Source: a virus
Direction: 5' to 3' (one strand)
IMG/VR virus record: IMGVR_UViG_2894314779_000001
Location: 1 to 45,929 of that record
DNA length: 45,929 nt
Shown here: piece by piece, positions 1 through 45,929 of the stretch
Numbering within the stretch: position 1 is the stretch's first letter
Layout of the letters: every line of letters starts with the position of its first letter
Notes under the pieces: model-generated
What the model was told of the DNA's origin: nothing
The model's database searches: none
The model's input: only the letters and a program-made list of their open reading frames with translations
Position numbers and translations under genes: made by a program

Positions 1-45
1 CTCTTAATCAGCGGGTCCAAGGTTCGAATCCTTGCACACCCACCA
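1..45 (+). tRNA. 3' portion of tRNA-Lys(CUU), truncated by the window edge (anticodon loop to CCA end)
   Basis: Reads anticodon loop CTCTTAA (anticodon CTT), stem strand TCAGC, variable loop GGGTC, T-arm CAAGG/TTCGAAT/CCTTG, acceptor strand CACACCC, discriminator A and an encoded CCA. The 5' half lies outside the window. Confidence 0.8.
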
Positions 46-47
46 AT
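1..47. repeat. attL: left copy of the 47-nt direct repeat (tRNA-Lys 3' segment)
   Basis: ctcttaatcagcgggtccaaggttcgaatccttgcacacccaccaat is identical to 45883-45929. Confidence 0.9.
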
Positions 48-90
48 AAAATCAATCACTTAGATGGGTTGATGGATAGAACGGGTCGAC

Positions 91-110
91 CGTTTTACAC
101 CCGTTTACAT
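91..110 (+). promoter_or_regulatory. Candidate arm-type integrase binding sites next to attL
   Basis: CGTTTTACACCC (91-102) and CGTTTACA (102-109) match the CGGTTTACA(CCC) copies at 45788 and 45840 beside attR. All four have the same orientation. Confidence 0.4.
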
Positions 111-116
111 GCCATT

Positions 117-467
117 TTACAAAGTGCGTTCCTGTTTCCGTCCTGCCTTCCAGGTTCGATAGGCATTCAGGGAGTGGATCGCCTGGATGTTTTCGGCATG
201 GGTCACGTGCCGCAAATTCTCCGAGGTATTGTTCAGGCCGTTGCCGTCGCAGTGGTCGATCTCCATGCCATCCTTCTGCCCCATGATGAGCTGGTGCATG
301 TAGACGGTCGCTCCGCGGATTGAGGCACGGGCGTACATCGTCCGTGAGCCATTGGGCTTATGAACTGACCACCGATGCTGCTGAAAGTGATGGGCCACGT
401 CGTCATCAACCAGAGCGTAGAGGTCGGTGGGCTTGCGGTTCTTATAAAGTTGAATTCGCGTCGTCAT
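117..467 (-). CDS. HNH homing-endonuclease-like protein (HNH_3 type), cargo gene between attL and int
   Basis: Motif MEIDHCDGNGLNNTSENLRHVTHAEN. The ATG overlaps the integrase stop codon. Confidence 0.85.
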   Translation of the reverse strand: MTTRIQLYKNRKPTDLYALVDDDVAHHFQQHRWSVHKPNGSRTMYARASIRGATVYMHQLIMGQKDGMEIDHCDGNGLNNTSENLRHVTHAENIQAIHSLNAYRTWKAGRKQERTL

Positions 468-1501
468 GCGCTGGACCGTCCCTGTGCGTTGTGCGCCTCA
501 AGTTTACGTATAGCATTTTCAGCCAGAACGACATCACGGCTCAAGTAATGCCGGTCCAAAATTGAGTGGACATCTTTGACAGTGTGGCCGGTAATCGCCG
601 CAATCTCAAATTCTGTTGCTCCGGCGATAGCAAGTCGCGTGACCGCGGTTCCTCGCAGGTCGTTGAAATGCAGATCCCCAATCCCCGCCTTGGCGCAGGC
701 CTTCCTGAATGACGCCCGGAAACCGTCTGATGTCCAGGGCGTCTTGTCCGAAGAGGTAAGCATGATCGTGCCATGCTTCTTCAAGGAGCCGATTTCCTCG
801 GCAAGGCGCACCCCCACGGGCACGGTCACGCGGGCGCCGGTCTTCCCCTGCTTGAGGCGAAGATACTTCCCATCATAGGCAGACCAGGGTAGGCGCAGCA
901 GGTCGCCCTGGCGCTGCCCCGTCCAAAGCCCAAAAATGACAACCGACATCACCTCTGGAGAGGCGACGGTGAAGAGGCGACGCAGGGTGTCTTCTGTCCA
1001 GATCAGGTCATTCCGATCTGCCTTGTAGAGCCGTCCGCCACGTTCGCAGGGGTTCACCGTGATCCGGCCGCGGTCCTTGGCGACCGAAAGCACCCGAGCC
1101 AGGACCGTCCATGCATAGTCCGCCTTCCGCGGCGTGTCCGCCATGCCGTCCCGCCAAGCCTTGAAGTCGCCGCGGATCTCCGGGGCTGTCAGAGCCTCCA
1201 AGGGGAGGTCCCCGAACTCGGCATCGATCAGGTTCAAATAGGTCTGATAAGCCCGTTTGGAGCTATCCGAGAGGCTTTTGTACTCGCTGCTGCCGCGGAA
1301 CTCCGTCACGAGCTGGTGCAGGGTGCCGTCCGCGGCAATTGTGCGGCCCTTGTGGGCCTCCTGATAACTGGCGAGGAACTCCGAACTCCCCGGCTCTCCG
1401 CGGAGCCGCGGGCCGCCTCGCCAGGCATAGTAATAGATCGTCTTTGTCCCGTCCGCGAGCCGCCGCGGTACCCGGTGTATCCCCTTAAGCATGACGCGCA
1501 T
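464..1501 (-). CDS. int: Tyrosine recombinase / phage integrase
   Basis: C-terminal catalytic region HFNDLRGTAVTRLAIAGATEFEIAAITGH...LDRHYL. I chose the start at internal Met MRVMLKGIHRV (1501), which overlaps the excisionase stop; the 464-1585 ORF extension looks non-coding. Confidence 0.9.
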   Translation of the reverse strand: MRVMLKGIHRVPRRLADGTKTIYYYAWRGGPRLRGEPGSSEFLASYQEAHKGRTIAADGTLHQLVTEFRGSSEYKSLSDSSKRAYQTYLNLIDAEFGDLPLEALTAPEIRGDFKAWRDGMADTPRKADYAWTVLARVLSVAKDRGRITVNPCERGGRLYKADRNDLIWTEDTLRRLFTVASPEVMSVVIFGLWTGQRQGDLLRLPWSAYDGKYLRLKQGKTGARVTVPVGVRLAEEIGSLKKHGTIMLTSSDKTPWTSDGFRASFRKACAKAGIGDLHFNDLRGTAVTRLAIAGATEFEIAAITGHTVKDVHSILDRHYLSRDVVLAENAIRKLEAHNAQGRSSA

Positions 1502-1733
1502 TCCGGTTGGCCCTCCACCGCTCGTAGGCGCTTTGCCCCGCCTCAGAGTCGGATAGGCCGGATAATCTGTCCAGCGCCCGGTCAATGGCCCTCACGTCCC
1601 AGCGGCGCGTGCCGGGGAGGGGGCGGGGGAGCCTGCCCTGGGCCACCCACCGGGAGAAGCCGGACGGGCTGAGGTGGCAGTGCGCCGCCGCTTCCTCACG
1701 GGTCAGCAATCGTGAATGCTCTGCCTGTCCCAT
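1485..1733 (-). CDS. xis: AlpA/excisionase-type helix-turn-helix protein
   Basis: LLTREEAAAHCHLSPSGFSRWVAQGRLPRPLPGTRRWDVRAIDRALD matches the AlpA/Xis HTH pattern. It lies directly upstream of int and overlaps it. Confidence 0.75.
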   Translation of the reverse strand: MGQAEHSRLLTREEAAAHCHLSPSGFSRWVAQGRLPRPLPGTRRWDVRAIDRALDRLSGLSDSEAGQSAYERWRANRNARHA

Positions 1734-1736
1734 GCT

Positions 1737-2579
1737 TCACTCTCCCTGGGGGAGGTTGGGGGTGACATCCGTCGCTTCGCTCCTCTTCGCCGTGTTTGCG
1801 GACGGAGGCTCAAACGCGATCCGTGGCATTTGCCGCACTTGCAGGCTAGGCGGCCATTCACCCGCGTTGCCCCCCTTGGCATCCACGAGCTTGAGCCCCA
1901 CAGGCTTGGCGCCCATCTGCTTGACGAAGACGGGCACTCCGGTGCGCCTGCCCTGGTCGATGAGGCTCTTTGCCCAGACGGGATCGTAGGGCCGCGCCCC
2001 GTGACCGCTCTCGCCTCCGGTGATGATCCAATCGAGGCTATTCAGCCAAGGACTGAGGTCGATAGGACCGATCTGAGGCTCGATGGAAAGGCCGATCCAG
2101 CGGGTAGCAGGCTTGAGCCGCACCAGCTTGGGGATGTCCCGGTCAGCCTCTTCCTGATGAACGACCGTGGCGATGATCCCGCAATGCCGGAAGTTCTCAG
2201 CCCAATCGGCCGGGATCATCTTGGCCACGTTGCCGACGCGCTTCGTCACGAACTGCCAGTTCAGGTTCTGGCATTCCCTCACGAGATCCCAAAGCCTATC
2301 ACGCCATTCGTCCGGCACTTCGTTGTCGAAGACATCGGCCATGGAGGCGCAGAACACCCATGGGCGCTCGCCGGTCTTGGCGGCCTCACGGTTCCACTGA
2401 CGCGGTTTGCTCCAGTCTTTCACGAGCCGGCGTGGTTGGCCTGTGCCCCAGTGAGAGCCGCCAACACGCTTGTCGAAGGTTTCGGCATAGCAGTGATCGC
2501 AGCCGGGCCCGACCTTGGTACAGCCCCACCACGGATTGAAGGTGTGCTTGGTCCACTGGATGGCGGTGTTCTCAGCCAT
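1737..2579 (-). CDS. Phage Gp37/Gp68 family protein (DUF5131-like)
   Basis: N-terminus MAENTAIQWTKHTFNPWWGCTKVGPGCDHCYAE is the hallmark start of this family. I chose the start at 2579; the longer 1737-2900 ORF is an upstream extension. Confidence 0.8.
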   Translation of the reverse strand: MAENTAIQWTKHTFNPWWGCTKVGPGCDHCYAETFDKRVGGSHWGTGQPRRLVKDWSKPRQWNREAAKTGERPWVFCASMADVFDNEVPDEWRDRLWDLVRECQNLNWQFVTKRVGNVAKMIPADWAENFRHCGIIATVVHQEEADRDIPKLVRLKPATRWIGLSIEPQIGPIDLSPWLNSLDWIITGGESGHGARPYDPVWAKSLIDQGRRTGVPVFVKQMGAKPVGLKLVDAKGGNAGEWPPSLQVRQMPRIAFEPPSANTAKRSEATDVTPNLPQGE

Positions 2580-3090
2580 TGGCGCCTCCCTCAGGCGGCG
2601 CGACCTGGCGGCTTGCCTCAACGCTGCTTGAGCTTTCCCGATGAGGGCCTTGGCCCGAAGGAGGGCACAAACTACCCTCTCCGCTGACCGGGGGAGGGGC
2701 GGGAAGAGGCATCCAGTGGGTGGGGTGCCAGGGAACACTATCGTGCGCCCGAAGCCATTGTTGCGTCCGACCCGACGGGGCGAAGAACCAAGTCTTGTAA
2801 ACCCGCCCGCACCCGTCGATGCCGATGATTTCGGCCCTTCCATCCTTCGGAGCCGTGCTGATGTCCTGCCAGCCCTCCCGCCCCTGTCCTTCAGCGGCAA
2901 GGGCGGCGAGGATGGCGTCCGCTTTTTCCTGAGAAGCCCGAACGGACTTGCCGTAGCCGAAATCGGCTATCTCTCGGGCCTTGGTTTCATCATCGCCATC
3001 CCGCAGGCAAAGGTCGTAGAGCCTCTGCCACGAGCTGTGCGCGTCGAGATCGATAATCCGAGCGATCTTCTCTCTCAGCTTCGTGCTCAT
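2572..3090 (-). CDS. DUF551-like phage protein
   Basis: GWQDISTAPKDG...WHPTHWMPLPAPP resembles the DUF551 signature. It is coupled to its neighbours on both sides. Confidence 0.65.
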   Translation of the reverse strand: MSTKLREKIARIIDLDAHSSWQRLYDLCLRDGDDETKAREIADFGYGKSVRASQEKADAILAALAAEGQGREGWQDISTAPKDGRAEIIGIDGCGRVYKTWFFAPSGRTQQWLRAHDSVPWHPTHWMPLPAPPPVSGEGSLCPPSGQGPHRESSSSVEASRQVAPPEGGANG

Positions 3091-3500
3091 GGCTGCTGCT
3101 CCTGGGCGATGAGGGCGTTGACGAGGGCGAGGAGGAGGGCAAGGGGAAGGTGCCTATGTTGCCCCCGATGGACCGCATTCACGTCCAAGCTGACGTACCA
3201 GATACCGTCGAAAGTCTGCCCCATCGTGATGAGTGCACTCGGCAACAGCGTCTCCACGAGGGAGAGAGCGGCGTCGAGGGAGGCGGTTAGGTCATATCCC
3301 TCGAAACGGTCTGCGTATGGCAAGAACGTCTTGCCGTGTTCGACATGCCAGCCGCTTTCAACATGACGGACGCCATTGAAGACCCGCTTGCTGTCCTCTG
3401 GCAGAAGTAGTTGCCAGACGATCTCCATATCGAGTTGCCGATCCGGCCCCTTGGCCTCTTCCAGCCTTGTCTTGAGGGCGAGGAGAACATCACTGGTCAT
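3087..3500 (-). CDS. Hypothetical early protein (138 aa)
   Basis: Internal Met MTSDVLLALKTRLEEAK at 3500 overlaps the upstream gene end. Codon third positions are G/C-rich like the neighbours. Confidence 0.65.
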   Translation of the reverse strand: MTSDVLLALKTRLEEAKGPDRQLDMEIVWQLLLPEDSKRVFNGVRHVESGWHVEHGKTFLPYADRFEGYDLTASLDAALSLVETLLPSALITMGQTFDGIWYVSLDVNAVHRGQHRHLPLALLLALVNALIAQEQQP

Positions 3501-3843
3501 GGGAGGGCCCCTTCTCCTGCTTGAGGGCGGTGCGGGAGGCTTCGGCGGCAGTAAACAGCGGAAGTATCGGTTCGCCGTCTGGCCCGATGCGGACCCAGTT
3601 CCCATTCTCGAATGAGAGTGCCCCACCAGGGAGGTTGAGCCACTGATGCGACCAGCCCATTGCCCATCGTGAGAGCCGAACAGTGGCAGGCAGGCCGTCA
3701 ACCATCACAAGATCAGCTCGGATGGTCGCCTTCCGCCCTGTTCCCTCGGCAACAGCCGAAACGATAGCGCTGAACGACAGAGGAACGCCTGGAGGCAGGG
3801 CGGCTTGCAGGGTTTGCCGCACAAGATCAGTCAGCCTACTCAT
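3490..3843 (-). CDS. Hypothetical early protein (117 aa)
   Basis: Track ORF, coupled to flanking genes by short overlaps. Confidence 0.65.
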   Translation of the reverse strand: MSRLTDLVRQTLQAALPPGVPLSFSAIVSAVAEGTGRKATIRADLVMVDGLPATVRLSRWAMGWSHQWLNLPGGALSFENGNWVRIGPDGEPILPLFTAAEASRTALKQEKGPSHDQ

Positions 3844-4657
3844 GGCCTGCTCCTGTGAGGGCGGCGCGACGGAAATCGCCGAGGGTCAGAGCGCAGTGAG
3901 TTGTGCGACCGAATTGGACGATAACCTTGGTATCGTCAGGAAAATCCTCGTCGCCCTCGCCGCTCACATCAGCGAACGGCTCCAGCGCCTTTTGCATGGC
4001 CTCCAGGCGGGCTTCGGCGGCGAGAGCACGGCGCTCCCAATGATCCATGTATGACGCGACGTTCGGGTTGACCGCGCTAATCTCGCAAACACCGTCGGTA
4101 TGATAACGACGCCTCCACTCCTCCCTCTCCCGCTTGAGCGTCTCGTTCTCTGAGCGGAGGGTGGCGTTCTCACGGACATATGCTTTCAGATCCTCAATGG
4201 CCTCGGCCAGTGTCTTGCCTGAAGCTTCCGTGAAATAGCCCCATGAGCCGAATACAGAGTTGTTGGCGAGAGCCACGATGTCTCGCGCTTCATCCCGCGC
4301 AGCCTCCAGCTCCTTCACCCTCTCGGCGAAGGCCGCTCTCTCAGCAAGTAGAGTTGGAGCAGCGGCTATCAGGCGGGCGTTGGCCACAGCTTGGGCTTTG
4401 CTGACGCATTCGTTGCTGTTCTGGTGCTCAATCTTGCAAATGTAGATGCCGCGATAATCACCGTAGCCACTCGCGTTAGGGGTTACTGTGTCGCTCCACG
4501 GCGCATAGACGCAGAGGGTGTACCCGTCCCAGTCCTCGAACTTCCAAGGCCCTGGCGTGTGTCCCACCAGCTCCGCATGCTCTCCTTGTGAGACATTAGG
4601 GTTCACATCCTTCGGGCTTTCAGCCCTCATCTTCGCCGTGTTTTCCGTGGTGCTCAT
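3836..4657 (-). CDS. Hypothetical early protein with GPW N-domain and central coiled coil (Ea22/Ead-like architecture)
   Basis: GHTPGPWKF...ANARLIAAAPTLL, followed by heptad-rich ERVKELEAARDE...LRSENETLKREREEWRRR. GAAGGAAG lies upstream of the ATG. Confidence 0.75.
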   Translation of the reverse strand: MSTTENTAKMRAESPKDVNPNVSQGEHAELVGHTPGPWKFEDWDGYTLCVYAPWSDTVTPNASGYGDYRGIYICKIEHQNSNECVSKAQAVANARLIAAAPTLLAERAAFAERVKELEAARDEARDIVALANNSVFGSWGYFTEASGKTLAEAIEDLKAYVRENATLRSENETLKREREEWRRRYHTDGVCEISAVNPNVASYMDHWERRALAAEARLEAMQKALEPFADVSGEGDEDFPDDTKVIVQFGRTTHCALTLGDFRRAALTGAGHE

Positions 4658-4841
4658 GAAAGGGCTTCCTTCGGCGGGTAATAAAATTTGGCGGAAGCAT
4701 GGCAGGACGTTTGCGTGTAGTGCATGCCAGCTTGGCTATTGGAAGGGTAACGAACCCGTTTTGGCGCACCCATCTCGGGGCGGACGCGACGTATCCTCCC
4801 GCTCGCGTCGTTCCCTCTGGAAGGACCTTGGTCCCACCTTT

Positions 4842-4871
4842 GGGCCGCTGATCGCAGCGGCCCTTTTCTTT
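4842..4871 (+). terminator. Strong intrinsic terminator oriented on the plus strand, inside a minus-strand operon
   Basis: Perfect 9-bp stem GGGCCGCTG/CAGCGGCCC (4842-4850 and 4855-4863), 4-nt loop, then TTTTCTTT (4864-4871). Read on the minus strand, the hairpin is followed by AAAGG and has no U-tract. Confidence 0.6.
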
Positions 4872-4877
4872 GGCCGG

Positions 4878-5135
4878 TCATGCGCAAGCTTCCTCAGAAA
4901 GTGAACCGCCGTGCTCGGCCGCAGGAACGCGAGACAGGTCAGCCAGATCGGCCGGCACAGCGGAAGGGGTGAAGGGCTTGCAGGCAGGGCCATGCGCAAA
5001 CCAGGCGCTCAGGACTCGGGCGTTGTGAGCATCGACCCTCGCCATGGTCTCCTCGCCATGGATGGCCTGCAGGAAGGCGGTGTGCTCAGCGTCCGGGAAG
5101 GCGGAGATATGCCAGATGCGGATGGGTTGGTTCAT
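4878..5135 (-). CDS. Hypothetical early protein (85 aa)
   Basis: Internal Met MNQPIRIWHISAF at 5135 forms an ATGA overlap with the HNH gene stop. Confidence 0.6.
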   Translation of the reverse strand: MNQPIRIWHISAFPDAEHTAFLQAIHGEETMARVDAHNARVLSAWFAHGPACKPFTPSAVPADLADLSRVPAAEHGGSLSEEACA

Positions 5136-5539
5136 CGAGTGCCCCTGATGACTTGGCCTGTGCGGCGGTCCACGATTGTCCCGTCGAACCTCCGTTTGAA
5201 GTTGCTGTTGCGCCCGAAGGGCAAGGGCTTCCGGTGAGGATCCTTGATCCCGAGATGGACGCATTTTTCCCGTTTCGCCTCAGCAGCCCTGGCGTGATCC
5301 TCGGCATCCTTGTCGCGCTTGCATTCCCAATGCGCCGGCCCGAGATTGTCTTCCGTATCCGTGCCACCGAGCTCTAGCGCTCTGATGTGCTCGCAGAACC
5401 ACTTGTCGCGGGCGCCATCGATCGGCCGGCCACAGTTGACGCAGACGCCCTTATGGCGCTCCCAGATGGCGAGAACCTTGGTCTTGGACAGACCGCCGCG
5501 GATCGTGGTGCCGACATCCTCTGGAATGAAGTAGCCCAT
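5132..5539 (-). CDS. HNH endonuclease
   Basis: CVNCGRPI...FCEHIRALELGGTDTEDNLGPAHWECKRDK contains the Cys pair plus an H-N-H core. Confidence 0.85.
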   Translation of the reverse strand: MGYFIPEDVGTTIRGGLSKTKVLAIWERHKGVCVNCGRPIDGARDKWFCEHIRALELGGTDTEDNLGPAHWECKRDKDAEDHARAAEAKREKCVHLGIKDPHRKPLPFGRNSNFKRRFDGTIVDRRTGQVIRGTR

Positions 5540-6054
5540 CAGGCCGCCCTTCCAGTATTCCGGTTCAGCGTCTCCGGCTGAACACCGATCATGGCAGAGA
5601 TGATCTCAAGGATGGCCTGCTTGGACTCCTGAAACTCCCTGGCTCCCATTGCACGGCGGGACTGGCTCTTGGGCTTCCGCACAACCACGATCGGGCCGCG
5701 CACGACAACCACCGAGTATTCGTCCATGGAGGCGAGGAAGTTGGCGACCCGCAGGGCGGCGGCATGGCTCCCGGCATCGACCTCCTGCTGGTTGAAGTAG
5801 CCGGCGTCGATCAGGGCCCGCTTGCGCAAGTGCTCCGGCGTCCGGAACTGTTCCGTCAGGTGCTCGGGCAGTTGAGCCCAGGCTTCAGCCACGAAGGCGA
5901 ACTCGTGGTTATGGCTGGAGAGAGAGCGATCCTCATGGATGGCGAGGCGGTAGTTTTCGCCGACCACGAAGGAGCGGTCGCACTCGGCCCGGAAGCGCGG
6001 GTGCGGAACCATCGCTTCCCCGTTCCACTGGTATAGGATCGGTGCCGTGGTCAT
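5539..6054 (-). CDS. NinB/Orf-like (DUF1367-type) protein, possible recombination mediator
   Basis: EDRSLSSHNHEFAFVAEAW and KSQSRRAMGAREFQESKQAILE resemble the lambda NinB pattern (RS..qN..w and S.s.M...eF.e). Start at Met MTTAPILYQW, one nt after the upstream stop. Confidence 0.45.
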   Translation of the reverse strand: MTTAPILYQWNGEAMVPHPRFRAECDRSFVVGENYRLAIHEDRSLSSHNHEFAFVAEAWAQLPEHLTEQFRTPEHLRKRALIDAGYFNQQEVDAGSHAAALRVANFLASMDEYSVVVVRGPIVVVRKPKSQSRRAMGAREFQESKQAILEIISAMIGVQPETLNRNTGRAA

Positions 6055-6055
6055 G

Positions 6056-6715
6056 TCACTGCGCCTTCTTGGTAGGCCAGCCGAGAGAGACCAGCTTCGC
6101 CTTAGCGTGGTCTCGAACCCCGTCGCGGATGCCCTCAGCGAGGCAGGCAAGATCCTTCTGCGTGTCGGCATGAAGCATCAGGTCCGTGACCGCGTTGATG
6201 GTCTTGCACTTGTCGATCTTCTGCTTGAGGGCGGCTTCGATCCCTGCAGGGCTGTCGGGGTCCATCGGCCGATCATTGGCCGGCTGACGCTGTTCCTGCC
6301 CTTGCTCGACGTTGCCGGGGCGCTCTTGCTTGAACTCGTCGGCCTCTTCCTCGGAATAGACATAGCCGTGCAGCTCGATGAGCTTGAGGATCACGCGATC
6401 CTTCGCGCGCTTCTCGGCCATGGCGTAGACGTAGGCTGCCTGCTTGCCTGAGACGCGGTAGTTGACGCCGATCAGCGCCTCGCCGATCGACCACTCGGCA
6501 CGATCCCCCATGCGGCCGGTGACGCGGATTACGGCCTCGTCCCGCCCGGCGCGGATAATGGTCGGCTCGTCGAAGGTGATCTTGGCTTGGGCTGCGATCC
6601 GCTCCAGCGCCTTGTGATAGATCACCGCCGTTCCTTGAACCCGCCAGACGTTTCCAGCCATGGGTTCGCCGAACTTGGCCAGCACCTCGGAGATTTTCTT
6701 GTCGGTGGTGTTCAT
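6056..6715 (-). CDS. Phage protein, possible single-strand annealing/recombination protein (function uncertain)
   Basis: Sits between the Gp157 and NinB-like genes. Has a conserved-looking AYVYAMAEKRAKDRVILKLIELHG block and an acidic stretch SEEEADEF. No firm family assignment by eye. Confidence 0.35.
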   Translation of the reverse strand: MNTTDKKISEVLAKFGEPMAGNVWRVQGTAVIYHKALERIAAQAKITFDEPTIIRAGRDEAVIRVTGRMGDRAEWSIGEALIGVNYRVSGKQAAYVYAMAEKRAKDRVILKLIELHGYVYSEEEADEFKQERPGNVEQGQEQRQPANDRPMDPDSPAGIEAALKQKIDKCKTINAVTDLMLHADTQKDLACLAEGIRDGVRDHAKAKLVSLGWPTKKAQ

Positions 6716-7221
6716 TAGCGGGGGCTCACTCTGAGTGTCTGGGACGGAGCGGATAGGGACGCGCCAGGGACAACCTCGCCCTGCTCAAGAGCTGCCTTGA
6801 TGGCCGCCTTGTCCGGGGTCCGGACGATCTTGCAGAGCTGAGACGGAATGGCCTCCTCGTCCTCAATCACCACGCTGGGACGGGTGCTTGTGAGGGAGGC
6901 GGTCAGATCCGGAGCCTCGATCTTCGGCAACCCAAGGGTCTGCATCGCCTGCTTGACGATGGCGCGGAGGGTCTCGGCTTTGCTCTCGAAACGCTGGCGG
7001 CGCTCCTTCAATTCCGCCTCGATGTCCTTGGCGGCCTTGGCCTGCCCCTCGGCCCAGCGGGCGGCGCGGAGCATTCGGCGCAGCCGTTCCAGAGCATCGC
7101 ATTCGCTCTCGACAAGCTGTTCGAAATCGGGGTCATCCGGCGTGATCCCGGCATCCTTCAGCGCCTGGACGACAAAGGCGGCGGTGGCGATCTCTTGAGA
7201 AAACGTGGCTTGGGCGTTCAC
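6715..7221 (-). CDS. Siphovirus Gp157-family protein
   Basis: C-terminal pattern VVIEDEEAIPSQLCKIVRTPDKAAIKAALEQGEVVPGASL is typical of Gp157. I propose a GTG start at 7221, preceded by GGAG and lying just after the upstream stop at 7226. Confidence 0.65.
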   Translation of the reverse strand: MNAQATFSQEIATAAFVVQALKDAGITPDDPDFEQLVESECDALERLRRMLRAARWAEGQAKAAKDIEAELKERRQRFESKAETLRAIVKQAMQTLGLPKIEAPDLTASLTSTRPSVVIEDEEAIPSQLCKIVRTPDKAAIKAALEQGEVVPGASLSAPSQTLRVSPR

Positions 7222-7225
7222 GGCT

Positions 7226-7483
7226 TCACTCCGCGGCAATGAGGGCAGGGTTGTTCTGATCGGCGCGGAGCTGCTGCACCTTGGCATGCAGGAGGCGGCA
7301 ATCCCGGGCGGCAAGCTCCAGGCACGCGGCGGCATGGAGCAGGTCGAAATCGGCTTGGCCGGCTCCTCGTGCCGTGTCCTTGGCGTAGACGAGTGCAAGG
7401 TGAACGGCCCTGGACAGCTTGTCGGCATCCATCTTGATCCGGCTGGCGGCGACGCCGAAGGCGATGTGATCGAAGTTCGGCAT
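7226..7483 (-). CDS. Hypothetical early protein (85 aa)
   Basis: Internal Met MPNFDHIAFGVAAS at 7483, with an ATGA overlap to the upstream small ORF. Confidence 0.55.
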   Translation of the reverse strand: MPNFDHIAFGVAASRIKMDADKLSRAVHLALVYAKDTARGAGQADFDLLHAAACLELAARDCRLLHAKVQQLRADQNNPALIAAE

Positions 7484-7626
7484 CAGTGCTTGTCCTTCGG
7501 GAGCTTCACGATGGGCTTGCCCCATCCGCAGTGCTTGGAGAGTTCCGCGATCACGTCGATGCGGCGCTTCTCGGTGTAGCGGGTGATGGGGCCGCGATAG
7601 CGGGGAGTGACCGGAACGCGCTTCAT
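7483..7626 (-). CDS. Small basic protein (47 aa), not in the ORF track
   Basis: Hand translation gives MKRVPVTPRYRGPITRYTEKRRIDVIAELSKHCGWGKPIVKLPKDKH. ATGA overlaps at both ends fit the coupled operon. Confidence 0.4.
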   Translation of the reverse strand: MKRVPVTPRYRGPITRYTEKRRIDVIAELSKHCGWGKPIVKLPKDKH

Positions 7627-7751
7627 AGCGCCTCCACGATCTTGAAGAGGGAGAAGCACCAGAGGCCGAAGACGACGGCTCCGATGAGCATCCAGAGAGC
7701 GTTCTCAACCTTCTCCGAAAAGGCCTTGCAGCGGGGAGAGTTGAAGGACAT
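7623..7751 (-). CDS. Small single-pass membrane protein (42 aa), not in the ORF track
   Basis: Hand translation gives MSFNSPRCKAFSEKVENALWMLIGAVVFGLWCFSLFKIVEAL. ATGA overlaps at both ends. Confidence 0.4.
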   Translation of the reverse strand: MSFNSPRCKAFSEKVENALWMLIGAVVFGLWCFSLFKIVEAL

Positions 7752-7996
7752 CACGCGGCTCCCGGATAATCAGGTCCGTCCAGATCAATGCGGTTCTCGT
7801 CATCGCCGCCGCAGGGGCAGGAAGAGACGCCGAACCGGCTGCCGCTGATCTTGTGCAGGAACGATCCGCGCCCTTTGCAGGCGGGGCATTCTTTCAACGT
7901 GTCGCGAAGGATCTGCTGGATTTGCTCGACGTCCGCGCTGTGAACCAGACGGCAGCGGAAGGACGGAGCAAGCGGGAACGGGATGACTTCGGCCAT
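7751..7996 (-). CDS. Small zinc-finger protein (81 aa)
   Basis: CPACKGRG ... CPCGG gives a CxxCxGxG-type Cys cluster. Confidence 0.6.
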   Translation of the reverse strand: MAEVIPFPLAPSFRCRLVHSADVEQIQQILRDTLKECPACKGRGSFLHKISGSRFGVSSCPCGGDDENRIDLDGPDYPGAA

Positions 7997-7998
7997 GA

Positions 7999-8166
7999 TC
8001 AGCCTCCGATCTTCGAGAAGTAGCGACGGCGCTTGTTGGCAGCCTCGATGGCTTCCTTCGCCCGCTTCTCAATGGCGGCTTTGCGCTGTTCGGGAGTGAG
8101 CTCGACGCGACGGGCGTTCTTCATGTCGCGGATGGCGCCAGAAAAGCCGATGGTGCGCTGGCGCAT
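7999..8166 (-). CDS. Small basic protein (55 aa)
   Basis: Internal Met MRQRTIGFSGAIRDMKNARRVELTPEQRKAAIEKRAK at 8166 overlaps the upstream stop. Confidence 0.5.
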   Translation of the reverse strand: MRQRTIGFSGAIRDMKNARRVELTPEQRKAAIEKRAKEAIEAANKRRRYFSKIGG

Positions 8167-8570
8167 TATGCAGCCTCCGTCGGTGCCGAGCCTGGATAGC
8201 CATTGATAGGCTGCCAACGGTAGCCCTCTGGCATAGGCGAGCGCGTACCGGGATGCTGCCCACCAGCGGCATGAAGAATATCCCGGCAAATAGGTCCGTA
8301 CTTCGGGGTATCCTCTTGCTTGAGGTTCTCCCATTCAGTGACCTCAGCGACCTTTAACATCGCTGCTACGGCCTTCTCTTCGTCCAAGAACCAGCCGTAA
8401 GCACTGTTGAAATTCAGGCCGCTCGGGATGTGAGTAATGACGTACCCATCGCCGCCGTAAGCTTCATGAACAGCAAGAGCCCCGTAGCGATGGCCCGTCA
8501 CCGTCTGAGGCCCCTTATTCGTCATGATCTGAAAAACATCATCTCTGATAAGGGAAAGCTTCCTCGCCAT
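8166..8570 (-). CDS. First gene of the leftward early operon, hypothetical (134 aa)
   Basis: Start at Met MARKLSLIRDDVF (8570), immediately downstream of the OL-type control region. Confidence 0.65.
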   Translation of the reverse strand: MARKLSLIRDDVFQIMTNKGPQTVTGHRYGALAVHEAYGGDGYVITHIPSGLNFNSAYGWFLDEEKAVAAMLKVAEVTEWENLKQEDTPKYGPICRDILHAAGGQHPGTRSPMPEGYRWQPINGYPGSAPTEAA

Positions 8571-8711
8571 CTCACGCCCCCATCCCAATCGAGAGCATGG
8601 CAATGCTCACGGCAAAGATCCCGAGGCAGCAGAGTTCAACGAGGTTGGTGAGGAAGGTGCGGAGGAGGGGCATGTGGGCCATCCATGTGGAAGTGGATGG
8701 ACAAAGTCTGC

Positions 8712-8768
8712 ACGGAAAAATCCGTATGTCAACCTCAAAACGGAAATTTCCTTCCGTTGCATACGGAA
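8712..8768. promoter_or_regulatory. OL-type operator cluster with leftward promoter elements
   Basis: ACGGAAAAATCCGT (8712-8725), ACGGAAATTTCC+TTCCGT (8740-8757) and an ACGGAA half-site (8763-8768). A minus-strand TTGACA (8727-8732) abuts the first dyad. The same motif recurs at 10635-10670. Confidence 0.6.
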
Positions 8769-8885
8769 GAAATGTTTTTGTTTTGTTCCCCGCAATCCAC
8801 AGAGTAGAATAACTCTCAAGTGCCAATCACGACACTTTTCTTAGGCTAAGATCTTAATGACACAGCAAGGCTTGCCGGTTATGCC

Positions 8886-9812
8886 ATGGCCACGATGACC
8901 CAAGCTTACTTTAGTCTGACTTATGACGGGCCAGCTGTCCGTGACGGCGAGATCGACGTCACCGATCTAGCTCCTGCTCTGTTGGCCCTCGGTCAAGCTG
9001 TGAAGGCAACGGGCAAGATCGTGCTTGGTCCTGACGCGGACGTGAGCCTTAAAGTTCGTACGACGAAGACAGGATCATTTGAGGTCCTGATGAGCGCCGT
9101 AACGAACGGTGACGTTGGTCTTGCATGGACCATAATAAAGCAGTTCTACCAAACAGACGACGTACAGACCGCAAAGGCCGTCGTAGAAACTCTCTTGATG
9201 GGAGGAACAGTTGCGGGCGCAGCAACTGCAGGCGTCGTTAAGTTTCTCAAGTGGCGCAAAGGTCGCCCAATAGAAAAGCAGGAAGCGCTACCGAACGGGG
9301 CGGCGAGAGTTACAATTGAGAATGTTGAAATAATTGTTGGCCCTGGTGTTCTTGAAGCTGCGCGCGATCCAATCGTTCGCTCAGGGATCGAAAAGGCTAT
9401 CGCGACCCCTCTCGAGAAGGACGGCATCGATATTGTTAAGTTCTCCAGCGAGGCAAGTGAGCAAGTAGTAGTTGATAAGTCGGAGCGCGTTCATTTCTTG
9501 AGCGCGGAAGCTTCTGAGTCTGAATTCACCTCTATTTACAACAAGGTGTTTTCGATAGTTACGTTGTCGTTTAAAGCGGGCAACAAATGGAAGCTTCATG
9601 ACGGGCAAGGTGCTCGAAACGTCACAATTTTGGACGAGGACTTCTTAGATCGTATCGACACGGGAGTTGCTCGCTTCGCAAAGGGAGATCTCTTGGTATG
9701 CCAAGTGAGAGAGACTGCCGTTCGCACAGACGGAGGCTTCAAATCTCAGTACGAGATCCTGAAGGTCATAGAGCACCGACCTTATAGGCCCCCAGAAACG
9801 CTCAGGCTGTGA
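8886..9812 (+). CDS. Orphan 308-aa protein of unknown function, AT-rich, converging on the repressor gene
   Basis: Long ORF with clear A/T-ending codon bias, unlike its neighbours. I recognise no family. Central hydrophobic stretch LLMGGTVAGAATAGVVKFL. Confidence 0.8.
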   Translation: MATMTQAYFSLTYDGPAVRDGEIDVTDLAPALLALGQAVKATGKIVLGPDADVSLKVRTTKTGSFEVLMSAVTNGDVGLAWTIIKQFYQTDDVQTAKAVVETLLMGGTVAGAATAGVVKFLKWRKGRPIEKQEALPNGAARVTIENVEIIVGPGVLEAARDPIVRSGIEKAIATPLEKDGIDIVKFSSEASEQVVVDKSERVHFLSAEASESEFTSIYNKVFSIVTLSFKAGNKWKLHDGQGARNVTILDEDFLDRIDTGVARFAKGDLLVCQVRETAVRTDGGFKSQYEILKVIEHRPYRPPETLRL

Positions 9813-9820
9813 GAAGGTAA

Positions 9821-10597
9821 CTAAAGCCTCGTTACTTTGCAGACGACGCGGCCGATTACCTGCAGATCCTCGGCAAGAATTTCATCGGTTCCATGTGCCG
9901 GGTTGTCCGACTTAATTCGTATCTTGACCGGATTGCTGCCCTTCACGACCTCTAGCCGCTTCACCGCTATTCCGATGCCATCGAAGATGGCGAACAGGCC
10001 GTCAGGAGAGGGTGCCGTCTGAGCACGGTTGATCATGACTCGATCCCCCGGCAGCAAAGTCGGTATCATCGAATCACCGTCGACTGGGATGAAGTCGACT
10101 TCTGCCTCTCGGGCTCGCAGCTCGGTGTGCAAATAGTCGACCGGCAGCCGCCACACCGCCCGCACTCCATCCAGAACCTTCCCATCGACCATCACGCCAG
10201 GCGCGAGGCCGCCCTCGCCAAGCCCCGCTACAACATTCCGTTCCGGCACCTCTCCCGGCTTCAAGTCTCCCCGCTGGATGCGGATTTCCACCGCATGGGC
10301 CGTGCGATCCTCGATGAACTCCGGATCCGGCTCGAACTCCTCGCCAACCGGAACCCTGCGGATAGTGTCCTCTTCCCCAATTTCAAACTTGAACAGCGAT
10401 CCCGGCTTCAAAGCGAACTCCTCCTCGAGCGCCGTCACCTCGGCAGCTCCTAGGGATTTTTTACGCCCCTTAAGGAAGTCGCGAAGGTAGTCCGGCCCGC
10501 GGCCAATCTTCCTCGCCAAATTGGTCGGATCGATCCCCCTTGAGTCAATCAGGGCGGAAAGGTTGGCTCGGAGTCGTTCAGGGCTGTGTGGTCGCAT
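9821..10597 (-). CDS. CI-type prophage repressor (XRE-like HTH plus S24/LexA-type autopeptidase domain)
   Basis: N-terminal LSALIDSRGIDPTNLARKIGRGPDYLRDFLKGRKK (HTH). C-terminal VDGDSMIPTLLPGDRVMIN ... GIAVKRL (Ser/Lys dyad). Start chosen at MRPHSPERL so that the operators stay intergenic. Confidence 0.85.
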   Translation of the reverse strand: MRPHSPERLRANLSALIDSRGIDPTNLARKIGRGPDYLRDFLKGRKKSLGAAEVTALEEEFALKPGSLFKFEIGEEDTIRRVPVGEEFEPDPEFIEDRTAHAVEIRIQRGDLKPGEVPERNVVAGLGEGGLAPGVMVDGKVLDGVRAVWRLPVDYLHTELRAREAEVDFIPVDGDSMIPTLLPGDRVMINRAQTAPSPDGLFAIFDGIGIAVKRLEVVKGSNPVKIRIKSDNPAHGTDEILAEDLQVIGRVVCKVTRL

Positions 10598-10610
10598 AGG
10601 CGGAATTATC

Positions 10611-10677
10611 CGCTTTTCCGAAAAGCGTGGCGATACGGAAATTTCCCGTTGCATGTACGGAATTTTCCGTTCATATT
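10611..10677. promoter_or_regulatory. OR-type control region: operators plus a rightward promoter
   Basis: 17-bp palindrome CGCTTTTC-C-GAAAAGCG (10611-10627). Dyads ACGGAAATTTCCCGT (10635-10649) and ACGGAATTTTCCGT (10657-10670). TTGCAT (10649-10654), 17-nt spacer, CATATT (10672-10677), 6 nt before the ATG at 10684. Confidence 0.6.
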
Positions 10678-10683
10678 GTCCGC

Positions 10684-10938
10684 ATGGAAGAGACACTTCG
10701 CGCCCACCTTTTTGAATGCGCCGCCTTGTTCGAGGAGGCCACGGGGGTCACGCCCGCAACCCTCGGAAAGCGCGCGCTCAACGACAACACGTTCTTTGCC
10801 CGGATCTCAGAAGGGCAGGGATTTACGGTCAGAACTTTTGACCGCGTGATGGAATGGCTCTCTGCCAACTGGCCGGAAGGCGCTGAATGGCCCTCTGATG
10901 TTCCGCGTCCGGCGCCCTCCCAGAGCGAGGCCGCCTGA
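10684..10938 (+). CDS. Cro-position small regulator (84 aa)
   Basis: Divergent from the repressor. Contains GVTPATLGKRALNDNTFFARISEGQGFTVRTF, which is HTH-like. Start at MEETLRAHL; the longer track ORF would run through the operators. Confidence 0.7.
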   Translation: MEETLRAHLFECAALFEEATGVTPATLGKRALNDNTFFARISEGQGFTVRTFDRVMEWLSANWPEGAEWPSDVPRPAPSQSEAA

Positions 10939-11213
10939 TGCCCCCTTTCCCCGTCGTTCCCTCCATCAGCGTGTCCTCCCTGGCTGATGGCACCTGCACG
11001 GGCCGGCCTGCCCATCTGGCTTCGTCGGTTCGTGCCCTTCTTTTCCCTTCCATCGGCACCGCCTCCGGAACTGCCGATGTGAGGAGCGCGGGCGGCACAC
11101 TCCCTTGCCCCGCTGCCGCCCGCGCTTTTGTTTCAGCCCCCGCTTCCACGGCTGCTGTTGTCGCATCCCGCCTGTCCACCGTCACTGCAAATATTCCTGA
11201 GAACGTGGCATGA
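10938..11213 (+). CDS. Questionable ORF (91 aa, Pro/Ser/Ala-rich); may instead be a non-coding C-rich spacer
   Basis: Start and stop overlap the neighbouring genes (TGATG and ATGA), but the product is low-complexity and the DNA is strongly C>G skewed. Confidence 0.3.
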   Translation: MPPFPVVPSISVSSLADGTCTGRPAHLASSVRALLFPSIGTASGTADVRSAGGTLPCPAAARAFVSAPASTAAVVASRLSTVTANIPENVA

Positions 11214-11713
11214 ACTCTCGCTATCTCGCCCGCATCGACTACGACCGCCTGAAGAAGGCGCAAGACGAGCTCATCAAGCACCCGGACGTTGGGGGGCCGA
11301 AGGCGGCAGCCGAGATCACCCGCGTGGATCCGGCCCGTCTCTCCCGCTACGGCAGCCCGCACGAGACCACCAACGCTCCGGTGGATGTGATCGCGGATCT
11401 GGAGGCGAAGGCGAACGCTCCCATCGTCACCCGCATCCTTGCGGATCTTCACGACTGCGATCTTGTCCCGCGTGACCGCTCCCTCAAGCAGGAGGCGGAC
11501 TACGACGAGCATGCCACCGACCTGACCCGCGCCGCCTGCGCCCTGATGGTTAAGCTCCAGGAAGCCCGCAGGGACGGCATCGATGCCGTGGAGCTGGTTC
11601 AGCTCGAGGCTCTCGCCGCGCAGCTGCAGATCGAGATCGCGGAGTTTCGACGTGACGCAAAGCGCGACCTGAATGCTCCGGTACCGATGCGCAAGACGGG
11701 CGGTGCGGCATGA
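11210..11713 (+). CDS. CII (CP76)-like regulatory protein, tentative
   Basis: LSRYGSPHETTNAPVDVIADLEAKANAPIVTRILADLHDCDLV resembles the CP76-type CII layout. It occupies the position after cro. Confidence 0.45.
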   Translation: MNSRYLARIDYDRLKKAQDELIKHPDVGGPKAAAEITRVDPARLSRYGSPHETTNAPVDVIADLEAKANAPIVTRILADLHDCDLVPRDRSLKQEADYDEHATDLTRAACALMVKLQEARRDGIDAVELVQLEALAAQLQIEIAEFRRDAKRDLNAPVPMRKTGGAA

Positions 11714-11994
11714 GCGACGGCGCCAACACCGAACCAGTCACATCCTTCATGGATCGGATCCTCAACCTGAAAGCGGAAGAGGACCAGATCAAGGAGGACA
11801 TCAAGAGCATCTATGCCGAGGCCAAGGCTATGGGCTTCGACAAGACGGCTTTGGGTGACGCCATCGCCCGCATCCGCAAGCTGCAGAAGGACCCGGAGAA
11901 GCTCTCCGAGCGTGAGGCCATCCGCGACCTGTATCTGCAGGCTTACGAGGAAGCCTCGCATGCGCATGCGCCCGCGCGTACGCGTGAGGGCTGA
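11710..11994 (+). CDS. GapR-like nucleoid-associated protein (DUF2312/UPF0335 family)
   Basis: SFMDRILNLKAEEDQIKEDIKSIYAEAKAMGFDKTALGDAIARIRKLQKD...REAIRDLYLQA matches the GapR/DUF2312 consensus along its length. Confidence 0.85.
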   Translation: MSDGANTEPVTSFMDRILNLKAEEDQIKEDIKSIYAEAKAMGFDKTALGDAIARIRKLQKDPEKLSEREAIRDLYLQAYEEASHAHAPARTREG

Positions 11995-11996
11995 GC

Positions 11997-12341
11997 ATGA
12001 AGTTCTCCACTCGCGCTCTTGGTCGCCTCAAGACCGGTCAGATGAACAAGACCGAGGAGGCCTATGCTGCGCACCTTGAGCTCCGCCGCATCGCGGGTGA
12101 GGTCGCCTGGTACAAGTTCGAAGCTTTCAAGCTCCGGCTGGCTGACAATACCTTCCTGACCGTCGATTTCGCCGTGATGCTCACGGACGGCACCCTCGAA
12201 ATGCACGAGGTCAAGGGCTTCTGGACCGACGACGCCCGCGTGAAGATCAAGGTCGCCGCTGATCTCTATCCCTTCCGGTTCATCGCAGCCCAAGTGCTTC
12301 CGAAGAAAGAGGGCGGCGGGTGGAAGGTAGAGGAGTTCTGA
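11997..12341 (+). CDS. DUF1064-type PD-(D/E)XK nuclease-like protein
   Basis: EEAYAAHLELRRIAGEV...FKLRL...TVDFAVMLTDGTLEMHEVKG gives a D...E-x-K motif and the DUF1064 layout. Confidence 0.7.
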   Translation: MKFSTRALGRLKTGQMNKTEEAYAAHLELRRIAGEVAWYKFEAFKLRLADNTFLTVDFAVMLTDGTLEMHEVKGFWTDDARVKIKVAADLYPFRFIAAQVLPKKEGGGWKVEEF

Positions 12342-12910
12342 TGACTTGGCCCTTCGGTGACCTGCGCCCTTTCTCATATGACCTGATCATGGCTGACCCG
12401 CCGTGGCGCTTCGACACGTGGAGCCTCGCCGGCAAGAAGCACAAAAGCCCCGAGTCGCATTATTCGACGATGACGCTTGACGAGATCAAGGCGCTCCCCG
12501 TCGGCCATCTCGCGAGCCGTGACTGCGTGCTTTGGCTCTGGGCAACCCATCCGATGCTCCCACAGCAGTTGGAAGTCATCGCCGCCTGGGGATTACGGTT
12601 CGTCACATCCGGCGTCTGGGTGAAGCGCACCGTCAATGGCGGGCTAGCCTTTGGCACCGGTTACCGCCTCCGGTGCGCGTCTGAGCCCTTCCTGCTTGCC
12701 ACCAATGGCGATCCTGAGACCGCCAGAAACGTGCGTACGGTGATCGAAGGCCCCCTTCGTGAGCACTCCCGCAAGCCTGACGAGGCTTTCGCCGCCGCCG
12801 AGGCGCTGATGCCGACCGCACGGCGCTTGGAACTATTTAGCCGTCAAAAGCGGTCTGGATGGGACACCTGGGGCGATGAGGCCTCCAAGTTCGACGAGGC
12901 AGCAGCATGA
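12341..12910 (+). CDS. MT-A70 family DNA N6-adenine methyltransferase
   Basis: DLIMADPPWRF (DPPW catalytic motif) and LWLWATHPML ... EHSRKPDE. Start at MTWPFGDL, overlapping the previous stop. Confidence 0.9.
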   Translation: MTWPFGDLRPFSYDLIMADPPWRFDTWSLAGKKHKSPESHYSTMTLDEIKALPVGHLASRDCVLWLWATHPMLPQQLEVIAAWGLRFVTSGVWVKRTVNGGLAFGTGYRLRCASEPFLLATNGDPETARNVRTVIEGPLREHSRKPDEAFAAAEALMPTARRLELFSRQKRSGWDTWGDEASKFDEAAA

Positions 12911-13197
12911 GGCGCTTTCCATATCCCACAGAGGCTTTGTCCGGTTTCGAAGCCATGGAAGCCGACGCCATGCTCCTTGAGCGCATCGCGGAAGAGTCAG
13001 AGCAGTCGTTGAGTGCGCTGAAACAATTGGGTGCCAAGCCTGAGATTATGACAGCCTTAGAAAACAGGGCCAAGCGCCTGCGCCGGATTGCTGCCTGCCT
13101 CGGCTACATGGCCGGTCGCTTGGATCGCCTTCACCTCCTGAACGAACCCGTCCGCCGTGAGAGCAACTACGGCGGCAGCCAACGGAGCGCGGCATGA
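12907..13197 (+). CDS. Hypothetical protein (96 aa)
   Basis: Track ORF, ATGA-coupled on both sides. Confidence 0.6.
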   Translation: MRRFPYPTEALSGFEAMEADAMLLERIAEESEQSLSALKQLGAKPEIMTALENRAKRLRRIAACLGYMAGRLDRLHLLNEPVRRESNYGGSQRSAA

Positions 13198-13424
13198 CCG
13201 AGCGCGTCATTGACCTCGAAGCCCTGCGAGAGCGGCGGATTGAGGAGACCTGGGCTCAATACTGTGCCGCCCGCATGCAGGCGGAAGCCACTCTCTCTGT
13301 CGAGGATGGGATTGCGGCTGGCAAGGCATGGCGCCGGTGGCTCGATCTTTTCATGAGCGGAGATCAACGCGAGTCGCTGGACCGGGCAGGGGAGGTCAAG
13401 AGCCTCCAGAGGCGAGCAGGCTGA
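13194..13424 (+). CDS. Hypothetical protein (76 aa)
   Basis: Track ORF, coupled to its neighbours. Confidence 0.55.
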   Translation: MTERVIDLEALRERRIEETWAQYCAARMQAEATLSVEDGIAAGKAWRRWLDLFMSGDQRESLDRAGEVKSLQRRAG

Positions 13425-13426
13425 CC

Positions 13427-14839
13427 ATGCGCCCAGAGACTGTCGATTACATCGAACAGCCACACGCCCTCTCTGCCGAGCAAGGTCTTCTCGGGGCCAT
13501 TCTCCACAACACCGACGTGATCGACCGCGTGCGCGGTATCGTCGAGGCCGATGACTTTCACGAGCAGGTAAACGCCACGATCTTCCGCACAATGTGCGAG
13601 CGCCGGGATGCTGGCGAGAACATCGACGGGCGGCTCGTTCGCATTGCTATTGGGGATCAGGACCTCGGGGGGATCACGGTCGGAGAATACCTGGCGCGGC
13701 TCTATGCCCACGCGACGACGGTCTCGAATGCTCCGGACTATGCTAGGGCTATTCGCCATGCTGCCATGATGCGCAAGCTTCTGGCAGCCTGCCGTGACGG
13801 CGTGGCGGCCATGACCTCTGGCGCCGTGCAGGATCCCTCCCGCTATGCCGCGCAGATGATCGAGGAACTCGATCTGGTTGCCACCTCCGGCACCCACGAA
13901 AGCCTGAAGCGTGTCACCCTCGGATCGGCCTCCCAGCAGGCCATTGATGCTGCCGTGGCGGCCCGGGAAGGCCGTCTTGAACGGGGGGCGCCTTATGGCA
14001 TTCCAAGCCTTGACCGAATGACCCTTGGCATGCGCCCGGGCCAAATGATCGTACTCGCCGGCCGCCCTGGGATGGGCAAGACGACAGTTGGTGTTGCCTT
14101 GGCTCTCAATGCCGCCAAGGCGGGGCATGGCGTCTACTTCGTGTCGCTCGAGATGGTCGCGCAAGAGCTCGGTGAGCGGGCTCTTGCCGCCGCAGCCTTC
14201 TCGCCGCGGGATAAGAACCCGATCAGCTACCGTGAGATTGCCAAGGGCAAGGACCTGAGTGACGAAGATATCTGGGCTCTCCAGGAGACCCAGAAGCGCC
14301 TCAGCAAGCTCCCGCTGGTCATCGAGCAGCAGCCGGGGCTCACCATCTCACAAATCGCGGCCCGCGCCCGGCAGGCCCGCGCGTCTATGGAGCGCAAGGG
14401 CATTCCCCTGTCCGTCGTTGTGATTGACCACCTCGGTCTGATCAAAGCCACAGGACGCTATTCCGGCAACCGTGTGCAGGAGCTGACGGAGATCACTGGA
14501 GCCATCAAGGTCCTCGCTAAGGAACTCAACGCTGCCGTCCTGGTCCTGTCGCAGCTCTCTCGTGAAACGGAGAAGCGCGAGGACAAACGCCCGGTTCTGT
14601 CCGACCTCCGTGATTCCGGCTCGACTGAGCAGGATGCCGATATGGTCATGGGGCTCTACCGAGAAGCCTACTATCTCGAGCACAAGGCCAACCCGACCCC
14701 TGAAGACCTCGCCAAGCTGGAAGCCAGCCGGGATGTGATCGAGATCGAGATCCTCAAGCAGCGTCAAGGCCCGACCGGCCGCGCTCGCCTCTTCTGCGCC
14801 ATCAACTGCAACGCCGTCTCCGAGCTCAGCGAGTATTGA
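13427..14839 (+). CDS. dnaB: Replicative DNA helicase, DnaB family
   Basis: N-terminal SAEQGLLGAILHN, Walker A LAGRPGMGKT, VVIDHLGLI and SQLSRETEKREDKRPVLSDLRDSGSTEQDAD. Start at MRPETVDY. Confidence 0.95.
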   Translation: MRPETVDYIEQPHALSAEQGLLGAILHNTDVIDRVRGIVEADDFHEQVNATIFRTMCERRDAGENIDGRLVRIAIGDQDLGGITVGEYLARLYAHATTVSNAPDYARAIRHAAMMRKLLAACRDGVAAMTSGAVQDPSRYAAQMIEELDLVATSGTHESLKRVTLGSASQQAIDAAVAAREGRLERGAPYGIPSLDRMTLGMRPGQMIVLAGRPGMGKTTVGVALALNAAKAGHGVYFVSLEMVAQELGERALAAAAFSPRDKNPISYREIAKGKDLSDEDIWALQETQKRLSKLPLVIEQQPGLTISQIAARARQARASMERKGIPLSVVVIDHLGLIKATGRYSGNRVQELTEITGAIKVLAKELNAAVLVLSQLSRETEKREDKRPVLSDLRDSGSTEQDADMVMGLYREAYYLEHKANPTPEDLAKLEASRDVIEIEILKQRQGPTGRARLFCAINCNAVSELSEY

Positions 14840-14841
14840 TC

Positions 14842-15699
14842 ATGAGCCAGTATCCCTCACTCCCCCTCTTCACCGACGCCTACATTGCCGACACGGCCCA
14901 CCTGACCAACGAGGAGCATGGCGCGTACCTGCGGCTCCTCATGTTCGCCTGGCGGTCCCCCGATTGCGGGCTGCCGGATGACGACATGAAGCTGTCCCGC
15001 ATGCTCGGTGTCACACCGAAGAAGTGGGCCTCGTTGAAGGCTGCCGTGATGGCGTTTTGGAGGCTTGAGAACGGTCGCTGGTTTCAGTCGAGGCTCTCTC
15101 GCGAGCGTCAATTCGTTGAAGAAAAAGTTGAGAAGAGACGCAACGCCGGAAAGCAAGGCGGTCGCCCTAAGTCATTGAAAAACCAAGAACCAGAGAAAGC
15201 AAATGGTTCTCAGGAGAAAAGCAAACCGAAAGCACCTACACCTACACCTATACTTCCTACGGAAGAGCGCGGGCGCGTGCCCGCGAACATGCAAGCCCGC
15301 ATGCTGGCTGAATTGCCGCCTGGGGTTGATTGGCCAATCCGCATTTCGATGAAGCTTCAACCGATCTTCGAATGCCTGGAAGCCGGAGCCGATTTCGAGA
15401 AGCACGTTCTGCCGGTCATCCACGAGGAGGCGAAGAACGCCCACGCCGCCGGCCGCAAGCTGTTCTCCTGGGAGAACGTGGTTCCGCAGATCATGGCGGC
15501 TGTCGAGCGCGACCGGAAGCCTGCGCAGCCCAAGCAAGACAACGTGTTCACCGATGAGGTTTGGAGCCGCGCCATTGAGGGCTACAAGCGGACTCGGCAC
15601 TGGTCCTACGGCAAGTGGAGCATGCCGCCTGACGATCCAGCTTGCTCGATCCCGACCCACATCCTGGCGGCCCATGGCTACGGAAGGGCCGCCGCATGA
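14842..15699 (+). CDS. DUF1376-domain replication-associated protein
   Basis: LPLFTDAYIADTAHLTNEEHGAYLRLLMFAW is the DUF1376 signature. I prefer the ATG at 14842 to the TTG at 14836 used by the track. Confidence 0.8.
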   Translation: MSQYPSLPLFTDAYIADTAHLTNEEHGAYLRLLMFAWRSPDCGLPDDDMKLSRMLGVTPKKWASLKAAVMAFWRLENGRWFQSRLSRERQFVEEKVEKRRNAGKQGGRPKSLKNQEPEKANGSQEKSKPKAPTPTPILPTEERGRVPANMQARMLAELPPGVDWPIRISMKLQPIFECLEAGADFEKHVLPVIHEEAKNAHAAGRKLFSWENVVPQIMAAVERDRKPAQPKQDNVFTDEVWSRAIEGYKRTRHWSYGKWSMPPDDPACSIPTHILAAHGYGRAAA

Positions 15700-16010
15700 T
15701 CTGCAGGTGTGGAGGAGAGACCCGCGTCGTCGACAGTCGGCATCCCAAGCCGCACGTCGTGAAGCGCGTTCGCCAGTGCGAGGCATGCGGGGAGCGCTTC
15801 CCGACGTTTGAGAGCCGCGAGGTCCCGACAACCATGAAACCGCGCCGCAAGGGCGCCAGCACCGAGGCCTGGCGGAAGAAGGTGGAAGCGGACCCCGAAT
15901 GGTACCGGCAGAACCGCAAGCGCTCCAGCCTCCGCAGAAAGGCGCGCGAGGCCGCTCAGGCGCTGGGGAGGCCCGTCAGGGAGATCTATCAGCAATGGGG
16001 TGTCGCATGA
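15696..16010 (+). CDS. NrdR-like zinc-ribbon protein lacking an ATP-cone
   Basis: MICRCGGETRVVDSRHPKPHVVKRVRQCEACGERFPTFE parallels the NrdR N-terminus (CxxC..V.DSR....RRR.CxxC..RFtTfE). The remaining 60 aa are basic and do not look like an ATP-cone. Confidence 0.6.
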   Translation: MICRCGGETRVVDSRHPKPHVVKRVRQCEACGERFPTFESREVPTTMKPRRKGASTEAWRKKVEADPEWYRQNRKRSSLRRKAREAAQALGRPVREIYQQWGVA

Positions 16011-16118
16011 CCCATCCCGCACCCCGCATCGAACGAAAGGCAGCAGCATGACGAACTCCCCCCGCTTCGCCCTGTCTGCCGATCCCCGCTAACCCTTAAC
16101 CAGTGAGAGCCCCCGCAC

Positions 16119-16733
16119 ATGGCTAAGAACCGCCGCAAGAAACACCGCCGCTACCTCGAAACCCCGAAGGTAACGCCCTCGCATTTCATCCGCCTGGAGC
16201 GGCTCAAGGTCGTCATTGACGAGAGCCGGAAGTGGTACGTGGTCCGCGTGAACGCCAAGACCGAGGTGAAGGTCCAGAGAGGGTTGGAGCAGGCCGGGTT
16301 CACGACCTACCGGCCCGTCGACACGGACATGGTGCGCCGGCGGGGCAGGGTGTACGAAGTCGGCAAGAGGCCGGCTGCGGGATACCTGTTCGTTGGCGTT
16401 ACGCCCGACAAGTGCGGCCACGAGGAGCTCTGGGCCTATCACGATAGGATCGTGGCTGGGGATCAGCCGTTCACGGTGATCGACCAGGAGGGCAGGGAAC
16501 TCGTCTGCGACGCTCGCATGGTGCAGGAGCGTCCGTTCTACCGCGTCATGGGGCCGTTCGGGGTCAAGCAGCTCCAAAGGTTTGCCGACCGGATCAGGCC
16601 GCCTCTCGTGGCAGCCCTGTGGTATAAGGGTGAAGTGCTCGGACATTTCCCGGCGATCCATTCCGGTCTCGTGGAAGGGGAGAAGCTCTTGTTGACAAAC
16701 GTCTTCGAGAAGCTTGAAACCCTAGCTGCCTGA
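16119..16733 (+). CDS. NusG/RfaH-like (NGN domain) transcription regulator, candidate late antiterminator
   Basis: WYVVRVNAKTEVKVQRGLEQAGFTTYRP ... AGYLFV is the NGN-domain signature. It is the last early gene before the packaging genes. Confidence 0.7.
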   Translation: MAKNRRKKHRRYLETPKVTPSHFIRLERLKVVIDESRKWYVVRVNAKTEVKVQRGLEQAGFTTYRPVDTDMVRRRGRVYEVGKRPAAGYLFVGVTPDKCGHEELWAYHDRIVAGDQPFTVIDQEGRELVCDARMVQERPFYRVMGPFGVKQLQRFADRIRPPLVAALWYKGEVLGHFPAIHSGLVEGEKLLLTNVFEKLETLAA

Positions 16734-16850
16734 TGCTAGTTATACCTTCACATATTCTTGTGGTGCAGTGTGCTCGCCCGATTGGGCTTTGAGCTACGAC
16801 CGCGTGAGAGGGATGGAGCCACGGCCGCTGTCCCTCAGAGTGCGAAGCCT

Positions 16851-16888
16851 GCAAGAAATCAGCCCCGGCGAGATGATCGCGCGGGGCT
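16851..16888 (-). terminator. Intrinsic terminator of the minus-strand membrane-protein gene
   Basis: Stem AGCCCCG/CGGGGCT (16861-16867 and 16882-16888) lies 3 nt after the stop and is followed on the minus strand by GATTTCTT. Confidence 0.5.
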
Positions 16889-16891
16889 CCC

Positions 16892-17131
16892 TCACCGGGG
16901 CTTCAGGCCGAAAAAGGCTTTTATCTTCTCCATCATCGCAGATGCGCCAAGGCTCTCCAGCTTGCTAAGCCAATACAGCAATTCAAAGGCTACCAAAAAG
17001 AAGCAGAGCCATACGATGGCCGTGATGAGATCTCCTGTCTTCTTATAGTCAGGGATGACGATCGCTAGGGCGAGGGCAAGCCCGATTGCTCTGCAGAACC
17101 ACGCAAACACATTGTTCTCCGTTCTGAACAC
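16892..17131 (-). CDS. Small two-pass membrane protein (79 aa), opposite strand, AT-rich moron
   Basis: NNVFAWFCRAIGLALALAIVIP and LITAIVWLCFFLVAFELLYWL are hydrophobic spans. GTG start, own terminator, AT-rich codons. Confidence 0.55.
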   Translation of the reverse strand: MFRTENNVFAWFCRAIGLALALAIVIPDYKKTGDLITAIVWLCFFLVAFELLYWLSKLESLGASAMMEKIKAFFGLKPR

Positions 17132-17445
17132 GCCCTCAACCTAATGGCAGATAAACGCAAATCCTACATCCGAGACGACGGCTGTCTCATGATCGAGATC
17201 AGCCCCAACCTCTACGTGGAAGAGAGCATCGCTGAGAGGCTGGGGCTGTTGAGGTAGGGCATGGACATCGCCACGCTGATCACCGTCCTCATCATTGTCA
17301 TTTTCCTTGCGGGCATGGCTTCGTCTCGCTGAATGCCCCGTCCTCCCGATCTCAAAGCAAGGCAGAGAGCATGGCCCCGTTCCGAGTGCTTTCCTGGGGC
17401 ATCCTCCTGATCTTTGCCCTGAGCATTGGCAAGATCCTGCCCTGA

Positions 17446-17778
17446 ATGCCCAAGCCCCTGGATCACAGAGCAAGGCAGAGAGAGCACGATGCCAAGCGCA
17501 CTGAGGAGAAGCCCTGGCGCCGCTGGTACTGGACAGCCCGATGGCGCAAGAGGGCCAAGAACCAGCTCAGGGTCGAACCCCTTTGCCGCAAGTGCAAGGC
17601 AGAGGGCAGGATCACCCCGGCCAAAGTAGCCGATCACGTCATTCCCCATCGAGGCGATCCGATCCTGTTCTGGGAAGGCGAACTCCAAAGCCTCTGCGAC
17701 CCCCATCACAACAGGGACAAGCAGCGAGAGGAGCGAGGCCGGTTCCAGGCTGTAGGTGAGGATGGGTGGCCCCTCTGA
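17446..17778 (+). CDS. Terminase-associated HNH endonuclease
   Basis: PLCRKCKAEGRITPAKVADHVIPHRGDPILFWEGELQSLCDPHHNRDK. It lies directly upstream of the small terminase, as in HK97-like cos phages. Confidence 0.9.
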   Translation: MPKPLDHRARQREHDAKRTEEKPWRRWYWTARWRKRAKNQLRVEPLCRKCKAEGRITPAKVADHVIPHRGDPILFWEGELQSLCDPHHNRDKQREERGRFQAVGEDGWPL

Positions 17779-17881
17779 GCACGCGGGGGGGGGTAGTCAA
17801 AACCTTAGGGCCGCTCGCCCATGCACCGGCGCCCCACCAAAACTTCTCACAAAGCCAGATTAATGTTCTGAGGTTTGAATT

Positions 17882-18277
17882 ATGGCGGCTCGTGGAGCCA
17901 AGCCGAAACCAGCGCATCTTCGTATCATTGACGGCACTCACCGGACCACGCGGCACGGTGATGAAGGCAAGGTCAAGGAGGCGGCAGAGGCATCTATCCA
18001 GAGTTTCGGTAAGCTGACCAGACCCAAGCACCTGAAGGGCGAGGCTCTGGCGGCATGGAAGAGATACATCGAACCGGCGTCGTGGCTTGATGCCTCGCGG
18101 GAGCCGGCAGCAATCGCGTTCTGCGAGCTGTGGCAGGAGTTCCGGTTCGCTCCGACCAGTTTCCCGGCTTCGAAGCATGGGCAGATGCGGGCCTACATGA
18201 GCGAGCTCGGTCTGACCGACGAGCGGAACCGCGGCGACATCGAGAAAGATGACAAGGACGAGTTCTTCGACGACTGA
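17882..18277 (+). CDS. terS: Terminase small subunit, P27 family
   Basis: PKPAHLRIIDGTHRTTRHG ... PKHLKGEALAAWKRYIEP ... FCELWQEF fits the P27 family layout. It overlaps the terL start. Confidence 0.8.
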   Translation: MAARGAKPKPAHLRIIDGTHRTTRHGDEGKVKEAAEASIQSFGKLTRPKHLKGEALAAWKRYIEPASWLDASREPAAIAFCELWQEFRFAPTSFPASKHGQMRAYMSELGLTDERNRGDIEKDDKDEFFDD

Positions 18278-20108
18278 CCGCGCTACCCTCTATGCAGAGG
18301 CCGTCGCCAGGGGCGATATCATTGCGGGGCCCCACGTTCGGAATGCCTGCCGCCGTCATCTGGACGACCTTAAGCGGGATGACATCGTTTTCGATGAGTC
18401 CGCCGCAGCCAAGGCCCTCCGGTTTTTTGAGGAGAAGCTTCGGCTCAGCGAGGGGCAGTTCGAAGGCAAGCCGTTTCGGTCGCAGCCAGCACAGGATTTC
18501 ATCATCGGCTCGCTGTTCGGCTGGAAGAAACTGGACGGGCGGCGCCGGTTCCGCAGGGCCTACATCGAGCAGGGCAAGGGGAACGGGAAGTCACCACTCG
18601 CGGGGGGCATCGGGCTCTATGGCCTGACGGCTGATGGAGAGGCTGGTGCCGAGATCTACTCCGCAGGCGCGACCAAGGAGCAGGCTGGCATCTTGTTCCG
18701 CGATGCCGTCAAGATGGTCGACAAATCGCCCGACCTCGACAGGCGGCTGAAGCGCAGCGGAGGGCCGGGCCGGGAGTATAACCTGGCGTATCTGCCCAAA
18801 GGGTCGTTCTTCAGGCCTGTTTCAAGGGAGACGAAGAAAACAGGTTCCGGGCCGCGCCCGCACTTCGCCCTCGTGGACGAAGTGCACGAGCATGCCGATG
18901 GCGGTATAATCGAGATCCTGGAGCGCGGCTTCAAGTTTCGCCGGCAACCGCTCCTGTTGATGATCACGAACAGCGGGTCCGACCGGAATTCGATCTGCTG
19001 GGCCGAGCACGAGCATGCGGTAAGGGTGGCGGCGGGTAACATCGACGCCAAGGACGACGATGCCCACTACCTGGGAGAGGTTCTGGACGACAGCACGTTC
19101 TCCTATGTGTGCGCTCTCGATCCTGGGGATGATCCCCTGAACGATCCGTCCTGCTGGATCAAGGCCAATCCACTGCTGGGAGTGACGATCACAGAGGAGT
19201 ACTTGGCTGGCGTCGTCGCTCAGGCCAAGGCCATGCCGAGCAAGTTGAACGGCATCCTCCGCTTGCACTTCTGCCAGTGGACGGATGCAGATACGGCCTG
19301 GATGACACGAGCCGCCCTTGAGCCTGCCATTGCTGATTTCGATCCGAAGGAACATCACGGCAAGCCAGTCTGGATCGGCTGCGACCTGTCCCAGAACCGG
19401 GACATCACGGCTTTGGCCGCTGTTGTGAAGACAGGAGAGGTTGAGATCACGTCCGAACGCAACGGTCAGAGGCAGACGGTTCGCAAGCCGACCTATGACG
19501 CCTGGATCGAGGCTTGGACCCCTGGCGATACCATGGACGCCCGTTCCTTGAGAGACAAGGCGCCGTACCGGCAGTGGGCTGAGGCGGGGCACATCCACGC
19601 CCCGAAGGGTGAGAGCATCCGGTACGACCACGTTGCGCAGGCATTGGCCGAATACGCCCATGACTTCAAGGTCGAGTGTGTGGCCTATGACCGCTATGCC
19701 TTCCGCCGTGGCTTCGAACCGGAATGCGCCGCTCTTGGCATCGATGTCGAGTTCGTGGAGCACCCGCAGGGCGGCACGAAGAAGGGCAAGCCCAACGAGG
19801 CGATGAGAACCGCGGCTGAGGCGGCGGATCGCGAACCGGAAGGCCTCTGGATGCCCGGGTCGGTTCGGGAGCTGGAAGACGCCATTCTGGAAGGCCGTAT
19901 CCGGCTGAAGAAGAACCCGGTTCTGATCTCCGCCATGATGAGCGCGGTGACGGATGAGGACCGCTGGGGCAATCGTTGGCTCGCGAAGGAGCGAGCCGTG
20001 AACAAGATTGACTGCGCCGTTGCCCTCTGCATGGCCGTGGGTGCGGCCGCTTCTTACGAAGGCGCTGCTGGTATGGACCTCGATGCCTGGATCGCGAGCT
20101 ACGCATGA
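18249..20108 (+). CDS. terL: Terminase large subunit
   Basis: ACRRHLDDL, FEGKPF, Walker-A-like EQGKGNGKS and ALVDEVHEH, with a nuclease-domain-sized C-terminal half. Confidence 0.95.
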   Translation: MTRTSSSTTDRATLYAEAVARGDIIAGPHVRNACRRHLDDLKRDDIVFDESAAAKALRFFEEKLRLSEGQFEGKPFRSQPAQDFIIGSLFGWKKLDGRRRFRRAYIEQGKGNGKSPLAGGIGLYGLTADGEAGAEIYSAGATKEQAGILFRDAVKMVDKSPDLDRRLKRSGGPGREYNLAYLPKGSFFRPVSRETKKTGSGPRPHFALVDEVHEHADGGIIEILERGFKFRRQPLLLMITNSGSDRNSICWAEHEHAVRVAAGNIDAKDDDAHYLGEVLDDSTFSYVCALDPGDDPLNDPSCWIKANPLLGVTITEEYLAGVVAQAKAMPSKLNGILRLHFCQWTDADTAWMTRAALEPAIADFDPKEHHGKPVWIGCDLSQNRDITALAAVVKTGEVEITSERNGQRQTVRKPTYDAWIEAWTPGDTMDARSLRDKAPYRQWAEAGHIHAPKGESIRYDHVAQALAEYAHDFKVECVAYDRYAFRRGFEPECAALGIDVEFVEHPQGGTKKGKPNEAMRTAAEAADREPEGLWMPGSVRELEDAILEGRIRLKKNPVLISAMMSAVTDEDRWGNRWLAKERAVNKIDCAVALCMAVGAAASYEGAAGMDLDAWIASYA

Positions 20109-21385
20109 ACTGGCTAAAACGAGCGCTCCGGATGACCGGCAAGAAGGACATTGAGCCGTGGCGATCCGGGCTCGCTTCGACCGAGAACGGTAACAACTTC
20201 GTCACCAATCAGGTCACGCTTGCGGACTATCGCGACCTTCGCCTGGCAAGTGGTTCGGCAGCTATTGGCCTATCTGCCACCTGGGCTTGTGTGCAGCTCA
20301 TCGCCGGCACTATCGCCTCGCTGCCGCTCATGGTCTACAGGACGGATGCGAATGGCATCCGTCGCGTCGCCCGGGATCACCCGCTCTATTTCGTGCTGCA
20401 CGACAGCCCGAACTATGACCAGACGGCCGTAGACTTCTGGGAGTTCATGGCGGCGGCCATCGAGTTGCAAGGCAACGCCTACGCCCTGATCGAGCGGCGC
20501 TCGGATGGGGCCCTGAATGCCCTGCACCCGATCCGGCCTGATCTGGTGCGGGTGCGCCGCCTGGACAATGGCGGCCTCGAATACGAGTGGACAGAAGACG
20601 GCCGTCGCGTCGTGAAGTCTGGCGAGCAGGTGCTCCATATCCGCGGGGCGATGGGTGACGCTCTCTCGGGCGTCTCGACGCTCTCCGCCTGTCGGAGTGT
20701 ATTCGAGGATGCTATCGCGGCCGAGACGGCCGCTGGAGCGATGTTCCAGAACGGGGTGAACCCAAGCGGTATCCTGAGCACGTCTGATACGGTTGCCCTG
20801 ACGAAGGAGCAGCGCGAACAGCTCGAGAAGCTGCTCCAAGAAAAGTATGTCGGTGCACTGCGCAACGGGCGCCCCATGCTGCTCGACAACGGAATGAAGT
20901 GGACCCAGCTCTCCATCAACCCCCAGGACGCTCAGATGTTGGAGAGCCGCAAGTTCAGTGGCGAGCAAATCTGCCGTCTGTTTGGGGTGCCCCCCGCCAT
21001 GGTGGGTTTTGGGGACAAGTCTTCGAATTGGGGAACGGGCAAGGAAGTCGACGTGCTCGGCTTCCAGAAGTTCACCCTCCGCAAGCGCCTGAAGCGTATC
21101 GAACAGGCCCTCCTGAAACAGCTTGTGCCCCTGGCCGAGCGGCGGATTCAAGGGATCACGATCGAGTTCAACTTCGAGGGGCTGCTGCGCGGCGACACGG
21201 AGAGCCGGTACAACGCCTATGAGCGGGCCATCCGGATGGGAATTGCGACCCGCAACGAGTGCCGGGCCCTCGAAAACCTGCCGCCGATTGAGGGCGGCGA
21301 TGTGGTGACAGTGCAGATGCAGGACATCCCGTTGAAAGACGCGATCAGCGATTCACGGCAAGCCCAAGGGGTGGTAGAAGAATAA
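20105..21385 (+). CDS. Portal protein, HK97 family
   Basis: Size, position after terL, and blocks FWEFMAAAIELQGNAYALIER and GEQICRLFGVPPAMVG. Confidence 0.9.
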   Translation: MNWLKRALRMTGKKDIEPWRSGLASTENGNNFVTNQVTLADYRDLRLASGSAAIGLSATWACVQLIAGTIASLPLMVYRTDANGIRRVARDHPLYFVLHDSPNYDQTAVDFWEFMAAAIELQGNAYALIERRSDGALNALHPIRPDLVRVRRLDNGGLEYEWTEDGRRVVKSGEQVLHIRGAMGDALSGVSTLSACRSVFEDAIAAETAAGAMFQNGVNPSGILSTSDTVALTKEQREQLEKLLQEKYVGALRNGRPMLLDNGMKWTQLSINPQDAQMLESRKFSGEQICRLFGVPPAMVGFGDKSSNWGTGKEVDVLGFQKFTLRKRLKRIEQALLKQLVPLAERRIQGITIEFNFEGLLRGDTESRYNAYERAIRMGIATRNECRALENLPPIEGGDVVTVQMQDIPLKDAISDSRQAQGVVEE

Positions 21386-21450
21386 AGCGGCCCGACAAGG
21401 TGCAGGAACACCAAGCCGGGCCTGACCATCACGATGCAGGAACATCGACA

Positions 21451-22203
21451 ATGGCTGACACTGTTTTAGACGCGCCGAGGGCGCTCCGCAACTTCGTTTG
21501 CGAGGGTTGCGCCGCTTCAATCCAAGGCATTCGACGGACAAAGAAGTTCTGTGAGGCATGCGCCAAACAGGCGCGGTTGGCCTCGGCTCGAAAGTATGAT
21601 GCGGCGAACCCGCGCGATAGGTCGGTGCAGAAGCAAAGGAAATGCTGCGGCTGCTCGACGGAGTTCGTCACAACCAAGGCATGGGTGCGCTACTGTGATC
21701 CGTGCAGGGCGGAAGCCCGCGAAGCAGGACCGTCTGAGCACTACTATCTGAGGAATCCGACAGCGACGAGCATATCCGGGGAGCATCGCACCTGCCGTCA
21801 TTGCGGGGGCGGGTTCCCGGTGAAGGCTAAACGGCAGGTGTTTTGCTGCCGATCCTGCCGCCAGAAGGCCGAGAGTGCGACCCCAGAGGTAAGGCTGAAT
21901 GCTCGCGTTCGTGCAGGCATTCACAAGACCCTCAAATCTGGCAAGGGCGGGCGCTCGTGGTCTGAATTGGTCGGCTATAGCGTTGAGGAGTTGAAAGCTC
22001 ATCTAGAGCGGCAGTTCCTTCCCGGCATGGGCTGGCACAATATGGGCGATTGGCACTTAGATCATCGTCTGCCGCTCGCCTCATTCAGTTTCGATAGCGC
22101 AGAGCACCCGGATTTTCGGGCGGCATGGGCACTGACCAATCTGCAACCCTTATGGGCGGAGCAGAACATCAAGAAAAAGGCACAGCGCCTCTTCTTGGTC
22201 TAG
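21451..22203 (+). CDS. Triple zinc-ribbon plus HNH-like endonuclease inserted between portal and protease
   Basis: Three CxxC...CxxC pairs (CEGCAAS..FCEACAKQ, CCGCSTEF..YCDPCRAE, CRHCGGGF..CCRSCRQK). C-terminal WHLDHRLPLASF...NLQPLWAEQNIKKK. ATG at 21451 with AGGAA upstream. Confidence 0.75.
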   Translation: MADTVLDAPRALRNFVCEGCAASIQGIRRTKKFCEACAKQARLASARKYDAANPRDRSVQKQRKCCGCSTEFVTTKAWVRYCDPCRAEAREAGPSEHYYLRNPTATSISGEHRTCRHCGGGFPVKAKRQVFCCRSCRQKAESATPEVRLNARVRAGIHKTLKSGKGGRSWSELVGYSVEELKAHLERQFLPGMGWHNMGDWHLDHRLPLASFSFDSAEHPDFRAAWALTNLQPLWAEQNIKKKAQRLFLV

Positions 22204-22214
22204 GAGAACTCTCA

Positions 22215-22892
22215 ATGTTCAAGAAGTCTTTCGGCTTCTCCACTGAGGAGGTGGAGCAGGACGGCACTTTTGTGGGCTACGCCAGCACGGTCTTCGGCGA
22301 GCCGGATGCCTACGGGGACATTGTTCTTCCCGGCGCATTCAAGAAGACCTTGGCACGGTACACCGCCGAAAAGTCCATGCCCTCCATGCTCTTCGGGCAC
22401 AAAGCGGACGAACTCCCCATCGGCGATTGGATCGAGATGGTAGAGGACGAGAAGGGACTACGCGTCAAAGGCCAACTCGACCTTGACGACCCAGAAGGCG
22501 CGCGGGTTCATCGCGCCTTGAAGAAACGCCGCGTAAATGGCCTTTCTATTGGCTACGTGATCCCCTCGGGTGGCATCGAGCCGGACCCCGAGCGTAAGGG
22601 CGTCTACTATCTGAAGGAAATCGACCTTCGCGAAGTATCGGTGGTCAATTGGCCCGCCAACCGAAACGCCCTAGTCGATGGCGTGAAGGCCGAGGCCATA
22701 CACCAGATTAAGAGCAAACTGGCAGCCGGGGACCGGCTGACTGAAAGAGAGTTTGAGCTGTTCATGCGGCACGCCGCAGGACTCTCCAACTCGCAGGCGG
22801 AGCGCGCCGCACGCCTCCACCTGAAGGGGCAGGGGGAACCTGCCGAAGCGGCTGACGAAGGGCTCGCGTTCTTGCGCGCCCTTAAGGGCTGA
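22215..22892 (+). CDS. Prohead protease, HK97 family
   Basis: FVGYASTVFGEPDAYGDIVLPGAFKKTL ... MLFGHK ... VNGLSIGYV ... LREVSVVNWPAN. GGAG upstream of the ATG at 22215. Confidence 0.9.
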   Translation: MFKKSFGFSTEEVEQDGTFVGYASTVFGEPDAYGDIVLPGAFKKTLARYTAEKSMPSMLFGHKADELPIGDWIEMVEDEKGLRVKGQLDLDDPEGARVHRALKKRRVNGLSIGYVIPSGGIEPDPERKGVYYLKEIDLREVSVVNWPANRNALVDGVKAEAIHQIKSKLAAGDRLTEREFELFMRHAAGLSNSQAERAARLHLKGQGEPAEAADEGLAFLRALKG

Positions 22893-22924
22893 CGCCCAGC
22901 ATCAACCAAAATCAGGAGGTTCCC

Positions 22925-24118
22925 ATGTCGGAACACAAGACTGCGGCGGAACTGGCCGCAGAGGTCAAGCGCGAATTCGAAACCAAGCACGACAAGGTGA
23001 AGGAGATTGCCGAGAAGGCGCTCGCTGAAGCCGAGAAAGGCGTGCCGATGGCAGCCACGGCAAAGGAGCTTGCTGACCAAGCCATCCTCGGTATGAACGA
23101 GGCTAAGGCCCGCTTGGACGAGATGGAGCAGAAGCTTGCTCGCCGCCGCGAGCAGAGCGACAGCGAGCGCACTGCCGGACAGCGGTTCGTCGAGGACGAA
23201 GGCTTCAAGGCGTTCGCCGGTCAGACCCGCCCGCGCGGCCGTCATATCGTCGAGGTCAAGGACATTACGTCTCTTACGACCGATGCCCCCGGTTCCGTGG
23301 GCACTCTTGTGCGCCCGGACCGGGCGGCCCCTGTCGAGCTGCCGCGCCGGCGCTTGACGATCCGCGCGCTGCTCGCTCAGGGCAACACCGGGTCGAACTC
23401 GATCGAGTACGACAAGGAAAAGGGCTTCACCAACAATGCGGCTCCGGTCGCTGAAGGTGCTCTGAAGCCCCAATCCGAAATCCAGTACGAGGAGGCGACC
23501 GCCCCGGTTCGCACGATCGCACACTGGATGCGTGCTTCGGTCCAGATCCTTGCGGATGCCCCCGGCCTCCGCTCGATGATCGACAACCGCCTCCGGTATG
23601 GTCTTGCCTATGTCGAAGAGAACCAGCTTCTCAATGGCAGCGGCACCGGCCAGAACCTCGAAGGCCTTGTGACGGTAGCGACGCCGTTCGCGGCTCCCGG
23701 CGGGCTCACCGCAGGGCAGATGATCGACACGGTGCGCCTGGGAATGCTTCAGGTGGCGCTTGCCGAGTACCCGCCGAACGGCATCGTCTTGAACCCGATC
23801 GATTGGGCTTTCATCGAAATGATGAAGGATGGCGATGGCCGCTATCTCATCGGCAACCCGCAGGGCACGCTTAATCCGACACTCTGGGGCCTGCCGGTGG
23901 TGCCGACCCAGGCGATGGGCGTGGACAAGTTCCTCGTCGGCGCATTCGACCTCGCAGCGCAGATCTTCGACCGTCAGGACGCGACGGTAGAGGTGTCTAC
24001 CGAAGATCAGGACAACTTCGTGAAGAACAAGGTCACGATCCGCGCGGAAGAGCGACTCGCCCTTGCCATCTATCGCGAAGAGGCCCTCGTCTACGGCGAC
24101 CTCGGCCGCGTTGCGTAA
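22925..24118 (+). CDS. Major capsid protein, HK97 family
   Basis: 397 aa, with an N-terminal coiled delta-like region followed by a capsid-fold-sized domain. AGGAGG RBS. Follows the protease. Confidence 0.9.
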   Translation: MSEHKTAAELAAEVKREFETKHDKVKEIAEKALAEAEKGVPMAATAKELADQAILGMNEAKARLDEMEQKLARRREQSDSERTAGQRFVEDEGFKAFAGQTRPRGRHIVEVKDITSLTTDAPGSVGTLVRPDRAAPVELPRRRLTIRALLAQGNTGSNSIEYDKEKGFTNNAAPVAEGALKPQSEIQYEEATAPVRTIAHWMRASVQILADAPGLRSMIDNRLRYGLAYVEENQLLNGSGTGQNLEGLVTVATPFAAPGGLTAGQMIDTVRLGMLQVALAEYPPNGIVLNPIDWAFIEMMKDGDGRYLIGNPQGTLNPTLWGLPVVPTQAMGVDKFLVGAFDLAAQIFDRQDATVEVSTEDQDNFVKNKVTIRAEERLALAIYREEALVYGDLGRVA

Positions 24119-24136
24119 CCCGTTCGGTTCATCAAG

Positions 24137-24158
24137 GAGGGCGGCTCACGCTGCCCTC
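24137..24158 (+). terminator. Possible attenuating hairpin after the capsid gene
   Basis: GAGGGCGGC-tcac-GCTGCCCTC stem with one mismatch. Only a weak T-run (TCTAT) follows. Confidence 0.3.
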
Positions 24159-24183
24159 TCTATGAACTGAGAGGAGACCCCAC

Positions 24184-24399
24184 ATGGCCACGATCAAAGC
24201 TATCCTCACCAAACCCCTCGACGGCGATCCGGAAGGCACCGAACGCGAGTTCAGCCAAGCCGACTTCGACCGGCTCAAGGCTAGGGGCGCCGTGCGCGCT
24301 GCGACGGATGGAGGCGAAAAGGCTGTCCCGAAAGTCGCGAACAAGGCTGCTCCCGCCGTCGCCAACAAGTCGGCAGGCGCCTCCAAGGCCAAGGCTTAA
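24184..24399 (+). CDS. Hypothetical head-module protein (71 aa, Ala/Lys-rich tail)
   Basis: Track ORF with GAGGAG upstream. Confidence 0.65.
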   Translation: MATIKAILTKPLDGDPEGTEREFSQADFDRLKARGAVRAATDGGEKAVPKVANKAAPAVANKSAGASKAKA

Positions 24400-24402
24400 T
24401 CC

Positions 24403-24963
24403 GTGCTGATCCCAGTCACTCCATCCACTCCGGTCGTCTCTCTGGCAGATGCGAAGCACCACCTTCGCGTCGAGCATACGGACGATGACGCCTATATCAC
24501 GGCCCTCATCGGGGCCGCGACGACGGCTGTCTCGGAGCGGCTGGAGCGGACTCTTGGAGCCACGACCTGGGATTACCGCATCGGCTCGGACGATATCTGT
24601 TGGGGCTTCGACATTCGCCTGCCGAAGCCCCCGTTGATCGAGGTGGTATCGGTCAAGTACATCGACACGGATGGGGCCGAGCAGACCTATGCCCCGGCCA
24701 ATTACCGGGCCTTCGGGATCGGTGGGCAGGGCGGCATCCGGCTTACCGGTGGCGCGTCCTGGCCTTCGCTGCGTTATGGCCCCGAGGCGGTGACAATCCG
24801 CTATCGGGCCGGCTACGAGAGCGTTCCCGAGCCGATCAGGCAGGCCATCCTCCTGATGATTGGCCAACTCTTCGCAAGCCGCGGTGAGATGGTGCCCGAG
24901 AACCTCACCGAGGATCCGGCGATCAAGTACCTGCTCGCTCCCTATCGGGTATTCGGGGTCTGA
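24403..24963 (+). CDS. Head-tail connector (gp6-like / DNA-packaging QLRG-type) protein
   Basis: SLADAKHHLRVEHTDDDAYITALIGAATTAVSERLERTL is the typical N-terminal signature. GTG start. Confidence 0.8.
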   Translation: MLIPVTPSTPVVSLADAKHHLRVEHTDDDAYITALIGAATTAVSERLERTLGATTWDYRIGSDDICWGFDIRLPKPPLIEVVSVKYIDTDGAEQTYAPANYRAFGIGGQGGIRLTGGASWPSLRYGPEAVTIRYRAGYESVPEPIRQAILLMIGQLFASRGEMVPENLTEDPAIKYLLAPYRVFGV

Positions 24964-24965
24964 TC

Positions 24966-25328
24966 ATGCCGGTCCACCTCGGCTCCGTCGCCGTCACCAC
25001 GCACGACGGCTATACCGTCACGCGCTTTGCGGACGGCAAGGAAGTCCACGCCCATCATGCCGAACAGCCCGGACAGGCGGATACCGCCAGGAGTCTCGGC
25101 TACCGGGACGCAGTTGCCATGAACCGCGACCACGATCTGACCCATTCCCTTCTCGCTTACTGGCTCGGCCTGCCTTGCTCCCCGACGCTCCGGGATGTGG
25201 CAAGCGGAGCCCCGGCAACAGAGATCCACTACCTCGAGGAAGCGGCCGTGCTGGCGATCCAGCGGTTCGCCAATGCCACAGGCGTGCCGCTCCTTGAGGT
25301 TGCTCGCACCATCAGCAGAGGAGCCTGA
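24966..25328 (+). CDS. Hypothetical protein (120 aa)
   Basis: Track ORF within the head-tail joining cluster. Confidence 0.6.
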   Translation: MPVHLGSVAVTTHDGYTVTRFADGKEVHAHHAEQPGQADTARSLGYRDAVAMNRDHDLTHSLLAYWLGLPCSPTLRDVASGAPATEIHYLEEAAVLAIQRFANATGVPLLEVARTISRGA

Positions 25329-25329
25329 C

Positions 25330-25518
25330 ATGGCACAAAAGGCAAAGTTCGCGAAGGATTACGACTACCGCGTCAGCTTCGGCAAAGAGGTCGCCTACAA
25401 GAAGGGCTTTGAGGGCCTGATCCCGGAAGCCCACTACGAGGCAGCGAAAGCAGCCGGGGTGCTTGAGGGGGAGGCTGCCCCGGCTCAGACCGAAGCCAAG
25501 GCGAAGGCCAAGGGCTGA
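25330..25518 (+). CDS. Hypothetical small protein (62 aa)
   Basis: Internal Met MAQKAKFAKDYDYRV lies one nt after the previous stop. Its stop overlaps the next start. Confidence 0.5.
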   Translation: MAQKAKFAKDYDYRVSFGKEVAYKKGFEGLIPEAHYEAAKAAGVLEGEAAPAQTEAKAKAKG

Positions 25519-25856
25519 TGTCTGCAGGTGCCCTGCGCGACCGTATCCGCTTCGAGAAGCGGGCGGAGGCCGATGACGGCTATGGCAACACCGTCTCGGA
25601 TTGGACGCCCCAATTCGAGCGGGCTGCCGAGATCCGGCCCTTGAAGGGTTCGGAACAGGTCATCGCGTCTCGGCTTCAGGGCACGCAACCGGCGCTTATC
25701 CTCGTGCGCTACGACTCGCAGACGGCGACCATCACGCCCGAATGGCGGGCTGTCGATGCCCGGAGCGGGACGACCTACAACATCCAGACGGCTGCCGACA
25801 TGGAGCGCCGGCGCGAGTACATCACCATGATGTGCACCGCAGGAGGCTCGGCATGA
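25518..25856 (+). CDS. Head closure / head-tail adaptor protein (SPP1 gp16-type)
   Basis: LRDRIRFEKRAEADDGYGNTVSDWTPQFERAAEIRPLKGSE ... YNIQTAADMERRREYITMMC fits the head-tail joining family. Confidence 0.8.
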   Translation: MSAGALRDRIRFEKRAEADDGYGNTVSDWTPQFERAAEIRPLKGSEQVIASRLQGTQPALILVRYDSQTATITPEWRAVDARSGTTYNIQTAADMERRREYITMMCTAGGSA

Positions 25857-26362
25857 GCAAGATCGGCGGCCGGGAGCGGCTACTCAAGAAGATGGCGGCC
25901 ATTCCGCAGGCGATCCGCAAGGATATCGCCTCTGCGATCGAGGCTGGAGCGAATGACATCGTGTCGCTGCAGAAGCAGCTTGCGCCAAAGCAGAGCGGCG
26001 ACCTGAGGAACTCCATTCGGGCGGTGAAGGGAAGCTATACCCCGGAGAACGCGAATGTCCGTGGGATGAGCGCGAGTGCGGCAGAAGGGAACGATCCGGA
26101 CCTGACCGTGCACATAGTGGCCGGCGATGACAAGGCTTGGTACGCCCGCCTGGTCGAGTTCGGCACGGCGCCGCACGAGATCCGGCCCAAGCGCCCGGGC
26201 GGGCTCCTGAACGTCTATGGCCGCATGATCGAGAGCGTCTCGCACCCTGGTGCGAAGCCCAGGCCCTTCTTCTATCCTGCCTACCGGGCGCTGCGCCGGC
26301 GCGTCAAAGGCCGTATCACCCGCGCCACGAAACAGGCTATCAAGAAGGTTGCCTCCGAATGA
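25853..26362 (+). CDS. HK97 gp10-family tail-completion protein
   Basis: KAWYARLVEFGTAPHEI ... HPGAKPRPFFYPAY is the gp10 family pattern. ATGA overlap at 25853. Confidence 0.8.
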   Translation: MSKIGGRERLLKKMAAIPQAIRKDIASAIEAGANDIVSLQKQLAPKQSGDLRNSIRAVKGSYTPENANVRGMSASAAEGNDPDLTVHIVAGDDKAWYARLVEFGTAPHEIRPKRPGGLLNVYGRMIESVSHPGAKPRPFFYPAYRALRRRVKGRITRATKQAIKKVASE

Positions 26363-26763
26363 GCGCGGCTCTTGCCCTGCAGAAGGGCATCAACACCACG
26401 CTGCGCAGCACCGCTCCCCTGCAGGCCCTCGTCGGAAGCCGAGTGCTAGACCGGGTGAATGCGGGCGAAACCCTGCCTTACGTCCATCTGCGGCAGTTCC
26501 AGGAGATCGACGACAGCACGTCGTGCGGGGATGCCTGGGAGGTCTATGGGGATGTCGATGTCTGGTCCGACACCCCAGGCAAGGTTCAGGCGTCCCAGAT
26601 TGCGAGCCTCGTTCGCGATGCGCTGCATGAGCAGGACATTCCTCTCGATGAGCCTTACGCGCTTGTCGAACTTCGCCACCGTGACACCCAGATCGGGGAC
26701 GGTGGCGACGGGCTGCTGACCCGCGCTCGCATCAGCTTCCGGGCGCTCATCGAGCGCGTCTAA
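26359..26763 (+). CDS. DUF3168-like tail terminator / tail-completion protein
   Basis: LQKGINTTLRSTAPLQALVGSRVLDRVNAGETLPYVHL, and its position directly before the major tail gene. Confidence 0.65.
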   Translation: MSAALALQKGINTTLRSTAPLQALVGSRVLDRVNAGETLPYVHLRQFQEIDDSTSCGDAWEVYGDVDVWSDTPGKVQASQIASLVRDALHEQDIPLDEPYALVELRHRDTQIGDGGDGLLTRARISFRALIERV

Positions 26764-26785
26764 ACCCAGCCAGGAGATATCTGCG

Positions 26786-27226
26786 ATGGCAAAGCCTACC
26801 ACCGTATCGGCAGCGAAGCTGCTCATTCTGATCGGGGATGGTGCCACCCCCGAAGTGTTCGCCGCCCCCTGCGGCCTCACGTCCCGCGGCATCAACTTCT
26901 CAAAAGAGACGAACGACACTCAGGTTCCTGACTGCGCCGATCCGGACGCCCCGCAGTGGGTGGAGCGCGTGACGACCGCGTTGAGCGGCACGGTATCGGG
27001 CTCGGGTGTCCTGGCTCAGGAAGCCCTCGCGACCTGGCGCACGTTCTTCTTCTCGACCGAGTCCCGCAACTGCCGCATCCGGATCGACGGCGGCACCGGC
27101 TGGGGCCATTGGGAAGGCAAGTTCCTCTGCACGACCTTCAACGTGACCGGCGAGAACGGCGAGAAAGTCGGGGTTGAGATCGAGCTTCAGAACGACGGCG
27201 AAATCACGTGGGTGGCTGCCACATGA
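26786..27226 (+). CDS. Major tail (tube) protein, TP901-1/GTA-like
   Basis: 146 aa with an AGGAG RBS. It lies directly before the chaperone pair and resembles GTA-type major tail proteins. Confidence 0.8.
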   Translation: MAKPTTVSAAKLLILIGDGATPEVFAAPCGLTSRGINFSKETNDTQVPDCADPDAPQWVERVTTALSGTVSGSGVLAQEALATWRTFFFSTESRNCRIRIDGGTGWGHWEGKFLCTTFNVTGENGEKVGVEIELQNDGEITWVAAT

Positions 27227-27654
27227 GTTCTGATGCTTCGGTGTCGTTCGATTGGGCGGATGGCGAGTACACTTTCAGGCTTGCCATCGGCCAACTACGG
27301 GAGCTGCAGGACAAGACCGGCGTCGGTCCTTATGCTCTGCTTGCCCGCCTGATCGATGGTACATGGCGGGTGGATGACCTGCGCGAAACCATCCGCCTCG
27401 GTCTGATCGGCGGCAAGGTCGATCCGCTGAAGGCTCTTGGTCTCGTTCGGACCTATGTCGAGGGGCGCCCTCTCGCGGAGAGCGTCAACCCCGCCAAGGC
27501 GATCCTCTCGGCCGCCATCTTCGGCAATCCGGAAGATCCCGTGGGAAAACAGAAGCCGGAGGAGACCGACCGAGCGACGGACGGCTCCGCTTCTCCGAGC
27601 TCTACGGATCCGGAGCCGTCCTCGGGTGGACAGCCCGAGCCGTCGACGAACTGA
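27223..27654 (+). CDS. Tail assembly chaperone (lambda gpG / GTA g10 analogue), zero-frame product
   Basis: FDWADGEYTFRLAIGQLRELQDKTGVGPYALLARL is GTA-gp10-like. It lies between the major tail and tape measure regions. Confidence 0.8.
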   Translation: MSSDASVSFDWADGEYTFRLAIGQLRELQDKTGVGPYALLARLIDGTWRVDDLRETIRLGLIGGKVDPLKALGLVRTYVEGRPLAESVNPAKAILSAAIFGNPEDPVGKQKPEETDRATDGSASPSSTDPEPSSGGQPEPSTN

Positions 27655-27788
27655 GCCTCTGGGAACTCGCCGCTGCGATCGACGGGCACAACCGCGCACA
27701 TGCGGCCGAGGAAGAGCCTGTCGATCCTCTGACGGCCGAGGAGTTCGACGACATGCTCAGCCGTCACGCTGATTGGATCAACGGCTAG
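27223..27788 (+). CDS. Frameshifted tail chaperone fusion (gpGT analogue), about 188 aa, -1 shift at 27549
   Basis: The -1 frame extension reads ...LRFSELYGSGAVLGWTARAVDELSLWELAAAIDGHNRAHAAEEEPVDPLTAEEFDDMLSRHADWING. It has no start codon of its own and resembles the GTA g11-type segment. Confidence 0.6.
27543..27549 (+). promoter_or_regulatory. Programmed -1 ribosomal frameshift slippery heptamer G GGA AAA
   Basis: X XXY YYZ pattern in the zero frame (GTG GGA AAA). The -1 frame stays open from here to the TAG at 27786-27788. A possible stem GGAGACCG/CGGCTCC follows about 12 nt downstream. Confidence 0.65.
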
Positions 27789-27811
27789 CCTTCAGTGTCG
27801 GAGGGATTGGG

Positions 27812-27928
27812 CTAGCGAGGGCGGGGGTGGGGCTTTTCGGGGCGTGTCGCAACCCAATAGACAATCCCGCCGACAATCAGGGCACCAACAGGCGTAACCA
27901 TCAGAGACAGAAACTGCGCAGTGGTCAT
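27812..27928 (-). CDS. Tiny single-pass membrane peptide (38 aa), not in the ORF track
   Basis: Hand translation gives MTTAQFLSLMVTPVGALIVGGIVYWVATRPEKPHPRPR. Its ATG overlaps the stop of the upstream 73-aa gene (ATGA). Confidence 0.4.
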   Translation of the reverse strand: MTTAQFLSLMVTPVGALIVGGIVYWVATRPEKPHPRPR

Positions 27929-28146
27929 TTGAGGCTCCCAAGAATGGCCCTTGCCAGGAGATGTAAGACGACGCTGATGATTATGCAAATCACGCCGCTG
28001 ATAGAGGTTCCCAGCAACGAGGTCGCTGGCGAGCCATTGAGGGCGGAGATCATAGGGGCTAACCCGCCAACAGCAACCACGGCAATGGCAACACCATTCA
28101 GGTAAGTGGCTGAGAGCTTTGCTCTTTCGTTATGGATAAGGCTCAT
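27925..28146 (-). CDS. Small two-pass membrane protein (73 aa)
   Basis: Hydrophobic spans VAIAVVAVGGLAPMISAL and GVICIIISVVLHLLARAIL. ATGA overlap with the RHH gene stop. Confidence 0.65.
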   Translation of the reverse strand: MSLIHNERAKLSATYLNGVAIAVVAVGGLAPMISALNGSPATSLLGTSISGVICIIISVVLHLLARAILGSLK

Positions 28147-28466
28147 TCTTCGCCTTCAGAGGAGGGGGAGGGCTTGATGTCCCGTTTCTTGGTAGACGCC
28201 GGGGCAGCCTGGAAGAGTTCAAGCGCCTCTCGGATTTCCGCTAAGGTCTCTTGGTTGCGGTCGATTTGGTCAATGGCGACTTGGAGAAGGGCCTCCTTCG
28301 ACATTCTCGATAGGATATCGAACCTTTGCTCTTTGTCGAAGCTACGCTCCAGGCGCGCTAATATCTCGGCCGTCATAGAACGCCTGTTGGCTTCGGCGGC
28401 CTTCTCGACCTTGGCGCGAAGCTCTTCTGGGAAGCGCAGGCGGAAATGAGGATCTTCTCTCGACAT
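28143..28466 (-). CDS. Arc/Mnt-type ribbon-helix-helix repressor (107 aa)
   Basis: PHFRLRFPEELRAKVEKAAEANRRSMTAEILARLERSF matches the Arc-like DNA-binding domain. Start at MSREDPHF (28466). Confidence 0.75.
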   Translation of the reverse strand: MSREDPHFRLRFPEELRAKVEKAAEANRRSMTAEILARLERSFDKEQRFDILSRMSKEALLQVAIDQIDRNQETLAEIREALELFQAAPASTKKRDIKPSPSSEGEE

Positions 28467-28530
28467 GCCACACCTATGGCCAAAAAATCGTTTGACGTCG
28501 ATGCCACACGGTTGTACAAAGTAATGGCCA
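28465..28530. promoter_or_regulatory. Divergent control region of the two RHH genes, with repeated motifs
   Basis: ATGCCACAC at 28465-28473 and 28501-28509. ATGGCCA at 28476-28482 and 28524-28530. TTGACG (28492-28497), 17-nt spacer, TACAAA (28515-28520) facing the plus-strand gene. Confidence 0.45.
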
Positions 28531-28552
28531 TTGATTGGACAAGGAGATGTAT

Positions 28553-28774
28553 ATGGCGCGTGGCGACCCGCACATGAGGGTTCGCATCCCTCAAGATCTG
28601 AGAGAGCGGCTTCGGGCATCGGCCCAGACGAATTTTCGGACAATGAACGCTGAACTGGTGTTTCAGCTAGATCGCTCCCTGCCCCGGCAGGGGGAGAAGA
28701 ACGATGACGGGGTGAAGTTTGGCGACCGAGCCCCGTCATCGTCGCAATCGGCGCCGGTTACCAGCCGGGCCTAA
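28553..28774 (+). CDS. Arc-type ribbon-helix-helix repressor (73 aa)
   Basis: PHMRVRIPQDLRERLRASAQTNFRTMNAELVFQLDRSL. The ATG at 28553 follows AAGGAG; the track ORF starts at an upstream TTG. Confidence 0.75.
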   Translation: MARGDPHMRVRIPQDLRERLRASAQTNFRTMNAELVFQLDRSLPRQGEKNDDGVKFGDRAPSSSQSAPVTSRA

Positions 28775-28797
28775 CCACTCGATGAAAGGACCATCGA

Positions 28798-29682
28798 ATG
28801 ACTGACAGGAAAATGCCTCCGGCTCAGGCAGAAAACAAGAGCCGACCGAGGGTGGCCTACTTTGGAGCAAGCAAGCTCGGGATGGAGTGCGCTGTTCTCG
28901 ATGATGGCCGGAGCGGCTACATCCAGCGGAGCCTACAGACGGCTGTGGGGATGAACCGCAAACTTCCGGTTCGCGCTTTTGAGGATTTTTGCGCGAAATT
29001 CGCTCCTAAAGCTTTGGAATTCCTAGAGAAATCGGGTTCGCGCTTTGAAGAGGTCGTGATGCCCCACGGCGGCTCTGCCGTATGGGTTGAAGCAGGCTTT
29101 CTCACGAAGCTCGCCGGAGGCATCATCGACTCGGCGTTGCGTGGGCGATTGAAGGCCAACCAAAAGCACATGATCGCGCCATGTCAGGCTCTGATCGAGG
29201 CCTTGGGAGAAGTTGGTGAGGTCGCTCTGATCCACGAGGCTACCGGCTACCAGTACCACAGGGCCCCCGACGCCCTTCAGGATCTGTTCTCTAAACTGAT
29301 CCGCGAGACGGCTGCCGATTGGGAACGCCGGTTCCACCCGGAGTACTATTCGGCTCTCTGCAAGCTGTGGGGCTTCAAGTACGGGAACAAGCATCGGGCT
29401 CTGCCGCCAGTCATCGGCAAGGTGACGATGGATTGGGTCTATGGCGTCGTGTTCCCGCCTGAGATCATTGCGGAGGTGAAGTCTCGGGCCAAATCCGAGA
29501 AGCTGCATCAGTGGCTCACGGAGGAGGGCGGTCTAAAGCTCCTCGAAAAGCAGCGTGACGCTGTGATGATGATTGCTCGCTCATCGGTCGATTACAAAGA
29601 CTTCGAAGCTCGCTGCTCGGTTGCCTTCTATCGTCCCGGCCAGCAGGTTCTCATGAACTTCCCACAAGCGGAGGCGGCATGA
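28798..29682 (+). CDS. P63C-domain protein (294 aa), function unknown
   Basis: VALIHEATGYQYHRAPDALQDLFSKLIRETAADWERRFHPEYYSALCKLWGF matches my recollection of the P63C signature (vDEATGYQ ... W.k.FP.eFY). Confidence 0.8.
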   Translation: MTDRKMPPAQAENKSRPRVAYFGASKLGMECAVLDDGRSGYIQRSLQTAVGMNRKLPVRAFEDFCAKFAPKALEFLEKSGSRFEEVVMPHGGSAVWVEAGFLTKLAGGIIDSALRGRLKANQKHMIAPCQALIEALGEVGEVALIHEATGYQYHRAPDALQDLFSKLIRETAADWERRFHPEYYSALCKLWGFKYGNKHRALPPVIGKVTMDWVYGVVFPPEIIAEVKSRAKSEKLHQWLTEEGGLKLLEKQRDAVMMIARSSVDYKDFEARCSVAFYRPGQQVLMNFPQAEAA

Positions 29683-29852
29683 GCGACATCCGGAAGCAAA
29701 TCCGCGCCCAGATCATCACGTATATGGCCGAGGCAAAAGCTAATGGGCTCGACCCCTACAAGGCAGCCAGGAGAGCCTTCCCAGGGACGCCTGATAATGT
29801 TCTGATTTTGGCCCTCTGCGATTTGGACTCTCAGGAAGAAGAAGCTTGGTAG
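29679..29852 (+). CDS. Small hypothetical protein (57 aa), not in the ORF track
   Basis: Hand translation gives MSDIRKQIRAQIITYMAEAKANGLDPYKAARRAFPGTPDNVLILALCDLDSQEEEAW. ATGA overlap with the P63C gene stop. Confidence 0.45.
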   Translation: MSDIRKQIRAQIITYMAEAKANGLDPYKAARRAFPGTPDNVLILALCDLDSQEEEAW

Positions 29853-29991
29853 CAGTCGATGGAAAAGACCATCGATGGCGAGATAGTCCGCAGGGCGCTC
29901 GAAAACCAAGCCTAGAAAAGAAGCGGCCCTCGTCAGTGCTGGCACACCGGGCGAGGGCCTAACCCCAACAACTTAGATAGGATAAGTTGCC

Positions 29992-30312
29992 ATGGCTCAT
30001 GGACAACATACGACACGTCGCGCCCTTTTAGTAGGGGCGGCAGCCACAATTCTCGCCGGGAACGTTGCTGGAGCCCCTCTGTCTAAGCAGCCAGAAATGC
30101 TCCGCTTTCGTGCAGAGCAGCTGATCCAAGACGCTTTGCGCGCTCGCATAGCTCTTGTTCTTCACCCTGAGACAGGCGGAATTTGGGTGACGGAGCCCGT
30201 AGACGATCCTCAGACCGAGGAGGAAATGCAGCTCTGGCATCGGCTGAAGCGGCGGCTGCATGATGACCCGGTACTGAAGGCGGAGGTGAAAGCGGTTCTC
30301 GCAGCATCTTGA
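29992..30312 (+). CDS. Small exported protein with a Tat-type signal peptide (106 aa)
   Basis: MAHGQHTTRRALLVGAAATILAGNVAGAPLS contains the twin-arginine motif TRRALL followed by a hydrophobic region. Confidence 0.7.
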   Translation: MAHGQHTTRRALLVGAAATILAGNVAGAPLSKQPEMLRFRAEQLIQDALRARIALVLHPETGGIWVTEPVDDPQTEEEMQLWHRLKRRLHDDPVLKAEVKAVLAAS

Positions 30313-30317
30313 AGCAC

Positions 30318-30347
30318 AAAGGGCGCTCTATGGGGTGCCCTTTTTCT
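30318..30347. terminator. Bidirectional intrinsic terminator between convergent genes
   Basis: AAAGGGC ... GCCCTTT stem (30318-30324 and 30337-30343) is flanked by an A-run and TTTTTCTC. It overlaps the last codons of the minus-strand gene. Confidence 0.55.
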
Positions 30348-30717
30348 CAACCCAGCCACGGGCCACACTTCCCTCCGGCCCGTACTTCGTCAGCAATTCA
30401 TAGCAGGCGCGTGGCTTGTTCGGTTTGTTTGGTTGTGAGTCAAGCTCAATGTAACGATTGATCCACTTGGAACGCGAAACGTCGTTCTCGACTATAAATC
30501 TGCCCTTCTGTGAGAAATCGAAGTCATCTGCACATAATTCGATGAGGAATGCTGCGTAAGCTACATGTTCAATTAAATCTCTGTCGCGTTTTTCTTTTGC
30601 CTCTATTTGCTCAGCTTCAGACTTATACCGCTGAATTTCGCTCTGACTGGACGCCGGAAGCGCGAAAAGCAGGCTGGAAATACATAGTAAGGCGGATCTG
30701 TTCACAGGATACCTCAT
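30328..30717 (-). CDS. Small secreted protein with a Sec signal peptide (129 aa), very AT-rich
   Basis: MRYPVNRSALLCISSLLFALPASSQSE signal sequence. Its start codon overlaps the tape measure start on the other strand. Confidence 0.7.
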   Translation of the reverse strand: MRYPVNRSALLCISSLLFALPASSQSEIQRYKSEAEQIEAKEKRDRDLIEHVAYAAFLIELCADDFDFSQKGRFIVENDVSRSKWINRYIELDSQPNKPNKPRACYELLTKYGPEGSVARGWVEKKGTP

Positions 30718-32677
30718 GGCCCAAGAACTTGAGACGTTGGTCGTTCGCCTCGAAGCCCAAATGCGGAGCTACGAGCGCGAGATGAATCGTGCCCGCACTG
30801 TAACAGCCAGGAACATGCGGGCAATCGAGAAGGATACCGTTACGTCGGGTCAAAAGTTCACGGCCATTATGACGAACGCTGGGCGGACGGCCGCGGCTGG
30901 TCTGGTTACTGGGCTCTCGGTCCTAGGGGCCGGTGGCCTTGTGGCAGGTTTAGGGTTCTCAGCCCTTGTGGATACCGCCCGGGCCGCAGCGGCTGAGCTG
31001 GCTAAAATTGGAGACGTCGCCGAAAAGGTTGGAGTCACCGCAGAGGCGCTCCAAGCTCTCCAGTTCGCGAGTGAACAGAACGCCGGCAGTGTGGAGGCGG
31101 TGAATTCAGGGCTAGTCCGCTTTGCAGCCGGGTTGGCTGACGCGAGCGCCGGAGGAGGGGAGCTTTACAAGATCCTCCAGGCCAACAATGTCGCCTTCAC
31201 AGATGCTAACGGAAGGCTGCTGCCGGTGCTTTCCCTGCTTGAGCAGTTTGCCGATCTAGTCAAGAACGCGCGAACCCCTCAGGAGCAGCTAGAACTGGCC
31301 GTCCGTGCCTTCGGGCGGGCAGCAGGCCCTGAGCTACTCGGGATGCTCAAACAAGGTTCAGCCGGGCTCCGGGAGATGATGCAGGAGGCGAAGGACTCCG
31401 GCGCGGTCCTCGAAAATGAGCTGATCGAAAAGGCGCGGCGTATTGATGATCAGTTTGCAAAGATCGCCCGAACAGTAGGGATGAATGTCAAGGGAGCGAT
31501 CGTTTCCGCCGCCGCGTCCTTGGGTGAGTTCGCTGCCCTTCTCGATAAGGTAAAGGGGTATCGAGAGAACCTGGGAGGGGCGAATGTGCCAAGCCCGGAA
31601 GAGTTCGGCTTGGATCAGCAGATCAAAACGATCCAGGGACTTCTTGCTCGGCAGAACGGGCGGCGTACGAGCATCACTGCAGATAAAGAAGCTGAACTCC
31701 GCGACCTCTTGGAATTGAGAAAGCAACGCGCTCTCAAGAACCTCCCCGCGCCACAGGTCCAGACGCAGCCCGCGCTCCCATCCCTGGTCGGCACTCAGCC
31801 GCCGCAGCCGGCAAAGCCGACTATCCTGCCGGCTTCCGGCGACGGCATGAGCAAGGCGCAGAAGGAGGCCGAGCGCCTGGCTGAGAGCTATCAGCAGATG
31901 GTGCTCGTCGCGAACCAGCGTATCGAGAACCTTCGCCTGGAACAGCAGACCCTAGGGCTGACGACCGCCGAAGCCGAGCGGTTGCGGTTCGAGCAGGATC
32001 TCTTGAACGATGCTCAGCGGGACGGGATCACCCTGACCGACGCTCAACGTGCGACGATCTCCCAACTTGCCGCCACCTATGGCACCCTGTCGGCTGCGCT
32101 TGAGACGGCGGAAGAAGCCCACGCCAAGCAGCAACAGATGATGCAGGACTTTCAGGGCATCGCCACGGAGAGCCTGCAGGGCATTGCTGCCGACATCATG
32201 GCCGGCGTGGACGCCGCGGAGGCGCTCGACAACGCCCTCAAGCGTGTCGCGGCCCGGCTCATTGACATGGCGCTGGATCAAGCCATCACGAGCCTGTTCA
32301 AGAACATGAACGGGGCGGGCGGGGGCAATTTCCTGTCGAGCATCGTCGGAGCGATCACAGGCCAGCGTGCTTCGGGCGGCTCGGTTCAATCGGGCGGCAC
32401 CTATCTTGTCGGTGAGAATGGCCCTGAGCTCCTGCGAATGGGCCGCAACGGCATGATCAAGCCAAACTCTGCTCTGGGGAAAGGGGCGGGCGGCGGAGGC
32501 CTTCAGGTCGTGGTCAACAACAACGCCAACACCCAGGTTTCCACACGTCAGACGCAAGGCCCGCAGGGGCCGCGCCTTGAGGTGCAGATCGACGAGATGG
32601 TCGCTGCCGCTCTCATGAGGGGGGCCAAGACCGGGGACGCTCTCAAGGCCATGCGGCGCAACCGGATGGGAGGCTGA
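30716..32677 (+). CDS. Tail tape measure protein
   Basis: 653 aa, Ala/Gly/Leu/Gln-rich and helical, with hydrophobic GLVTGLSVLGAGGLVAGLGF and the block AEALQALQFASEQNAGS. Canonical position. Confidence 0.9.
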   Translation: MAQELETLVVRLEAQMRSYEREMNRARTVTARNMRAIEKDTVTSGQKFTAIMTNAGRTAAAGLVTGLSVLGAGGLVAGLGFSALVDTARAAAAELAKIGDVAEKVGVTAEALQALQFASEQNAGSVEAVNSGLVRFAAGLADASAGGGELYKILQANNVAFTDANGRLLPVLSLLEQFADLVKNARTPQEQLELAVRAFGRAAGPELLGMLKQGSAGLREMMQEAKDSGAVLENELIEKARRIDDQFAKIARTVGMNVKGAIVSAAASLGEFAALLDKVKGYRENLGGANVPSPEEFGLDQQIKTIQGLLARQNGRRTSITADKEAELRDLLELRKQRALKNLPAPQVQTQPALPSLVGTQPPQPAKPTILPASGDGMSKAQKEAERLAESYQQMVLVANQRIENLRLEQQTLGLTTAEAERLRFEQDLLNDAQRDGITLTDAQRATISQLAATYGTLSAALETAEEAHAKQQQMMQDFQGIATESLQGIAADIMAGVDAAEALDNALKRVAARLIDMALDQAITSLFKNMNGAGGGNFLSSIVGAITGQRASGGSVQSGGTYLVGENGPELLRMGRNGMIKPNSALGKGAGGGGLQVVVNNNANTQVSTRQTQGPQGPRLEVQIDEMVAAALMRGAKTGDALKAMRRNRMGG

Positions 32678-32679
32678 GC

Positions 32680-33045
32680 ATGCCCCTGCCTGTCTGGCCA
32701 GCCTCAGTGCCGCACATGCCCCACACCCACAATATCCCGGAGCCCTTCCGAGGCGCTTTGGAAAGCGAGATGACGGCGGGCAACACCCGTTCCCGACGCA
32801 CGGCAACCGTTGTGATCGGGGTCGTGGACATGACCATCCGGATGACGACGGCTCAGTTCCAGACCTTCAAAGCCTTCGTGCGCGACACGCTCAGCCATGG
32901 AACCGCGGACTTCCAAATGCCGGTGTGGGACCTGACGGGCTGTCCTGTACGGAGGGTGAAGCTCCGCAACAAGGGACATTACACCCCCATGCGTGTGGGC
33001 TCCGAGATTGACGTCTCCTTCTCCCTCGACGTGTGGGATCTCTAA
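32680..33045 (+). CDS. Minor tail protein (lambda gpM position), hypothetical
   Basis: Track ORF immediately after the tape measure. Confidence 0.65.
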   Translation: MPLPVWPASVPHMPHTHNIPEPFRGALESEMTAGNTRSRRTATVVIGVVDMTIRMTTAQFQTFKAFVRDTLSHGTADFQMPVWDLTGCPVRRVKLRNKGHYTPMRVGSEIDVSFSLDVWDL

Positions 33046-33582
33046 GTGCCGATCTCCGCAACGCAAGCCTGGGCCGAGGCAGCCGCTTCCGCGCCCAAGG
33101 ATGAGGTCATGCTCGTCACCATCGAGCTGATCCATCCGGTCTTTGTCGAGAACGGGCAGCCGGCTCCGATCAGGGCGGTGAGGAACACGGTGGACATGAA
33201 CTTCCGGCTTGAGGCCGGGGCGCCGGTGGGCGGCGGGACGGTCGTACTCTTCAAGGCCATCCCTTTCGACATCGACTACCCCCGCATTGGCAGCCTCGGA
33301 GCAGAGGCCACCATCCGGCTCGACAACGTGAACCGGGAGACCTCCCGCTATCTCCACGAGGCGGTGAAGATGAACACGCCCATCCAGGCGATCTTCCGGG
33401 GCTATCTGGCTTCCGACCCCAACACAGTCGGGCAGGGGCCCTACAAGCTGATCCTGCGCTCTGTGAAGCGCAAGGGCAGCATTCTTGAGGGGCAGCTTGC
33501 CATTGCCCGCCCCCAGAACATGCGCGTTATGCGCGAGGTCTACGACATGGTTCGGTTCCCGTCATTGCTGCAGGCGTCGTGA
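33046..33582 (+). CDS. DUF1833-type minor tail protein (lambda gpL position)
   Basis: MLVTIELIHPVF ... FKAIPFDIDYPRIG ... ATIRLDNVNRETSRYL fits DUF1833. GTG start. Confidence 0.7.
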   Translation: MPISATQAWAEAAASAPKDEVMLVTIELIHPVFVENGQPAPIRAVRNTVDMNFRLEAGAPVGGGTVVLFKAIPFDIDYPRIGSLGAEATIRLDNVNRETSRYLHEAVKMNTPIQAIFRGYLASDPNTVGQGPYKLILRSVKRKGSILEGQLAIARPQNMRVMREVYDMVRFPSLLQAS

Positions 33583-33998
33583 TGGATCGTCTCGCCTTCT
33601 ATGAGAGCCTGATCGGCAAGCCCTACAGGATCGGGGCGAACGGCGAAGATGGTTCTTTCGATTGTTATGGGCTGGCCCAATATATCCAACGAGAGCTAGC
33701 GGGCGTTCAATTGCCAGATGTGGACGCGCGGCCAGCAACAACACGGCAGCAAGCAGAAGCCCTCCTTGATCATCCGGAGCGCAATAATTGGGTTCAGATA
33801 GAAGAGCCAGAAGACTTGTGCTTAGTATTAATGGGGAATGTAGCCAAGAGAGATTTTCATCTTGGGACATATGTAGTACCATCAACAGTAGGTGGAGTGC
33901 TTCATATTAGCAAAGAGGCTGGTGTTGTATTTGATGATATGCCCGCACTCAAAGCCTCTGGCTGGAACTACATGAAGTTTTACAAGAGGGTCTCGTGA
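33582..33998 (+). CDS. NlpC/P60-family tail peptidase (lambda gpK / GTA g14 analogue)
   Basis: GKPYRIGANGEDGSFDCYGLAQYI (catalytic Cys context) ... DFHLGTYV (His). Noticeably AT-richer than the neighbouring tail genes. Confidence 0.75.
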   Translation: MDRLAFYESLIGKPYRIGANGEDGSFDCYGLAQYIQRELAGVQLPDVDARPATTRQQAEALLDHPERNNWVQIEEPEDLCLVLMGNVAKRDFHLGTYVVPSTVGGVLHISKEAGVVFDDMPALKASGWNYMKFYKRVS

Positions 33999-34510
33999 AC
34001 CATCGGGGCGAGAATGTATCTGCCATCACGGCCGATCTCTTGCGGTCGGAGTTTCACTACGACCCTGAAACTGGAATATTCACCAACCGGGTCTTGCGCC
34101 GATCCGCCAAGCCCGGCGACAGGGCTGGCACTATGAAGCCGAATGGATATCGGCGCATCGGTATCCAGAAGCGCTATTACTATGAGCATCGCCTCGCATG
34201 GCTCTATATGACCGGATCGTGGCCAGACGGCGAGATTGATCATGCCAATGGCGATCCATCGGATAATCGCTGGTGTAATCTTCGTCAGGCTACACGCTCA
34301 CAGCAGGGTGCCAATCGCCCTATTCAGAAGAATAACACTACTGGGTTAAAGGGCGTCCAGTGGCACAAGGTGCGCAAGCGTTGGATGGCCTCTATCAGCG
34401 TCAACAAGAAGGCGATCTGCCTCGGCTTCTTTGATACTCGCGAAGCTGCCTACGAAGCCTACTGCACGGCGTCAGATAAATTCTACGGGCCTTACGCCAG
34501 AGTCGCATAA
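33995..34510 (+). CDS. HNH (HNH_3) plus AP2-domain homing endonuclease inserted in the tail module
   Basis: YEHRLAWLYMTGSWPDGEIDHANGDPSDNRWCNLRQAT, then GLKGVQWHKVRKRWMASISVNKKAICLGFFDTREAAYEAY (AP2-like). GTG start overlaps the upstream stop. AT-rich. Confidence 0.85.
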   Translation: MNHRGENVSAITADLLRSEFHYDPETGIFTNRVLRRSAKPGDRAGTMKPNGYRRIGIQKRYYYEHRLAWLYMTGSWPDGEIDHANGDPSDNRWCNLRQATRSQQGANRPIQKNNTTGLKGVQWHKVRKRWMASISVNKKAICLGFFDTREAAYEAYCTASDKFYGPYARVA

Positions 34511-34512
34511 CA

Positions 34513-37500
34513 ATGAAACTAGCGGTTAAGCACTCGCTCCTGGTCTTCGACCCGGAGCGCGACGACGTTCGCCAGGTCGAGAGCGGCCTCGTGCTCCCCA
34601 TTGCCGAGCACAAGACCCGCAAGCGCAAGCCCACCATCGAGCAGGTTCTCGCTGAGACCGGCTGGCGGTTCGACCTGCCGACCGTCTGCAAGGTCAACGG
34701 TGTCTATTACAGCCGCACCGAATGGGCCACGCACCGGCTCGCCGCCAATGATAACGTCGAGTTCCTGTCCCGTCCGCTTGGCGGGTCGAGCGGCGGCGGC
34801 TCCTCGGCCAAGAGCATCGGTGCGATCGTCGCCATGGTGGCGCTGACGGCGCTGGCCCCCTATGCGGCGGGCGCGATCTTCGGCGCCGGCACCATGATGG
34901 CATCGGTCGCCTCCTCCCTGCTCATCGCAGGCGGGGCGATGGCGATCAGCCACTTCCTCAAGCCCAAGGCAGGCGGGCAGACGGCCGAGAAGGACGAGAT
35001 CTACTCCTTCGGCTTCGGCGGCAACCAGGCTCGCCCGCTGCAGCCCATCCCGGTCGGCTATGGCCGCACCCTGTCCTTCCCGGACTTCGCCGCGCCGAAA
35101 TACTCCGAGTTCGACGGCGACAACATGACGGAGTACGCGCTCCTCTGCCTCGGCTGCGGCAAGTACGACATCGAGGAGCTGCGCATCGCCGATACCCGGA
35201 TCTGGACGAAGGCCAACGGCTACAACGCCTCCTTCCCGGGCATCAAGATCGAGATCGTCAACCCGGGGGAGAAGGTCAACCTCTTCCCGGTCAACGTGGT
35301 CACGGCCTCCGAGGTCTCGGGCATCGATCTTTCCACGAGCTTCTCGCCCGGGTTCACCGCCAATGCGGCCGGCACCGAGGCCAAGGAGCTTCTGTTCGAC
35401 TTCATCTTCCCGTCCGGCTGCTTCTTCTCCTGGAAGGGCGAAACCCGCGTGTGGACGGTGGGTGTCGAGGTGCAGGCCCGCCCGGTCAATGCTGCCGGAG
35501 CTCCGACCGGCCCCTGGAACACGGTCTGGACCAAGGATTACAGCTTCAACAAGCAGTCGCAGATCCGCATGACCGAGCGGATCGAGGTGGCGAACGGCCG
35601 CTACGAGGTTCGGGTGCGGCGCACGAACCTGCCCATCAGCGAACTGGAGCAGGACTCCCGCCTCGGGGGCGCCGATCAGCTCGTCTGGTCCGCTCTGCGG
35701 GCGCACATCGATGGCCCCAACACCTTCCCGCGCGTGACCTGCATCGCCATCCGCGCCAAGGCGAACGAGGCGCTCCAGGGCATCATGAATGGGCAGGTGG
35801 GGGTGATTGCCACCCGCAAGATCCCGGTCTGGAACGGAACGGGCTTCGTCGAGCAGGCCTCCCGCTCGATTGCATGGGCGGCCCTCGATATCTGGCGCAA
35901 TGCCGACTACGGCGCCGGGCTCTCCCTCGATCAGGTCGATTTCCAGTCGTTCTATGCCTACGACCAGCTCTGGACTTCGCTCGGCCACACCTTCGATCAC
36001 GTCTTCAAGGAGCCGCAGACCCTCGACGACGCGCTCGAGACGATCATGAAGGCGGGGCGGGCGATGCCGGCACCGGTGGGCGACCGCCTGACCATCGTCC
36101 GCGACGAGCCCCGCGGCATCCCGCGCATGATGTTCACCGATTACGACATCGTGCGGGACAGCCTGGAGATCAGCTACGAGCTGGCGAACGACGATTTTGC
36201 CGATGGCATCGTGGGCGAGTACATCGACCAGACCACCTTCAAGCCGGCCGAAGTCTCGTCCGCCCCGGATGGGGTGACGCTTGCCAAGCCCGCACGAGTT
36301 CAGCTTCCCGGCGTGACCAAGCGCAGCCAGGCGGCGGGTCTGGTGCGCTTCATGGCCGGCGAGAACCAGCACCGCCGCATCATGGTCTCCTGGACGGCCC
36401 GGGCGGAAGGCCGCCTGCTCAAGCGCGGCGATCTGGTTCTGCTGTCCTGCGAGGAGCCGGAGACCTGGGGACAGTCGGCAGAGATCGTCAGCTACAACAA
36501 TGCCACCCGGCAGATCACCTTCGATCACGACCTCGATTGGGACGAGACCGCGACCAACCATTACATCGAGGTCAGACGCCGGGACGGTCAGCCCTGGGGG
36601 CCGGTGCGCGTCACGCGTGGCACCTCAGACCGCATTGCCACCGTGAACGCCGCCGACATGGCGACGGAGGCGACCCGGCAGGGCATGACGCTCGCCGATG
36701 CCGTCGCCCGCTCGGATCTGGCCGACCGTCCGACTGCCGCCTTTTCCCCTGGGCAGCCTCGCACATTCCGCGTGCTCATCACCGAGGGCACTCCCGACAC
36801 GGACGGGGAGCACATCACCCTGACCGGCGTGGTGGACGATCCTGCGGTCTATGCCGTGGTCGAGACCGGCGTCACGCCGCTGCCGACCATCCCGGACGTG
36901 TTCTCGTCCTCCCTGCCGGTGGTGACGACGCTCGCGGCCCAGGTCTACCAGCGGCACATGAACCTCGTCCTGCAGGCGGGCTGGCAGCCGGCCAAGGGAG
37001 CTCTGACCTATGTTGCCGATGTCTCCTACGACAACGGGCAGACCTGGGTCCGGGCCTACAGCGGCGACAAGACCACGTTCGAGGCAACCGTCGCCGGGGC
37101 GCAGACGATCCGGGTGCGGGTGGCGGGCGTCACCTCGAGCAACGTGGTCGGGGCCTACAGCATCGTCATCGTCAATCCGCCGCCGCTGGTGCTGTCCAAC
37201 GACTTCTTCATCATGAAGGTCCAGCCCGACGATCTCGTGCCAGCGCTTAGCCGGGATCTGGAAAGCCTAGGCCTTCTCGACAGCATCGCGGACTTGGGCG
37301 GCGAGGCCCGGGTCGTAGCCGAAGAGGCGGACGAGCGGGCAAGGGCTGCCATTCTTCAGGTGGCCGAGGTCGAGGTCACGGCCGAGAAGGCGCTCGCCAT
37401 CTTCGGCACCGATGTCGTGGCCGAATACGACAACAACGCCATTACGGTCGGGGAGCGCTTCACGGCCGTTGCCGACGTGACGGGGCAACTCATCGGCGCA

Positions 37501-37863
37501 TGGAAGGTCACAATCGGGGCCAATGGCTACTTCACCGGCCTGCAGTTGGTCGGGGCCAGCGGCCCGGGCGGCTTCCAGAGCGAATTGAAGATCGCGGTTG
37601 ACAAGCTCCTGGTCGGTGCCCCTGATAGCGGCTTCGGTGCCGAGGCTGTCTTCTCCATTGGCACGCGCAATGGGGTCGGGCGCATGGTCCTGCGTGGCGA
37701 TTTCCTCGCAGACGGCTCGATCAACGCCAATCAGATCAACGTGCTCAGCCTGTCGGCTATCACCGCCAACATCGGCACCGTCTCGTCAAGCGCAAGCTAC
37801 ACGACGGGCGGCTTCCTGATCGACGGCCCGAACCAGCGCTTCGAGATCTGGGACAACACCTGA
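34513..37863 (+). CDS. Host specificity / central tail fibre protein (lambda gpJ, GTA g15 analogue) with a gpI-like N-terminal segment
   Basis: 1116 aa. N-terminal roughly 150 aa has the gpI-like layout (VEFLSRPLGGSSGGGSSAKSIGAIVAMVALTALAPYAAG), followed by a J-like body. Confidence 0.9.
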   Translation: MKLAVKHSLLVFDPERDDVRQVESGLVLPIAEHKTRKRKPTIEQVLAETGWRFDLPTVCKVNGVYYSRTEWATHRLAANDNVEFLSRPLGGSSGGGSSAKSIGAIVAMVALTALAPYAAGAIFGAGTMMASVASSLLIAGGAMAISHFLKPKAGGQTAEKDEIYSFGFGGNQARPLQPIPVGYGRTLSFPDFAAPKYSEFDGDNMTEYALLCLGCGKYDIEELRIADTRIWTKANGYNASFPGIKIEIVNPGEKVNLFPVNVVTASEVSGIDLSTSFSPGFTANAAGTEAKELLFDFIFPSGCFFSWKGETRVWTVGVEVQARPVNAAGAPTGPWNTVWTKDYSFNKQSQIRMTERIEVANGRYEVRVRRTNLPISELEQDSRLGGADQLVWSALRAHIDGPNTFPRVTCIAIRAKANEALQGIMNGQVGVIATRKIPVWNGTGFVEQASRSIAWAALDIWRNADYGAGLSLDQVDFQSFYAYDQLWTSLGHTFDHVFKEPQTLDDALETIMKAGRAMPAPVGDRLTIVRDEPRGIPRMMFTDYDIVRDSLEISYELANDDFADGIVGEYIDQTTFKPAEVSSAPDGVTLAKPARVQLPGVTKRSQAAGLVRFMAGENQHRRIMVSWTARAEGRLLKRGDLVLLSCEEPETWGQSAEIVSYNNATRQITFDHDLDWDETATNHYIEVRRRDGQPWGPVRVTRGTSDRIATVNAADMATEATRQGMTLADAVARSDLADRPTAAFSPGQPRTFRVLITEGTPDTDGEHITLTGVVDDPAVYAVVETGVTPLPTIPDVFSSSLPVVTTLAAQVYQRHMNLVLQAGWQPAKGALTYVADVSYDNGQTWVRAYSGDKTTFEATVAGAQTIRVRVAGVTSSNVVGAYSIVIVNPPPLVLSNDFFIMKVQPDDLVPALSRDLESLGLLDSIADLGGEARVVAEEADERARAAILQVAEVEVTAEKALAIFGTDVVAEYDNNAITVGERFTAVADVTGQLIGAWKVTIGANGYFTGLQLVGASGPGGFQSELKIAVDKLLVGAPDSGFGAEAVFSIGTRNGVGRMVLRGDFLADGSINANQINVLSLSAITANIGTVSSSASYTTGGFLIDGPNQRFEIWDNT

Positions 37864-38294
37864 TGGCCCGCCGCGTGGTCATGGGCCGGATGCCCGATGG
37901 GACGTTCGACCTGCGCATCTCGCGCCGGGGCGTCGATGCGCTGGCGGCGGACGTGAACGACAGCCGGCAGATCAGCTTCTCGGCTCAGCGCGCCGCCCGG
38001 GCCAAGGTGGGCGCGGCAGGGCAGATATCGAGCCTCAACACATGGGTCAGCTTCGGCAAGACCTTCGCCGATCCGCCCCCGACGCTCGCCGCCGTCAAGA
38101 TCAACGGCCGGGTGATCTTCAATCATTACGAGTATCTGCCCCATCCCACGGAAGCCAACGCCGTTTTCCATGGGACGCCGTATTGCCTCGTGGTCCAGAC
38201 CGCCCGGGTCAAGGCCATTCAGGCGGTCAGCTGGGGCAACCACGCCTTCTCGGCAGGCGACAAGTATCTCTTCTACACCCTCTCGCAGGACTGA
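37863..38294 (+). CDS. Tail-associated paralogue 1 (143 aa)
   Basis: N-terminus MARRVVMGRMPDGTFDLRISRRGVDALAA is shared with the next two genes. Confidence 0.7.
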   Translation: MARRVVMGRMPDGTFDLRISRRGVDALAADVNDSRQISFSAQRAARAKVGAAGQISSLNTWVSFGKTFADPPPTLAAVKINGRVIFNHYEYLPHPTEANAVFHGTPYCLVVQTARVKAIQAVSWGNHAFSAGDKYLFYTLSQD

Positions 38295-38295
38295 C

Positions 38296-38676
38296 ATGGC
38301 AAGGCGGATGGTTCTGGGCCGGCGCGGCGCCGTGTTCGGCCTGTGGGTGTCGAAGCCTGCCAACGATGCGCTGAGTGCGACGGACTCGCAGCTGCTGTTC
38401 ACCATGACGGAACGGGCCGGGATGGTGCTCGCTTCGGGCACTGTCACCGTACCGTCCGGGGGGAACGCCGTTCGCGTGGCCTTCCCCGACACCTATCCTT
38501 CGACGCCACTGGTTTTCGCAGGCTCGCTCACACACTACCCGCGTAGGTTGCCGGTGAGTACCGACGCGGACCCATCGGGCTTCTATCTCCGAGCGATCCG
38601 CGACGAACATTTCCTCACCTATCCTGCTGAGGGCACCACCGCCCGCTGGTTCGCGATCATGAAGACGGAGACCTAG
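38296..38676 (+). CDS. Tail-associated paralogue 2 (126 aa)
   Basis: MARRMVLGRRGAVFGLWVSKPANDALSA. Start at the internal Met of the track ORF, 2 nt after the previous stop. Confidence 0.7.
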   Translation: MARRMVLGRRGAVFGLWVSKPANDALSATDSQLLFTMTERAGMVLASGTVTVPSGGNAVRVAFPDTYPSTPLVFAGSLTHYPRRLPVSTDADPSGFYLRAIRDEHFLTYPAEGTTARWFAIMKTET

Positions 38677-38679
38677 CCC

Positions 38680-39195
38680 GTGGCAAGACGCATCATTCTG
38701 GGCAAGCATGGGGCGGGATACCGCTTCAGGGTCTCGGAGCCGGGTGTCGATGCAGCCGCCGCATCGCTCGATCAGATCATCTTCGATGCCGACAATATCC
38801 CGGCGCGGGTGGCGGCGACAGGCGTGCGTACTGTGGGGGCGGCGGCGCAGCCCAGCGTTCCGACCGTGGCTACGATCTCCCATGGGGTCGATCCGTCTCT
38901 TTGCATCGGAGTGGCGGAATCGACTTACCAGACAACCGGGTTCGAATACCAGGACGGGACATGGTTCATTCGCGCACAGCATCCCGACGTGAACAGCGGG
39001 AACCCGTACTCGCAGTACAACGGCGTTTCCGCGATGGTCGGCGAATGGGTGACGCCGTTTCTGTTCGAAGGCGATACCAGCGAGGGCGGCGTTCAAAGCT
39101 GCGGCTGGAGCATCGCCTGGACCTCGTCCTCGCTCACGATCCGCAACTACTCCGCCAACGGCATCCGGGTTCGCTGGGCAGCTTTGGAGTTCTGA
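38680..39195 (+). CDS. Tail-associated paralogue 3 (171 aa)
   Basis: MARRIILGKHGAGYRFRVSEPGVDAAAA. GTG start. Confidence 0.7.
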   Translation: MARRIILGKHGAGYRFRVSEPGVDAAAASLDQIIFDADNIPARVAATGVRTVGAAAQPSVPTVATISHGVDPSLCIGVAESTYQTTGFEYQDGTWFIRAQHPDVNSGNPYSQYNGVSAMVGEWVTPFLFEGDTSEGGVQSCGWSIAWTSSSLTIRNYSANGIRVRWAALEF

Positions 39196-39612
39196 ATGAT
39201 CCTCTATACCGATGAACAGGGCCGCTACCTCGGCCATCTCGATCAGGTCTATCCGGCGCCTCCGGGCGTGCTGGAGAAGGTGAGGGCGGAGCAGGAGGGG
39301 AAGGCCTGGGACATCCCGCCGTGGAACGAATCGTTCTGGTACTTCCCGGACGGCGTGCCGACCATCCGGCCCAAGCTCGATTACACCGTCACCGAGACCC
39401 GGGAAGGAGAGGACACGGTTGCGGTGATCTCGGGCATCCCGGCCGGTGTGACGGTCAACGTGCACGGCCCGGAAGGCGGGCAGTCGGTCGAAGCGGATGG
39501 CGAGAACCTGGAACTCGTGCTGCGCATCGCAGGGCAGTATGCCGTGACCTTCGACCCGTTCCCATACCAGCCGGTCTCGATCCTGATCGAGGCCAAGCGG
39601 CGGGAGGGCTGA
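39196..39612 (+). CDS. Hypothetical tail-module protein (138 aa)
   Basis: Track ORF that starts directly after the previous stop. Confidence 0.65.
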   Translation: MILYTDEQGRYLGHLDQVYPAPPGVLEKVRAEQEGKAWDIPPWNESFWYFPDGVPTIRPKLDYTVTETREGEDTVAVISGIPAGVTVNVHGPEGGQSVEADGENLELVLRIAGQYAVTFDPFPYQPVSILIEAKRREG

Positions 39613-39614
39613 GC

Positions 39615-39962
39615 ATGGCGCGTCTCGAAATCGGCCCCACTGTCGACCAGCTCCGGGAACTGGCTGAAGCCGCCATCGACCGGCATTTCGAGCCGGTGCG
39701 CCACCGCATGGCGCTCTACACCCGCAAGGTCGCGAGAGCCGAACAGCACCTCGCCGGCAGGCCCTCCGCCATGATCAACCGGGAGGCCCAGCGCCGGCAC
39801 ATCAAGGCCGACGACATCGCCCGCCAGATCGTCGCCTTGGCCGATGCCGACGAGGCGATGGAAGACCAGCGCGTTGCCCTGAAGCTGAAGGTGCGCAAGG
39901 CCCTCACGGCGGAGAAGATCCGCAAGCTGCTCTCCGAGAACGGCATCGCGCTCGCCCGCTGA
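39615..39962 (+). CDS. Hypothetical helical protein (115 aa)
   Basis: Internal Met MARLEIGPTVDQLRELAEAAIDRHF lies 3 nt after the previous stop. Confidence 0.6.
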   Translation: MARLEIGPTVDQLRELAEAAIDRHFEPVRHRMALYTRKVARAEQHLAGRPSAMINREAQRRHIKADDIARQIVALADADEAMEDQRVALKLKVRKALTAEKIRKLLSENGIALAR

Positions 39963-40021
39963 ACCCGTCCACCCTCCATGCCTGAACCAACGGCCAAGCC
40001 CTCTTGGCCGGGAGGATATCC

Positions 40022-41845
40022 ATGGCTCTCGATCCGTCCTACTTCTTCTACAACGACGGCACCATCACCCTCACCAACGGCTCCGATATCGCCACAGGCG
40101 AGCTGGTTGCCTGGGACCCGGCTGTTCTGCCCTTCGACTTCGTGTTCCCGAACAACGGCGTCTCGGGCATGGCGGTGATCAAGGAAGTGCTCGCCGTCGA
40201 CCAGATCAAGCTTGCGGCGCCCTGGTCCGGCCCGACGTTGACGGATGTGCCGTACTTCATGGTCCGCTGGACCAAGCACACGGACCCCCGCGTCTATGCG
40301 CTCAGGGTTTCGGAATACCTCACCCGCATCCGGCCTCTGCCCGAGGTCGGGCCGCCCGGCTGGAGCCCTATCATCGCGGTCGTCGCGGACGGCGCCCGGC
40401 GCGTGCTGCAGGTGATCGACTGGACCGCGACCGGGACCACCTACGCCAAGCCTCCGGTCGGGCGCTATATTGGCGCGACAGGGCTGGTGACGGATATCGC
40501 GCAGGCCATCGACATCCGCGGGCCGCAGGGCGTACAAGGCATCCAAGGCTTACAGGGGCTCCAAGGCGCTCACGGTGGCGCGTTCGCCATGGAACTCACG
40601 TTCTCGGCGGCTACGGCCAGTACTGATCCCGGCGCAGGCAAGGTCAGACTCAACCATGCGACGGCCAGCTTGGCGACCCAAATCTTCATTGATCTCGTCG
40701 ACAAAAACGGCGCGGATTGGTCGGCGGCGCTCTCGCACTTCAATCAGTCGACGAGCGATTATAAGAGCTACATTCGCCTGACCCACGCATCTGATCCGAC
40801 CAAATGGATCCTGTACTACATTTGGGCGGAAACTGCCGTGACCGGCTTCAAGCGGTTCAGCATCGTTCATGTGTCGAGCAGCGCCGCGAGCCCCTTCGTC
40901 GACAACGACCCGGTTGTCCTCACCTGGACCCGCAACGGCGACAAGGGCACTACGGGCGATAAAGGTTGGTCCCCTGTCTTCTCCATCGTCAGCGACAGTG
41001 CCCGGCGCGTGCTTCAGGTCACGGATTGGGTAGGGGGTGCTGGCACGAAGCCTGCGACCGGCAGCTACGTCGGCTCGGCCGGGCTTGTGAGCGATATCGC
41101 TCAGGCCGTCGACATCCGTGGCCCCGCAGGTCCGGCAGTGGGCGCGAACAGCGTCGACAACACGCTGCTGGCCGATATGGCGACGGGCACGATCAAGGGG
41201 CGCGTCTCGTCCGGAACAGGTGACCCGGAGGATCTGACAGGCGCTCAAGCGGCCGGCATCATGCCGGTCGTGCGCTATGACGCGGCGCAAGCCCTTACCG
41301 AAGCGCAGAAGCAGCAGGCCCGCGACAACACAGGTCTGATCTGGCGACCGCTCCAGCGGATCACGCTCGGCGCGGACGTGGCCGCCATCGATATTTCGAT
41401 TCCGGCCGCCGCCAGAATGATCCGCATTACTGGCGCTCTTCAGTGGACGGTGGGCACGAGCGCGGCCCTCGGAATGCGCTTCAGCTTCGACAATGGCGCG
41501 ACCTACAAGGCTGGAGCGACGGACTACAAGTTCGGCGTGCTCTATGGCTCGGGCAGCGCTACCCCGGCGCACACCAGCCTCAGTGCCGATCGCATTCAGC
41601 TGACCACCACGGCGCTAGGCGGCAACGTCCCGCCGGTGATCGAAGCCTTGATTGCGAACTGGAGTGCGAACCGCCTGATCGGTGTGTCGGGCAGCGGCGG
41701 GCTGACCGATGGGAACAGTGACATCTGGAACTACAAGTTTTCGGGCTACTACCCTGCAACGGCTGCTCTCACTAACGTTCGGCTGTTCGCCACATCCGGC
41801 AACCTCAAGAGCAGCTCGGAGCTGATCGTGGAGTATCTGGCATGA
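40022..41845 (+). CDS. Tail fibre protein with a collagen-like Gly-X-Y run and an internal duplication
   Basis: GPQGVQGIQGLQGLQGAHGG (40520-40579). Duplicated blocks of about 57 aa start GWSPIIAVVADGARRVLQVIDW and GWSPVFSIVSDSARRVLQVTDW. ATG at 40022 follows GGGAGG. Confidence 0.85.
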   Translation: MALDPSYFFYNDGTITLTNGSDIATGELVAWDPAVLPFDFVFPNNGVSGMAVIKEVLAVDQIKLAAPWSGPTLTDVPYFMVRWTKHTDPRVYALRVSEYLTRIRPLPEVGPPGWSPIIAVVADGARRVLQVIDWTATGTTYAKPPVGRYIGATGLVTDIAQAIDIRGPQGVQGIQGLQGLQGAHGGAFAMELTFSAATASTDPGAGKVRLNHATASLATQIFIDLVDKNGADWSAALSHFNQSTSDYKSYIRLTHASDPTKWILYYIWAETAVTGFKRFSIVHVSSSAASPFVDNDPVVLTWTRNGDKGTTGDKGWSPVFSIVSDSARRVLQVTDWVGGAGTKPATGSYVGSAGLVSDIAQAVDIRGPAGPAVGANSVDNTLLADMATGTIKGRVSSGTGDPEDLTGAQAAGIMPVVRYDAAQALTEAQKQQARDNTGLIWRPLQRITLGADVAAIDISIPAAARMIRITGALQWTVGTSAALGMRFSFDNGATYKAGATDYKFGVLYGSGSATPAHTSLSADRIQLTTTALGGNVPPVIEALIANWSANRLIGVSGSGGLTDGNSDIWNYKFSGYYPATAALTNVRLFATSGNLKSSSELIVEYLA

Positions 41846-42195
41846 CCAAGGTAAAAGTCTGGCGGGACGGTAAGATCATCGATGTGGATCGTGCGGAGCT
41901 GAACCTCCCGGAGGCCGATCTCGCGATACCGAAGATCCGCTCCCTCGCCATGTGGCGCGCGCGCACGATCATGAAGGTGACGCCGTGGGGCGAGGGCACG
42001 CTGTTCCAGGCGGTGCAGGCTGCAATTGCGGCGCTCTCCGACCCGTTGCAGAAGGCCTCAGCCGAAGAAGCGCTCGAGCGCGGCGACGTGTTCGACCGGG
42101 ACGGCGTGTTCGTGCCTATGCTCGCTCAAGGGCTCGGCATTACGGAGAAGCAGCTCGACGAGCTGATGGAGCAGGCGGCGGCGCTGCCGGCCTAA
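41842..42195 (+). CDS. Hypothetical protein after the tail fibre (possible fibre assembly factor)
   Basis: ATGA overlap with the fibre gene stop. Confidence 0.6.
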   Translation: MTKVKVWRDGKIIDVDRAELNLPEADLAIPKIRSLAMWRARTIMKVTPWGEGTLFQAVQAAIAALSDPLQKASAEEALERGDVFDRDGVFVPMLAQGLGITEKQLDELMEQAAALPA

Positions 42196-42304
42196 AACCT
42201 CACATCAAGACCAAGAGGCCACCATGACCACCGAGACATTCGGGCGGGCGCTGTCGCTCGGGTGGACGGCCTCTGACTGAACTCCCCACAACCGAGGAAT
42301 CCCC

Positions 42305-42985
42305 ATGGATAGGACCGTCCCCAGGCCGGCGGCGATGCTGCTCGACTTCATCGGATCGAAGGAAGCCCCGAAAGGCTACGATACCGTCTACGGCAATCGC
42401 ATGGACCGGATGCCGAAGCCGCTCACCTCCATGACCATGAAAGAGGTTCTCGATCAGGGGAAGTGGCGCACCAAGACCTTCGGCTCCTCGGCTTGCGGCC
42501 GGTATCAGTTCATGGACGCCACCCTCCGGGATCTGGCGACCGAGATGAACCTGAAGGCAGAGGATGTCTTCACGCCCGACTATCAGGACCGGCTCGGTCT
42601 CTATCTGCTCCGGCGCCGCGGCTACGAGCGGTGGATCTCCGGCCGGATGTCGGATCACGCGTTCATGATCGAGCTGGCCAAGGAGTGGGCCTCGTTCCCG
42701 GTGCCCTATCGCATGCAGGGGGCGCACCGGACCGTGGAGCGGGGGCAGAGTTACTATGCCGGCGACGGCCTGAACAAGTCGCTGGTCTCGGCAGAGGCCG
42801 TTGAGGCGGCTCTCACGAAGGCCAAGGGGGCGGCCGGCGCGGCTCCCGTCCCGCCCTCCCGTCCGGTCGCTCAGGCGCCATCACCCGCCGCTCTGGCTGC
42901 CATGGCGGCCCTTATCACCGCTCTTGTCGCCGTCGCAGCCCTTCTCGGCATCGACGCCTCAGCCCTCAAAGCCATGATCCCATAG
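42305..42985 (+). CDS. Endolysin, lambda R-like lytic transglycosylase with a hydrophobic C-terminal tail
   Basis: SSACGRYQFMDATLRDLATEMNLKAEDVFTPDYQDRLGLYLL ... AKEWASFP parallels lambda R (STGAGRYQLL ... DFSPKSQD ... WASLP). C-terminus AALAAMAALITALVAVAALLGI. Confidence 0.75.
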   Translation: MDRTVPRPAAMLLDFIGSKEAPKGYDTVYGNRMDRMPKPLTSMTMKEVLDQGKWRTKTFGSSACGRYQFMDATLRDLATEMNLKAEDVFTPDYQDRLGLYLLRRRGYERWISGRMSDHAFMIELAKEWASFPVPYRMQGAHRTVERGQSYYAGDGLNKSLVSAEAVEAALTKAKGAAGAAPVPPSRPVAQAPSPAALAAMAALITALVAVAALLGIDASALKAMIP

Positions 42986-42995
42986 GAGACGCGCC

Positions 42996-43343
42996 ATGAC
43001 CCCGCTTATCGTTCTCGACATCGCTGCCCGCATTGCCGACCGGCTCGTCAAATCCCCCTCCGTTCCGATTGAGGCCCCAGAGAAGCCGGTCGTGAAGGTG
43101 GAGGTCGCCAAGGAGCTGCAGCCGGTCCTGGAGCACCTGACGAACAATGAGCCTTGGTACCGTTCCCGCGTCAGCTGGGGCGCGATCTTCGCGATCCTGG
43201 GCGGTGTCGCCACCATCGGCACGATGGCCGCCAACGGGGTGCCTCTGTCGTGGGAAACCTACGGTCCGCCGCTTGGCAGCATCGGCGGCGGCATCGGCAC
43301 GCTCTACGGGCGCTGGAAGGCGCGGAAGCCGCTGGGGGCGTGA
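42996..43343 (+). CDS. Holin-like membrane protein (115 aa)
   Basis: Hydrophobic WGAIFAILGGVATIGTMAANGV and PPLGSIGGGIGTLYG, basic C-terminus, position after the endolysin. GGAG RBS. Confidence 0.55.
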   Translation: MTPLIVLDIAARIADRLVKSPSVPIEAPEKPVVKVEVAKELQPVLEHLTNNEPWYRSRVSWGAIFAILGGVATIGTMAANGVPLSWETYGPPLGSIGGGIGTLYGRWKARKPLGA

Positions 43344-43346
43344 GCC

Positions 43347-43811
43347 ATGATCATCTCCTCCACCGCTTACATGCAGACCCGCATGCTCGAGATGGGCCTT
43401 GCCGCTCTCATGGTGGCATGCGGGGTCACGCTGCTCTGGCCAGGGGATACCTTCGCCTCTCCGATCTATGCCAGCCTCGTGCGCTGGCTGACCGAGGATC
43501 AAGGTGGCTGGTTCCTCTCTTCGGTTGGCATTCTCCGGTCGACGGCGCTGGTGATCAACGGGCGCTGGAGATCAAGCCCGATCGCCCGCATCGCCGGCTG
43601 CCTGACCGGAAGCGGCTTCTGGTTCACCTTCGCCGTCTCGGTGGCCAGCGTGGACCGGGGTGAGGGCTTGGGCCCGCCGATCCTGCTGGCGATGTCCGGC
43701 ACGCTCTTCGTGCTCGAATTCTTCTCGGCTCTCAGATGCGGCACCGATGCCGAGGCCCTCGACAGCCTGAGACTTCGCCAAGCCAGATCGAAGGTGTCGA
43801 AGAGTGCTTGA
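43347..43811 (+). CDS. Multi-pass membrane protein of the lysis cassette (154 aa)
   Basis: Four hydrophobic spans, for example MGLAALMVACGVTLLW and PPILLAMSGTLFVLEFFSAL. Confidence 0.6.
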   Translation: MIISSTAYMQTRMLEMGLAALMVACGVTLLWPGDTFASPIYASLVRWLTEDQGGWFLSSVGILRSTALVINGRWRSSPIARIAGCLTGSGFWFTFAVSVASVDRGEGLGPPILLAMSGTLFVLEFFSALRCGTDAEALDSLRLRQARSKVSKSA

Positions 43812-44151
43812 GCTCAAGGACATTGCCCCGCTTCTTGGGGTTCTGCTGCCGGCCATCGGCGCCATCTTCATGTACCGGGCGGCCGAGCGGCAGAGGGCTC
43901 GGGAAGTGGACAAGGCTGTCCAATCCGCTCCTCTTGGGGTCGTCGCGGCGATCACGGATAAGGATGCGGGCGTTCAGATGGCTGCAGCCATCGGGGAGCT
44001 TGCGGACGCCGTGCGCAAGGCCGTGGCCATCATGCGGGAGGAGAGGGACGACCAGGCGAGGCGGCACCAGATCGACCGGGCCCTCGACGAGATGACGGCG
44101 GTGCGCCGGGAATTCCAGGAACTCGTCCATCTGCTCAAGCAGCGATCTTGA
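43804..44151 (+). CDS. Spanin-like protein (N-terminal TM helix plus coiled coil)
   Basis: IAPLLGVLLPAIGAIFMY, followed by a charged helical region ...REERDDQARRHQIDRALDEMTAVRREFQELVHLLKQ. GTG start. Confidence 0.5.
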   Translation: MLELKDIAPLLGVLLPAIGAIFMYRAAERQRAREVDKAVQSAPLGVVAAITDKDAGVQMAAAIGELADAVRKAVAIMREERDDQARRHQIDRALDEMTAVRREFQELVHLLKQRS

Positions 44152-44187
44152 GCGATGCTAGCCTCGATAGTGGCGAAGAATGGCACC

Positions 44188-44397
44188 TCATCCCCCTCCC
44201 TGTCCAGGAGAGCGGAGGGAGGCGCGGGCTTTGATGGCTTCATAGTTCTTCATCGTAACGAAGATGGTTCGACCTACCGAAACGGCGTGTTCGTCGTCCA
44301 CGATGGCGGTCTCTCCAGTAATCGGGTCTTTAGCCTCGTACCCGGGCTCAACCTCAATGATCTGCGTTCCGAAGGCTGCTGCGAGAGGCTCGTACAT
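44188..44397 (-). CDS. Hypothetical small protein (69 aa), last gene of the right-end operon
   Basis: Internal Met MYEPLAAAFGTQIIEVEPGY at 44397 overlaps the upstream stop. Confidence 0.55.
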   Translation of the reverse strand: MYEPLAAAFGTQIIEVEPGYEAKDPITGETAIVDDEHAVSVGRTIFVTMKNYEAIKARASLRSPGQGGG

Positions 44398-44915
44398 TAT
44401 CCCCGGTCTCCTTCCTGAAGAGAGGGGTTTGAGACGGACGTCTGACCTTCGGTCACCGCGCTGTCGTCCTTCGGATCGAGCCCTGTGGTCTCGCCCGCTT
44501 CGCGGCTTCCATCGCTGACGCTGGCGGCGTCTAGCATGGCTTCCCAGATTGCCTCGCGCACCCATCTGTGGCCGATCTGGCTTGCCTCATCGAAAGGATC
44601 GTCATAACCATCTAGTAGGGCAGCACTCAGCATCGCCTCGGTCGGCTCTTTCGGGACCAGAACCCAGCCCTCGGAGCGTAGCCTCTTGACCTCAGCCTCA
44701 GCCCTGTCTCGCTGCTCGCATGCCTTGTAGAGGCGTTCCAGGGCTGCGGCCAACTCGCGTTCCCTCTGCTCGATAAGGTCAGCCGCCTCAATGAAAAGCG
44801 GCTGAAACCCAAAGGTACTGTTCTCGCTGTATTGGCGCAGACGTTGAGCCGGAGTGCGCAGCACCCTTTTACCCTCTTCCTTCGACATGGATTGATCTTT
44901 CAAGAGGCTAGACAT
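44397..44915 (-). CDS. Hypothetical coiled-coil protein (172 aa)
   Basis: RERELAAALERLYKACEQRDRAEAEVKRLRSEGWVLVPKEPTEAMLSAAL. Confidence 0.65.
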   Translation of the reverse strand: MSSLLKDQSMSKEEGKRVLRTPAQRLRQYSENSTFGFQPLFIEAADLIEQRERELAAALERLYKACEQRDRAEAEVKRLRSEGWVLVPKEPTEAMLSAALLDGYDDPFDEASQIGHRWVREAIWEAMLDAASVSDGSREAGETTGLDPKDDSAVTEGQTSVSNPSLQEGDRG

Positions 44916-45282
44916 GGGGGTGCCCTCCTTCGCTTTCGCTCATCGGGAGGTCGTCGTCGGGCCAGTTCATCCAATCGCGACGCTGAAAGCGGCTATTGAA
45001 CGGAGTCCAGTCGTCAGGACGTTCCTCGATAAACCGGAACTCAATATGAGCCGGTCGGCTGTCCACGCAGGCGTAAATTGCCTCCCGTGCTGCTTCTTCA
45101 CTTTCGGCCATAACAGCGGCGCAGACAGTTGGAACGTCGTCTGATGCCCGCATTCCGCTGAACCACCATGGAGAATGAAGCTCAAACGGCCCATGGTCTG
45201 CGAGCCAGCTAACCCAATAGCGTTTCACGGAATTGTTCTCCATAGCGGCTTGCCTCTCGGCTGATTGATCTTTCCCGGTCAT
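44908..45282 (-). CDS. Hypothetical protein (124 aa)
   Basis: Start MTGKDQSAERQ at 45282 forms an ATGA overlap with the HNH gene stop. Trp-rich motif YWVSWLADHGPFELHSPWWFSG. Confidence 0.6.
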   Translation of the reverse strand: MTGKDQSAERQAAMENNSVKRYWVSWLADHGPFELHSPWWFSGMRASDDVPTVCAAVMAESEEAAREAIYACVDSRPAHIEFRFIEERPDDWTPFNSRFQRRDWMNWPDDDLPMSESEGGHPHV

Positions 45283-45743
45283 GCCGCCTCCTGCTTGATA
45301 TGAGCCCAATTCCGACCGGTCTTGATCATGGATATGGTTGAGGACGCGACGCCATATGCCGTGGCGATAGCCTTATGTGTTCGAGTATCGGCGCGGATTG
45401 CTCTAACGTCATCCTCGGTCAGCACTGACCTGCCGCCCCCGAACCCATAGCGGCCCTTGCTCCACATATCCTGCTGGTTTTCGAGATTGGTCCCCAGGAA
45501 CAGGTGATCCGGGTTGACGCAAAGGCGGGTGTCGCACGTGTGGCAGACGAACAGCCGGTCAAGGATCGGCCCCTTGTAAAGCATGTAGGAGACTCGATGG
45601 GCGGTCACGTACACGCCATTGTACCGGATCTTCCCATAGCCCTTCGCAGTGCTGCCCGTCCAAAGCCAGCACCCGCACGGGGAAGAGGAGCGATCTATCT
45701 TGGCCTGGAAGCGGGGCCAAAGCGCCTGAGGAGAACTAGCCAT
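45279..45743 (-). CDS. HNH endonuclease with C-terminal HTH, first gene of the operon facing away from attR
   Basis: CWLWTGSTAKGYGKIRYNGVYVTAHRVSYMLYKGPI ... CHTCDTRLCVNPDHLFLGTNLENQQDM, followed by HKAIATAYGVASSTISMIKTGRNW. Confidence 0.85.
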   Translation of the reverse strand: MASSPQALWPRFQAKIDRSSSPCGCWLWTGSTAKGYGKIRYNGVYVTAHRVSYMLYKGPILDRLFVCHTCDTRLCVNPDHLFLGTNLENQQDMWSKGRYGFGGGRSVLTEDDVRAIRADTRTHKAIATAYGVASSTISMIKTGRNWAHIKQEAA

Positions 45744-45787
45744 GGGCCGCCCTCCCGCTTGTGAGAGGGGTCGAGAAGCCCGATTTT

Positions 45788-45851
45788 CGGTTTACATTTC
45801 TGCTGTAAGTCATTGATCTTGCGTGCTCCGAATGAGTCTCGGTTTACACCC
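45788..45851 (+). promoter_or_regulatory. Candidate arm-type integrase binding sites next to attR
   Basis: CGGTTTACA at 45788-45796 and CGGTTTACACCC at 45840-45851, 52 bp apart. They match the CGTTTTACACCC and CGTTTACA copies at 91-109. Confidence 0.4.
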
Positions 45852-45882
45852 AAGTGACTGATTTCATTCGATTAAGAGGTGT

Positions 45883-45929
45883 CTCTTAATCAGCGGGTCC
45901 AAGGTTCGAATCCTTGCACACCCACCAAT
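45883..45929. repeat. attR: right copy of the 47-nt direct repeat (displaced tRNA-Lys 3' fragment, not a full tRNA)
   Basis: Identical to 1-47. The upstream sequence lacks the acceptor 5' strand (GGGTGTG), the D-arm and the anticodon 5' stem. Confidence 0.9.

Follow-up and report, generated by a model that had tools for sequence, protein, structure and literature searches.

In phage lambda, the slot beside the cI repressor gene is occupied by rexAB, which is co-transcribed with cI and encodes a two-protein exclusion system whose RexB component is a polytopic membrane channel. Exclusion proteins of the Sie2009/Ltp type are small, and a membrane helix at the N-terminus or a lipobox anchors them. 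The abortive-infection protein BstA of prophage BTP1 is about 307 aa in length and has two predicted domains with a KilA-N-like N-terminus; bstA genes lie downstream of cI in prophages of alpha-, beta- and gamma-proteobacteria, and a short DNA element overlapping the 5' end of the gene, aba, gives self-immunity (Owen et al. 2021, PMC8585504). In addition, 145 phage defence candidates (PDCs), unassayed by their proposers, have been nominated because their members sit inside BREX, DISARM or type I restriction-modification (RM) systems, and PDC-S42 is single gene no. 42 among them (Payne et al. 2024, bioRxiv 10.1101/2024.01.29.577857).

The window analysed here is a whole stretch of viral DNA of 45,929 nt (IMG/VR record IMGVR_UViG_2894314779_000001). 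It carries, in a 1-kb cassette (8810-9820) within the immunity region, a gene which we read as horizontally acquired single-gene cargo of a lambdoid prophage, most likely an anti-phage factor; we put the probability of this reading at roughly 0.55. The ORF, which a preliminary description had placed at 8886-9812 on the plus strand with 308 aa, was found exactly there. Translation may actually begin at the ATG at 8895, which would give a protein of 305 aa beginning MTQ, as the homologs do; these begin MTQ or MS., and residues 1-3 are unconserved. When the gene was compared with its 91%-identical homolog in another prophage, L180, the identities at codon positions 1, 2 and 3 were 92.9, 96.4 and 47.9%, respectively. 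Since identity is distributed in this way, and since the family comprises 5,733 clusters (at 50% identity) whose members are nearly all about 300 aa in size, we concluded from sequence comparison that this is a real gene under strong purifying selection and not a chance ORF.

The preliminary description had recognised no family for the protein and had called it an orphan, and both statements proved to be wrong. Three libraries match it over its full length: the PADLOC profile PDLC05015 of PDC-S42 (E=1.8e-82, residues 4-299 against positions 1-291 of the 302 in the profile), which is the sole PADLOC family matching at E<=1; phrog_3243 (PHROG 3243; E=1.8e-64); and NCBIfam NF053583, LAPAL_fam (240.6 bits against a cutoff of 60, E=2.2e-71), whose expected LAPAL motif is found as L28-A-P-A-L32. 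On the strength of these profile matches, PDC-S42, PHROG 3243 and NF053583 are one protein family. One search returned 45 homologs, and the other returned the clusters mentioned above, which put the family at about 5,700. A Pfam search with the protein gave no family match. Among 44 family members, 15 showed weak hits to Pfam DUF7946 that cover its first half and score under the gathering cutoff. A literature search for PDC-S42, the LAPAL motif, DUF7946, phrog_3243, NF053583 or WP_000338655 (the E. coli homolog described below) returned nothing, and no experimental phenotype, anti-phage included, was found in the literature for any family member. Every source labels the members 'hypothetical', and PADLOC lists the family as a candidate only.

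The slot in which the gene lies is bounded on the right by the gene of a CI/LexA-type repressor (9821-10696, minus strand) with an HTH and a Peptidase_S24 domain (Pfam PF00717, E=6.4e-12; phrog_4, E=5e-21). The true start of the repressor is probably at 10597, giving 258 aa, since the longer reading frame runs into the OR operators; the neighbouring repressor gene in L180 is also called at 258 aa. The left boundary is an OL operator block (8705-8809) that has repeat family D2 and the inverted repeats I4, I20 and I21 in common with OR. Its operators lie at about 8712-8725, 8740-8757 and 8763-8776, with a TTGACA on the minus strand at 8728-8733. The OL-type operators which had been noticed beside the gene are real, as the operator palindrome ACGGAAWWTTCCGT found at 8712-8776 occurs again at 10635-10670 in the OR region (10598-10683; operator copies at 10635-10646 and 10657-10668). 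OR lies between the repressor and the gene in the cro position, ORF 10627-10938, of which residues 20-102 are matched by phrog_7669.

Four sibling prophages, L089 to L092, encode repressors 87-90% identical in amino acid sequence and have the same OL, with approximately 68-90% nucleotide identity over the block and invariant columns in the alignment of the relatives, and they lack the gene. Because they hold other cargo between the repressor stop codon and OL, the insert could be delimited to 8810-9820; DNA homology to the window resumes exactly at 9821 in three of them (L090-L092) and at 9830 in L089. The alternative cargo genes gave no match to a PADLOC family. A survey of this slot in related prophages, as proposed in the preliminary description, has accordingly revealed a variable cargo hotspot from which the gene is missing in 4 of 6 siblings. 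The gene is also missing from about 98% of the E. coli prophages with a common cI region (see below) and is not a core gene of all relatives. Its composition, described earlier as richer in A/T than that of the flanking phage genes, including the codon endings, bears this description out. GC is 0.48-0.53 over 8600-9800 compared with 0.60-0.66 in the flanks, across the whole window GC is lowest in the 9-10 kb block (0.516, the mean being 0.616), and the GC3 of the gene is 0.54 compared with 0.65-0.88 in neighbouring genes. These low values indicate a foreign origin.

The same kind of slot is used in E. coli. In lambdoid prophages of this species a homolog, WP_000338655.1 (hhalign probability 100%, E=2e-60), follows cI at a distance of 74 bp and in the same orientation, in the order cI, homolog, kil-gam-bet-exo, which supports the earlier view that the slot is the rexAB position. 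The homolog is present in 34 of the 2,238 E. coli genomes sharing that cI region; in the others the slot either contains nothing or is taken by ASCH, DUF6932 or further hypothetical genes. Two further loci, L143 and L146, have a homolog inside a type I RM operon, in the order hsdM-homolog-hsdS-hsdR with a 4-nt overlap of start and stop codons (hsdM MTase_I, E=3.6e-207; hsdS, E=6e-72; hsdR, E=4e-164). The embedding in RM on which PDCs were nominated is reproduced for this family in these two loci, and the window copy lies outside any RM system.

Among 51 non-redundant viral loci, the HTH+S24 repressor is the sole recurrent neighbour of the family: it lies within three genes in 17 of them, and in 11 of these 17 it is directly upstream and co-directional. 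This adjacency is not universal, being seen in 17/45 viral clusters and in 2/71 genomic clusters (within 3 kb). No recurrent partner gene besides repressors was found in the 51 viral and 71 genomic non-redundant loci, and the window protein appears, from these neighbourhoods, to act as a single gene without an obligate partner. In the 71 genomic loci the immediate neighbours are for the most part housekeeping genes or genes without annotation, with a few RM or MADS genes, so enrichment in classical defence islands is weak. Other homologs lie at prophage ends by tRNA or host genes, in an IS1595 islet, as a solitary copy beside an Mrr-like gene and, in one case, between a DarA-like gene and tail genes that are on the opposite strand. 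These varied contexts fit mobile cargo. Where the gene lies along viral contigs gave no information.

The gene might alternatively be lysogenic-conversion cargo that serves host fitness (stress tolerance, envelope or nucleic-acid metabolism) at moron positions merely tolerant of insertion. Typical moron traits, namely low GC, an orientation of its own and location at prophage ends and module junctions, agree with this explanation, as do the predominance of non-defence genes among the genomic neighbours and the lack of a defence phenotype found for the family. We nevertheless regard it as unlikely. Members share overlapping start and stop codons with type I RM operons; the slot is the rexAB site of lambda and in other prophages commonly holds exclusion or abortive-infection genes such as bstA; and the hosts, which include E. 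coli, Enterobacter, Burkholderia, Listeria, Lactobacillus and Bifidobacterium, range from 34% to 71% GC with Gram-positives among them, so that a universal target such as phage fits better than a host-specific trait.

NCBIfam names NF053583, at equivalog level, 'LAPAL motif-containing putative phage structural protein', and some members do lie by tail or virion-morphogenesis genes (Phage_tail_S in 3/48 viral and 2/133 genomic neighbours). A role in phage structure or morphogenesis is, however, strongly disfavoured and in our judgement highly improbable, since the genomic context contradicts the label. The window gene stands alone within the immunity region, and the terminase is 8 kb away; siblings with the same immunity region lack it; members near tail genes occupy the end of the prophage and are encoded on the strand opposite to those genes; and others reside in RM operons or as a solitary chromosomal gene. 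Among 50,697 phage records a member occurs in just three, all of them temperate and always in the lysogeny/integrase region (Lactobacillus phage A2, Listeria phage vB_LmoS_188 and Bifidobacterium phage PMBT6, where it adjoins the integrase gene), and no virulent phage among these records has one. Published virion proteomics of phage BH1 gave no information on ORF19 of A2. Structural likeness to virion proteins was likewise absent from the Foldseek PDB and BFVD searches. The gene is a real, selected, non-structural and mobile single-gene unit whose recurrent settings are beside repressors, at the edges of prophages and within type I RM operons.

At its 3' end, the gene and the repressor gene converge, and the two stop codons are separated by 8 bp (9813-9820). 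As the preliminary description had said, no terminator intervenes: the scan detected none, and the folding of the junction was like that of shuffled sequences (z=-0.2 on the plus and -0.1 on the minus strand). A 'terminator-like' hairpin at 8751-8769 was considered as the terminator of the gene and rejected, because it is operator DNA common with OR and kept in relatives. The convergent layout is kept in one other prophage only, L180; most family members linked to a repressor run in the same direction as it, unlike the window gene.

At the 5' end lies a cassette-specific leader (8810-8885, plus strand) with a non-coding core at 8826-8880 that is constrained in comparison with L180. Of its 55 nt, 54 are identical, versus approximately 48% at synonymous sites (P<=7e-8 even at 70% neutral identity), and the core holds two 5-1-5 palindromes, CTTAG-G-CTAAG and GCAAG-G-CTTGC. 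The leader is missing from prophages without the gene, and its motif was not found upstream of more distant homologs. A recombination patch is unlikely to be the source of this conservation, since adjacent synonymous sites are 65-75% identical compared with 98% for the leader. An RNA element was rejected, the fold z being about 0 on both strands with no Rfam match. A putative sigma-70-like promoter, TTGTTC-N16-TAGAAT, was read by eye at the OL/cassette junction (8783-8810, plus strand); its 8/12 matches are below the threshold of the promoter scan. The -35-like block is invariant in 6/6 related prophages, and a TAnnAT -10-like hexamer (TAGAAT or TAAGAT) is present only in the two related prophages carrying the gene. 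Transcription might start from this promoter of the gene's own, pass through the constrained leader and converge on the repressor transcript.

Such an arrangement could also belong to an accessory modulator acting on the choice that the prophage itself makes between lysis and lysogeny, either as an OB-fold ssDNA binder tuning the RecA*-dependent cleavage of the S24 repressor or through convergent transcription tuning cI. The terminator-free convergence kept in L180, the constrained leader, the recurrence of the family beside S24/HTH repressors and the resemblance of its OB-fold (described below) to SSB and RPA would all suit a modulator. Against it, the gene is dispensable, as shown by its absence from the 4 of 6 siblings with the same repressor and operators and from most E. 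coli prophages that have one cI region in common; many members lie a long way from any repressor, as the two S24 genes within 3 kb among 71 genomic clusters illustrate; and some members are inside type I RM operons or solitary among housekeeping genes. We consider this role unlikely.

The AlphaFold (AF2) model of the protein has a pLDDT of 86. The N-terminal 'LAPAL' domain (residues 1-73; 8886-9104, plus strand; pLDDT 81-94) is predicted to consist of a strand, a long helix and a beta hairpin, and the helix carries D24-V-x-D-L28-A-P-A-L32, in which L28, A29, P30, A31 and L32 are conserved at 92-98% across 194 members. It is followed, at residues ~95-127 (9168-9266, plus strand), by a Gly/Ala-rich hydrophobic segment and then a basic KW(L/R)KGR cluster, both kept in nearly all of 44 aligned members. 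The 19-residue Kyte-Doolittle maximum of this segment is 1.1-2.35 across members, which is borderline for a membrane helix. In the window protein it is the sole hydrophobic segment and is internal (residues 95-121, KD19 1.53). The AF2 model does not build it as one long helix, and confidence is low just N-terminal to it (residues 70-100, pLDDT 58-77). An N-terminal signal, transmembrane helix or lipoprotein signature is absent, the N-terminus being polar (MTQAYFSLTYDG...).

If the hydrophobic segment were a latent membrane-active and toxic one, with the leader as its control, the gene could be a selfish stabilisation or toxin-like element retaining its mobile carrier. The conservation of the segment and the basic cluster, the tight constraint on the leader and the occurrence of the family on diverse mobile elements are compatible with this, but there is no recurrent cognate antitoxin or partner gene, the Pfam and PADLOC searches gave no match to a toxin family, and the hydropathy is borderline only. 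We regard such an element as very unlikely.

The C-terminal region (residues ~205-300; 9498-9785, plus strand) is predicted to form an OB-fold-like beta barrel (domain model pLDDT 88.1). DSSP of the domain model gives E-E-E-H-E-E, that is, five strands with a helix inserted after the third. The conserved residues are F229, K234, W235, K/R236, D239, G240, D250, F253, F264, K266, D268 and H297, all of which except G240 and F264 may cluster in a putative ligand site. The top 50 PDB structural matches of this domain are almost all OB-fold nucleic-acid binders, and they are weak (best E=9e-3, TM 0.5-0.6, 10-19% identity). Remote homology and structure searches had been suggested earlier; the profile libraries yielded the family, and Foldseek against PDB, with the full length and with the C-terminal domain, yielded nothing at E<=1e-3. 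Sequence and profile/HMM searches against PDB chains gave noise only and no OB-family relationship. The structural matches indicate likeness at the level of the fold only. The BFVD structure search matched uncharacterised phage proteins alone, and the window protein has no recognisable catalytic motif.

Returning to the anti-phage role that we prefer, the gene would shield the lysogen from other phages by superinfection exclusion or abortive infection. The barrel would bind a ligand that comes from the phage, as its fold and conservation suggest, with single-stranded nucleic acid or a replication intermediate as the most plausible choice, and the LAPAL domain and Gly-rich hydrophobic segment might, speculatively, deliver the block through oligomerisation or membrane association. 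The preliminary proposal of an exclusion or defence gene is supported in part, by the variable slot, the rexAB position, the PADLOC PDC-S42 nomination and the type I RM embedding. Its 'orphan' status has fallen, and expression in the lysogen and coupling to CI levels by convergent transcription are putative parts of it. A bolder version is that the LAPAL/PDC-S42 family is a new widespread class of single-protein prophage defence, in which an SSB-like barrel senses ssDNA or replication intermediates of incoming phage, the LAPAL domain and hydrophobic segment trigger an abortive or exclusion response, and the leader core at 8826-8880 is a cis-acting control or aba-like self-immunity element that spares the resident prophage on induction; we give this idea little credence at present.

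The context added here consists of the replacement of rexAB in the E. coli cI slot, the interchangeable cargo in two unrelated host groups and the type I RM embedding. Because these are three independent lines, and because the E. coli homolog suits standard coliphage panels, the gene is a strong and easily assayed candidate. If it is active, a common prophage defence whose OB-fold-based architecture does not look enzymatic would be added to those known, and the NCBIfam product name, which misleads, would be corrected; if it is inactive, the family would be a frequent moron without an assigned role.

Compared with the known systems, the locus shares with RexAB the slot between the 3' end of cI and OL/PL, where the E. 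coli homolog takes the rexAB position, and presumably the logic of prophage cargo linked to the immunity region. The slot is all that is shared: the window has one gene instead of two, it encodes no polytopic membrane protein and has no sequence match to RexAB, and it converges on the repressor gene, whereas rexAB is co-transcribed with cI. BstA resembles the window protein in being a single two-domain protein of similar length encoded by the cI repressor, and the 55-nt leader superficially recalls aba; the leader is, however, without the sequence features described for aba, and in place of the KilA-N-like N-terminus of BstA (no Pfam KilA-N match at E<=1, and no BstA match among the PADLOC families hit at that cutoff) the window protein has the predicted LAPAL domain and OB-like barrel. 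As with Sie2009/Ltp-type proteins, Gram-positive family members sit in the lysogeny module by the integrase gene, but the window protein has only the borderline internal hydrophobic segment instead of an N-terminal signal. With the OB-fold ssDNA/RNA binders (SSB/Rim1, RPA, CST, ExoVII XseA and the LysRS anticodon-binding domain), the modelled barrel shares a b1-b2-b3-helix-b4-b5 topology, and its conserved aromatic and basic residues would fit nucleic-acid binding, although the structural similarity is weak and there is no sequence-level relationship. From PDC-S42/phrog_3243/LAPAL_fam the window protein shows no family-level difference, having the same length, the same architecture and the LAPAL motif at 28-32, and the gene is best regarded as an experimental lead within a known large candidate family rather than as a new kind of system.

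The whole window is a lambdoid prophage. It begins with an integrase (464-1585, minus strand) and leftward early genes (among them an HNH and a Gam-like gene), which are followed by the gene of interest (8886-9812, plus strand), then by the repressor, a cro-position gene and a CII-like gene, then by a RusA-like gene, a methyltransferase and DnaB, and finally by terminase, portal, major capsid and a J-like tail protein. The 308-aa ORF is present as the preliminary description had it, and the claim that it is rich in A/T also holds: the GC content is 0.48-0.53 across 8600-9800 and 0.60-0.66 on both flanks, so that the gene lies in the window's deepest GC trough. Averaged over the 9-10 kb block, GC is 0.516 (window mean 0.616), and GC3 is 0.54 in the gene compared with 0.65-0.88 in the neighbouring genes. 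Between the gene and its closest homolog (P0001, 91% amino acid identity, encoded on the prophage contig L180), identity at codon positions 1, 2 and 3 is 92.9, 96.4 and 47.9%, respectively, a pattern that indicates strong purifying selection; the ORF is a real gene under selection. The adjoining repressor shows the same pattern against L180 (92, 97 and 50%), so the gene and the repressor diverged together as a unit. Elsewhere in the window, four low-GC or low-GC3 ORFs (28143-28739 and 30328-30717, minus strand; 33579-33998 and 33995-34510, plus strand; GC 0.48-0.56, GC3 0.49-0.63) occur inside the tail genes or in the gaps between them, in part on the other strand, and may be additional morons.

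The gene had been regarded as an orphan in which no family could be recognised. This was incorrect, as three curated libraries match the protein over its full length: PADLOC PDLC05015 'PDC-S42' (E=1.8e-82), the function-unknown family PHROG 3243 (E=1.8e-64) and NCBIfam NF053583 'LAPAL motif-containing putative phage structural protein' (240.6 bits, cutoff 60). The family to which the gene belongs (PDC-S42 / LAPAL_fam / phrog_3243) had thus been catalogued before. No Pfam family exists for the protein, and the N-terminal ~90 residues of some members reach DUF7946 below threshold only. Homologs numbered 45 in a word-indexed search; when 1.84 billion cluster representatives were searched with a profile, 5,733 matched at E<=1e-3, of which 1,988 reached E<=1e-30. 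The best 150 of the 5,733 are 281-354 aa long, each with a single full-length match. All public sources name these proteins 'hypothetical'. PDC-S42 belongs to a set of 145 'phage defence candidates' whose nomination rested on guilt-by-embedding, the surrounding systems being BREX, DISARM or type I RM (Payne et al. 2024, bioRxiv 10.1101/2024.01.29.577857). A literature search found no mention of PDC-S42, the LAPAL motif, DUF7946, phrog_3243, NF053583 or the E. coli homolog WP_000338655.1.

We compared the window with four sibling viral contigs (L089-L092), which have repressors 87-90% identical to that of the window and share its cro-position gene. None of the four encodes the 308-aa protein, as judged by tblastn. 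Sibling-window DNA homology spans the OL operator block (8705-8809) and restarts with the repressor stop codon, at 9821 (in L089, at 9830), so the window-specific insert is 8810-9820, comprising a 76-nt leader, the ORF and an 8-nt trailer. The alternative cargo consists of a 117-aa and a 280-aa gene in L089, a 127-aa gene pointing the same way as the repressor in L090, and, in L091 (5895-6395) and L092 (5896-6396), a 166-aa lipoprotein-like gene (MITKI...VLASAC) directly downstream of the repressor, together with small membrane proteins; none of these genes matches a PADLOC family. Judging by its position, the 166-aa protein is a candidate Ltp/Sie-like exclusion lipoprotein. L180 carries the same cassette as the window in the same convergent orientation, 12 bp off its S24 repressor, and is collinear with window positions 8705-10919 at 79.7% nucleotide identity.

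Left of 8705, L180 diverges from the window (43% identity). The first leftward gene past OL (8166-8603, minus strand, 145 aa, GC 0.56) probably starts at the ATG of MARKLS..., about 12 codons into the listed ORF; it has no match in Pfam, PADLOC or NCBIfam, an insignificant one in PHROG (E=0.38) and no tblastn match in the four siblings. On both counts, the left side of OL (8166-8704) looks like a second variable slot.

The E. coli protein WP_000338655.1 (313 aa) is also a family member (hhalign against the family alignment, probability 100%, E=2e-60). It is found in 34 of 5,426 complete E. coli genomes, chromosomal every time. In the two lambdoid prophages examined, its gene comes after the S24 cI repressor, in the same orientation and at a distance of 74 bp, and is followed by kil, gam, bet and exo, and in one of the two by xis and int as well. 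This is the position of rexAB in lambda, and the adjacency to cI bears out the rexAB-slot analogy of the preliminary description. When cI, the homolog and the downstream flank were used together as query, 2,238 genomes matched at 80-100% identity, with the homolog covered in only 34; in the remaining genomes the slot is empty or holds an ASCH-domain protein, a DUF6932 protein or other hypothetical genes. The variants seen between cI and kil were an ASCH-domain gene with a hypothetical gene, a DUF6932 gene with a hypothetical gene, three hypothetical genes, and an empty slot. The E. coli cI-kil slot is a rich, unexplored cargo hotspot. The predicted variability of the locus was thus found in two unrelated host groups, the siblings L089-L092 and E. 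coli.

The gene is mobile, non-structural and swappable with other cargo in an immunity-region hotspot of two host groups. We consider it a horizontally acquired single-gene prophage cargo, most likely protecting the lysogen from other phages, and give this reading a probability of about 0.55; the gene product would then have an anti-phage role.

The family is carried by three of 50,697 phage records, Lactobacillus phage A2, Listeria phage vB_LmoS_188 and Bifidobacterium phage PMBT6, all of which are temperate, and the gene adjoins the integrase or lysogeny module in each. In IMG/VR it occurs in 103 contigs with host GC of 34-71%. Across 51 non-redundant viral loci, an HTH+S24 repressor is the sole recurrent neighbour (within three genes in 17, of which 11 have it immediately upstream in the same orientation), and no partner gene recurs; therefore, the family gene behaves as a single-gene unit. 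That such a unit is a selfish stabilisation element seems to us very improbable.

At least 308 species-representative genomes carry the family as well. The closest among the genome matches listed are Hyphomicrobiales MAGs (57-58% identity), which suggests an alphaproteobacterial host for the window. Repressor adjacency is rare among these closer, genomic relatives (2 of 71 clusters). Some members lie at prophage ends, by host genes or tRNA 3' ends, and some are inserted among housekeeping genes; one lies in an IS1595 islet, one solitary member adjoins an Mrr-like gene, and one is flanked by a DarA-like polyvalent protein and by tail genes, and is encoded on the opposite strand. At the loci L094/L181 and L093/L005, tRNA 3' ends (GGTTCGATTCC...CCA) lie ~100-170 nt upstream of the homolog, which is thus the first gene by the tRNA attachment site. 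The NCBIfam label 'phage structural protein' is at odds with all genomic contexts examined and was rejected; this product name may spread misleading annotation. It is exceedingly improbable that the gene encodes a virion protein.

Family members are also embedded in type I RM operons, namely in Limnobacter olei (L143, 3488-10399) and Nitrosomonas oligotropha (L146, 716-7627). The order in both is hsdM - homolog - hsdS - hsdR, with the homolog start overlapping the hsdM stop by 4 nt, and these copies directly reproduce the embedding signal behind the PDC nomination. Few of the 133 immediate neighbours in genomes are known defence genes; defence-island enrichment of the classical kind is therefore weak. 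A fitness factor unrelated to defence is an unlikely alternative to the protective cargo that we favour.

The repressor (HTH + Peptidase_S24; 9821-10696, minus strand) was identified by Pfam PF00717 (E=6e-12) and phrog_4 (E=5e-21). Because the listed 291-aa ORF overlaps the OR operators (10598-10683) and the L180 counterpart is called at 258 aa, translation probably begins at M34 (10597); for the cro-position gene (phrog_7669), a start near 10684 is more probable than one at 10627. The OL-type operators were confirmed by the palindrome ACGGAAWWTTCCGT at 8712-8776, which recurs at 10635-10670, between the repressor and the cro-position gene. The stop codons of the gene and the repressor are 8 bp apart in convergent orientation, and the junction is terminator-free as first described: a consensus scan found none, and the fold z-scores on the two strands (-0.2 and -0.1) are no better than those of shuffled sequence. 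The sole 'terminator-like' hairpin near the gene (8751-8769) is operator DNA and was rejected as a terminator.

In L090-L092, a hairpin rich in GC (AGCCCGGC...GCCGGGCT), with a T-run on the repressor strand, lies directly ahead of OL, approximately at 6290-6330, 7130-7170 and 6920-6960, respectively (columns 140-185 of A3, an alignment of six related prophages). It is likely the terminator of a repressor-cargo operon in the siblings whose cargo is co-oriented with the repressor. The hairpin is missing from the window and L180, so that in the window the leftward repressor transcript could run antisense through the gene and the gene's transcript could enter the repressor gene. Convergent transcription, as proposed earlier, is plausible from this arrangement. 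The convergent layout is a peculiarity of this lineage; elsewhere, most repressor-linked members are transcribed in the same direction as the repressor.

At the right edge of OL, the block TTGTTCCCCGCAATCCACAG is near-invariant across all six related prophages, and a TAnnAT hexamer 16 nt past TTGTTC is present only in the two gene carriers (TAGAAT in the window, TAAGAT in L180). A putative rightward promoter at 8783-8810, assigned by eye and under the promoter scan threshold, is plausible, and CI could repress or activate it because the rightmost operator abuts the -35 element. The non-coding leader core upstream of the gene (8826-8880) is identical to that of L180 at 54 of 55 nt, in contrast to ~48-50% identity at synonymous sites of the flanking genes (P<=7e-8, even with neutral identity taken as 70%). 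It contains two 5-1-5 palindromes (CTTAG-G-CTAAG and GCAAG-G-CTTGC), gave neither an RNA folding signal nor an Rfam match, and has no counterpart upstream of more distant homologs. On the simplest reading, the leader core may be a DNA-level control element or operator; together, promoter and leader would govern expression of the gene. A gene so close to the repressor might modulate the prophage's own switch, but this is unlikely, because the gene is dispensable in the sibling prophages and many family contexts are repressor-free.

An AlphaFold2 model built from a 44-sequence alignment was confident (mean pLDDT 86.1, pTM 0.68). It consists of an N-terminal strand-helix-hairpin domain (residues 1-73) with an invariant D-L-A-P-A-L motif on a long helix, a helical stretch of lower confidence (70-100), a hydrophobic segment rich in Gly and Ala (about 95-121) with a basic KW(L/R)KGR cluster after it, a mixed alpha/beta middle domain (131-204) and a C-terminal barrel (205-300). 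The hydrophobic segment keeps its character in nearly all members (maximum KD19 1.1-2.35, borderline for a membrane helix) and may have a role of its own. The whole protein matched no PDB structure at E<=1e-3, and in a viral structure library it matched only uncharacterised proteins. When the C-terminal domain was modelled by itself (pLDDT 88.1, topology b-b-b-helix-b-b), it matched almost solely OB-fold nucleic-acid-binding domains (Rim1/SSB, RPA, CST and telomerase OBs, ExoVII XseA, LysRS/AsnRS anticodon-binding domains and PolC), although weakly (best E=9e-3, TM 0.5-0.6). The model supports the OB fold class but not homology to OB families. Among 194 members, conserved polar and aromatic residues cluster in the barrel (F229, K234, W235, K/R236, D239, G240, D250, F253, F264, K266, D268 and H297); further conserved positions are R165 and E200 (middle domain) and D24 with the LAPAL helix (N-terminal domain). 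No catalytic motif is recognisable in the protein. The aromatic and basic cluster on the predicted barrel would fit nucleic-acid or ligand binding, and the OB-like barrel may bind either.

The value of these results is that context evidence converges on a very large candidate family with an E. coli representative in the rexAB slot, which makes the family cheap to test. Lambda rexAB is defence/exclusion cargo beside a prophage repressor. BstA is another such cargo (PMC8585504). The gene described here is a member of neither: it differs from RexAB in being one gene with no polytopic membrane partner, and from BstA in that no KilA-N domain was found in its product. What it has in common with both is that it, too, is cargo beside a prophage repressor.

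Follow-up and report, generated by a model that had tools for sequence, protein, structure and literature searches.

An immI-like module with a P63C-family protein in the antirepressor slot, carried by a Microvirga arsenatis prophage among its tail genes

The immI module has so far been known mainly from P22-like podophages. In the P22 record, sieA, orf59a and mnt point leftward, arc and ant point rightward, a 90-bp operator region separates the two arms, and the whole sits inside the late operon. The region is a variable 'ant moron' within that operon (PMC2629481; PMC8022706). A second system with a bearing on the locus is BstA, a two-domain abortive-infection (Abi) protein of ~300 aa with a KilA-N-like N-domain, encoded downstream of cI (PMC8585504).

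Here we analyze a locus with the immI layout in a GTA/HK97-like, long-tailed phage of an alphaproteobacterial host. The window, i.e., the whole 45,929-nt stretch of DNA analyzed, is from IMG/VR record IMGVR_UViG_2894314779_000001. The host of the prophage carrying the cassette is Microvirga arsenatis, and a protein of this species is 100% identical to the window's P63C protein. The module is immI-like, with two divergent ribbon-helix-helix (RHH) genes, RHH1 and RHH2, and a P63C-family protein in the antirepressor slot. The reading we favor, with a probability of about 0.5, is that of an immI-type 'ant moron', that is, a self-contained mobile regulatory cassette whose P63C effector would be the analog of Ant.

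The P63C domain is said to have been described by Iyer, Koonin and Aravind in 2002, with p63 of Myxococcus phage Mx8 as the founder. To our knowledge, the domain has been without a function for over twenty years, as has Mx8 p63. The first-pass annotation also took P63C to lack an established function, and literature searches agree, having returned none for the domain.

The accessory island and its insertion site

The cassette is part of an island at the junction of the tail chaperone and tape measure genes, with the following surroundings.

27208-27654, plus strand: tail assembly chaperone (Phage_TAC_11, E 4e-24)
Ending at 27788, plus strand: small ORF 3' of the tail chaperone, from the sequence; the left flank is 27208..27788
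27789..30715 (2,927 bp): inserted island of accessory genes (moron), with the tail assembly chaperone genes to its left and the tape measure gene to its right, from GC and the alignment of relatives
29992..30312, plus strand: orf106, separate cargo, N-terminus twin-arginine-like
30328..30717, minus strand: orf129, a separate cargo gene, GC 0.48, with a signal-peptide-like N-terminus
30716..32677, plus strand: tape measure protein, 653 aa; right flank

The first-pass annotation had described a block of about 2.9 kb, lower in GC and rich in A/T-ending codons, that parts the chaperone from the tape measure gene within the late region, as in P22. Measurement bears this out. GC is 0.46–0.60 within the island versus 0.62–0.67 in the flanks, GC3 is 0.53–0.69 for island genes versus 0.72–0.82 for structural genes, and the module lies within the tail operon. 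Three relatives, L173, L174 and L176, can be aligned with the window outside the island alone, up to 27778–27812 and again from 30313–30711, and in L176 the junction is empty, the chaperone gene lying 29 bp from the tape measure gene. The island is thus a true insertion. The tape measure proteins of L173 and L174 are 93% and 83% identical to that of the window, and each of these phages has other cargo at the junction: a toxin-antitoxin pair in L173 and a membrane/Zn-ribbon ORF in L174. The junction is an insertion hotspot. Its cargo is partly shared, as orf129 is common to the window and L173, the rest of whose cargo differs. A family search with orf106 gave no match; this gene is cargo outside the RHH switch.

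Divergent regulators, control region and comparison with P22

The cassette proper consists of the following features.

27812-27928, minus strand: tm38, a possible 38-aa ORF (MTTAQFLSL...) with one transmembrane segment, ATGA-coupled to tm73; tentative
27925-28146, minus strand: tm73, a 73-aa membrane ORF with two transmembrane segments, ATGA-coupled to the RHH1 stop
28143-28466, minus strand: RHH1, 107 aa, Mnt-like repressor (Pfam Arc PF03869, E 7e-16)
28467-28552: divergent control region, 86 bp, with operator-like repeats
28553-28774, plus strand: RHH2, 73 aa, repressor in the Arc position (Pfam Arc, E 1.4e-9)
28798-29682, plus strand: P63C-family putative effector, 294 aa (PF10546, E 1.2e-17)
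29679-29852, plus strand: orf57, 57 aa, overlapping the P63C stop in ATGA
29852..29879, plus strand: hairpin directly 3' of orf57, from RNA folding
29925..29959, plus strand: GC-rich hairpin with a 10-bp stem, from RNA folding

All the elements named at first pass are in place: the divergent Arc/Mnt-type pair (both coordinates exact, both proteins matching Pfam Arc), the 86-bp region they share, the P63C-domain gene 3' of the plus-strand RHH, and the 57-aa ORF coupled to it. The P22 immI logic that had been read into them stands as well, in that the layout matches, the effector slot is equivalent, and the regulators appear homologous to Mnt and Arc. RHH1 has an N-terminal RHH followed by a 60-aa charged helical C-terminal extension. 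P22 Mnt and Arc are each 46.7% identical to it over 45 aa (BLASTP; E 4e-12 and 7e-11), and a tblastn search with RHH1 matched annotated mnt genes of P22-like phages. RHH2, to which P22 Mnt is 41.8% identical over 55 aa (BLASTP; E 3e-12), is an RHH with a 28-aa tail that heads the effector operon behind the ribosome-binding site AAGGAG (28541-28546). From these similarities the regulators are very probably homologs of those of immI. It is probable that the pair controls the P63C operon.

The leftward arm continues past RHH1 into tm73 and tm38, a continuation that the first-pass annotation overlooked. A small transmembrane ORF overlaps the end of the RHH1 ortholog by 3 nt in cassettes L086, L117/L236 and L022 too, and in L131 a homologous ORF lies further 3' of the RHH1 ortholog. 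For tm38, the PHROG match is weak (E 0.0045), and no homologs were found among the loci. On the rightward arm, orf57 is weakly similar (E 0.025) to an ORF of 82 aa in L086, which directly adjoins the P63C stop there; overlapping or abutting ORFs of varied sequence lie 3' of P63C in L022, L081, L082, L086 and L090. RNA folding of 29850-29985 gives an MFE of -46.1 kcal/mol (z -2.88), and the hairpin at 29925..29959, which has no T-run 3' of it, probably marks where the rightward operon ends.

Within and around the control region, five plus-strand elements stand out.

28465..28473: operator-like repeat ATGCCACAC, copy 1, spanning the RHH1 start codon and ribosome-binding site
28476..28482: ATGGCCA, first copy of the second repeat type, from the sequence
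28492..28520: TTGACG-N17-TACAAA, a promoter-like site that would serve the RHH2-P63C-orf57 operon, from the sequence; tentative
28501..28509: second copy of the operator-like repeat ATGCCACAC, within the spacer of the preceding promoter-like site
28524..28531: other copy of the second repeat type, inside palindrome ATGGCCAT, from the sequence

Repeated 7-mers in the window's control region exceed those in 99% of shuffles, which is of modest significance (p 0.0105). The same test gave p <= 0.001 in five of the seven other cassettes, each with a different motif, so that six of the eight control regions, the window's included, are above their shuffles. ATGCCACAC agrees at 7 of 9 positions with ATGACGCAC, a fourfold repeat of cassette L117, whose RHHs have the DNA-reading residues H-R-R, as do both RHH1 and RHH2 of the window. 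The repeats of the L022 control region, CCACGGTGG, are the core of P22 O-mnt. In most cassettes the two RHHs carry the same DNA-reading residues, and these beta-strand residues vary in concert between the RHH1 and RHH2 of a cassette (8/16 matches, permutation p 0.0036). Promoter assignments are tentative. A TTGAC hexamer is on the plus strand of seven of the eight control regions. A consensus promoter scan did not call TTGACG-N17-TACAAA, giving TCGACA-17-AAAAAT at 28460-28488 instead, and it found no leftward promoter.

Set beside the P22 record, the window has a leftward arm of tm38, tm73 and RHH1 and a rightward arm of RHH2, P63C and orf57, with 86 bp between the arms. Both modules have a long RHH with a C-terminal extension opposite the effector and a short RHH at the head of the effector operon, and the effectors are alike in length (294 aa for P63C, 300 for Ant). 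In P22, O-arc lies within the annotated Pant promoter, and copy 2 of ATGCCACAC is placed analogously. In the place of P22 orf59a/sieA after mnt, the window has tm73, with no sequence similarity. The differences are several. Arc lacks the 28-aa tail of RHH2; the reading residues are H-N-R in P22 Mnt and Q-N-R in Arc, versus H-R-R on both window RHHs; the gap between short RHH and effector is 23 bp in the window and 68 bp in P22; and the coupled ORF after the effector is an extra relative to P22. P22 has its module between genes 16 and 9, the window at the chaperone-tape measure junction. A sar-like antisense unit is not evident: between RHH2 and P63C, or just inside them, there is no minus-strand promoter-like site. 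The sole minus-strand promoter call (28339-28312) is inside RHH1, and a weak minus-strand hairpin just inside P63C (28830-28814) has no promoter to accompany it. The effector families also differ. Ant has P22_AR_N and P22_AR_C, and homology between Ant and P63C (PF10546) is undetectable, with blastp E > 0.7, an hhalign P of 0.91 and no shared Pfam domain.

Recurrence of the cassette and its effector slot

The same cassette occurs in at least eight unrelated phage contigs, with P63C identities from 42% to 91%. The Arc-family P63C cassettes are those of the window, L022, L082-84/87, L085, L086, L090, L117/L236 and L131. Each has both RHHs, and their proteins make up two orthologous groups, RHH1 and RHH2. 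The cassette thus moves as a unit between unrelated phages.

What else the slot may hold was seen in 80 other viral loci (IMG/VR), recovered with an RHH profile. A divergent long/short RHH pair is present in 63 of these; just one of the 80 is P22-like. In this sample, the immI design appears widespread and modular. The effector after the short RHH is a relative of P22 Ant or a member of the Bro-N/ORF6N/KilA-N set in 52 of 57 (Bro-N with P22_AR_C, 30; P22_AR_N, 14; Bro-N alone, 5; ORF6N, 2; KilA-N with ORF6C, 1), and P63C in one. These loci share the two-repressor layout with the window and often have membrane ORFs after the long RHH. They differ from it in the domain families of the effector, in a long RHH of ~145 aa with a C-terminal domain unlike that of RHH1, and in GC, mostly 0.36–0.53.

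An exchange at the slot can be seen directly in loci L236 and L239, whose regulatory cores are orthologous: from RHH2 through the control region to the N-terminal part of RHH1 they are 76.8% identical at the nucleotide level. Their homology stops near the RHH2 stop codon, beyond which L236 encodes P63C as effector and L239 a P22_AR_N protein. P63C fills the slot of antirepressor-type proteins in related cassettes.

The P63C protein and its possible roles

The PF10546 match covers aa 164–248 of the effector (64.7 bits, cutoff 26.1). It is preceded by an N-domain, ~aa 14–155, which contains the IHEATGYQ motif. A phrog of unknown function, phrog_2384, matches the whole protein (E 6e-54). Across the broad family, the C-terminal domain has no invariant polar residue, acidic residues and histidine included, which suggests that it works by binding instead of catalysis. 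Profile and structure searches, proposed at first pass, gave the Arc and PF10546 matches. Foldseek returned no related solved fold for P63C, the best PDB TM-score being 0.3 for an N-domain AF2 model of pLDDT 92. In the BFVD Foldseek search, Mx8 p63 was the second-best match (E 8e-4).

In the immI-type reading that we favor, the leftward promoter would drive RHH1 in the lysogen and, along with it, one or two small membrane proteins. Bound to the repeats overlapping the rightward promoter, RHH1 would keep the RHH2-P63C-orf57 operon silent. Entry of the DNA into an RHH1-free cell, or loss of RHH1, would turn the rightward promoter on, and RHH2, the first product of the operon, would close it again, so that P63C appears as a pulse. 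RHH1 and RHH2 probably recognize the same operator half-sites, jointly or in competition, since their DNA-reading residues are the same in most cassettes. P63C, with a targeting N-domain and the C-terminal P63C domain, would bind and inactivate a phage repressor, i.e., the S24-type CI of its own phage and/or the repressors of resident prophages. The former is as follows.

9821-10597, minus strand: CI-type primary repressor (Peptidase_S24, E 5e-12), the presumed target of P63C if the latter is an antirepressor

That P63C works as an Ant-like antirepressor we rate at somewhat under even odds. The S24 domain of CI argues against this role, since SOS induction would proceed without need of an antirepressor, as holds for P22 too. 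P63C homologs that lack RHH genes occur, moreover, where lysogen-expressed genes usually lie. In ST104, orf23 directly follows cI, between cI and gene 24, a hotspot that is the site of BstA in BTP1, a sister P22-like phage; in Javan515, the homolog is between repressor and integrase; and gp34 of Gordonia phage Petra is beside integrase and repressor. Such homologs fit an antirepressor poorly, as action on their own repressor would be self-defeating there. Structural operons and modules for early replication harbor further homologs, and these have no dedicated regulator.

These lysogeny-expressed hotspots are instead what would be expected if P63C, under the same immI-type switch, were a BstA-like abortive-infection or exclusion protein targeting phage DNA replication. 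The RHH pair would then keep P63C off or low by autoregulation, and the membrane proteins would be superinfection-exclusion factors. This is somewhat unlikely. In its favor, BstA is the best remote match of the N-domain (weak hhalign alignment, aa 25–169 with BstA aa 23–168, P 7e-4), both proteins have ~300 aa and two domains, and other cargo of the chaperone-tape measure hotspot includes the toxin-antitoxin pair of L173, the membrane/Zn-ribbon ORF of L174 and the Imm_superinfect gene of phage YMC11/02/R656. The hhalign probability, however, is 27%, PADLOC gave no match with a BstA model included, the Pfam search gave neither KilA-N nor Bro-N, and PF26567, the C-domain family that all BstA homologs have, is unmatched, the window's C-domain being PF10546. 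The absence of a related solved fold also counts against it, as do the slot statistics: 44 of the 57 effectors under RHH control share a domain with P22 Ant itself, and the swap partner of P63C in L239 is a P22_AR_N protein. BstA lies directly downstream of the prophage repressor, whereas the window's P63C is 18 kb away from cI and beside the RHH pair, and no aba-like element was identified in the window. A wider form of this reading, in which the Mnt/Arc switch is a portable holder of dangerous effectors in general and P63C, as a new effector class, is BstA-like or replication-targeting instead of an antirepressor and is unleashed when silencing by RHH1 is lost or overridden on superinfection, as a phage-sensing defence, appears unlikely.

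P63C could also be a DNA-binding regulator of the Rha/Roi/Bro type, acting on phage or host transcription or replication with its expression timed by the RHH pair, which we think unlikely too. P63C is fused to Phage_pRha in phage YMC11/02/R656, has a homolog beside Roi in the nin region of an Stx1a phage, and is carried by ~50 betaproteobacterial prophages in an AAA_24/DUF6511 early replication module; weak BFVD Foldseek matches are to Bro-N and KilA proteins. Yet no DNA-binding fold can be assigned from the high-pLDDT model, the hhalign match to Bro-N has a P of 0.016 over 37 columns, and the need for a two-repressor switch is left without explanation. A type II toxin-antitoxin-like addiction pair, in which the disordered tail of RHH2 neutralizes P63C and RHH1 is an unrelated neighbor, is improbable. 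The short gap upstream of a larger ORF, the weakly conserved tail motif in six of the eight cassettes and the toxin-antitoxin cargo at the same hotspot speak for it. The motif, though, is not specific to P63C, as it is present in L239, with its P22_AR_N effector, and in L182; L022 and L131 pair P63C with a tail-less RHH2 of 49–54 aa; RHH1 always accompanies RHH2, with reading residues in common; many P63C genes have no adjacent RHH; and the Pfam, PADLOC and Foldseek searches gave no match to a toxin of known fold or family. Least credible, and very improbable indeed, is a selfish homing-type gene that inserts between conserved phage genes with the RHH genes as passengers. The distribution of P63C is sporadic, and its insertion is tight: head-tail genes flank it in L088 and L089, it separates the genes for tail completion and tail terminator in YMC11, and in vB_E192a it precedes the baseplate genes. 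Some distant homologs overlap with transposase genes of IS1595. But no nuclease family or motif was detected, the C-domain is without the invariant acidic or histidine residues, and the conserved two-repressor switch would be needless.

Returning to the immI-type cassette, such a module would place a further layer, independent of RecA, on lysis-lysogeny control and would also add to the cross-talk of co-resident phages. Effectors are exchangeable and operators co-evolve with repressors, and the cassettes lend themselves to the study of how operator specificity shifts among RHH repressors. That P63C occupies the antirepressor slot, and is exchanged there for a relative of P22 Ant in an orthologous cassette, offers a first testable function for a family whose full-length members fall into ~2,300 clusters (50% identity) across a library of 1.84 billion representatives.

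Gene content of the island and its insertion site

The block between the tail chaperone and the tape measure gene (27789–30715) has a GC content of 0.46–0.60 (27.8–30.7 kb) against 0.62–0.67 on both sides, and its genes have a GC3 of 0.53–0.69 against 0.72–0.82 in the structural genes. These values bear out the lower GC and the shift toward A/T-ending codons reported in the first-pass annotation, all of whose features are found in the window where it placed them. NCBI has a Microvirga arsenatis protein with 100% identity to the product of the P63C gene; the window is part of a prophage of that bacterium. The genes referred to below are as follows.

Genes of the island
27812–27928, minus strand: tm38, possible one-TM ORF, 38 aa, ATGA-coupled to tm73
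27925–28146, minus strand: tm73, two-TM ORF, 73 aa, ATGA-coupled to RHH1
28143–28466, minus strand: RHH1, long Mnt-like ribbon-helix-helix (RHH) gene, 107 aa counted from MSREDPH; Pfam Arc (PF03869), above cutoff, E 7e-16
28553–28774, plus strand: RHH2, short RHH gene in the arc position, 73 aa; Pfam Arc (PF03869), above cutoff, E 1.4e-9
28798–29682, plus strand: P63C gene, 294 aa; PF10546, 64.7 bits against a cutoff of 26.1
29992–30312, plus strand: orf106, twin-arginine-like start (TRRALLVGAAA)
30328–30717, minus strand: orf129, GC 0.48, signal-peptide-like start, no family match

Both members of the proposed RHH pair are therefore Arc-family proteins by Pfam match, and their start codons lie 86 bp apart, the length assigned to their shared control region. 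The P63C-domain gene and its coupled 57-aa ORF also stand: the start of orf57 overlaps the P63C stop (ATGA), and the P63C protein matches phrog_2384 (function unknown) over its full length. An addition to the earlier description is that the minus arm continues past RHH1 into tm73 and possibly tm38; a terminator-like match on the minus strand (27892–27866) falls within tm38 and was disregarded. RNA folding places a strong hairpin (29925–29959) at the end of the rightward RHH2-P63C-orf57 operon. The island consists of three units, namely the leftward RHH1 arm, the rightward operon, and the unrelated cargo genes orf106 and orf129. The latter two are convergent, have a common hairpin at ~30318–30345, and look like separate morons.

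Searching with the tape measure protein brought up close relatives. Their DNA aligns to the window up to 27778–27812 and again from 30313–30711, and differs in between.

Chaperone-tape measure junction in three relatives and a Pseudomonas phage
L176, 4966–4994: 29 bp from chaperone to tape measure, gene-free
L174, 4520–4986: 467 bp, one membrane/zinc-ribbon ORF
L173, 2078–4597: 2.5 kb, Gp49-like toxin, HTH_3 protein, 208-aa ORF, and the window's orf129 (~90% nt identity)
L181 (Pseudomonas phage YMC11/02/R656), 5404–5991: Imm_superinfect gene

The junction is a cargo hotspot. Because its content differs in each relative, the island is a moron locus.

An immI-type module with an exchangeable effector

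RHH1 is 46.7% identical over 45 aa to both P22 Mnt (E 4e-12) and P22 Arc (E 7e-11), RHH2 is 41.8% identical to Mnt over 55 aa (E 3e-12), and tblastn with RHH1 matches annotated mnt genes in P22-like phages. We put at about 0.9 the probability that the two regulators are homologs of those of P22 immI. The layouts are also alike. The P22 record has the rightward late genes 7, 20, and 16 first and, after them, the leftward genes sieA, orf59a, and mnt. A 90-bp region with Pant, Pmnt, O-arc, and O-mnt separates these from arc, sar, and ant, which point rightward, and gene 9 comes last. In the window, the rightward chaperone is followed by tm38, tm73, and RHH1, leftward; 86 bp; RHH2, P63C, and orf57, rightward; and the tape measure gene. 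The P22 region is a variable "ant moron" within the late operon, largely unexpressed from that operon (PMC2629481; PMC8022706). The earlier proposal of an immI-like module thus holds as far as sequence analysis reaches, that is, for the homologous regulators, the layout, and the position of P63C; homology to Ant is absent. The comparison supports reading the module as an immI-type ant moron in which P63C occupies the antirepressor slot.

How that slot is filled elsewhere was surveyed by an RHH-profile scan of viral contigs, which gave 80 loci. A divergent pair, in which a long RHH protein (typically ~145 aa) faces a short one (45–72 aa), is present in 63 of these, and in 57 of the 63 an ORF closely follows the short RHH gene.

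Effector domains in the 57 loci
Bro-N + P22_AR_C: 30
P22_AR_N: 14
Bro-N alone: 5 (L251 judged by eye, unscanned)
ORF6N: 2
KilA-N + ORF6C: 1
P63C: 1
No domain assignment: 4

P22 Ant itself consists of P22_AR_N and P22_AR_C. P22 late-gene homologs are found in only one of the 80 loci, whose GC contents range from 0.36 to 0.64; it follows that the two-RHH design extends beyond P22-like phages. The most direct evidence for slot equivalence comes from a natural cargo swap. Two of the loci, L236 and L239, align at 76.8% nt identity over RHH2, the control region, and the RHH1 N-terminus, and the homology stops near the RHH2 stop codon, beyond which L236 has P63C and L239 a P22_AR_N protein. The Mnt/Arc switch is seen here as a widespread, modular chassis, and the presence of P63C in its antirepressor slot opens the function of this large orphan family to direct testing.

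The P63C cassette, i.e., the divergent RHH pair plus P63C, is a conserved mobile unit. Homologs 42–69% identical to the window's P63C lie in the same cassette in L082–84/87, L085, L086, L090, L117/L236, L131, and L022 (Stenotrophomonas), in different phage late regions, and both RHH genes are present in every one of these Arc-family cassettes. RHH1 proteins cluster together, and the best match of most RHH2 proteins is another RHH2. The two thus form separate orthologous groups, so the pair is old, and a recent duplication is rejected. A small TM ORF overlaps the stop of the RHH1 ortholog in L086, L117, and L022, and a homologous one lies further downstream in L131. In L022, L081, L082, L086, and L090, the P63C stop is overlapped or directly followed by another ORF; the one in L086 is weakly similar to orf57 (E 0.025). 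In L081 (5064–5928), a divergent pair of RHH-like ORFs outside the Arc family stands ahead of a P63C gene whose product is 68% identical to the window's. The regulators there seem to have been exchanged for non-orthologous ones while the layout was retained.

Two side observations may be added here. At L082/L083:4679–5208, the place of the membrane ORFs behind RHH1 is taken by genes for a HicA toxin and a 103-aa partner; the cargo of the leftward arm is therefore exchangeable. In Chelatococcus (L001:6001–6898), the P63C gene is broken into two overlapping ORFs, either by a frameshift (pseudogene) or by a sequencing error.

RHH2 also has a tail that P22 Arc lacks. This tail (aa 45–73) carries a weak shared motif, [AT]TG[EK]xL..xP[AV]AA, found in most alphaproteobacterial cassettes regardless of effector, including L239:797–1063 and L182:855–1112. 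The idea that the tail is a P63C-binding antitoxin was rejected because the motif also accompanies a P22_AR_N effector.

Control regions and candidate operators

Every cassette's intergenic region has its own short motif in 2–4 copies, and a TTGAC hexamer on the plus strand usually accompanies it. In six of eight control regions, 7-mers recur more often than in shuffled sequences (window, p 0.0105; the five others, p ≤ 0.001). In the Stenotrophomonas cassette (L022), the repeat, CCACGGTGG, coincides with the core of the Mnt operator of P22. The window's repeats are as follows.

Repeats in the window control region
28465: operator-like repeat ATGCCACAC, copy 1, over the RHH1 RBS and start codon
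28501: operator-like repeat ATGCCACAC, copy 2, within the spacer of TTGACG-N17-TACAAA
28476 and 28524: second repeat, ATGGCCA

The RHH1 and RHH2 of one cassette carry matching residues at three outward-facing β-strand positions, and these residues change from cassette to cassette: both proteins have H-R-R in the window and in L117, both have R-T-R in L090, and the pair in L082 has K-V-R/K-L-R. In all there are 8 of 16 matches (permutation p 0.0036, with no correction for relatedness). Repeats resemble each other in the two H-R-R cassettes (ATGCCACAC in the window, ATGACGCAC in L117), and GGTGCG is common to the R-x-R cassettes L085 and L090. This covariation of reading residues and repeats argues that the repeats are operators and that both RHH proteins would read the same half-site. 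Control of the P63C operon by the two regulators is likely. The assignment of TTGACG-N17-TACAAA as the rightward promoter is tentative; a leftward promoter was not located in the window control region. LexA boxes (GTTC-N7-GTTC) are absent from the control region and show no excess across the window.

Possible roles of the P63C protein

The P63C family comprises 2,301 clusters (50% identity, E ≤ 1e-3), mostly of two-domain proteins of 280–360 aa. The literature on P63C/PF10546 yields only passing annotation mentions, in agreement with the first-pass statement that the domain has no established function. The structure searches proposed there returned no solved fold for P63C. The AF2 model has a confident P63C N-domain (pLDDT 92, pTM 0.85) followed by a helical C-part. 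Foldseek against the PDB with the full-length model (pLDDT 76) and the N-domain (pLDDT 92) matched no solved fold; the best hit, LuxS at TM 0.3, is taken as chance. A sequence-profile search of the PDB returned solely leucine dehydrogenase (E 0.19).

The C-domain looks like a binding module rather than an enzyme, as it is attachable to a Phage_pRha N-domain and has no invariant polar residue over the broad family. The fusion is gp070 of YMC11/02/R656 (L181:2680–3402), whose gene is inserted where tail completion and tail terminator genes meet, and lacks the DEATGYQ motif and the usual P63C N-domain. A C-domain profile search returned only short P63C-only proteins and gives no count of domain fusions.

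What, then, does P63C do in its slot? An antirepressor is the leading candidate, at a little short of even odds. Its place in the cassette and the swap with a P22_AR_N protein are set beside a lack of detectable homology between P63C and P22 Ant. In hhalign comparisons, the P63C N-domain scores P 0.29 against P22_AR_N and 0.016 against Bro-N, on a scale where Bro-N against P22_AR_N gives 9e-5. The window's CI (9821–10597) carries an S24 domain, so SOS induction of this prophage needs no antirepressor; nor does that of P22. A 308-aa ORF without a Pfam match (8886–9812, plus strand) is convergent with CI.

A BstA-like conflict effector is a less probable reading. By hhalign, the P63C N-domain aligns weakly with the KilA-N-like domain of BstA (P 7e-4, probability 27%). 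In the P22-like phage ST104, orf23 (L167:3288–4367), a full-length P63C homolog, lies directly after cI, in the cI-N hotspot, where the sister phage BTP1 has bstA instead (L170:28112–29035), an abortive-infection (Abi) gene (PMC8585504). The N-termini of orf23 and BstA share a VL-DG-x-L-x-R-x-L-x-x-x-G stretch (BLASTP E 0.038). Other P63C homologs lie between the repressor and integrase genes (Streptococcus phage Javan515) or adjoin them (Gordonia phage Petra). None of these homologs comes with RHH genes. Their positions within lysogeny modules are more consistent with defence or exclusion than with an antirepressor acting on the phage's own repressor. PADLOC gave no match for any island protein or for three P63C homologs. 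A role as a DNA-binding regulator is doubtful, more so than that of conflict effector; a BFVD search with the P63C model returned Mx8 p63 and weak matches to Bro-N and KilA proteins.

P63C homologs also occur, likewise without RHH genes, in the nin region of a Stx1a phage and between structural genes (L088, L089, vB_E192a, and YMC11). In ~50 betaproteobacterial prophage loci (among L002–L056), P63C is part of a conserved early module in which it follows an AAA_24 ATPase and a DUF669-like ORF and is ATGA-coupled to a DUF6511 zinc-ribbon ORF, with no RHH gene nearby. These loci are one syntenic lineage within a set of 80 genome loci and therefore count as a single context; the set was accordingly set aside as an argument against an RHH link. 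Finally, at L077:92–2000 and L080:4893–6846, distant P63C homologs (~30% identity) begin 7 nt before the 3′ end of an IS1595-family transposase gene (DDE_Tnp_IS1595, E 1e-40) and may be passenger genes.
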